Assembly: GCA_025455765.1 (NCBI GenBank)
Contig: JALOLX010000002.1
Coordinates: 1 to 30,702 of the forward strand
Source of the DNA: Flavobacteriales bacterium
GTDB taxonomy: Bacteria > Bacteroidota > Bacteroidia > Flavobacteriales_F > PHOS-HE28
Direction: 5' to 3'
Length of the DNA stretch: 30,702 nucleotides
Below the pieces are notes generated by a model. It did no database searches. It saw nothing but the letters and a program-made list of their open reading frames with translations, and was not told the origin of the DNA. Below are positions 1 to 30,702 of the stretch, piece after piece. The position numbers and the translations under genes are program-made. How positions within the stretch are numbered: the first letter of the stretch is position 1; every line of letters starts with the position of its first letter.

Positions 1-1
1 A

Positions 2-889
2 GTTTCATTCACCACGATCCCTGCTGTTTGCGCAGGAAGCGCACCCATCGACCTTGGCGCGTTCGCCACACCTGCAGGTGGCACTTGGAGCGGCACCCAA
101 GTGGCCGACAACGCGTTCGATCCTGTATCGGTCGGCACTACAGAATTGAACTACACCTACAGCGATGGGACCTGCACCAACATGATCACGACAAACGTTA
201 CGGTCACCGCTGCACCCGTCGCCAATGCCGGTCCGGATCTGAGCAGCTGCACCGATGAGATCGTGCTGCAAGCGGTACCCGCTCAAGGTGTAGGTACCTG
301 GTCCTTCACGAGCCTGCTTAACCTGAACACAGTGAATGCCGCAGATGCCACGGTAACCTCATCTACGCCAGGCTCCCACGAGCTGGTGTGGACCGTGAAC
401 GATGGCGTGTGCACTGCAGCGGATACCGTGCACATCACCTTCCTCGATCCAGGTACCTCGGCGACCCTGACCTGGAGCGTGATCGAAGGGTCCGCCTCGC
501 TCTACGATGCTTCCCAGCCGGTGGCCTACATCACCGACCTCCTCCCAGGCAACTATACGGTGATGCTTACGGCCAGCTTGTCAGAGTGCTTCAGTCTCAG
601 CGATACCCTGCAGATCACCGTGCTCGACCTCTTCATTCCGGAAGGGTTCTCCCCGAACGATGATGGCGTGAACGACACCTTCCGGATCACTGGTCTGGCG
701 GCTTACCCAGGCGCCAACCTGCAGATCTATGATCGCTGGGGGCTGATGGTGCACGAGAACACCGACTACGCCAATGAATGGAAGGGAACAGGACGCAACG
801 GTCACGACCTGCCGGACGATACCTACTTCTATGTCCTGAACCTTCCTGAGCGAGGCACGTACAAGGGCCACCTCATCATCAAGCGATGA
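2..889 (+). CDS. T9SS type-B (gliding-motility-associated CTD) cargo protein with PKD/Ig-like repeats, 5'-truncated by the window edge
   Basis: Frame is open from base 2 (VSFTTIPAVCAG...). C-terminus LFIPEGFSPNDDGVNDTF...IYDRWG...WKG...DTYFYVL...KGHLIIKR is a typical type-B CTD. Stop overlaps the porP start. Confidence 0.9.
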   Translation, partial: VSFTTIPAVCAGSAPIDLGAFATPAGGTWSGTQVADNAFDPVSVGTTELNYTYSDGTCTNMITTNVTVTAAPVANAGPDLSSCTDEIVLQAVPAQGVGTWSFTSLLNLNTVNAADATVTSSTPGSHELVWTVNDGVCTAADTVHITFLDPGTSATLTWSVIEGSASLYDASQPVAYITDLLPGNYTVMLTASLSECFSLSDTLQITVLDLFIPEGFSPNDDGVNDTFRITGLAAYPGANLQIYDRWGLMVHENTDYANEWKGTGRNGHDLPDDTYFYVLNLPERGTYKGHLIIKR

Positions 890-1809
890 TGGACATGCGG
901 ATCACGCTATCCATAGCTTTTTGTGCCTTCCTGAGCGGGAGCTGGGCCCAACACAGCCCGCTCACGAGCCAGTACCTGTTCAATGGACTGGCGATCAATC
1001 CGGCCTATGCAGGTAGTCGCGATGCCCTTACCACGAACCTCACCTATCGCAAGCAATGGGTGGGGTTCAGCGGTGCGCCTGTCACCCAGATCCTGAGTGT
1101 TCATGCTCCCGTTGCCCGTCGCAAGGTGGGTCTGGGCATCTTGGTGCTCAATGACCGCATCGGCGTCAGCGACCGAACCGGACTTTACACGGCCTATTCC
1201 TACCGTCTGCGCATGCCGAAGGGCAAATTGGCCCTCGGACTCGGCCTGGGAGCCTCCTTGCAGCGCTCGCGCTATTCCGAGGTGGCCATCCAGGACCAGA
1301 GCGACCAAGCCTTTGCCACCGATGTCCGGGGGCGCTTCCTCCCCAATTTCAGCACGGGTGCCTACTATTACAGCAAGCGCTGGTTCGCCGGCCTTTCCTT
1401 GCCGTTCATGCTGATGCGTACATCCGCACAAGGGAACGAAGCAACGGTGCTCAGCCAGCTGGAACTGAACGCACAGCCGATGGCTACCGCAGGGTACCTG
1501 TTCGACCTCTCGGACGACCTCAAACTGAAGCCCACCTTCCTCGCCCGATATCGCATCGAAAGCGGACTGCAGGCCGATCTGTCCTCCAATTTGATCTACA
1601 AGGAACGATTCTGGCTGGGCGCCTCCTATCGAACACAGGACGCTTTCATCGCATCCGTAGAAGTACTTCCAACACCCCAATGGCGCATCGGATATGCCTA
1701 TGACCTGGGGCTTTCGCAACTACGCAGACATCATTTTGGAACCCACGAGGTGATGTTGCAGTATGAGTTCGGGTATCGCATCCGCGTAAAGGACCCCCGC
1801 TACTTCTGA
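886..1809 (+). CDS. PorP/SprF family T9SS outer-membrane beta-barrel (module 1)
   Basis: Signal peptide, QY(L)FNGLAINPAYAG, YRKQWVGFSGAP, GYAYD and C-terminal PRYF. Directly follows a type-B cargo. Confidence 0.93.
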   Translation: MMDMRITLSIAFCAFLSGSWAQHSPLTSQYLFNGLAINPAYAGSRDALTTNLTYRKQWVGFSGAPVTQILSVHAPVARRKVGLGILVLNDRIGVSDRTGLYTAYSYRLRMPKGKLALGLGLGASLQRSRYSEVAIQDQSDQAFATDVRGRFLPNFSTGAYYYSKRWFAGLSLPFMLMRTSAQGNEATVLSQLELNAQPMATAGYLFDLSDDLKLKPTFLARYRIESGLQADLSSNLIYKERFWLGASYRTQDAFIASVEVLPTPQWRIGYAYDLGLSQLRRHHFGTHEVMLQYEFGYRIRVKDPRYF

Positions 1810-1811
1810 TC

Positions 1812-4004
1812 ATGAAGCGCATCGCTCTCCCCCTTCTGATGCTGCTCCTCGCCCGGTCCGCCGGTGCGCAGGAGCTGATCGAAGTGCGCTCCATCGCTAT
1901 CGCCGGTGGTGGCGAGGATTATGCCCCCGTGTGGCTCGATAGTGGATTCGTGATGTGCAGTGTGCGCGAAGCCTCCGGCGCCATCGATTTCCGCGACGCC
2001 GACTCCGGAAAACCCCTTTCAGACCTGTACTGGGTCCCCTATCGCGATGAACAGTGCGGTACACCCGTGCTTTTCAGCGCCGCCCTGGCAAGCCCTGTGA
2101 ACGAAGGGCCGGCCAGTTTCAGTGCCGATGGACGTACCATCTGCTACACGCGCAATCTCGAACTACCAAAGAAACTCTCGAACCTCCGCGGAAAAGCCGC
2201 TCAGTTAGGTCTGTTCTTCTCCACTCAGCAGGACGGCATCTGGCAGGCACCGGTCCCATATCCGTTCAATACGGCGGGGTATACCACCATGCACCCGACC
2301 CTCTCGCCTGACGGTCGCACCGTGATCTTCACGAGCAACCTGGTGAATGGTCAAGGGATGGACCTCTACTTCAGCACCTTTGAGAATGGCGAGTGGACGA
2401 GCCCGGAACCGCTCCAAGGCCAGCTCAACTCCACCTCCAATGAGGTCTATCCGCAACTACAACCCGACGGTTCGCTCGTGTTCGCGTCAGATCGTCCAGG
2501 AGGTCATGGCGGTTTGGACCTCTACCGCAGCGAACGCTACCATGGCCGATGGACACGTCCAGAACTCCTTCCTGCCCCCATCAACAGCGAAGGGAATGAC
2601 GTGAGCTACACCGGTCATCGCAACGGTCGCTCCGCACTGTTCGTGTCGAACCGGGAGGGAACCGACCGCATCTACCACATGGAACGCACGGTGCCCAAGT
2701 TCAGGGAATGCACCGCCCAACAGGATGACAATTTCTGCTACCGCTTCGCCCAACGTGAACGCGCCGTGCCCGCCAGCCTTCCATTGGACCACGTATGGGA
2801 CCTGGGCGATGGCAACCGCATCACCGGGTTGGTGGCCGCGCATTGCTACGAGCGACCCGGCAGCTACGAGATCAAGAGCCTGCTGGTGGACCGCAAGACC
2901 GGCCAAGTGTTCCATACGCTTTCCAGCGAAGTGCTCCATGTGGAACAACGGGTACAAGCCTACATCGCCGTTCCCGATACCGTGCGGACCGGACGTGCTG
3001 TTGTGCTCCGTTCCGATCTCAGCCATACGCCTCATCTGCAGCCCATGGAGTACCATTGGGACCTCGGCGATGGCGCACAGCACAAGGGCCGCACGTTCGC
3101 GCACACCTACAAGACCCCTGGCACATACACGCTCAAGCTCGATGTGCTCGGACAGCCCGGTGCTGATGGTGTGATCCGCAACACCTGCAACACGCGGACC
3201 ATTGTTGTGCTCGACCGCTATCGCGATCAGGAGGACCAGTCCGTGGCAGCTGTCTACCAGGATGCGTTCGGTACCCAACACGCGTTCAGCTACCAGGAAC
3301 TGCCCTTCGATATGACGGAGCTGAACATGGACCTCATTGGTGATGGCACCTTCGCGGTTCAACTGTTCGCCACCCGCGAACGCATGAGCCTCGACGACCC
3401 TCGATTCAGTGAGATCCGCAAGCATTACCCGGTCGTGGAACGCTTCGATCCAGTAACATCCACCTACATCTACTTCGTGGGCGAGGCCAAGACGATGGAA
3501 GAGATGTACGCGGTCTACAAGAAGGTGAAGGAACTCCAGTTCATGGAGGCGGAAGTCTTCGCGCTCAAAGAAGAGAAGCTCATCGACCTCAGCGAACTCG
3601 ACCTCTCCAGCCTGGCTGATCTGAACCACAAGAAGGTGCGGACCAGCGCGATCCACTTCGCCTACAAGAGCGCTGCGCTCGACTCCGCCTCCTTCCCCGT
3701 ACTGGAGCAGATGCAGAAGCTCCTTCAACAGCACTCCAACCTCTCGCTGGTCATCGAAGCACATACGGATGACATCGGCGGACGCTCCTACAACTTGGAC
3801 CTGTCCCAGCAGCGCGCCAATGGCGTGGTGGACTTCCTCGTCCAGCGTGGTATTCCAAGCGACCGTCTCGTACCGATCGGCCATGGCAAGAACCAACCCA
3901 TCGCCTCGAACAAGAGCGAGATCGGACGCGCCAAGAACCGACGCGTGGAATTCCGCATGGTGGTGAAGGACGAAGCCGCCGCACTCCTCCGCGGAACCCC
4001 CTAA
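1812..4004 (+). CDS. OmpA-family periplasmic protein with PD40 repeats and two PKD domains (PorE-like, module 1)
   Basis: PD40 motifs (PTLSPDGRTVIFTSN, LVFASDRPGGHGGLDLY), PKD motifs (WDLGDG twice) and a C-terminal OmpA domain (EAHTDDIGGRSYNLDLSQQRA...KNRRVEF). Confidence 0.88.
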   Translation: MKRIALPLLMLLLARSAGAQELIEVRSIAIAGGGEDYAPVWLDSGFVMCSVREASGAIDFRDADSGKPLSDLYWVPYRDEQCGTPVLFSAALASPVNEGPASFSADGRTICYTRNLELPKKLSNLRGKAAQLGLFFSTQQDGIWQAPVPYPFNTAGYTTMHPTLSPDGRTVIFTSNLVNGQGMDLYFSTFENGEWTSPEPLQGQLNSTSNEVYPQLQPDGSLVFASDRPGGHGGLDLYRSERYHGRWTRPELLPAPINSEGNDVSYTGHRNGRSALFVSNREGTDRIYHMERTVPKFRECTAQQDDNFCYRFAQRERAVPASLPLDHVWDLGDGNRITGLVAAHCYERPGSYEIKSLLVDRKTGQVFHTLSSEVLHVEQRVQAYIAVPDTVRTGRAVVLRSDLSHTPHLQPMEYHWDLGDGAQHKGRTFAHTYKTPGTYTLKLDVLGQPGADGVIRNTCNTRTIVVLDRYRDQEDQSVAAVYQDAFGTQHAFSYQELPFDMTELNMDLIGDGTFAVQLFATRERMSLDDPRFSEIRKHYPVVERFDPVTSTYIYFVGEAKTMEEMYAVYKKVKELQFMEAEVFALKEEKLIDLSELDLSSLADLNHKKVRTSAIHFAYKSAALDSASFPVLEQMQKLLQQHSNLSLVIEAHTDDIGGRSYNLDLSQQRANGVVDFLVQRGIPSDRLVPIGHGKNQPIASNKSEIGRAKNRRVEFRMVVKDEAAALLRGTP

Positions 4005-4035
4005 AGCCCGCCCCAGCCCGTATCTTCGGCGCTCC

Positions 4036-7000
4036 ATGCGAGCGCTCCGTTCTGCCCTGTTTGCCGTGCTCCTGTTCGTGGGTCCTGCGAGCGCGGCACA
4101 AGCGGTCCAAGCCCTGGAGAACCGCGGTCAATGGCCCAACGAGGTGAAGTTCCGTACCGAACTGAACGGGGCGGTGCTCTGGTTCGAGGAGCGTTCCGTG
4201 GTAATGGATCTATTTGATGCCAACGCAGCAGCCAGCGCGCATGGCAACATCGCAGTACGACCTCGAGGCACCATCGACCGACACGCCGTAAGACTGCGCT
4301 TCCTATCCGCCACACAGAACTCCTCGTGTACAGCGGACAGTCTCCGTCCTGGGATCCATCACTTCCTCCTCGGCGATCGGCCTGAGCACCATGCGCGTGA
4401 CGTTCGCGCTTTCGCCCGTATCCGCTACAGCAACGTGGCGCCCGGATGTGATGCGGTGTTCCACACGGACCGCGCCGCCGCCAAGTACGACCTGCTCGTC
4501 CATCCCGGTGCCGATCCCGAAGCCATCCGCTTCACCTATGAGGGCGCTGATGAGATCAGCATCAGAGGAGCCTCCCTCGTGGTCAACACCAGCTTGGGGC
4601 GCATCACCGAACACATTCCCATCGCCTATCAGACCATCGCTGGCGAACATGTGCCCGTGCGCTGCGCCTACATCCAACGCAAGGATGGCATCGGATTCTC
4701 GCTGGGCCAGTATGACCGGTCGCTGCCACTGGTGATCGACCCTACGCTCGCCTTTGCCACGTATTCCGGGTCGTTCAGCAACAACTTCGGCTACACCGCC
4801 ACCTTCGATCGGGCGGGGTTCCTCTACGCCGGAAGCACCGCTTTCGGCAACCAATACCCCGTCACCCTGGGCGCCTATCAAGCTGCGTTCGCCGGGGGCA
4901 TCGGTCAGGGGAACAACGGCGGCACCGATATCGTCATCACCAAATACGATACCACGGGCAGCTTCCTGGTGTGGAGCACGTACCTCGGCGGCGCGCGTGA
5001 TGAGATGCCCCACAGCCTGATCGTCGATGACAACGACGAGCTCCTCGTCCTCGGCACCACCGGCTCATCGAATTTCCCCATGGCACCATCAGCGTACGAC
5101 AACACCTTCGCGGGCGGTGCTGCCATCACGCCGTCCGGCCTCGGTGTGTCGTTCCCCACAGGCACCGATATGGTCGTGGCCAGGCTCAGCTCAACTGGTG
5201 GTGCATTGCTCGGCTCTACATACCTCGGCGGTGCAGCCAACGACGGACTGAACACCGCACCGGGTCTGCGCTTCAACTATGCGGATGAGGTCCGTGGCGA
5301 AGTGCTGCTCGACGCGCAAGGACGTGTATGGGTGGTGAGCTGCACCCAAAGCACCAATGCACCAGTGACCGCAGATGCCCTGTTCGCCTCGTTCCAAGGG
5401 GGCGCTCAGGATGGCTATGTGGCGCGCTTCAATGCGCAGCTGACCGAGCTGCAGTTCGCCAGCTACATCGGTGGTTCGGCAGCGGACGCTTGTTACAACG
5501 GCGCGTTCGATGGCAGTGGAAGCCTGTTCATCACCGGAGGAACGGCAAGCAGTGACCTCCCATCTTCAACAGATGCCGCGCAGCCCCTCATCGCAGGCGG
5601 CCCAGCTGATGCCTTCGCCGCGCGCATCTCCACCGCACCCTTCACCTTGGATGCGCTCAGCTATTGGGGCTCCACCGGCTATGACCAGAGCTACTTCGTG
5701 GAATGCGACACGGAAGGGAACGTCTTCCTGTTCGGGCAGACCAATGCGCCCAGTGGAGCACTGATCGTGGACGCGAACTACCAGATACCGAGCGGCGGGC
5801 AATTCATCACCAAGCTGAACAACGACCTTTCCACCGTGCTGCTCAGCACCAGAACGGGTCGTGGCGATGGTGATCCGGACATCTCGCCCACCGCGTTCCT
5901 CGTGGATGTGTGCAACAAGATCTATACCAGCGGCTGGGGTAGTTCCCCCGGACTGGGCGGGAACCTCACCACGCAAGGACTGCCTGTTACAGCCGATGCA
6001 CACCAGACCATCACGGATGGCAACGACCTCTACCTCGCCGTGTTCGACATCGACATGAGCGCGTTGATCTATGCCACCTACTATGGCGGCGGGCTCAGCC
6101 CCGAACATGTGGACGGCGGCACCAGTCGGTTCGATCGCAGGGGGCGCGTGTACCAGAGCGTATGCGCAGGATGCCAGAACAACGATGACTTTCCCACTTC
6201 ACCCGGTGCTTGGAGCGCAACCAACAACAGTGCCGGCTGCAACAACGGTGTGCTGAAGTTCGATTTCGATGCGCCCCTCGTCATCGCCGCCTTCCAAGCA
6301 GCCGATACCGTTTGTGCACCCGGTAGCGTGGCCCTCATCAACCAGAGCAGCGGTGCGGCCAGCTACGCGTGGGACTTTGGTGACGGCAGCACCTCCACCG
6401 CCAGTACACCCGAACATACCTATGCCGTACCGGGAACCTATACCATCCGACTGATCGCTCGCAACGACAATGCCTGCAACCTGGCTGATACGGCCTTCCG
6501 CGAAGTGACGATCCTGCCACAGGCACCTCCGGTCACAGCCATGAACGACACGCTCATCTGTGGGCCGATCGCTGCGTTCGACCTGATCGCTGCGAGCAAC
6601 GGCACCGCTTCGTTCTGGCAGTGGAGCACGAGCCACGCCTTCTCGGATGTCCTCAACAGCAGCCCGGCAGACAGCACCGCCACCATCGCACCGGCCGTAA
6701 GCGGCACCTACTACGTGCGCGTCGGTAACGGACCGGTGTGTCGCGCGATCGATAGCGTGCAGGTCATCGTATCGCTCGGGAACATCGCAGTGGTGGGCGG
6801 CGGTGGCATCTGCACCGGCGACACCATCACACTCTCCGTGCTCGGTGCCGATGCAGGCTCGACCTTCAGTTGGGAACCGGCCGACGAAGTGATCACTGGC
6901 GCCGGGACCGCCAACATCCGCGTAGCACCGACCAACGCCATCACCTTTGGTGTATCGGTCGTTGCACCCAGCGGCTGCGCTTGGAGCGGTGAGGCCTCGA

Positions 7001-7490
7001 TCACCGTATCACCCATTGTCGCCACCACCGTTCAAGCAAGTGGTGACCCACTGCTGATCCTGCCCGGTGGCACCACGCAGTTGAATGCGTTGCCCATAGG
7101 ACCAGGCATCACCTACAACTGGTCGCCTTTCGGCCCGCTCAACAACAGCAGCATCCCCAACCCCATAGCCACCCTGCAAGAGACCACACTGTTCACAGCA
7201 ACCATCACCGACGGGGTCTGTACCAAGAGCGATACGGTGCTCATCAAGGTCCATGAACTGGTCTGTGGCTTCCCGGACATCTTCGTTCCGAACACCTTCA
7301 CGCCCAACGCGGACGGGACCAACGACCTGCTCTTCGTGCGTGGCAATAACATCCAGCGTCTGGAATTCCTGGTGTTCGATCGTTCAAGGGACTGCCGGTC
7401 GACCCGGCCGTGTTCGTCTATCACCTCACCGTGGATTGCGGTGATGGTCAGCACTACTTCACCAAAGGCAACGTGTCCGTGATCCGATGA
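4036..7490 (+). pseudogene. T9SS type-B cargo (SBBP/beta-propeller repeats, PKD, Ig-like) with a frameshifted, internally deleted CTD; the ORF as called ends at 7482
   Basis: The CTD starts normally (IFVPNTFTPNADGTNDLLFVRG...EFLVFDR). The rest (FKGLPVDPAVFVYHLTVDCGDGQHYFTKGNVSVIR*) lies in another frame, 7383-7490. The expected WG...GWDG segment is absent from both frames. Confidence 0.8.
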
Positions 7491-8557
7491 AGCAGCAGGC
7501 CGGTCAATACATGCATACAGATGCCCGACGAAGCCGGCATCTTGGGTTGCATGTCCTTGTTGCGCTGTTGCTCATCTCCGCTGCGCATACTTCGCATGTG
7601 CGTGCCCAGGACATCCACTTCTCCCAGTTCTTCCATGCTCCATTAGCCTTGGGCCCGGGCTTCATCGGTGCGTTCGATGGCACCCATCGGTTCAACGCCA
7701 TCCATCGCCAACAGTGGCGCGCTGTCACCGTTCCCTATCGCACCTTCGGGCTGGGCTGGGATCACCGCATTCCATGGCGTGGACAACGGCTCGGTGTGGG
7801 AGCTTGGACCTACAACGACCGCGCGGGGGACAGCCGCTTGAACACCTTCCATTTCAGCCTCGGTGTGAACTGGACCCAACCCCTGGACAAGGCCGCTGAA
7901 CACACCCTCAGCGTCGGTGGTCTGCTAGGCTTCAGCTCACGTTCACTCGACCGCTCCGACCTCAGCTTCGACGCCCAGTACAATGGCTTCTTCTTCGACC
8001 CACAGCGGCCTACCGGCGAAGGATCTCAGCGGGATGCCATGATGCACACCGACCTGCATGCCGGTGTCCGATACCGCTGGATCAGATCGTCGAGAAGCGA
8101 TGTGCAAGTGGGGGCTTCGTTCTTCAACCTCACCTCCCCTCGTATCGGCTTTCTTGGCGATCCCGGAGAACCGCTGGACCGTCGGCTGGACCTTCACGTG
8201 CTGACCACGTTCCCTTTGGGCGACAAGCTGGATGTACTGCCGGTGGCCCGATACATGCGCCAAGGCACCTTCCAGGAATTCGACCTGGGCGCCGACCTCC
8301 GTCACACGCTGTTGCATCGCTACGGCCTGCATCGCGCCCTGCGCATAGGACTCTACCTCCGGGCACGCGATGCCGGTTACGCCCATGCCGCACTCGAATA
8401 CGACGACTGGACCTTTGGGCTCAGTTACGATGTGAACACCAGTCGCCTGGTGCCAGCGAGCCGCTACCGGGGCGGTGTGGAGCTGAGCGCGATCTATATC
8501 CTACGCCCCAAAGCGGCCATCCCTGAGCGCTACCGTGCATGTCCAGACCAACGATGA
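7487..8557 (+). CDS. PorP/SprF family T9SS membrane protein (module 2)
   Basis: AQDIHFSQFFHAPLALGP, HRQQWRAVTVPYRT and FGLSYDVNTS motifs. ATGA overlap with the reconstructed cargo stop at 7488-7490. A downstream ATG is an alternative start. Confidence 0.9.
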   Translation: MKQQAGQYMHTDARRSRHLGLHVLVALLLISAAHTSHVRAQDIHFSQFFHAPLALGPGFIGAFDGTHRFNAIHRQQWRAVTVPYRTFGLGWDHRIPWRGQRLGVGAWTYNDRAGDSRLNTFHFSLGVNWTQPLDKAAEHTLSVGGLLGFSSRSLDRSDLSFDAQYNGFFFDPQRPTGEGSQRDAMMHTDLHAGVRYRWIRSSRSDVQVGASFFNLTSPRIGFLGDPGEPLDRRLDLHVLTTFPLGDKLDVLPVARYMRQGTFQEFDLGADLRHTLLHRYGLHRALRIGLYLRARDAGYAHAALEYDDWTFGLSYDVNTSRLVPASRYRGGVELSAIYILRPKAAIPERYRACPDQR

Positions 8558-10770
8558 TGCGAAGCCTGACGCTCCTGCTGTTCACCATCGCCGCCAATGC
8601 CGGTCTGCGGGCGCAATCGGTCCAACAATGGCTGCGCTGGGGCGACGCCGCCATGGCTGCTGCCGACTACGCCAGCGCATGTCGCTACTACGAAGGTGCC
8701 TTGGACGCTGCACCGGGACGCATGGCCATCCAATGGTCCCTGGCCACTGCCTATCGCAACGACCGCCAGTATGTACCGGCAGCCACCCTGTACGAACGGG
8801 TGTTCTTCAAGGACCAGGGGCGCACCTATCCCGATGCCCTGCGCTGGTTGGCAGAAATGCAGCTCAGCAGTGGAGATACCGAGAAGGCCCGCGCCACTTG
8901 GGAGCGCCTTCGCAGCACGACCAAGGACCCCATCGTTCGAGAACGGGCCGATAACGCACTGAGCGGACTGGACCTTGCGGCGCGCTTCAGGCAACGTCCG
9001 GATAGTGTGGTGCTTTCCCTTCTGCCTGCTCCGATCAATGGTCCCAACACTTCGTTCGCACCACGCATCGGTCCCGATAGTGCCCTCTACTTCACTGCAC
9101 TGAACGTCACTACGACATCTGATGACGTAGTGGTGGACACCTTGAACTACGGCACCCGCATCTATCGCAGCACGGCACAGAATGAAGTTTGGTCGACCCC
9201 GATGCCGGCTCTGCCTTTCACCTCGCGCGGAGATATCGCCAACAGCGCCTGGTCCATGGATGGTCGGCGCATCTACTTCACGCAATGCGCGCATGCTGAC
9301 AGTTGCACCATCATGGTGGCCGAACGCAATGGAGCGCACTGGAACATCCATCCCTTGGAAGGCTTGGGGGAAGGATACGCCACACAACCCTGCGTGGTGG
9401 AATGGGACCAGCGCGAAATGCTCCTCTTCGTGCGTGGCGCAACGGACGTTGGCGGCGGCACGGACATCTGGCAAGCGCGCCTGGTGGATGGACGCGCGGT
9501 GGAACTACAACCGGTCACAGGTGGCGTAAACACACCGGGCAACGAGCGCAGCCCGTGGTTCGATGTGCGCCGGAACGAGCTTTGGTTCAGCTCGGACCAC
9601 CTGCCAGGACTGGGCGGATACGATGTCTTTGTGGCACGCTTCGAGAACGATGTGTTCAGTACACCGGTCAATCCGGGAACACCCTTCAACAGCCCACAGA
9701 ACGACCTCTACCCGTTCATTGATGCAACCACCGGCGAAGGCTGGCTCAGCAGCGATCGGCCGACCACCGGAACAGCGATGGACAAGCAGTGCTGCAGCCG
9801 GATCTACCGTTGGCTGCCCCCGGAACAGCCCCGTGCAGATAGCATCGCCACGGAACTCAATGCCACGACCAACGCGGTCCAAGCCCTGCTCGCCTTGCGC
9901 GATCAGCTTCCCCTGCACCTCTATTTCCACAACGACGAACCGGGCCCGCGCAGCACGATGCGGACCACTGCGCTCACCTATTCGCAGACGCTCGGATCCT
10001 ACCGTGACCAGCTCGACACCTACCAGCGCCTGGCTCCTGACACTGCAGCGTTCGCCGCCTTCTGGAACGACCATGTGCTTCAAGGCGCCTTGGACCTGCA
10101 GCGCTTGGTCGAAGCCCTGTTCCCGGTGCTTGAACAAGGTCGGTCGGTGGTGCTGGAGGTGCGTGGCCATGCCAGTCCGCTGGCCGTGAACGACTACAAC
10201 GCGCGGCTCTCCGAACGCCGCATCGCCAGCCTGCGCAACGAAATGGAGGTGGCGCTCAAGGGTGCCTTGAAGCCCTACCTGTTGGGCACGGCCAGCAATG
10301 GCGCCCGGCTCGAACTGCGCACACTACCCTTCGGAGAGGAAGAAGCCGACCGTGCCGTCAGCGACCAATTGACGGACCTTTCACGGTCTGTGTACAGCGT
10401 GGCGGCCGCGCGCGAACGACGCATCGACGTGCTCGGCATCGATGTGGCCGCCACCGTAGAACGCACCGATAGTGTGCTGCAGCTGGTGAAGGAACTGGGC
10501 GCGATCCGTCAGGACCAGCCCCAGCGCATCACCTTCCGCGTAGCGAACACCAGCCATCGACCACTGAAGTTGGTAGACAGCGACGCCGATTGCGGCTGCA
10601 CCACGGCTGTGCTACCTGCTTCAGCCATCCCCCCGGGAGCATCGGTCGACCTGGTCATCGACTTCAGTGGCCGCGCTCCGCAGGGACCGCTCAGCCGTCA
10701 TGTGCGCATCACCACCGATGGGACGCCCCAACGGGTGGAGTTGACCATCACCGGCACCGTGGTACCTTAG
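8554..10770 (+). CDS. TPR + PD40 + degenerate OmpA-like + C-terminal Ig-like (DUF1573-like) protein (PorE-like, module 2)
   Basis: Signal peptide, TPR helices, PD40 (WFSSDHLPGLGGYDVF), OmpA-like GHASPLAVNDYNARLSERRI, and C-terminal DADCGCTTA typical of DUF1573. Start placed at the ATG overlapping the upstream stop (8554 or 8557). Confidence 0.8.
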   Translation: MMRSLTLLLFTIAANAGLRAQSVQQWLRWGDAAMAAADYASACRYYEGALDAAPGRMAIQWSLATAYRNDRQYVPAATLYERVFFKDQGRTYPDALRWLAEMQLSSGDTEKARATWERLRSTTKDPIVRERADNALSGLDLAARFRQRPDSVVLSLLPAPINGPNTSFAPRIGPDSALYFTALNVTTTSDDVVVDTLNYGTRIYRSTAQNEVWSTPMPALPFTSRGDIANSAWSMDGRRIYFTQCAHADSCTIMVAERNGAHWNIHPLEGLGEGYATQPCVVEWDQREMLLFVRGATDVGGGTDIWQARLVDGRAVELQPVTGGVNTPGNERSPWFDVRRNELWFSSDHLPGLGGYDVFVARFENDVFSTPVNPGTPFNSPQNDLYPFIDATTGEGWLSSDRPTTGTAMDKQCCSRIYRWLPPEQPRADSIATELNATTNAVQALLALRDQLPLHLYFHNDEPGPRSTMRTTALTYSQTLGSYRDQLDTYQRLAPDTAAFAAFWNDHVLQGALDLQRLVEALFPVLEQGRSVVLEVRGHASPLAVNDYNARLSERRIASLRNEMEVALKGALKPYLLGTASNGARLELRTLPFGEEEADRAVSDQLTDLSRSVYSVAAARERRIDVLGIDVAATVERTDSVLQLVKELGAIRQDQPQRITFRVANTSHRPLKLVDSDADCGCTTAVLPASAIPPGASVDLVIDFSGRAPQGPLSRHVRITTDGTPQRVELTITGTVVP

Positions 10771-10775
10771 GCCGC

Positions 10776-11507
10776 ATGGAACTGCTGCTCTTGTCCAACT
10801 CCACCCTTCCCGGTGAAGCCTTCTTCCACTGGCCACAAGCCCACGTTCAAGCTTTCCTTGCCGGGCGCACCAGGCTCGGCTTCGTGCCGCTGGCCGCAAT
10901 GCCCGCACAACAGCCTGCCTACGTGGACAAGGTGCGTGCGGTGTTCGATGCCATGGGTGTTGAGCTCGTTCCTCTGTTGAACGATGGCAATGCTGGCAAG
11001 GCGCTCGATACCTGCGATGCGGTGGCCGTTGGTGGCGGCAACAGCTTCCACCTGTTGCGTGAGCTGTACAAGAGCGGACTCGTGCGCAGCATCACGGCGA
11101 AGGTGCGCGCAGGCATGCCCTACGTGGGCTGGAGCGCCGGGAGCAATGTGGCCTGTCCCACCATCATGACCACCAATGACATGCCGGTGGTGGAGCCGCC
11201 TTCGTTGCGGGCCATGCACCTGATCCCGTTCCAGATCAACCCGCACTACACGGAGGCCACCATTGCTGGACATGGCGGGGAAACGCGCGATCAACGCTTG
11301 GCGGAATTCCTTGAGGCCAACCAACAGATACCCGTGGTGGGGCTGCGGGAAGGCTCATTGCTCCAGGTGAGCGGCCAGCGCATCACGCTGAAGGGACGTG
11401 ATATGAAGCTCTTCCGCCATGGCCAGGAAGCGCTCGTGGTGCCCGATGGTTCGTCCTTCCGCAGCGACCTTTCCGACCTTGGCCATCCACGTCCGGCCGG
11501 TGCCTGA
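10776..11507 (+). CDS. pepE: Dipeptidase E (peptidase S51)
   Basis: MELLLLSNST start, VGGGNSFHLL, GWSAGSN (catalytic Ser), IPFQINPHY, GETRDQRLAEF. The upstream part of ORF 10590 overlaps the previous gene. Confidence 0.93.
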   Translation: MELLLLSNSTLPGEAFFHWPQAHVQAFLAGRTRLGFVPLAAMPAQQPAYVDKVRAVFDAMGVELVPLLNDGNAGKALDTCDAVAVGGGNSFHLLRELYKSGLVRSITAKVRAGMPYVGWSAGSNVACPTIMTTNDMPVVEPPSLRAMHLIPFQINPHYTEATIAGHGGETRDQRLAEFLEANQQIPVVGLREGSLLQVSGQRITLKGRDMKLFRHGQEALVVPDGSSFRSDLSDLGHPRPAGA

Positions 11508-11560
11508 GCACAGCGTGGACCCCCCTCGCTCATCGCACCAACACGTCGCATCGGTCCACT

Positions 11561-12622
11561 ATGAAGAAGGTCAACAAACGCTCAGGAAAACGCGGGTTGC
11601 CGCCGGGATCCCTGGTGCATGTGGGCGAACCCGCCAGTGAGCGCTCCTCGATCCTGGTGTTCCGCTACAATGCCGAACGTTATGAGGAACTGCGCCCTGC
11701 CGACCTGAAGGGACTTGGCGCCGCACCTCCGGAGAACATGGTGCTCTGGCTGGACATCGATGGACTCACGTCGGATGAACTGCTCATGCAGGCCGGTGAT
11801 CTCTTCGGCCTCCACCCTCTGTTGCTCGAGGACGTGCTCAACACCGACCATCGGCCCAAGGTGGAGGAATACCAGAACGAGCTCTTCGTGGTGATGAAAA
11901 TGCTCAGCCTGGATGCGGAGACCGGCAGCATCCGTTCGGAGCAGATCTGCTTTGTGTTGCGGCCAGGGATGGTCATCTCGTTCCAAGAGCGCCCTGGCGA
12001 CATCCTGGAACCCATCCGCGAACGCATTCGAAAGGACCTCGGCCGCGTGCGCCGTTCGGGGGCGGATTACCTGCTCTACACTTTGCTCGATGTCATTGTG
12101 GACCACTACTTCGTGGTCGTCGAAGACCTGGGGCAACGCATCGAACAGCTGGAACGCAAGGTGCTCGTGCGTCCGGGCAACGAGGACCTCGCCACCATCC
12201 AGGAGCTGCGCAGCATGCTGATCATGGTGAACCGCTACGTGACACCCACGCGCGAACTCGCCGGACGCCTCAACACCATCCAAAGTCCCCTCATCGAAAA
12301 GGCCACACGCCGCTACATCACCGATCTGCAGGACCATGCGGTGTACATCGCCGAGACCATCGGCACCTTCCGCGAACTGCTCAGCAGTCTGGAGAACGCC
12401 TACCACGCCGGGCAGAACATGCGCATGGGTCAGGTGATGAAGTTCCTCACCATCATCAGCACCATCTTCATCCCCCTCACCTTCCTGGTGGGGGTGTACG
12501 GCATGAACTTCAAGCACATGCCCGAACTGGAATGGCATTATGGCTACTTCGCGGTCTGGGGGCTGATGATCCTGGTGGCCCTGATCATGCTGCAATGGTT
12601 CCGCCGGAAACGCTGGTTGTGA
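11561..12622 (+). CDS. corA: Magnesium/cobalt transporter CorA
   Basis: GLPPGSLVHVGE, HPLLLEDVLNTDHRPKVEEY, and the signature YGMNF...MPEL between two TM helices. Confidence 0.96.
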   Translation: MKKVNKRSGKRGLPPGSLVHVGEPASERSSILVFRYNAERYEELRPADLKGLGAAPPENMVLWLDIDGLTSDELLMQAGDLFGLHPLLLEDVLNTDHRPKVEEYQNELFVVMKMLSLDAETGSIRSEQICFVLRPGMVISFQERPGDILEPIRERIRKDLGRVRRSGADYLLYTLLDVIVDHYFVVVEDLGQRIEQLERKVLVRPGNEDLATIQELRSMLIMVNRYVTPTRELAGRLNTIQSPLIEKATRRYITDLQDHAVYIAETIGTFRELLSSLENAYHAGQNMRMGQVMKFLTIISTIFIPLTFLVGVYGMNFKHMPELEWHYGYFAVWGLMILVALIMLQWFRRKRWL

Positions 12623-12662
12623 GCACCTGCGCATTCCCCTGCGCAGCGATCGTTCAACCCGC

Positions 12663-12670
12663 TACTTTTG
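12663..12670 (+). promoter_or_regulatory. Candidate Bacteroidota sigma-A -7 element (TAnnTTTG) upstream of speA
   Basis: Exact match TACTTTTG in the corA-speA spacer. No clear -33 element identified. Confidence 0.5.
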
Positions 12671-12911
12671 CCCCCGACAGACCGTCATGCGCGCACTCCT
12701 TTCCGCCCACCCCTTGGCTCCATGCCCTGCCTGCGCCCGCTGCAGCATGGCGCCTGTGCGCCCTCCTTTCCGCTGATGGTACCGCGCGCCCTCCCCGTGT
12801 ACCGGCAGTATGCCACCTACGCGCAAGGGCCGTCCCGTTCGTCCGATCCACATACGCCGCCCGTCCTTCCGCATAGGCCGTGCTGCCGCATTCCTACCCG
12901 CTGAACGAAGC

Positions 12912-14303
12912 ATGAAGACCCGCTACATCGACCTGATCGAGCAGACCTTTGACTTCCCCAAGGACGAGTTCAAGCTGGAAGGTGAGAACCTGGTGTGGAA
13001 CGACCTCCCCCTGGTGGAACTGCTGGAAAAGCACGGCTCCCCCCTGCGGATCACCTACCTGCCCAAGATCGGCGAGAAGATCGATCTGGCCCGTGCCAGC
13101 TTCGCCAAGGCCATCAAGGAGCATGATTACAACGGCACCTACGAATACTTCTACTGCACCAAGAGCAACCACTTCAGCTACGTCATCGATCAAGTGCTGA
13201 AGAAGGGCGTGAATCTGGAGACCAGCAGCGCCTACGATCTGGAGATGATCGAGCTGCTCATTGAACGTGGCCGCATCACCAAGGATGCCACCATCCTCTG
13301 CAACGGCTTCAAGGATGAACGCTACATCCAAGGCATCGGAAAGCTCGCCAACAAGGGCTTCAACGTAGTGCCGATCATCGACAATATGGCCGAGATCTAT
13401 GCGCTGGACGAGGTCATCGAGGGCAACTGCGACATCGGTATCCGCATCGCTGCGGAAGAAGCACCGAAGTTCGAATTCTACACCAGCCGCTTGGGGATCG
13501 GCTACAAGGACATCATCCCGTTCTATATGCGCAACATCAGCAAGCAGAAGAAATTCCGCCTGAAGCTGATGCACTTCTTCATCAATACCGGTATCACCGA
13601 CACCGCCTACTACTGGAACGAGCTCAGCAAGTGCGTGAACGTGTACTGCGACCTCTGGAAGCTCTGCCGCACGCTTGACACGTTGGACATCGGCGGTGGT
13701 CTGCCCATCAAGAACAGCCTCAACTTCAGCTTCGACCTAGACTACATGATCGGGGAGATCGTAGGGCGCATCAAGGACGTTTGCGAGGAGAACAAGGTGC
13801 AGGAGCCGCACATCTTCAGCGAATTCGGGAGCTTCACTGTCAGCGACAGCGGTGCCACCTTCTTCAGTGTGCTCTATCAGAAGAAGCAGAACGAAAAGGA
13901 ACGCTGGAACATGATCGATGGCTCGTTCATGACCACCCTGCCCGATACGTGGGCCATCAGCAAACGCTTCATCATGCTTCCTGTGAACAACTGGGAGGAT
14001 GAGTACGAACGCGTGTTCCTGGGGGGCATGACCTGCGACAGCGACGACTACTACAACAGCGAACAGCACATCAACGCCATCTACCTGCCCAAGTACCGCG
14101 AGGACCGCAAGCAGTACATCGGCTACTTCAACACCGGCGCCTACCAGGATACACTGGGCGGCTTCGGCGGCATCCAGCATTGCCTCATCCCCAAGCCCAA
14201 GCACGTACTGATCGACCGTGACGCGGACGGCAACCTGGTGGACCGTGTGTTCGCCGAACGCCAGACCGCTGAGCGCATGCTGCAGTTGCTGGGTTACCTC
14301 TGA
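12912..14303 (+). CDS. speA: Arginine decarboxylase (Bacteroidota type, PLP fold III)
   Basis: MKTRYIDLIEQTFDFP start, YCTKSNHF (PLP Lys), LDIGGG, TCDSDDYY, TGAYQ. Confidence 0.88.
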   Translation: MKTRYIDLIEQTFDFPKDEFKLEGENLVWNDLPLVELLEKHGSPLRITYLPKIGEKIDLARASFAKAIKEHDYNGTYEYFYCTKSNHFSYVIDQVLKKGVNLETSSAYDLEMIELLIERGRITKDATILCNGFKDERYIQGIGKLANKGFNVVPIIDNMAEIYALDEVIEGNCDIGIRIAAEEAPKFEFYTSRLGIGYKDIIPFYMRNISKQKKFRLKLMHFFINTGITDTAYYWNELSKCVNVYCDLWKLCRTLDTLDIGGGLPIKNSLNFSFDLDYMIGEIVGRIKDVCEENKVQEPHIFSEFGSFTVSDSGATFFSVLYQKKQNEKERWNMIDGSFMTTLPDTWAISKRFIMLPVNNWEDEYERVFLGGMTCDSDDYYNSEQHINAIYLPKYREDRKQYIGYFNTGAYQDTLGGFGGIQHCLIPKPKHVLIDRDADGNLVDRVFAERQTAERMLQLLGYL

Positions 14304-14394
14304 GCCCCTGCTCCACCGGTCCTCTTCATTTCCCCGGCCCACAGTTCTTCGGCAATTCAGAACAGGCGTCTATATTTCGCCCCGCATACGACCA

Positions 14395-15372
14395 ATGAGC
14401 AGCAACCGTCCCCTCTCGGCCTTCATGGAAAAGCACTACCTGCACTTCAATGCAGCAGCGCTCGTGGATGCCGCCAAAGGCTACAAGGCCCACCTGGCCC
14501 AAGGCCGCAAGATGATGATCACCCTCGCCGGTGCCATGAGCACGGCCGAACTGGGCAAGATCCTGGCAGAAATGATCCGTCAGGGCAAGGTGGACATCAT
14601 CAGCTGCACCGGCGCCAACCTGGAGGAGGACGTGATGAACCTGGTGGCGCACGACCATTACGAGCGCATCCCCAACTACCGCGACCTGACCCCGGCCCAG
14701 GAGCGCGACCTGCTGGACCGCGGCATGAACCGTGTGACCGACACCTGCATTCCCGAGCACGAAGCCTTCCGCCGCCTTGAGAAGCACGTCCTCGACCTGT
14801 GGACCGCCGATGATAAGAGCGGCAAGCGGCGCTTCCCCCACGAGTACTTCTACGAAATGATCCGCAGCGGCGTGCTGCAACAGTACTACCAGATCGACCC
14901 GAAGGACAGCTGGATGGTGGCCGCCGCCGAGCGCAACCTGCCCATCATCTGCCCCGGTTGGGAGGACAGCACCCTGGGCAACATCTTCGCCGGCCACTGC
15001 ATCACCGGGGACTGCAAGCCCTCCATGATGAAGAGCGGCATCGAGTACATGATGTTCCTGGCCGAGTGGTACACCAACAATTGCGGGCCCGATGGCATCG
15101 GCTTCTTCCAGATCGGAGGGGGCATTGCCGGCGACTTCCCCATCTGCGTGGTGCCCATGCTCCACCAGGACCTCCAGCGCGAGAGCATCCCCTTCTGGAG
15201 CTACTTCTGCCAGATCAGCGACAGCACCACCAGCTATGGCAGCTATAGCGGTGCCGTGCCGAATGAAAAGATCACCTGGGGAAAACTCGACATCCACACC
15301 CCCAAGTACATCATCGAAAGCGATGCTACTATTGTGGCGCCGCTCATCTTCGCCTACGTCCTGGACATGTGA
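14395..15372 (+). CDS. Deoxyhypusine synthase family protein (probable homospermidine-forming enzyme)
   Basis: TLAGAMSTAELG, TGANLEED, IGGGIAGDF, SYSGAVPNEKITWGK with the DHS catalytic Lys position retained. Confidence 0.9.
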   Translation: MSSNRPLSAFMEKHYLHFNAAALVDAAKGYKAHLAQGRKMMITLAGAMSTAELGKILAEMIRQGKVDIISCTGANLEEDVMNLVAHDHYERIPNYRDLTPAQERDLLDRGMNRVTDTCIPEHEAFRRLEKHVLDLWTADDKSGKRRFPHEYFYEMIRSGVLQQYYQIDPKDSWMVAAAERNLPIICPGWEDSTLGNIFAGHCITGDCKPSMMKSGIEYMMFLAEWYTNNCGPDGIGFFQIGGGIAGDFPICVVPMLHQDLQRESIPFWSYFCQISDSTTSYGSYSGAVPNEKITWGKLDIHTPKYIIESDATIVAPLIFAYVLDM

Positions 15373-15384
15373 GCCGCTCACCCC

Positions 15385-15783
15385 ATGCAACGCCTGATCC
15401 GATCCTTCAACACGCTGACCGACGCGCTTAAGGAAACCCTCCAGGAGCAATACCCGGATGGGATCGATAGCACGCACATCAAATCCATCCCCACCGCCAA
15501 GGGAGAGATCCTGCGCGTGATCGAACTACGCACACCCGACGCCCTCTACCTCATCAAGATCAATCCCGAAAGCCGGGCCGAGATCGACGAGTTCCTCGAT
15601 CAGGAGGAAAGCACGCCGGCCGGTGAGGACATGGAAGGCGGTGATGACCTGGGTGGCGGCGATGAAGCCGAGACCGAGGAGGAGTCGGATGACGACGGCG
15701 GTGCCGACGAGGATGATGGTGATGACGACGACGGCGATGCCGATGCCGGGGATGATGATGGCGGTGACGATGACGAGGACTGA
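15385..15783 (+). CDS. Small protein with a folded N-terminal domain and an extremely acidic D/E/G tail
   Basis: Clean 132-aa ORF 12 nt after the DHS stop. The last ~60 aa are dominated by Asp, Glu and Gly. Confidence 0.8.
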   Translation: MQRLIRSFNTLTDALKETLQEQYPDGIDSTHIKSIPTAKGEILRVIELRTPDALYLIKINPESRAEIDEFLDQEESTPAGEDMEGGDDLGGGDEAETEEESDDDGGADEDDGDDDDGDADAGDDDGGDDDED

Positions 15784-15810
15784 ACCAACCGCACCCGTTC
15801 GATAACTCCC

Positions 15811-15849
15811 GAAGGCCCCGGCGCAGCACGTCGGGGCCTTCGCTATTTT
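15811..15849 (+). terminator. Intrinsic terminator
   Basis: GAAGGCCCCG(GCG) / (CGT)CGGGGCCTTC stem followed by GCTATTTT. Confidence 0.75.
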
Positions 15850-15870
15850 GGTGGCATACACACCACCGCC

Positions 15871-16287
15871 ATGAACGGCACCTTCCACCTCGCATTCGCC
15901 ACCACCGACCTCAAGCGGATCAAGGCCTTCTACGGTAAGTTCCTCGGCTTCAAAGAGGGCCGCAGCGCCGACACCTGGGTGGATTACGACTTCTTCGGCC
16001 ATCAGCTCACCATCCAGGAGGTGCCCAAGCTGATCAAGACCGCCCGCATCTACAATCCCAAGAGCAACGTGCCCAGTGACCATTGGGGCATTGTGCTGGG
16101 CATGGCCGATTGGAAGAAGTTGCGGGACAAACTGAACAAGGTGGGGCACCCCTTCTTCATAGAGCCGCGTACCGTAATGAAGGGTGAGGTGGGTGAGCAG
16201 GTGAGCCTCTTCATCGAGGATCCCGACGGGCACGCCATCGAGTTCAAGGCCTTCCCCGAGCCGGAGAACATCTTCAAGAAGGGATGA
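15871..16287 (+). CDS. VOC (glyoxalase/extradiol dioxygenase-like) family protein
   Basis: FHLAF...FYGKFLG..EGRS..WVDYDFFGHQL, HWGIVL, FIEDPDGHAIEFKAF. Confidence 0.88.
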   Translation: MNGTFHLAFATTDLKRIKAFYGKFLGFKEGRSADTWVDYDFFGHQLTIQEVPKLIKTARIYNPKSNVPSDHWGIVLGMADWKKLRDKLNKVGHPFFIEPRTVMKGEVGEQVSLFIEDPDGHAIEFKAFPEPENIFKKG

Positions 16288-16344
16288 CAGCGGGCCGCGT
16301 TACGTTCTGGTGAGCAGCGCATTCCAGCTTCAAACCCGAACCCC

Positions 16345-16542
16345 ATGAAGACCCGCACTGCGCTCCTGTTCGTCCTGGCCGGTTACACGGTGATCACCAC
16401 CGGCGGCCTGTTCAAGATCATGCATTGGCCAAGCGCCAACATGCAATTGCTCATTGGTGCCACGGTCCAAGCGGTGGGGCTGCTGGCCTTGCTGGGCCAG
16501 GTGATGCGCCACCACTCGCTGCGGGCGCTACTGGACAAATAG
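16345..16542 (+). CDS. 65-aa two-helix membrane protein resembling the GldL/PorL N-terminal domain
   Basis: GGLFKIMHWPSANMQLLIG matches the GldL/PorL GALFKIxHWPG..ML..G motif. Two hydrophobic segments. Confidence 0.75.
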   Translation: MKTRTALLFVLAGYTVITTGGLFKIMHWPSANMQLLIGATVQAVGLLALLGQVMRHHSLRALLDK

Positions 16543-16549
16543 GTGCCGG

Positions 16550-16945
16550 TCAGTAGGTGCGCATGGCCACCAGGCCACCCTGCTCGTCGTAGCGCTCACC
16601 GGTGCGCAGTTCGCCTTCGGAGTGCCCCAAGCGGCCCAGCACCACATTGGTATGACTGCGGAACTCCCAGGTGCCTTGCCGCTCGCCTTTGCTGAAACGC
16701 GCTTGGGCCAGGAGCACACCCGTGTCGCTGTATTGCTTCCACACCCCATCGCGACGGCCATGGAGGAACCCGCCCATCTCGTGTACCCGACCGTTCTCGT
16801 AGTACGTGATGAAATGGATGCGCCCCGCCTCTTCGTACCGGGTGGACTTCAACGTACCATCGGGCCAATGCTCCTGTGATAGCAGGGTCTGGGCCGACGC
16901 CCATGTGCCTGAGACCAGGGCCAGAAGAAGGAGGATGGTGCGCAT
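16550..16945 (-). CDS. Secreted MORN-variant repeat protein (YwqK-like)
   Basis: Signal peptide MRTILLLLALVSGTWASAQ and repeats YYENGRVHEMG..LHGRRDGVWKQY / GERQGTWEF. Start placed at ATG 16945 rather than 16996. Confidence 0.8.
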   Translation of the reverse strand: MRTILLLLALVSGTWASAQTLLSQEHWPDGTLKSTRYEEAGRIHFITYYENGRVHEMGGFLHGRRDGVWKQYSDTGVLLAQARFSKGERQGTWEFRSHTNVVLGRLGHSEGELRTGERYDEQGGLVAMRTY

Positions 16946-16975
16946 GGTGGAACAGTTGTACATCCTTGATACGTC

Positions 16976-16983
16976 CAAAGATA
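16976..16983 (-). promoter_or_regulatory. Candidate -7 promoter element for the MORN-variant gene
   Basis: Reads TATCTTTG on the minus strand (TAnnTTTG), about 30 nt upstream of ATG 16945. Confidence 0.6.
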
Positions 16984-17073
16984 GCACAATGTTCACCCCG
17001 AGTTAACATGGATCTAACATTGGAAAATGGACCGTGGGGTGTGAACAACCCCAGGACCCGCCACTCAACAAGA

Positions 17074-17901
17074 TCAGAACGACAACCGCCCCTGCTGTTC
17101 CATGGCCAGGCGTAGCTGCCCGACCTCCTTGCGCAGCTCCACCACGCTGCGCGCCAGGTCGTCGCGGCTCATGTTGGGCTCGGGCAGCTCTGCACTGATG
17201 AAGTGTACGAACTTCCAGATCTCCAGCACGCTGGTGACAGGCACTTCATAGGGCGCATAGAGCGGGTTGGTGCTGCACAGCAACAGGGTGCCCTTCTCCT
17301 TCAATTGGTTGTACACCACCTTGAAGACGATGCCTTCATCCTTGGTGACCACGATGTACGGCTGCCCGTCGCGGATGGTCTGCCAGTTCTGCACGTACTC
17401 ACCGGTGACCCAGGAGCCATCGCTCACCGGGGGCATGCTGTCTCCACTGATCTGGAAGGTGCGGTACTTGCGGTCCTTGGCCAGGAACGGCATCTGGAAG
17501 GTGGGCAGGATGCTGATATATTCCGGATCGGCGTAGCCCAGCGCGTAGCCGGCCTTGGCCTTCTCGGGCACCAGCTCCACGTTCTCGCGATCGTCCTTGT
17601 CCACCGTGGTGGCCAACACACGCAGACGCCGACCACTGAGGTCGATGTCGCCCCCGCGCTCCAGGATGCCGAGCTGGCTTTCGCTGAGGGCGGTGAGGTC
17701 GTCCTTGAGCAGCTTGTCGATGCTCACCTTGAAGTATTCGCTCATGCGCACGAGCAGGTCGAACGAAGGCTCGGCGCTGCCGTTCTCATAGCCGCTGTAG
17801 CTGGAGCGTTTGATGTCGAGGCCGGCTGCTACCTCTTCCTGTGAACGGCCGCGGCGTTGGCGCAGGAGCTTGATGTTGGAGCCGAAGAGCGGAGTTGCCA
17901 T
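17074..17901 (-). CDS. XRE-HTH + peptidase S24 repressor (cI-like / non-canonical Bacteroidota LexA)
   Basis: HTH (RSQEEVAAGLDIKRSSYSGYENG), AKAGY autocleavage-site motif, FQISGDSM (Ser) and IVFK (Lys) dyad. Lies near dinB. Confidence 0.9.
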   Translation of the reverse strand: MATPLFGSNIKLLRQRRGRSQEEVAAGLDIKRSSYSGYENGSAEPSFDLLVRMSEYFKVSIDKLLKDDLTALSESQLGILERGGDIDLSGRRLRVLATTVDKDDRENVELVPEKAKAGYALGYADPEYISILPTFQMPFLAKDRKYRTFQISGDSMPPVSDGSWVTGEYVQNWQTIRDGQPYIVVTKDEGIVFKVVYNQLKEKGTLLLCSTNPLYAPYEVPVTSVLEIWKFVHFISAELPEPNMSRDDLARSVVELRKEVGQLRLAMEQQGRLSF

Positions 17902-17956
17902 GGTGATGAGTGTCTTATGAGGATCGAACGACTGTCCTAATGCTGTTGGGCGATGG

Positions 17957-18526
17957 TCATGCCTCGCCGGGTTTGAAGCCGATGGGTTTGCGGTGCTGCT
18001 CGGCCGGTGAGACCAGTTCGGTGAGGTGGTCGAAGAGGGCCTGTATCTCCTCGTCGTGACCAGAGAGTCGACCTTCCAGTTCTTTCAGCTTCGCCACGAC
18101 ATCGCTGCTGGATAGGAGCACCTCGCGCATGCGGGCAAATACGCGGATGATGTGGATGCTCATGGCAATGGCCTGTTCGCTGCGGAGCACGTTGGCGAGC
18201 ATCAGAATACCGTGTTCGGTGAAGGCAAAGGGTGCGTATTTGGCATGCTCGCCCTGCTTTAAGGTCGCAAAATGCGACCTTAAAGCATGATCCTCCTCCA
18301 GCGTCAGTTCGAGCATGAAGTCCTCTGGGAACCGAGCGATGTTACGGCGCACCTGCTCTTTGAGGCGCTTGACCTCCACGCCGTAAAGTTCAGCCAGGTC
18401 ACGGTCCAACATCACCTTCTGTCCGCGGATATGATGGATACGGCCGGTGATCGCCGCATCGGGAGGGGCCACAGTGCTGTAGCGGGTGGGTGGCTCCTGG
18501 AGCAGGGTGTCCGTGGCGGTGTTCAT
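17957..18526 (-). CDS. ORF6N (KilA-N-like) DNA-binding protein, copy 3
   Basis: IRGQKVMLDRDLAELYGV...RNIARFPEDFMLELT...FTEHGILMLANVL, then a coiled coil and RKPIGF tail. Confidence 0.92.
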   Translation of the reverse strand: MNTATDTLLQEPPTRYSTVAPPDAAITGRIHHIRGQKVMLDRDLAELYGVEVKRLKEQVRRNIARFPEDFMLELTLEEDHALRSHFATLKQGEHAKYAPFAFTEHGILMLANVLRSEQAIAMSIHIIRVFARMREVLLSSSDVVAKLKELEGRLSGHDEEIQALFDHLTELVSPAEQHRKPIGFKPGEA

Positions 18527-18552
18527 GCTTCAGCGGGTTTGAAGCCGATGGG
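18494..18552. repeat. Junction repeat of the ORF6N array (second copy at about 19075-19134)
   Basis: CTCCTGGAGCAGGGTGTCCGTGGCGGTGTTCATGC is identical at 18494 and 19075. Each is followed after a short variable linker by GGGTTTGAAGCCGATGGG, which also occurs at 17970. Confidence 0.9.
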
Positions 18553-19107
18553 CTTACGCTGCTGTTCGGCCGGTGAGACCAGTTCGGTGAGGTGATCGAA
18601 GATGGCCTGGATCTCCTCGTCGTGCCCGGAAAGGCGGCCCTCCAGTTGCTCCAGCTTCTGGAGGATCTCGCGGTGCGAAAGGAGCACTTCCCTCATCCGG
18701 CTGAATACACGGATGATGTGGATATTGACCAGAATGGCCTGCTCGCTGTTGAGGACGCTGGAGAGCATGGCCACGCCTTGCTCGGTAAAGGCCATGGGAA
18801 GTACCCTGGAACCACCTCGCTCTGAGAGGATCTGCTCGTTTGAGGTGCCAAATTGGTACCTCAAAGCGGCCCACTCGGCAGAGGTCAGTTCGAACATGAA
18901 GTCCTCTGGAAAGCGGGTGATGTTCCTGCGCACCTGGCGCTTAAGGTGCTTGGTCTCCACGCCGTACAGTTCAGCGAGGTCGCGGTCCAGCATCACCTTC
19001 TGACCACGGATCGCATGGATACGGCCGGTGATGGATGCATCGGCAGGGGCCACAGCGCTGTAGCGGGCGGGTGACTCCTGGAGCAGGGTGTCCGTGGCGG
19101 TGTTCAT
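18523..19107 (-). CDS. ORF6N (KilA-N-like) DNA-binding protein, copy 2
   Basis: IRGQKVMLDRDLAELYGV...RNITRFPEDFMFELT...FTEQGVAMLSSVL...RKPIGF. Stop overlaps the start of copy 3 (ATGA). Confidence 0.92.
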   Translation of the reverse strand: MNTATDTLLQESPARYSAVAPADASITGRIHAIRGQKVMLDRDLAELYGVETKHLKRQVRRNITRFPEDFMFELTSAEWAALRYQFGTSNEQILSERGGSRVLPMAFTEQGVAMLSSVLNSEQAILVNIHIIRVFSRMREVLLSHREILQKLEQLEGRLSGHDEEIQAIFDHLTELVSPAEQQRKPIGFKPAEA

Positions 19108-19113
19108 GCCTGA

Positions 19114-19725
19114 TCAGGGTTTGAAGCCGATGGGCTTGCGTGGCTCCGACGGCGGAGCGAGCAGCTGCTTGAGGTATTCGAAGATGCTCTGGATGTCGGT
19201 GCCATGCTCGCCTATCCGCTTCTCGAGTTGCTCCAAGCGAAGGAGGATGTCCTTGTGGGCGAGCATTGCCTCGCGCATACGCACAAAGAGATCGATGATG
19301 CGGATGCTGACAGCGATGGCTTGTTCGCTCTTGAGCACATTCGCGAGCATGAGGATGCCGTGCTCGGTGAAACCATACGGCAGGGTACCGCCGGTGTGGC
19401 TGTGGGAAGGTATCGCATTCTGCGATACCAAGTCGCGTAACTCACTGGGTGTTAGCTGGAACATGAATTGTTCCGGGAAGCGGGCGATGTTCCGCTTCAC
19501 CTGCTCACGCAGACGGATGGGCTTAACCCCATAGAGCACGGCCAGATCGCGGTCCAGCATCACCTTCTGGCCACGGATGTGGCGGACCTTACCAAGGAGC
19601 ACATCATCAGTAAGGTGACCGATCGTGTAGTCGGCAGGTGGTTCCGCTAACACGAGATGCCGCATGGGCAGCAGGTCCGTGTAGGCGGGCTTCTGAAAGA
19701 GGTTGTCCGTTGCCAGGGTTCTCAT
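19114..19725 (-). CDS. ORF6N (KilA-N-like) DNA-binding protein, copy 1
   Basis: IRGQKVMLDRDLAVLYGV...RNIARFPEQFMFQLT...FTEHGILMLANVL...RKPIGFKP. Alternative start at 19665. Confidence 0.92.
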   Translation of the reverse strand: MRTLATDNLFQKPAYTDLLPMRHLVLAEPPADYTIGHLTDDVLLGKVRHIRGQKVMLDRDLAVLYGVKPIRLREQVKRNIARFPEQFMFQLTPSELRDLVSQNAIPSHSHTGGTLPYGFTEHGILMLANVLKSEQAIAVSIRIIDLFVRMREAMLAHKDILLRLEQLEKRIGEHGTDIQSIFEYLKQLLAPPSEPRKPIGFKP

Positions 19726-19752
19726 CGATCGGCTGACCGGTTATCTGCCGGG

Positions 19753-19782
19753 CAAAGATAATGACTATTTTACCGCCTGCAA
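19753..19782 (-). promoter_or_regulatory. Bacteroidota sigma-A promoter (TTG-N19-TAnnTTTG) for the ORF6N array and probably the repressor
   Basis: Minus-strand TATCTTTG at 19760-19753 and TTG at 19782-19780 with a 19-nt spacer, in a locally AT-rich patch. Confidence 0.7.
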
Positions 19783-19821
19783 CATGACAGTTATCTTGTC
19801 AATACCGGACGGTTGGGCGGA

Positions 19822-19975
19822 GCGGGGACCCCGCGCCCGGGATGGGAGCGGCGGCTCCCGCACGGCAGGGCCCTGCGGAGGCGTGCAACGAGGAGGCACC
19901 GAGGAACGAGGGGACCCCGCAGTGCCGCCACCGCTGGCATGGCCGCGCGGGACCACAGCGGACAGCCCGAAAAGG
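19822..19975. repeat. GC-rich multi-hairpin element (REP/MITE-like or ncRNA)
   Basis: GCGGGG-A-CCCCGC (19822-34), GGGAGC-GGCG-GCTCCC (19844-59), GCAGGGCCCTGC (19865-76), and GGGGACCCCGC repeated at 19824 and 19910. Confidence 0.55.
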
Positions 19976-19981
19976 CGCCCA

Positions 19982-20005
19982 CCCTTCGACTCCGCTCAGG
20001 GTGAC
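19982..20005. repeat. Bacteroidota REP-like unit CCCTTCGACTCCGCTCAGGGTGAC
   Basis: Resembles the GTCA(C/T)CCTGAGCG(G/A)AGTCGAAGG palindromic repeat I recall as widespread in Bacteroidota (not searched). Single copy here. Confidence 0.6.
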
Positions 20006-20011
20006 GCCGCG

Positions 20012-20096
20012 GATCGGATAATGGGATGCAAGACCGATGATCACAACGCCCCATCTACCACCAAGCTGCATTTTCTGATCATCTGATCTTCTGATC
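20012..20096. repeat. TCTGATC-rich imperfect hairpin element upstream of dinB
   Basis: GATCGGATAATGG (20012-24) and TGATCATCTGATCTTCT (20076-92) both recur downstream of dinB. Confidence 0.7.
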
Positions 20097-20107
20097 GACC
20101 GATCGAC

Positions 20108-21325
20108 ATGGAACGCACCATCCTTCACATCGATCTCAACACCTTCTTCGTGAGCGTGGAACGGCTGCGTGAACCGAAGCTGAACGGCAAGCCCGTGCTG
20201 ATCGGCGCCGACAGCGACCGCGGCGTGGTGGCCAGTTGCAGCTACGAGGCGCGTGCCTTCGGGGTGCGCAGCGCCATGCCCATGAAGATGGCCAAGCAGC
20301 TGTGCCCCGAAGCCATCATCCTGCGCGGCGACAGCGGCCTCTACCTGAAGAAGAGCGACGAGGTGACCGAGATCATCCGCGCCAACGTGCCGCTCTTCGA
20401 GAAGAGCAGCGTGGACGAGTTCTACGTGGATCTGAGCGGCACCGACAAATTCCACGGAAGCCAGAAACTGGCGCGGGAGCTGCGGCAGCGCATCATCAAC
20501 GAGAGCGGGCTGCCCAACAGCTTCGGCATGAGCATCAACAAGACGGTGAGCAAGGTGGCCACCGGCGAGGCCAAGGGCGGCGCAGGCGAGTGGTATGTGG
20601 AGCGCGGCACGGAGAAGCCCTTCCTGGCGCCGATGCCCATTGAGCGCATCCCCGGCGTGGGCGAGAAGACGGCGCACCTGCTGCGCAGCATGGGCGTGGC
20701 GAAGATCCACACGCTGCAGGAGGTGCCCATGGACCTGATGCAGCGCCTGCTGGGCGAGCATGGGCCGGTGCTGTGGCGCAAGGCCAACGGCATCGACGAC
20801 AGCCCCGTGGTGGCCTGGCACGAACGCAAAAGCATCAGCACCGAACGCACCTTTGAGCGCGACACCATCGATGTGCCCAAGCTCAAGGGCCTGCTCACCG
20901 CCATGGCCGAGAGCCTCGCCTTCCAGCTGCGCAAGGGGCAGAAGCTCACCAGCTGCGTGGCCGTGAAGATCCGCTACGCCGACTTCAACACCCACACCAA
21001 GCAGCTGCGCATCCCCTACACGGCCTGCGACCACCTGATCCTGCCCACGGTGCACGAGCTGTTCCGCAGCCTCTACGACCGCCGCCAGCGCATCCGCCTG
21101 ATCGGTGTGCGCTTCAGCCACCTGGTGGGCGGCGGGCACCAGATCGATGCCTTCACCGATACGGAGGAAGCCATGAGTCTCTACCAGGCCATGGACAAGA
21201 TCCGCAAGCGCTTCGGCGACCGCACCGTGATGCGCGCCAGCGGCATGGATGCCAAGAGCATCGGCCGCATGGACAACCCCTTTGATGGGCAGGCGCCGGT
21301 GTTGCTGGCGAACAGGAGAAGCTGA
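20108..21325 (+). CDS. dinB: DNA polymerase IV (Y-family)
   Basis: ILHIDLNTFFVSVE, VVASCSYEAR.FGVRSAMP, SSVDEFYVDL, IPGVG, KSISTERTF. Confidence 0.96.
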   Translation: MERTILHIDLNTFFVSVERLREPKLNGKPVLIGADSDRGVVASCSYEARAFGVRSAMPMKMAKQLCPEAIILRGDSGLYLKKSDEVTEIIRANVPLFEKSSVDEFYVDLSGTDKFHGSQKLARELRQRIINESGLPNSFGMSINKTVSKVATGEAKGGAGEWYVERGTEKPFLAPMPIERIPGVGEKTAHLLRSMGVAKIHTLQEVPMDLMQRLLGEHGPVLWRKANGIDDSPVVAWHERKSISTERTFERDTIDVPKLKGLLTAMAESLAFQLRKGQKLTSCVAVKIRYADFNTHTKQLRIPYTACDHLILPTVHELFRSLYDRRQRIRLIGVRFSHLVGGGHQIDAFTDTEEAMSLYQAMDKIRKRFGDRTVMRASGMDAKSIGRMDNPFDGQAPVLLANRRS

Positions 21326-21331
21326 TCAGAG

Positions 21332-21427
21332 GATCAGACAATGAGACGATCAGATAATGGAAATGCCGGGGATGGTATGGCACTGGCGTGGGCGCAGGTG
21401 ATCATCTGATCTTCTCATTCTCTGATC
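21332..21427. repeat. Long imperfect inverted repeat downstream of dinB (REP-like; possible terminator or mRNA stabiliser)
   Basis: 27-nt arms at 21332-21358 and 21401-21427 are complementary at 24 of 27 positions, with a 42-nt loop. Confidence 0.8.
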
Positions 21428-21494
21428 GGACCTGGGCGTGCGGACCTTCCCTCCCACCGGCCAGCGCACAGGTCGGAGTGGGATCTGACCCAAG

Positions 21495-21543
21495 TCTTGA
21501 GCAAGGGCTGTAGTTGCCTTGGCCAAGCCCGCATCCCACCTTG
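21495..21543. promoter_or_regulatory. Phased CTTG-N2-CAAG palindromes (candidate operator array)
   Basis: TCTTG-AG-CAAGG at 21495, CCTTG-GC-CAAGC at 21517 and half-site CCTTG at 21539, an exact 22-bp period. Confidence 0.45.
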
Positions 21544-21686
21544 GGGGTCTAGCCGCCTATTTTGTAACTCCGTCCTCCCTTCCCCGTCCCATTACCGGTC
21601 ATCGCACCTTCCCGACCGTCCGTGTGATCGGCCTTTCTGCTGCATCTTCACGCTCCATCTTGCACCCTGCAAACCCTCCACCCCGC

Positions 21687-22574
21687 ATGCAACTCGTCAT
21701 CAACGGCCTCAGCAAGACCTACGGCAACGGCGTGAAAGCGCTGGACAACGTGAGCCTCACCATCCCCACCGGCATGTTCGGACTACTGGGGCCCAACGGC
21801 GCCGGCAAAAGTTCGCTCATGCGCATCCTGGCCACGTTGCAGGAGGCCGATGCGGGCACGATCATGCTCGGCGATCTGGATGTGCTCAACCAGAAACATG
21901 AGGTGCGCAAGGTGCTCGGCTACCTGCCGCAGGAGTTCGGTGTGTACCCCAAGGTGAGCGCCTACCAGATGCTCGACCACATCGCACTGCTGAAAGGAGT
22001 GATCGCCAATGGCGAACGCAAACAACTGGTGGAGGCCCTGCTGCAAAAGGTGAACCTCTGGGACCATCGCAACCGTCGCATCGCAGGCTTCAGCGGTGGC
22101 ATGAAACAACGCTTCGGCATCGCCCAGGCGCTCATCGGCGACCCCAAGCTCATCATCGTGGATGAACCCACCGCAGGCCTCGACCCCGGCGAGCGCAACC
22201 GCTTCTATAACCTGCTCACGGAGATCGGCGAGAACGTGGTGGTGATCCTCAGCACCCACATCGTGCAGGATGTGCAGGAGCTGTGCAACAACATGGCCAT
22301 CATCAACAAGGGCCAGCTGCTCTTCGCAGGTTCACCCAGCGATGCGCTGCGTGCTGCAGAAGGCCACATCTGGGAGAAGCGGATCAGCAAGAGCGAACTG
22401 GAGCACCACCTCGCAACACACCGGGTCATCAGCAACAAGCTCATCGCAGGCAGCCCGGTGATCCACGTCTTCAACAGCACCCGGCCCGCCGATGACTTCG
22501 TACCGGTGGAACCCAACCTTGAGGATGTGTTCTTCAGCCACATCAACGGCACCCTCAACACCACCGCAGCATGA
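21687..22574 (+). CDS. ABC transporter ATP-binding protein
   Basis: Walker A GPNGAGKS, signature FSGGMKQR, Walker B IIVDEPTAGLD, and H-loop STH. Confidence 0.95.
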   Translation: MQLVINGLSKTYGNGVKALDNVSLTIPTGMFGLLGPNGAGKSSLMRILATLQEADAGTIMLGDLDVLNQKHEVRKVLGYLPQEFGVYPKVSAYQMLDHIALLKGVIANGERKQLVEALLQKVNLWDHRNRRIAGFSGGMKQRFGIAQALIGDPKLIIVDEPTAGLDPGERNRFYNLLTEIGENVVVILSTHIVQDVQELCNNMAIINKGQLLFAGSPSDALRAAEGHIWEKRISKSELEHHLATHRVISNKLIAGSPVIHVFNSTRPADDFVPVEPNLEDVFFSHINGTLNTTAA

Positions 22575-25500
22575 CCTGGCGGCTCTTCCTCCTCGAAGTG
22601 CGCCATTGGCTCCGTCAGCCCATGGTGTACATCTTCCTGCTCCTCTTCGCCCTGATCGGCTTCGGTCTGGTGACGTGGGATAAGCTGGTGGTGGGTGGGC
22701 AGCTGGCCAACGTGCAGTTGAACGCCCCTTACATGGTGTTCCAGTACTACGCCGTCATGGGGTTCCTGGGGCTGCTGATGGTGACCGCCTTCGTCAACGC
22801 CAGCGCCATCCGTGACTTCGCGAACAACACCCAGCAGATCATGTTCAGCACACCGCTGAAGAAAAGCCACTACCTGCTGAGCCGCTTCCTGGGCAGCACC
22901 TTCGTGGCGTCGCTTCCGCTGCTGGGCATCTCGCTGGGTATGCTGCTGGGCAGCGCCATGCCCTGGGTGGATCCCGAACGGCTGGGTCCGAACGATCTGA
23001 TGGCCCATGCGCAGGCCTACCTCTACCTCAGCCTGCCCAATATCCTGTTCTCCTCGGCCATCATCTTCTCGGTGGCCGTTCTGATGCGCAGTACGGCGGC
23101 AGCCTTCATCACGGCCGTTGTGATCATGGTGGGCAATGGTGTGGCCGACACCTTCATGGGCGAGATGGAGAACCAGACCCTCGCCGCATTGCTCGACCCC
23201 TTCGCCGGCATCGCGTTCGAACTGGTATCGCGCTACTGGACGGTGGACGACAAGAACACCCTGCTGCTGCCCATGAACGGCGTGTTCCTGTGGAACCGCA
23301 TCCTCTGGCTGGCCATCGCGGCTGGCATCTTCGGGCTGGGCTACTGGCGCTTCAGCTTCAGTGAGCGCAACAAGGTGGGCAAGCTTCCGCCGGCCACTTC
23401 GGAAGTGGAAGCGCTCCGCGCCGCCGCCGCTCCACTTCCCAAGGTGTCGCGCCAGCATGGCACCAGCGCGCGTTTCCGGCAATGGCGTCGCATCGTGTGG
23501 AACGACTTCACAGGCATGCTCCGTGGAACGGCCTTCCTGCTGGTCACGGGCATCGGCCTGCTCAACATGTTCTTGAGCCTGGCCTTCTCCACCTCGCTGT
23601 ACGAGAACACCATCCACCCGGTGACCTACCGCGTGAACGACATCACCGAGGGCACGTTCTCGCTCTTCCTCCTGATCCTGGTGACCTTCTACAGCGGTCT
23701 GCTCGTGTGGAAGGAACGGGAGCCCAAGCTGGATGAAGTACACGATGCCACGCCCATCCCATTGGGACTCTCACTGTTCGGCAAGTACACGGCCCTGGTA
23801 CTGCTCCTCGCTGTGGTGCTCAGCATTTCGGCGTTCGGAGGAATGATCTACCAGCTCACCCAAGGCTACACACGGCTTGAGCTCAACGTCTACCTCGGCA
23901 ATTACGTCCTACCGAACCTCGTCGGCTTGTCCATCATGTCCGCGCTCGCCTTCGCCATCCATGTGCTGGTGAACAACAAGTACGTGGGCTACGCCGTGTT
24001 CATTGTGTTCCTGGTGGGCAATGGCATCCTGCTCAATGCGTTGGACATCACCACGCGGCTGGCCAGCTTCAACAGCGCCCCCAGCGACCCCTATTCGGAC
24101 ATGAACGCCTATGGCACGTCGCTGCGGGCCTGGGCCTGGTTCAAGGCGTATTGGGGCGCCTTCGCTGCAGTGTTGATGAGCGTTGCGCTCCTCTTCTGGA
24201 TCCGTGGGCGGGAGACCGAACGGGCCTGGCGCCTGCGGCTTGCGGGCCAACGGCTGCGCACCACCCGTTGGTTGCTCTTGCCCGCACTGGCCGCGTGGAT
24301 CGGTCTTGGTGCCTGGAACTACTACAACACCAAGGTGCTCAACAAAATGGTCGGCGAGGACCAGTTGGAGGAGGACCGCGTGTACTACGAACGGACCTAC
24401 AAGAAGTACGAAGGCATCCCCCAGCCCCACTATACCGACATCCGCTTCACCATCGACCTGGTCCCTGCTGAACGCTCGCTGCACAGTGTGGCGGAGGTCA
24501 CTGTGCGCAACAAGTCGCGCGTACCGATCGATTCCCTCCACCTGAACCTGGGCGGCGGCGGGATCGAGCAGGAGGTGAGCATCCCCGGTGCCCAGCTGGT
24601 GGTGAACGACGAACGGGTGGACTACCGCATCTACAAGCTGGACAAGGCCCTGCAGCCGGGAGAGGAACTGCGCTTCACCGTTACCGCAAGCCACACGGAA
24701 CGCGGGTTCGAGAACAACGTGACCGCCATGCAGTTGAACCACAACGGCACCTTCTTCAACAACATGGACCTCATCCCGCTGATCGGATATACGGCCGACG
24801 GCGAATTGCAGGACAAGAACGACCGCAAGGACCATGACCTGCCGCCCAAGGAGCGCATGCCACGCCTCACCAGCGACAGCCTCGCGCGGATGCAGCAGTA
24901 CTTGATGCCCAACAGTGACTGGGTGAACGTGAGCACCATCATCAGCACCACTCCCGATCAGATCGCCATCGCGCCAGGAAGCCTCAAGCGCGAATGGACC
25001 GAGAACGGCAAGCGCTACTTCGAGTACGTGGTGGACCATCCCAGCATGAACTTCTACTCCTTCATGAGCGCCCGCTATGAAGTACACCGGGAGAAGTTCG
25101 ACGGAGTTGACGTGGAGGTGTACTACCATCCCGACCATGCTGAGAACGTGCCGCGCATGGCACAGAGCATCAAACGTTCGCTCGCCTACTACGGCACACA
25201 CTTCGGTCCCTATCGGCACAAGCAGGCGCGCATCATCGAGTTCCCCCGCTACCAGAGCTTCGCTCAGGCCTTCCCCGGCACCATGCCGTACAGCGAAGCC
25301 ATCGGCTTCATCGCTGACCTGAGCGACACCACCGACATCGATATGGTGTTCTACGTGGTGGCGCACGAGATGGGGCACCAGTGGTGGGCGCACCAGGTGA
25401 TGGGCGCCGACATGCAGGGCAGCACGCTCCTGAGCGAGACCATGTCACAATACAGCGCGCTGATGGTGATGGAGGAGGAGTACGGCCGCGCACAGATGCG

Positions 25501-26164
25501 GAAGTTCCTCAAGCTGGAGAGCGATCGCTACCAAAGTGCACGCGGAACCGAAGAGCTGAAGGAAGTACCGCTGCTCGAAGTGGAGAACCAGGGCTACGTC
25601 CATTATAACAAGGGTAGCGTGGTGCTTTACTGCCTGCGCGACTTCGTGGGCGAGGATAAGCTGAACCATGCCTTCCGTAACCTGGTGGACACCTTCGCCT
25701 ACGCCGAACCACCCTACCCCACCGCCCTCGACATGTACCGCGAACTGGAACAGGTGGTGCCGGACAGCTTGGAGTACCTGCTCATCGATGGGTTCAAGAA
25801 GATCACGCTCTACAACAACCGTGTGGATAAGGCCACGGCCCGCATGCTACCGGACAGTACGTACGAGGTGACCGTGGAGATCTTCGGCGAGAAGAATTAC
25901 GCGGACTCGCTCGGTCGCGAGACCCCTGCAACGATGAACGATTGGATGGACGTCAGCATCCTCCGCTACCCCAAGTTGGGAATGAAGGCGGACAAGTCGC
26001 TGAACGACGTACCACTGGTGCAACAGCGCATGCGACTTCGTTCCGGAGTGAACACGCTCACCTTCGTGGTACCGGAGAAGCCCATGCAGGCCGTGGTCGA
26101 TCGGGACAATCTGTTCTTCGACCGTGTGATGCAGGACAATATGAAGACGGTGGAGGTGCCCTGA
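22571..26164 (+). CDS. ABC-2 type permease fused to an M1-family aminopeptidase domain (copy 1)
   Basis: About 600 aa of TM helices in two permease halves, then an extracytoplasmic domain with VVAHEMGHQWW...SE (zinc motif) and HYNKG. Confidence 0.92.
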   Translation: MTWRLFLLEVRHWLRQPMVYIFLLLFALIGFGLVTWDKLVVGGQLANVQLNAPYMVFQYYAVMGFLGLLMVTAFVNASAIRDFANNTQQIMFSTPLKKSHYLLSRFLGSTFVASLPLLGISLGMLLGSAMPWVDPERLGPNDLMAHAQAYLYLSLPNILFSSAIIFSVAVLMRSTAAAFITAVVIMVGNGVADTFMGEMENQTLAALLDPFAGIAFELVSRYWTVDDKNTLLLPMNGVFLWNRILWLAIAAGIFGLGYWRFSFSERNKVGKLPPATSEVEALRAAAAPLPKVSRQHGTSARFRQWRRIVWNDFTGMLRGTAFLLVTGIGLLNMFLSLAFSTSLYENTIHPVTYRVNDITEGTFSLFLLILVTFYSGLLVWKEREPKLDEVHDATPIPLGLSLFGKYTALVLLLAVVLSISAFGGMIYQLTQGYTRLELNVYLGNYVLPNLVGLSIMSALAFAIHVLVNNKYVGYAVFIVFLVGNGILLNALDITTRLASFNSAPSDPYSDMNAYGTSLRAWAWFKAYWGAFAAVLMSVALLFWIRGRETERAWRLRLAGQRLRTTRWLLLPALAAWIGLGAWNYYNTKVLNKMVGEDQLEEDRVYYERTYKKYEGIPQPHYTDIRFTIDLVPAERSLHSVAEVTVRNKSRVPIDSLHLNLGGGGIEQEVSIPGAQLVVNDERVDYRIYKLDKALQPGEELRFTVTASHTERGFENNVTAMQLNHNGTFFNNMDLIPLIGYTADGELQDKNDRKDHDLPPKERMPRLTSDSLARMQQYLMPNSDWVNVSTIISTTPDQIAIAPGSLKREWTENGKRYFEYVVDHPSMNFYSFMSARYEVHREKFDGVDVEVYYHPDHAENVPRMAQSIKRSLAYYGTHFGPYRHKQARIIEFPRYQSFAQAFPGTMPYSEAIGFIADLSDTTDIDMVFYVVAHEMGHQWWAHQVMGADMQGSTLLSETMSQYSALMVMEEEYGRAQMRKFLKLESDRYQSARGTEELKEVPLLEVENQGYVHYNKGSVVLYCLRDFVGEDKLNHAFRNLVDTFAYAEPPYPTALDMYRELEQVVPDSLEYLLIDGFKKITLYNNRVDKATARMLPDSTYEVTVEIFGEKNYADSLGRETPATMNDWMDVSILRYPKLGMKADKSLNDVPLVQQRMRLRSGVNTLTFVVPEKPMQAVVDRDNLFFDRVMQDNMKTVEVP

Positions 26165-26165
26165 A

Positions 26166-26177
26166 CCTTGCTCAAGG
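26166..26177. promoter_or_regulatory. CCTTG-CT-CAAGG palindrome before the second permease-peptidase gene
   Basis: 11 of 12 bases match the reverse complement of the 21495-21506 site. Confidence 0.4.
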
Positions 26178-26272
26178 ATCTCCGCTGACGGAGGTGACCT
26201 TCTTGCACCCCGAAGAAGGAACGTTACATCAGGAGAAGAGCAGCATTCCATCCTGACACATCGCTTGGCAGA

Positions 26273-29200
26273 ATGACGCGACGCATCATCCTCTTTGAGC
26301 TCAGATTCTGGATGCGTCAGCCTCAACTTTGGCTGTTCAGTGGGATGGCTTTCGCATTCGCCTGTGCGTTGGCGGTGTTCGAAGGTGGCGGTGAAGGCAG
26401 TGCCGGAATGGTCCACGTCAATTCACCTTCACACGTCTACGACCTCTACGCCAACCTGTCGTTCCTGTGGCTGCCGATGGTCACAGCCTTCGTGAACGCC
26501 ACGGCGATCCGCGACTTTGCGCAGCGTACATCGGACATCGTGTTCAGCACCGTGGTCACCAAACGGCAATATGTGCTGGGGCGTTCCATGGGGAGCACAC
26601 TCGTAGCCCTCACCCCAACACTCGGCATCTCAGCCGGGCTGATCCTAGGTAGTTGGATCCCATATGGCGATCCCATCCGCTTCGGTGCGAACGATCTGCT
26701 CGTCCATGCACAAGCCTTCCTTTGGTTCGCTGTCACCAGCATCTTCTTTCAAAGTGCTGTGATGTTCGCAGTTGCTACCGTCGTGCGCTCGGCGGCAGCT
26801 GCCTTCGTCACATCCATCGTCCTCGTCGTGCTTAATGTGATCGCAACCGCCTACTCCACCGAGATGGAGAATGGTCTGCTTGCGGCCTTGTTGGATCCGT
26901 TCGCCAACCAAGCCTTGAACGAAGTGACCCGCTATTGGAGCGTGGATGAGCGGAATAGTGCTCTTCTCCCCGTGTTCGGTCCGCTCACCTATAACCGCCT
27001 GCTATGGCTGCTAATTGGAACAGGGATCTTTCTTGTGGCATATCTCCGCTTCTCGTTCACAGAACGCCGTCAGAACAGTCCCAACACCCTCAGAGAACTC
27101 CCGACACACATCGGAGCTGACACGGTGATCCCAGGGGTCATCCTCCGTCATGATCGGTCCTCCGATCGGCACCGCTTCATTGCCGTGCTGGCCTCAGACC
27201 TACGCAGCTTGTTCACCACGCCGGTATTCTGGATCATCACCGGCCTTGGTCTCTTGATGACCGCGATCACCTTGAGCGAGGTCACGTCAGCCTTCGGCAA
27301 CCACAGCTGGCCAGTGACCTACCACGTCGCCGAAATGCTGCGCGGCATGTCCATGCTCTTTATCATGGTGCTCATCACGTTCTATAGCGGTGAGCTGCTC
27401 TGGCGTGACCGTGATGCTGGCTTGGAGGGGATCATGAACGCACTTCCTGTCCGCACCGCCCTCCCACTGTTGGCCAAGCTCAGCACGCTCATCATCGTCG
27501 GAACGTTCGTTCTCACTCTGATGGCCCTGATCGGCGTGGTCGCCCAACTCATCCAAGGCTACACGGCCATCCAGCCAATGACCTACTTCATGGGCTTCAT
27601 CCTGCCCGGTGTGGTCGCATTCGCGTTCTGGTCCATGGTCGCCATGACCATCCAAACACTTGTTCACAACAAGTATGTAGGCTTCGGCCTGTTCGTCGTG
27701 CTCTTCGCGGTGAATACGCTCGTCTGGCGCTACCTGAAGGTGGAGTCCAACTTGGTGGTGTTCTTCGGGGGACCGCGCCTCCTCTTCTCGGATATGAACG
27801 GCTTCGGGCCTTTCCTGTTGCCATGGACGTTCTTCCGGGCATACTGGCTCGCCTTTGCAGTGTGCCTGCTCTTCATCGCATCGCTCTTCGTGGTGCGCGG
27901 TGGTGAGACCAACTTGGGTTGGCGCTGGCGCATCGCGGGGATCCGATGGAAGCGATCCTGGCGAACAGGAGCTCTGACTTTCAGCGCCTGGGTCGTGTTG
28001 CTGCTCATCGGCTTCTACAACACCCGCATCCTGAACCGACCGGTCACAGAACAGGATAAAGAGGCGCTACAAGTGGCCTATGAGCAGACCTATCAACGCT
28101 ACAGGAATACGGCGCTTCCGCACTTCACTGCCGTGGATATCACTGTGGAACTGGAGCCATACGCACGCAGCATCCGATACACTGCGGAGATGATACTTAC
28201 CAACAAGGGAGAGGCTCCGGTGGATACGTTGTGGTTCAGCCTGCCCGACCACATGGACATGACCTTCGAGGTGCCGAACGCCCGCTTGTTACTGAACGAT
28301 AGCACCCGTTTCCAGCGGATGTACCGTTTGCATCGCTCCCTTGCCACCGGCGACTCCATGAGGGTCGTGGTCACCGGCCAATGGGCACCCAAAGGCCTTA
28401 CGAACGACGTGGAATTCCTGTCATTGGTGGAGAACGGGACCTTCTTGAACACCATGGACCTGTTGCCCATGATCGGCTACCAGGACCAAGTTGAACTGTC
28501 CGACCCGGGTGAACGTCGCAAGGTCGGTCTACCGGTGCGACCGCGCACTGCACCGTTGAGCGATGACCCGCGTTATCGAGCTACGAACGAGACCATGGAT
28601 CATGCCGATCGCATCCGATTCGCGTGTACCATCGGTACAGCACCGGATCAGACCGGCATCGCGCCTGGCACCTTAAAGAAGGAATGGATGGCGGATGGAA
28701 AGCGCTGGTTCCGTTACGAATGCGAAGCGCCCATCTTCAATTTCTGGGCGGTGCTGAGCGCACGCTATCATGTGACTCGTGAGCAAGCTGGCGATGTCAC
28801 GTTGGAAGTGTATCACCATCCCGACCACGGCACGAACGTTCAGCGCATGTTGAAGGCGATGCGCGATGCATTGACCTATGCCTCCGCAGAGTTCGGCCCA
28901 TACCCGCATAGCGTGGCACGGATCATCGAGTTCCCGCGCTACCGGCGCTTCGCGCAATCCTTCCCCGGCACCATGCCATACAGTGAGGCCATCGGCTTCA
29001 TCACGGACCTGCGTGATACCAACCGGATCGACATGGTCTATTATGTGGTGGCGCACGAAGTGGCCCATCAATGGTGGGGGCATCAGGTGCTCGGGCCGCG
29101 CATGCAGGGGTCGTCCATGCTTGTCGAAAGCATGGCGCAGTATACTGCACTAATGGTCCTTGAGAAGGAGTACGGACGCGCTGCAATGAGAAAATTCCTC

Positions 29201-29818
29201 GCCTACGAACAGGACAACTACCTACGCGGAAGGGGGCAGGAAGGGACAGGCGAACTGCCGTTGATGCGTGTAGAAGACCAACAATACATCCACTACAACA
29301 AGGGTAGCGTGGTGATGTATGGCCTGCGCGACATGCTCGGTGAAGAACGCGTCAATTCTGCTTACCGCTCGTTCGTGGATTCGTTCGCCTTCAAAGGGGC
29401 ACCTTATCCCACCACGCTTGACCTCTTCCGAATGATGGAACACGTGACGCCTGACAGTCTGCGCTACGTATTGGAAGATGGGTTGAAGTACATCACCTTC
29501 TACCGGAACGCCATATCCTCAGCGTCCACCGCGCGGGGCCTGGATGGCTCGTGGACCGTATCTATGACCATTGACTGCGCAAAACTTCATTCCGCCCCCT
29601 CTGGGAAGGAACTCGAGGTGCCGATGAAGGACTGGATGGATGTAGCGGTGGTGCTGGAGGATGGCACTGAACGCAACCAAAGGATGAGGCTTCATACCGG
29701 TTCGAACGCCATCCGACTTGTCGTATCACAGAGACCGAAGGCCGTGGTGATCGATCCTGACCACCTGTTCTTCGACCGTGTGATGCAGGACAATATGAAG
29801 ATGGTGGAGGTGCGTTAG
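26273..29818 (+). CDS. ABC-2 type permease fused to an M1-family aminopeptidase domain (copy 2)
   Basis: Same architecture and colinear with copy 1. VVAHEVAHQWW...VE and HYNKG. Confidence 0.92.
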   Translation: MTRRIILFELRFWMRQPQLWLFSGMAFAFACALAVFEGGGEGSAGMVHVNSPSHVYDLYANLSFLWLPMVTAFVNATAIRDFAQRTSDIVFSTVVTKRQYVLGRSMGSTLVALTPTLGISAGLILGSWIPYGDPIRFGANDLLVHAQAFLWFAVTSIFFQSAVMFAVATVVRSAAAAFVTSIVLVVLNVIATAYSTEMENGLLAALLDPFANQALNEVTRYWSVDERNSALLPVFGPLTYNRLLWLLIGTGIFLVAYLRFSFTERRQNSPNTLRELPTHIGADTVIPGVILRHDRSSDRHRFIAVLASDLRSLFTTPVFWIITGLGLLMTAITLSEVTSAFGNHSWPVTYHVAEMLRGMSMLFIMVLITFYSGELLWRDRDAGLEGIMNALPVRTALPLLAKLSTLIIVGTFVLTLMALIGVVAQLIQGYTAIQPMTYFMGFILPGVVAFAFWSMVAMTIQTLVHNKYVGFGLFVVLFAVNTLVWRYLKVESNLVVFFGGPRLLFSDMNGFGPFLLPWTFFRAYWLAFAVCLLFIASLFVVRGGETNLGWRWRIAGIRWKRSWRTGALTFSAWVVLLLIGFYNTRILNRPVTEQDKEALQVAYEQTYQRYRNTALPHFTAVDITVELEPYARSIRYTAEMILTNKGEAPVDTLWFSLPDHMDMTFEVPNARLLLNDSTRFQRMYRLHRSLATGDSMRVVVTGQWAPKGLTNDVEFLSLVENGTFLNTMDLLPMIGYQDQVELSDPGERRKVGLPVRPRTAPLSDDPRYRATNETMDHADRIRFACTIGTAPDQTGIAPGTLKKEWMADGKRWFRYECEAPIFNFWAVLSARYHVTREQAGDVTLEVYHHPDHGTNVQRMLKAMRDALTYASAEFGPYPHSVARIIEFPRYRRFAQSFPGTMPYSEAIGFITDLRDTNRIDMVYYVVAHEVAHQWWGHQVLGPRMQGSSMLVESMAQYTALMVLEKEYGRAAMRKFLAYEQDNYLRGRGQEGTGELPLMRVEDQQYIHYNKGSVVMYGLRDMLGEERVNSAYRSFVDSFAFKGAPYPTTLDLFRMMEHVTPDSLRYVLEDGLKYITFYRNAISSASTARGLDGSWTVSMTIDCAKLHSAPSGKELEVPMKDWMDVAVVLEDGTERNQRMRLHTGSNAIRLVVSQRPKAVVIDPDHLFFDRVMQDNMKMVEVR
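29765..29813 (+). repeat. 49-bp near-identical repeat of 26111-26159
   Basis: CTGTTCTTCGACCGTGTGATGCAGGACAATATGAAGA(C/T)GGTGGAGGTGC, 48 of 49 identical. Confidence 0.9.
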
Positions 29819-29823
29819 CGCCT

Positions 29824-30702
29824 TCACTCCTTCACCAGCCGATGCCAGGATGTGCGACCGGCCGTATCCTCGATCATGATCACGTACACACCGGGGGAAA
29901 GCCCATCCACCTGCAACATCCGTGGCCCCATCACCGTCACATGGTGAACGCGCCCCTGTGCGTCCAACGCATCCACCGAACGGATCGCTGCTGGAAGTTC
30001 CACGTGCACGATAGCACCAGCCGGTACAGGATAGAGCAAGGCACGGGTTCCAGTGAGTGCATCCACGCCCACGTTCAGCACGACCAACACCGTATCCGTG
30101 CTCCACGTACAGCCGAACGCATCGGTGACCAGCGCGTGATAGGAGCCCGTCCCGGTCGCTACGACGGAAGCACTGTCCGCCCCTTCGACCACCTCACCGT
30201 CTTGGTACCACGCCCAGGATGTACCGGCATTGACCCACAACGAATCACCGTCCACCTGCACCGTATACTCAGGATCGCCGCGCTCCAGCACCTCCACGGT
30301 AACATTACGAACCTGACCACTGGCATCCAGCACTTCCACCGAGTAGGTACCGGCACACAGTCCGACGATCGATGTCGTAGTCGCACCAGTACTCCAGATG
30401 AAGCTGAACGGACCATCGCCGTTCGCGAAGACCTGGGCCTCTCCAGCGCAGGTACCGGGACAGATGGTGGATGCGAACACGCTAGCAGCGAAGGTCGTAT
30501 CGACACCTGCGATCAGCATCGCATCGCCATTGCCCACATCATCAATAGTGGTATTGCCGTAGGTGATCACGCCCCAGTAATACCCACCGAAGTAGACCTG
30601 GTACGGGGCGGTGGCTTGCCGGTGGATGCACAACGGGATATCGCGCTGAAAGCCGCTGGGACGTGAGGCCCACACCACGCCCCCACCGCCATCCAGCTTC
30701 GC
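29824..30702 (-). CDS. T9SS type-A CTD cargo with an SprB-like repeat, 5'-truncated by the window edge
   Basis: Frame is open to 30702. SprB-like GPFSFIWSTGATTTSIVGLCAGTYSVEVLDASG and type-A CTD LYPVPA...GLSPGVYVIMI...WHRLVKE. Confidence 0.88.
   Translation of the reverse strand, partial: AKLDGGGGVVWASRPSGFQRDIPLCIHRQATAPYQVYFGGYYWGVITYGNTTIDDVGNGDAMLIAGVDTTFAASVFASTICPGTCAGEAQVFANGDGPFSFIWSTGATTTSIVGLCAGTYSVEVLDASGQVRNVTVEVLERGDPEYTVQVDGDSLWVNAGTSWAWYQDGEVVEGADSASVVATGTGSYHALVTDAFGCTWSTDTVLVVLNVGVDALTGTRALLYPVPAGAIVHVELPAAIRSVDALDAQGRVHHVTVMGPRMLQVDGLSPGVYVIMIEDTAGRTSWHRLVKE

Follow-up and report, generated by a model that had tools for sequence, protein, structure and literature searches.

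A stand-alone GldL_N hairpin of the 65-residue GldL-related family, with Gln at the site of the motor Glu, in a Flavobacteriales genome

Gene content of the locus

We analyzed a window of 30,702 nt, that is, the whole stretch of DNA taken from contig JALOLX010000002.1 of a Flavobacteriales bacterium. The genes and features are summarized in Table 1. An open reading frame, whose range in the table includes the stop codon, encodes a protein of 65 residues, designated mini in this study. Genes for an arginine decarboxylase, a deoxyhypusine-synthase-like protein, an acidic protein, and a VOC/glyoxalase protein precede mini in this order. A convergent MORN_2 gene is located on its 3′ side, followed by genes for a LexA-like repressor and three ORF6N proteins and then by dinB. 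No RNA element was found at the locus.

The strong terminator-like hairpin separates the acidic-protein gene from the VOC gene. The same consensus scan detected no terminator-like site on the plus strand between the VOC gene and mini. The order VOC-mini-MORN is kept in the genus, and the start codon of mini overlaps the VOC stop codon by 4 nt in three relatives. The VOC gene is probably a co-transcribed partner of mini, in the genus only. At eleven loci outside the genus, from other families, protein clustering identified no recurrent neighbour, and Pfam assigned the neighbours to unrelated housekeeping families only. Linkage of mini to gld genes was never seen in the window or at these eleven loci.

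Two paralogue types of mini, a and b, occur in tandem in some genomes of the genus. Type a overlaps the VOC stop codon by 4 nt and type b follows approximately 50 nt later (L018:8359-8799, L008:1124-1572, and L019:7974-10335). Which type is retained (a, b, or both) differs among lineages of the genus, and in one genome two copies are separated by 2 kb. The window carries type b only.

The MORN_2 gene is fast-evolving, being 58–80% identical where its neighbours are 90–99% identical, and it and mini make up a variable segment bounded by the VOC and lexA-like genes. The genes for the PorP/SprF proteins and the DUF7948/PKD/CHU_C-type protein comprise a T9SS cargo module 8–15 kb upstream of mini.

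Table 1 Features of the mini locus and an orphan GldM paralogue of the genus. Coordinates refer to the window unless a locus is named.
Feature	Position	Strand	Basis or remark
porP/sprF genes	886-1809 and 7487-8557		Nearest T9SS-type genes to mini
Large DUF7948/PKD/CHU_C-type protein	4036-7482		Precedes the second porP/sprF gene
Terminator-like hairpin	15810..15842	+	14 pairs, 11 of them G-C, then a T run; consensus scan, pattern match only
VOC/glyoxalase gene	15871..16287	+	Pfam Glyoxalase; 57 nt upstream of mini
mini gene	16345..16542	+	ORF; Pfam GldL_N match; 65-aa orthologues of 55–78% identity; lineage-specific changes: one here, 11 in the sister pseudogene
Helix 1, residues 3-26	16351..16422	+	AlphaFold2 model; column counts; GldL alignment
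Periplasmic turn motif LFKIMHWPSA, residues 22-31	16408..16437	+	Identity to own GldL; column counts
K24 codon	16414-16416	+	Within turn motif
H27 codon	16423-16425	+	Within turn motif
Helix 2, residues 31-55	16435..16509	+	AlphaFold2 model; GldL alignment
Gln42 codon, CAA	16468-16470	+	Aligned to the invariant GldL Glu
Short basic cytoplasmic tail, residues 56-65, ending LLDK	16510..16539	+	Model helix 57-64; column counts
MORN_2-repeat gene	16550-16996	-	Convergent; stop 7 nt from the mini stop
Orphan GldM2	L080:3605-5224	+	Genome G011, contig C12; also G016 C2 1195674, G019 C3 181757, and others

Fold of mini and comparison with GldL

The Pfam profile GldL_N (PF22827) matched mini with a score of 25.6 bits (E = 1.4e-5), above the gathering cut-off of 24, and aligned residues 13–44 of mini with profile positions 5–36. 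This HMM match agrees with the sequence-only reading of the locus, which had regarded the protein as a miniature GldL. The PorL/GldL model TIGR03513 aligned with residues 13–44 only and scored 24.1 bits, below its cut-off of 68.3. The GldL_N resemblance of mini can be regarded as more than chance, because more than 60 cluster representatives share the same length and motif. A holin or small hydrophobic toxin was considered as another identity of mini and was rejected, as a PHROGs search gave nothing below E 0.19 and the gene stands in a housekeeping context with no lysis cassette.

An alignment-based AlphaFold2 model of mini had a mean pLDDT of 96, with helices at residues 3–26, 31–55, and 57–64. 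A basic N-terminus, MKTR, precedes helix 1, and helix 1 contains two glycines, G13 and G20, that are common to the family and GldL. Mini is a single module, and its chain ends 14 residues after helix 2. When the model was compared with the PDB using Foldseek, the top rows were the PorL/GldL chains 7sat_D and 7sau_E (rmsd 1.1–1.3 Å over 44 columns), with E-values that are non-significant for so short a hairpin. A profile of the 65-residue family searched against 177,635 PDB sequences retrieved GldL/PorL chains only, the best being 7sau_C (E = 1.8e-10), and in this alignment the Gln column of the family sits on the GldL Glu. Mini is a two-helix hairpin, which we infer to lie in the inner membrane with both ends in the cytoplasm. 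Its identity as a stand-alone GldL_N hairpin, belonging to the 65-residue GldL-related family, is firm.

The closest known system is GldL/PorL, the stator of the proton-driven GldL5GldM2 (PorLM) motor of the T9SS and gliding (PDB 6YS8, 7SAT, 7SAU, 7SAX, and 7SAZ). Mini shares with it the two-helix N-in/C-in hairpin, the FKIxHWP periplasmic turn with a Lys and a His that matter in F. johnsoniae, the helix-1 glycines, and a polar residue at the same depth of helix 2. GldL/PorL differs in having an invariant Glu, Tyr13, a cytoplasmic domain of approximately 200 aa, and a gld operon, whereas mini is without all four. It also evolves several times faster than GldL and is dispensable. For F. johnsoniae GldL, K27 and H30 of the loop seem to make contact with the periplasmic domain of GldM, and in the solved motor Glu49 points to Arg9 of GldM (10.1101/2020.05.11.089193; 10.1101/2022.01.28.478170). 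The GldL E49D mutant of F. johnsoniae is null (10.1101/2020.05.11.089193).

We compared mini with the GldL of the same genome. The host assembly is fragmented (2.3 Mb in 384 contigs, 72% complete), and its gldK-gldL-gldM cluster, encoding a GldL of 262 aa, is located on a separate contig, C150. Residues Y16, K30, H33, and E48 of this GldL correspond to the published Y13, K27, H30, and E49, as deduced via the Flavobacterium-type GldL of relatives. The sequence-only reading had described a kept turn motif with K24 and H27 at GldL K27 and H30, Gln in place of the motor Glu, the loss of Tyr13 and of the cytoplasmic domain, and the absence of gld neighbours. All of these points held in the comparison. 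The LFKIMHWP of mini is identical to that of the own GldL, with K24 and H27 falling on K30 and H33. IGATVQ42 of mini aligns with IGLSTE48, so that Gln42 occupies the position of own Glu48 and F. johnsoniae E49, and the spacing from Lys to the polar residue is 18 residues in mini, equal to that from Lys to Glu in the own GldL. V10 stands in the Tyr column, the cytoplasmic part is only the 14-residue tail, and gldK, gldL, gldM, and gldN are absent from the window, the true gldKLM genes being those on C150. Judged from these features, mini cannot be a working stator subunit, because it has no carboxylate, Tyr, or cytoplasmic domain.

Family members, related modules and the Glu site

A word-indexed search identified nine 65-residue orthologues with 55–100% identity to mini, all of which have Gln42. 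A search with a diverse alignment identified 70 small proteins, several of which, from Hymenobacter, Flavobacterium, and Pontibacter, are named "GldL-related protein" by NCBI/UniRef; other small proteins among the 70 are misnamed GldL. Mini is a member of the family that bears this database name. Several 64–65-residue Bacteroidota clusters with GldL_N were also present in the ESM Atlas. NCBIfam has no dedicated model for the 65-residue family and gave only a weak PepG1 row, for a different family member, and we found no paper on 65-residue GldL-related proteins in the literature. When 400 genomes were sampled evenly across the phylum, approximately 10 had full-length members, and these all belong to one class. 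The named relatives of mini are uncultured Flavobacteriales MAGs.

Column counts were obtained from 62 cluster representatives of 59–68 aa, which have in common the N-terminus MK-x-[RK], the turn motif, and the C-terminal tail. The residues kept in the family, G13, G20, F23, K24, H27, W28, A31, and G38, are all present in mini. His is found at position 27 in all 62 representatives, and position 24 is Lys in 57 and Arg in 5. L63 is kept in 55 of the 62 and position 62 is Phe or Leu in 54, giving a C-terminal signature, [FL]-L-[DNE]-x, which the LLDK of mini fits and which has no counterpart in GldL. The lineage of mini has Ser30 where most members have Gly, and Gln at position 52 where 48 of the 62 have Lys. 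The helix-1 column that holds Tyr in GldL is occupied by L, F, or V in the family and by Y in 5/62.

The low-entropy columns of helix 2 in the family are A31, L35, G38, 42, 45, L49, and 52. Their 4-3-4-3 spacing places these conserved columns on one helical face, which in mini reads A31-L35-G38-Q42-G45-L49-Q52. By alignment, this is the face carrying Glu49 in GldL.

The residue at the Glu site was surveyed in the related groups of proteins. All 37 true GldL proteins sampled across the class have Glu, and the repeat modules described below have a hydrophobic residue, mostly L, F, or A. Position 42 of the 62 family representatives is Q in 28, E in 23, and K in 8, with L, N, and M once each. On these counts, position 42 can be described as polar in the family, yet Gln as a lineage variant and not a family hallmark. 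The survey of Glu and Gln at this site, which the sequence-only reading had proposed, thus upheld Glu in full-length GldL and spoke against Gln as the mark of the stand-alone proteins. Of the two groups in the tree, mini falls in the smaller, whose members almost all have Gln42.

When 1.84 billion representatives were searched exhaustively with the profile, 827 matched at E ≤ 0.001. Among the best 150 of these 827, which were parsed, the module occurs once in proteins of approximately 65 aa, in two to three copies in proteins of 110–270 aa, and again in two to three copies in proteins of 330–500 aa. All four 330–500-aa proteins that were scanned contain GldM_1st (PF12081), at scores above the cut-off in P0023, P0027, and P0041 and below it in P0019. 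In another protein, P0157, which is a histidine kinase with HisKA_3 and HATPase domains, a single GldL_N hairpin makes up the whole membrane part. Comparison with hhalign gave the 65-residue family a probability of 99.2% against GldL N-termini and of 99.8% against the repeat proteins, the latter value being biased as the repeats had been collected with the mini profile. The repeat proteins have the same hairpin module and turn motif as mini. They differ in having two to three modules per chain, a hydrophobic Glu site, and in many cases a periplasmic or kinase domain, and they do not have the tail of the 65-residue family.

We constructed a quick maximum-likelihood tree from 159 modules and 58 columns, which is weakly supported and poorly resolved. 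The 37 GldL sequences were placed together on one side of a branch (SH-aLRT 94), and the minis were mixed with the repeats; mini itself fell in an 18-member mini group adjoining repeat modules. A recent truncation of GldL as the origin of mini was rejected, as the tree places the minis with the repeats and apart from GldL. The stand-alone GldL_N hairpin proposed by the sequence-only reading therefore stands, but not as a one-off degenerate GldL, since it belongs to a fixed-length family that groups with non-motor repeats. The family is widespread and old, with a fixed length of approximately 65 aa, and is one single-module branch of the larger set of GldL_N hairpins. Mini is ordinary for this window, as one accessory member of this family.

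Among the small proteins, P0204 (59 aa) looks like a real truncated GldL, as its N-terminus is of the GldL type and both Tyr and Glu are present. Three minis of 68 aa, P0200–P0202, have a four-residue loop insert typical of Flavobacterium GldL, which hints at gene conversion with gldL or co-evolution of the loop.

Constraint, loss and possible role of mini

Mini changes rapidly within the genus. Its identity to the window copy is 32–49%, vs 82–88% for the GldL hairpin (residues 1–66), approximately 80% for the VOC protein, and 94% for the deoxyhypusine-synthase-like protein. The closest record is the MAG Flavobacteriales bacterium AC1.1, whose flanking proteins are 95–99% identical to those of the window. 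Its mini orthologue (L074:2936-3216) is a pseudogene with CTG as the start codon, TAG as codon 2, and two 1-nt deletions that shift the frame, and G20, K24, and W28 are replaced in this dead copy. The nucleotide identity to AC1.1 is 78–79% over 16297–16694, a segment that spans mini, vs 90–94% in the flanks. With seven other orthologues as the reference, the window copy shows one change of its own and the AC1.1 copy 11. Mini is patchily distributed in the genus, in approximately 19 of 58 genomes. From the one change against 11 and the dead copy in AC1.1, it follows that mini is under constraint in this genome, yet dispensable on a short time scale.

Mini is not a broken GldL and is probably no stator subunit either. 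Our preferred reading, which we put forward tentatively, is that mini is an accessory hairpin of the GldL_N superfamily with a non-conducting docking or oligomerising role, a GldM-like protein being the most probable type of partner. Such a role is suggested by the contact surface that mini conserves, namely the turn and one face of helix 2. Mini keeps the contact parts of GldL, that is, the turn FKIxHWP, the two glycines of helix 1, and the helix-2 face around a buried polar residue, and is missing what the motor needs, that is, Tyr13, the cytoplasmic domain, and, in this lineage, the carboxylate. A partner in the membrane or the periplasm would be bound via the conserved turn and the helix-2 polar stripe, and Gln42 would permit no proton transfer. 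By analogy with the sister modules covalently fused to GldM_1st, the most plausible class of partner would be the first periplasmic domain of a GldM-like protein, together with its helix. The turn motif may be structural and not a GldM contact, since it is also kept in the kinase-fused module and in repeats without a detected GldM_1st. Two further results speak against the docking reading: no neighbour of the gene recurs beyond the genus, and in the assembled 72% of the genome GldM_1st occurs once, in GldM itself, so that a separate GldM-like partner is not in evidence.

The main rival to a docking hairpin is a self-contained small membrane protein, which would form a homo-oligomer via its glycines and buried polar residue and have a role unrelated to GldLM, for example in membrane organisation or as a small pore, with the turn as an inherited element for folding and insertion. 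The variable housekeeping context of the gene is consistent with such a protein, as are fast-evolving lipid-facing residues beside a single conserved stripe and a polar residue that tolerates Q, E, and K. A histidine kinase has the same module as its sole membrane portion, and the family occurs together with a single GldM_1st protein in four complete genomes. Against this, the four-residue periplasmic turn, in which His is invariant and Lys and Trp are nearly so, resembles a binding surface more than a mere turn, and related modules are repeatedly fused to GldM_1st; we regard the self-contained oligomer as rather unlikely. A gene of no present use, drifting toward loss as a leftover ORF, would account for the pseudogene in AC1.1, for the low identity to AC1.1 over the segment spanning mini, and for the patchy occurrence in the genus. 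It is hard to reconcile with a window copy that keeps every family-invariant residue and shows one change of its own where the sister shows 11, or with a length of 65 aa that is fixed across distant lineages, and seems very improbable.

The sequence-only reading had suggested a motor brake or decoy, in which mini takes the position of GldL in the GldL5GldM2 ring or sequesters GldM, and stalls or tunes the T9SS/gliding motor. It would act through its Gln and its missing cytoplasmic domain, like a dominant-negative micro-protein. K24 and H27, the counterparts of the GldL loop residues that appear to touch GldM, are kept; the conserved helix-2 face is the Glu49-bearing face of GldL, with the same Lys-to-polar spacing as in the own GldL; and a Gln subunit should not conduct protons, because GldL E49D is null. 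All carriers that were checked have GldM (10/10) and GldL (5/5), and this assembly (72% complete) yielded no GldM_1st protein other than GldM. The co-occurrence with GldL is uninformative, however, since GldL is present in 59 of the 61 genomes of the class. A precise fit into a conserved ring is made less likely by the fast-changing helices, the interchange at position 42, the lack of linkage, and the easy loss. The identity of 32–49% is hard to fit into a tightly packed ring whose GldL hairpin is kept at 82–88% in the genus, and a Lys at position 42 would face Arg9 of GldM. Mini groups with non-motor repeats and not with GldL, is never beside gld genes, and is a pseudogene in AC1.1, which retains two gldM genes. 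We consider a brake or decoy improbable. A broader view, in which the 65-residue proteins, as cheap and fast-evolving micro-proteins, would naturally mimic the stator by entering or capping complexes of GldLM or of orphan GldM paralogues, with E, Q, or K setting the number of proton-carrying subunits in a ring, is likewise improbable; if true, it would let Bacteroidota adjust gliding and type IX secretion genetically.

If a brake were the right reading, dominant-negative micro-proteins and flagellar brakes and clutches would follow the same logic, in which a truncated paralogue poisons an oligomer or a small protein stops a rotary motor. The flagellar brakes YcgR, EpsE, and MotI have no homology to mini, and the analogy is functional only. 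Known flagellar brakes act on the rotor or on the cytoplasmic face of the stator and are not known to mimic a stator.

The GldLM motor, one of the few rotary machines driven by ions, has no known regulator. The 65-residue GldL-related proteins are a small, widespread family that keeps the contact elements of a stator while the proton-carrying site varies among E, Q, and K. If the family binds the motor, it supplies natural mutants that need no construction, and a possible regulator. If it does not, its members show that the hairpin of GldL serves as a general membrane module well beyond the motor, whether by itself, in repeats, or on kinases.

A second GldM gene, GldM2, is present in 33 of 58 genomes of the genus and is a lead only as the partner of extra GldL_N modules. 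The raw co-occurrence of GldM2 with such modules in the genus is 30/33 vs 4/23, and independent contrasts on the GldM tree gave approximately 3.3 in the same direction vs 0.1 in the opposite direction, of 5, which is non-significant (p ~ 0.25). No second GldM was found in this genome or in the sister species G488, both of which carry mini, and AC1.1 has two gldM genes including the second GldM, yet a dead mini. GldM2 is a full-length paralogue located after gldN and an ABC-F ATPase gene, with no GldL of its own. None of the four GldM domains is missing from it, and Arg9, Tyr17, and the transmembrane helix are retained.

Follow-up and report, generated by a model that had tools for sequence, protein, structure and literature searches.

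Three ORF6N genes are predicted to lead the autoregulated lexA operon in an uncultured Bacteroidia lineage

Why should three ORF6N genes stand directly ahead of a LexA-like repressor gene, with dinB facing them? The question is raised by a window of 30,702 nucleotides from an uncultured Bacteroidia lineage (NCBI label 'Flavobacteriales bacterium'). On its minus strand, three intact genes lie head to tail: ORF6N_a, the first cistron (19114-19725; 203 aa, with a 17-residue N-terminal insert), ORF6N_b, the second cassette (18523-19107; 194 aa), and ORF6N_c, the third (17957-18526; 189 aa). A 6-nt gap (19108-19113) separates ORF6N_a and ORF6N_b, and the stop codon of ORF6N_b overlaps the start codon of ORF6N_c (ATGA). 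A 55-nt spacer (17902-17956) then leads to the lexA-like gene (17074-17901, minus strand; 275 aa), the last cistron. On the plus strand, divergent from this group, dinB (20108-21325; 405 aa) codes for a DNA polymerase IV with IMS (E = 7e-45), IMS_C (E = 2e-26) and HHH domains in Pfam and a score of 276.5 against NCBIfam PRK02406 (cut-off 256). This layout and its junctions were found as described in the initial annotation, which had also seen no other phage genes at the locus; in agreement, the flanking genes (deoxyhypusine-synthase-like, an acidic protein, a glyoxalase and MORN) keep the same order in the relatives. The G+C content is uniform across the locus, at about 0.59-0.62, and equals that of the host. 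The setting is that of an SOS locus conserved on the chromosome, as opposed to a defence island, and the three ORF6N genes appear to be the leading cistrons of an autoregulated lexA operon.

The repressor combines an XRE-type HTH (Pfam HTH_3, E = 7e-17) with an S24 peptidase domain (Peptidase_S24, E = 4.5e-7), and Ala117-Gly118, Ser155 and Lys194 are invariant among 26 homologues. Its gene is conserved in 125 of 132 genomes from the order. A search of the MAG, which is 72% complete, found no second S24-domain gene and no DNA-binding domain of a canonical LexA. The protein belongs to the published class of non-canonical Bacteroidetes LexA (PMC8565304), with which it shares the CI/XRE-type HTH, the S24 domain with its Ala-Gly site and Ser/Lys dyad, the adjoining dinB and, as judged from the sequence, a small regulon including recA and a palindrome in its own promoter and before core SOS genes, from which autoregulation is here predicted. 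The two published operators of this class are GGA-N5-TCC and CTAA-N5-TTAG (PMC8565304), whereas the one proposed here is TGACA-N7-TGTCA, and neither published motif is present in the intergenic region between the lexA operon and dinB. Furthermore, ORF6N or KilA genes are unmentioned in that study (Sanchez-Osuna et al. 2021), whereas up to three extra cistrons precede lexA here.

A Bacteroidota-type promoter for the four genes lies on the minus strand at 19753-19782, with a -7 box TATCTTTG at 19760-19753 and the -33 TTG at 19782-19780, where it had been placed before. Between 17000 and 19800, no TAnnTTTG other than this -7 box occurs on the minus strand; the spacer before lexA contained neither this motif, as was already stated in the initial annotation, nor an operator-like site, and its conservation among relatives is limited to the bases directly 5' of the ATG. 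In the relatives, the promoter block is kept ahead of the first cistron, whether this is an ORF6N gene or lexA itself. Given a single promoter, genes that overlap or almost abut, and the recurrence of ATGA overlaps between cassettes in many relatives, the three ORF6N genes and lexA likely form the single transcript that had been proposed, with a weak internal promoter as a possible addition. In one relative (G073), the lexA start overlaps the last ORF6N gene.

The palindrome TTGACAAGATAACTGTCAT (TGACA-N7-TGTCA; 19784-19802, strandless) abuts the -33 element and would be shared by the divergent promoters of the lexA operon and dinB. With a matrix derived from 22 orthologous sites, it reaches 24.1 bits, a value which is partly circular as the site is one of the 22. 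Only three other sites of at least 14 bits are present in the MAG, upstream of recA (23.9 bits), upstream of recN (26.3 bits) and, more weakly, inside a gene (16.0 bits), and a box of 19.6-26.1 bits was found upstream of recA or bcp-recA in five of five relatives. Because recA and recN alone are preceded by further high-scoring copies in the MAG, the palindrome is likely an SOS operator. The array promoter, which carries an operator common to recA and recN, would be under LexA control, and the operon and the SOS response are likely linked at this promoter, in line with the SOS wiring first suggested. Motifs and gene packing thus point to co-transcription and damage induction of the array. The suggested coupling to Pol IV amounts to the shared divergent operator and no more.

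The leader of dinB contains a G+C-rich structured element (19840-19985, plus strand), conserved at the same place with 72-91% identity in at least 20 relatives. Its predicted fold counts 39 pairs, of which 21 show compensatory changes; 94.7% of the cells are paired versus 86.3% in shuffles (none of 500 reached 94.7%) and about 40% when the partners were slid. No Rfam match was found for this element.

The ORF6N genes at the lexA promoter were counted in 101 related species, including five loci cut by a contig end. None was present in 51 species, one in 22, two in 24 and three in 4, so that an array of one to three genes recurs in 50 of the 101. At least five types (a, b, c, d1 and d2) occur in shuffled order, and dinB is the divergent neighbour in most relatives whose contig permits the view. 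These data are in agreement with the 'expandable panel' of the initial annotation and with an arrangement which is recurrent at the lexA-dinB locus. ORF6N_b represents the commonest type (30 other species, 64-92% identity), ORF6N_c has orthologues in 24 other species (57-85% identity), and ORF6N_a falls within a well-supported 'a' clade (100/99). A single branch (support 92/98) divides the lexA-linked copies from ORF6N genes at other places, which suggests that the linked copies have long resided in the operon. Beside the LexA-like genes of other Bacteroidia families, outside this order, no ORF6N gene was found (23 loci). On this comparative evidence, the array is neither a chance insertion nor a one-off.

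The three proteins score 102.6 (a; E = 1.4e-29), 119.0 (b; E = 1.1e-34) and 111.9 bits (c; E = 1.8e-32) against Pfam PF10543 (ORF6N), whose curated cut-off is 27.8 bits; the only other Pfam match is a sub-threshold one to Phage_pRha. They also match PADLOC PDC-S05 over the full length (positions 8-175 of the 177 of model PDLC04856; E = 2e-51, 6e-57 and 8e-57 for a, b and c, respectively) and, strongly, the N-terminal half of PDLC04869. The term 'candidate new system' was therefore too strong, as the protein family is already PDC-S05 and the repressor class is published; the new elements are the position of the ORF6N genes in the operon and the dynamics of their array. One PDC-S05 representative lowered T7 and T5 plating about 1000-fold in E. 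coli (bioRxiv 10.1101/2024.09.26.614923). This representative carried a RhuM domain (same source), whereas a, b and c are short ORF6N proteins with a coiled coil and without RhuM. Besides the full-length match, small size, a single gene and a cassette-like behaviour link the present genes with the PDC-S05 family. PDC-S05 is defined by its embedding in defence loci, whereas the genes studied here form tandem arrays in a lexA operon, and no defence neighbourhood was found at the locus, whose neighbours are lexA, dinB and conserved housekeeping genes. Elsewhere in these genomes, ORF6N genes are inserted singly among housekeeping genes, and some copies adjoin PDC-S13, HNH, integrase or Schlafen-type genes. 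In the AF2 model of ORF6N_b, an alpha/beta domain (residues 20-120) is followed by long helices (122-159 and 164-177). Over 82 aligned residues, the segment 20-122 is similar to the DNA-binding fold of Dachshund/Ski (Z = 6.6, rmsd 2.9 A), and the long helix matches coiled coils, all these structural matches being middling (Z < 8). The model is compatible with a DNA-binding-type architecture carrying a coiled coil.

The explanation that we tentatively prefer, while stopping short of calling it probable, is that the array encodes cassette-like defence or accessory proteins of DNA-binding type, which are under SOS control, share the lexA transcript and act in a damage-gated manner against phages, induced prophages or other mobile DNA. 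In the undamaged cell, the LexA-like repressor would occupy the operator and prevent expression of the ORF6N genes, lexA and probably dinB. Once DNA is damaged, the repressor, whose Ala-Gly, Ser and Lys residues are intact, would cleave itself under stimulation by RecA and free the promoter; the ORF6N proteins would then be made as a pulse together with new LexA, which would close the operon again. Each protein would bring a small DNA-binding-type alpha/beta domain and, because this domain is followed by long coiled-coil helices, would probably act as a dimer or oligomer. The hypervariable segment within the domain and the several paralogue types could direct the proteins to different targets.

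Alternatively, the ORF6N proteins could be antirepressors or co-regulators which bind the LexA-like repressor, or CI-type repressors of resident prophages and mobile elements, and thereby speed, prolong or diversify derepression after damage, in the manner of Tum (phage 186) and GfoA/GfhA (Gifsy prophages) or of DdrR with UmuDAb. The predicted LexA-type control is as found for the Tum and Gifsy antirepressors, a transcript shared with the repressor, with stop and start codons sometimes overlapping, would suit a stoichiometric partner, and a set of paralogue types could correspond to a set of repressors. In PHROG, the N-terminal domains match 'anti-repressor' families (phrog_4792, E = 1e-24 to 1e-27). 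However, this label derives from proteins that also bear an ANT-type C-terminal domain, whereas Pfam detected no ANT or other known repressor-binding domain in the present proteins, whose C-terminal half is a coiled coil. The antirepressor reading of the initial annotation is thus an annotation carry-over from a match of the N-terminal domain only. Moreover, ORF6N genes far from any repressor share the protein over its whole length, down to the C-terminal helices and the RKPIGF tail, and in half of the species the same LexA (87-98% identity) is present without an ORF6N gene. Relatives were present in only 5 of 50,697 phage records, and in none of 80 viral contigs was an ORF6N relative found beside an S24 repressor, one contig having a weak S24-like match about 1.9 kb off. 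Phage antirepressors are encoded by prophages or mobile elements, whereas the gene order here is chromosomal and conserved across the order, and an antirepressor of LexA made once LexA has already gone has no obvious use. We consider this alternative unlikely, and a regulation of LexA itself by the ORF6N proteins less likely than a role against mobile DNA.

The evolution of the array bears on another possibility, that the genes are selfish cassettes, i.e. self-propagating single-gene inserts behind a strong regulated promoter, kept by end recombination or mild addiction without benefit for the host. Within the array-bearing clade, the species devoid of ORF6N have a remaining leader of 63-172 nt before lexA, with a mini-ORF starting where ORF6N would, and some leaders retain both ORF6N ends (e.g. 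'MMETLA...GAVGFKPAEA*'); in deeper ORF6N-less species, the -7 box lies 21-28 nt from the lexA ATG. Because of these remnants and of the at least 17 presence/absence changes required on the LexA tree, an ancestral presence followed by repeated loss is suggested. Such a high turnover, with shuffled order, deletion scars and frameshifted copies among the relatives, would suit selfish elements, as would the solitary position of the ORF6N genes elsewhere and the mosaic ends of b and c, which share 100% nucleotide identity over about the first 25 codons, 30-60% in mid-gene and 84-93% towards the 3' end, where most windows lie at 91-93%. Nevertheless, the dN/dS of the ORF6N genes (0.10-0.39 overall; a 0.11-0.32, b 0.11-0.26, c 0.10-0.20), approximate since dS is near saturation, indicates purifying selection, which speaks against the decaying insertion that the initial annotation had envisaged as a counter-case. 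This selection is as strong on the domain cores (0.05-0.17) as on lexA (0.08-0.12, except for one pair at 0.27 versus the most distant species compared), and values of 0.33-0.86 were obtained for the N-terminal tail and the hypervariable internal segment. Furthermore, the lexA-linked copies form one separate lineage rather than repeated captures from elsewhere, orthologous types persist across many species, the base composition matches that of the host, and the junctions (6-nt gap, 4-nt overlap) show no repeats, attC-like sites or recombinase. Selfish cassettes are thus quite unlikely. With 0-3 copies across the relatives, the ORF6N genes look like a fast-changing accessory set predicted to be switched on by DNA damage.

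It is also improbable that the proteins are housekeeping SOS effectors which bind DNA or the nucleoid of their own chromosome, for a replication/division pause (SulA/YneA-like) or a second-tier gene control: the putative SOS regulon membership given by the operator position, the modelled architecture and the frequent location of SOS checkpoint genes next to lexA in other phyla are in favour of it, but a core role is hard to reconcile with genes that half of the species lack, that vary from 0 to 3 copies and comprise five or more types, and that carry a hypervariable specificity segment. Moreover, no ORF6N was found beside the LexA-like genes in the 23 loci of other Bacteroidia families, and the division inhibitors known so far, small proteins which bind FtsZ or lie in the membrane, differ from the ORF6N proteins in fold. 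The damage-gated action against mobile DNA appears the most likely role because PDC-S05 membership would make each gene a candidate single-gene anti-phage defence and because the birth-and-death turnover of the array is typical of conflict genes. The 51 of 101 species without ORF6N genes at lexA count against it, as does the setting of the array outside any defence island. A bolder version, which we regard as possible but doubtful, is that the array is an integrase-free 'immune panel' within the master SOS operon, which would represent a novel type of defence circuit, triggered by damage and limiting itself. Through their hypervariable segments, the paralogues would each recognise another foreign DNA or protein; they might pair through their conserved coiled coils to combine specificities, and recombination in register between the conserved 5' and 3' coding ends could create new combinations; the position ahead of lexA would tie ORF6N dose and timing to LexA resynthesis.

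If the array is indeed under direct SOS-operator control, PDC-S05, one of the most abundant candidate defence families, would gain a natural regulatory context, and what an ORF6N gene does would become a defined experimental question. The non-canonical LexA systems of Bacteroidota would acquire a third, predicted, operator type (TGACA-N7-TGTCA) and an unusual operon structure. More generally, the leader of the operon of an essential regulator can act as a fast-evolving landing pad for accessory genes, a view which bears on the stress control of defence and accessory genes devoid of a dedicated regulator.

Several known systems share part of this organization. Integrons are cassette arrays with a LexA-controlled integrase, and the ORF6N array is like them in its promoter-proximal, promoterless cassettes, their variable number and order, and its presumed SOS link. 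Integrons possess an integrase and attC/attI sites, whereas the ORF6N array, in which no junction repeats and no recombinase among the conserved neighbours were found, consists of paralogues of one family bounded by conserved coding ends. Tum of coliphage 186 and GfoA/GfhA of the Gifsy prophages are LexA-controlled phage antirepressors, and DdrR is a co-repressor acting with UmuDAb. As with Tum and GfoA/GfhA, a small gene lies behind a LexA-type operator and would be made after DNA damage only; those proteins are prophage-encoded, belong to unrelated families and act on a non-cleavable phage repressor, whereas the ORF6N genes are chromosomal and share the operon of a cleavable repressor. In the dinB-yafN-yafO-yafP operon of E. 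coli, a toxin-antitoxin pair is placed under LexA control at the Pol IV locus. Accessory genes of conflict type are thus housed in a LexA-controlled operon in both cases; the yaf passengers follow dinB in fixed number, whereas the ORF6N genes, of a different family, precede lexA in 0-3 copies. Finally, in CapH/CapP-controlled CBASS, as with other damage-induced defence regulators, immune genes are gated by an XRE-type repressor that loses its activity upon DNA damage. Repressor and protease are a pair dedicated to a single defence operon in that case, whereas here the SOS master repressor would gate the accessory genes from within its own operon.

The three ORF6N genes are arranged head to tail on the minus strand, ORF6N_a (19114-19725) being separated by a 6-nt gap from ORF6N_b (18523-19107), which shares an ATGA overlap with ORF6N_c (17957-18526). 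They are followed on the same strand by the lexA-like gene (17074-17901), the product of which carries the Pfam domains HTH_3 and Peptidase_S24. On the plus strand, dinB (20108-21325) encodes a protein with IMS, IMS_C and HHH domains (Pfam) that exceeds the NCBIfam cut-off for DNA polymerase IV. All gene coordinates claimed in the initial annotation match the ORF list and the sequence. The Pfam ORF6N domain was recognized in ORF6N_a, _b and _c alike (E 1e-30 to 1e-35); b and c are 74% identical, a shares 52-55% identity with either of them, and the G+C content is even over the whole locus. In the same window, an ABC ATPase-like gene (21519-22574) precedes an ORF of 1197 residues (22571-26164, plus strand) whose N-terminal half is hydrophobic and, judged from the translation alone, looks multi-pass, and whose C-terminal half displays, on the same basis, a HEMGH...E zinc-peptidase motif. 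The gene of a small protein (15385-15783, plus strand), the C-terminal third of which is nearly all Asp, Glu and Gly, adjoins a deoxyhypusine-synthase-like gene, and this adjacency is kept in relatives.

Between positions 17000 and 19800, a single TAnnTTTG box was found on the minus strand (19760-19753), and a TTG precedes it by 19 nt (19782-19780). As stated in the initial annotation, the 55-nt spacer between ORF6N_c and lexA contains no TAnnTTTG. The sequence TTGACAAGATAACTGTCAT is located at 19802-19784, immediately upstream of the -33 element. In the aligned promoter regions of relatives, a block made of the palindrome, the -33 element, the 'TAAATTAGTCAT' stretch and the -7 box is conserved, and it precedes the first cistron, be that an ORF6N gene or lexA itself. 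Neither of the published Bacteroidetes LexA motifs (GGA-N5-TCC and CTAA-N5-TTAG) was found in the intergenic region, and a scan for sigma-70-type promoters and terminators, of a type unsuited to Bacteroidota, gave no signal above chance. A weight matrix of the operator was built from 22 orthologous sites and used to scan the whole 2.3-Mb MAG. A score of at least 14 bits was attained at only four sites: the window operator (24.1 bits), itself among the 22 matrix-building sites, a box upstream of recA (C70:4208; 23.9 bits), a box overlapping the start of recN (C141:5330; 26.3 bits) and a weak intragenic site (16.0 bits). The boxes of recA and recN, as the sole other strong copies of TGACA-N7-TGTCA in the MAG, define a very small core SOS regulon. 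The box was also observed upstream of recA in five relatives (19.6-26.1 bits); in two of the five (L209 of G109 and L212 of G071) a peroxiredoxin (Bcp-like) gene separates the box from recA, a further instance of an added cistron downstream of an SOS promoter and ahead of the gene it drives. A -7-like box stands just upstream of the operator on the dinB strand and, because the sites of recA and recN show the same geometry, the divergent promoters of the lexA operon and of dinB are probably served by a single operator.

The interval from the SOS operator to dinB contains a G+C-rich, conserved element (19840-19985, plus strand; about 145 nt) that is predicted to fold into a long hairpin of 39 pairs, 21 of which have compensatory changes among 20 species, and its G-U pairs favour the dinB-sense strand. 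An Rfam search of 16900-20300 on both strands, with E up to 1, gave no match. A 74%-identical copy is present in the same MAG (C232:4160-4287) and further copies occur in relatives (L096:356-485 and L041:4682-4810); the element could be the leader of dinB or a small RNA, or could belong to a small repeat family. Directly before the dinB start, a stretch of 39 bases (20069-20107, plus strand) contains repeated TGATC units and recurs with 83-100% identity in more than 12 further contigs of this MAG and also in relatives; it may represent a 5' leader or a translation-start context that is common in the lineage.

In the homologues of the LexA-like protein, Ala117-Gly118, Ser155 and Lys194 are invariant. 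In the MAG, which is 72% complete, the lexA-like gene is the only S24 gene and no canonical LexA DNA-binding domain was found. Because boxes are present at SOS genes, no canonical LexA domain was found and the Ala-Gly, Ser and Lys residues are invariant, the repressor falls, as judged from its sequence, into the non-canonical LexA class of Sanchez-Osuna et al. (PMC8565304). The candidate operator TGACA-N7-TGTCA would be a third operator type for this class. When ORF6N_b was co-folded with the LexA-like protein, the score was 0.00, which carries no weight for or against an interaction.

The three ORF6N proteins match over their full length the PADLOC candidate defence family PDC-S05. In the AF2 model of ORF6N_b (pLDDT 75), a confident alpha/beta domain (residues 20-120) and helices 122-159 and 164-177 are observed, the tails being disordered. 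Foldseek comparison of this model with the PDB returned nothing with an E-value of 0.001 or lower; a wider VIA structure search returned for the domain a middling match to the Dachshund/Ski DNA-binding fold (Z 6.6) and for the helix generic coiled coils, both of which are weak leads. The ORF6N proteins would bind DNA as coiled-coil oligomers. One RhuM-domain PDC-S05 gene is reported to have cut the plating of T7 and T5 about 1000-fold (preprint, bioRxiv 10.1101/2024.09.26.614923). The window proteins may take part in conflicts with phages or with mobile DNA. A role as antirepressors, also proposed in the initial annotation, is the less probable reading: the 'anti-repressor' families of PHROG match the N-terminal domain alone, and Pfam detected no ANT domain in ORF6N_a, _b or _c.

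Away from lexA, the ORF6N genes of these genomes are solitary inserts amid housekeeping genes, some of them adjoining integrase/HTH, PDC-S13 (Bro-N), HNH or Schlafen-type genes. The fourth ORF6N gene of the MAG (L095:5338-5925, minus strand, L095 being G000:C70:4000-15000) lies about 4 kb from recA and is surrounded by genes for a ParA-like ATPase, a Schlafen/AlbA_2 + HATPase_c_4 protein and two proteins of unknown family (568 and 142 aa); the matrix scan showed no SOS box near it. Relatives of the ORF6N proteins were found at 231 IMG/VR loci, and in one of the 80 loci inspected a weak S24-like match lay 1.9 kb away. The pair of ORF6N gene and S24 repressor was rejected as a phage module, since sequenced phages seldom carry a full-length ORF6N relative (5 of 50,697 records) and none of these 80 loci had an S24 repressor next to one.

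The GTDB order of the host is essentially one genus of about 130 species, the genomes of which are labelled 'Flavobacteriales bacterium' at NCBI. The lexA region was compared in 101 species by counting the same-strand ORF6N genes directly upstream, the counts taking in five loci cut by a contig end. No copy was present in 51 species, one in 22, two in 24 and three in 4 (this window, G081, G044 and G109), the a-b-c order of the window being found also in G109. At least five ORF6N types exist (intact genes: a 17, b 31, c 25, d1 6 and d2 4), in the orders a-b, b-a, b-c, c-b, b-d, c-c, a-c and d-c. The ATGA overlap between cassettes is recurrent among relatives, lexA overlaps the final cassette in G073, and frameshifted copies occur in four species. 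At 23 loci of LexA-like genes from other Bacteroidia families, outside this order, no ORF6N gene was found within 1.5 kb. Two unpublished genomes (G307 and G223) were counted in a tally, but neither supplied a locus or underlies any of the conclusions.

Within the array-bearing clade, ORF6N-less species retain a leader of 63-172 nt, in which a mini-ORF begins at the usual ORF6N start site. These scars (L036, L109, L110, L169, L041 and others) keep the first ORF6N codons, and in three species a mini-ORF of 23 codons fuses in frame the N-terminus of ORF6N to its C-terminus ('...GAVGFKPAEA*'); deletions therefore took out whole cassettes and spared the leader start site. In deeper ORF6N-less species, the -7 box is 21-28 nt from the lexA ATG. 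These two kinds of leader indicate that the lexA leader acquired ORF6N in one or a few events, after which the gene was duplicated, exchanged and deleted time and again. The LexA tree requires a minimum of 17 switches between presence and absence. Of 63 ORF6N proteins placed in one tree, 37 are lexA-linked and 26 come from other parts of the genomes; the two sets split on a single branch (92/98), and the array is therefore a resident lineage rather than a series of captures. An integron-like mechanism was ruled out, neither attC-like sites nor an integrase being present.

The dN/dS ratios, which are approximate as dS is near saturation, were 0.10-0.39 for pairs of ORF6N orthologues, 0.10-0.14 for dinB and 0.08-0.12 for lexA, save one pair at 0.27 with the most distant species compared. 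Within ORF6N, they fell to 0.05-0.17 in the domain cores and rose to 0.33-0.86, with some pairs above 1, in the disordered N-terminal tail and an internal segment (residues 76-104 of b). The array is clearly not the decaying one-off insertion that the initial annotation had considered. In the window, the nucleotide identity of b and c is 100% over the first 25 codons or so, 84-93% close to the 3' end (91-93% for most windows) and only 30-60% in the middle part; this mosaic points to gene conversion at the ends.

These comparisons place the ORF6N genes at the head of the lexA operon, after the recA/recN operator of the lineage, and describe the array as a conserved yet fast-turning-over set of paralogues. 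Their expression would be a damage-induced pulse limited by LexA itself. The ORF6N-lexA arrangement is well supported as real and lineage-specific. A literature search found no paper linking ORF6N with LexA, and neither ORF6N/PDC-S05 genes as variable, tandem, promoter-proximal cistrons of lexA nor the candidate operator TGACA-N7-TGTCA is described in the literature searched. The repressor class, its dinB neighbourhood and the protein family as a defence candidate are already known, as is the general idea that DNA damage can gate defence or accessory genes. Examples of such gating are dinB-yafNOP, CapH/CapP, LexA-controlled antirepressors and integron integrases.
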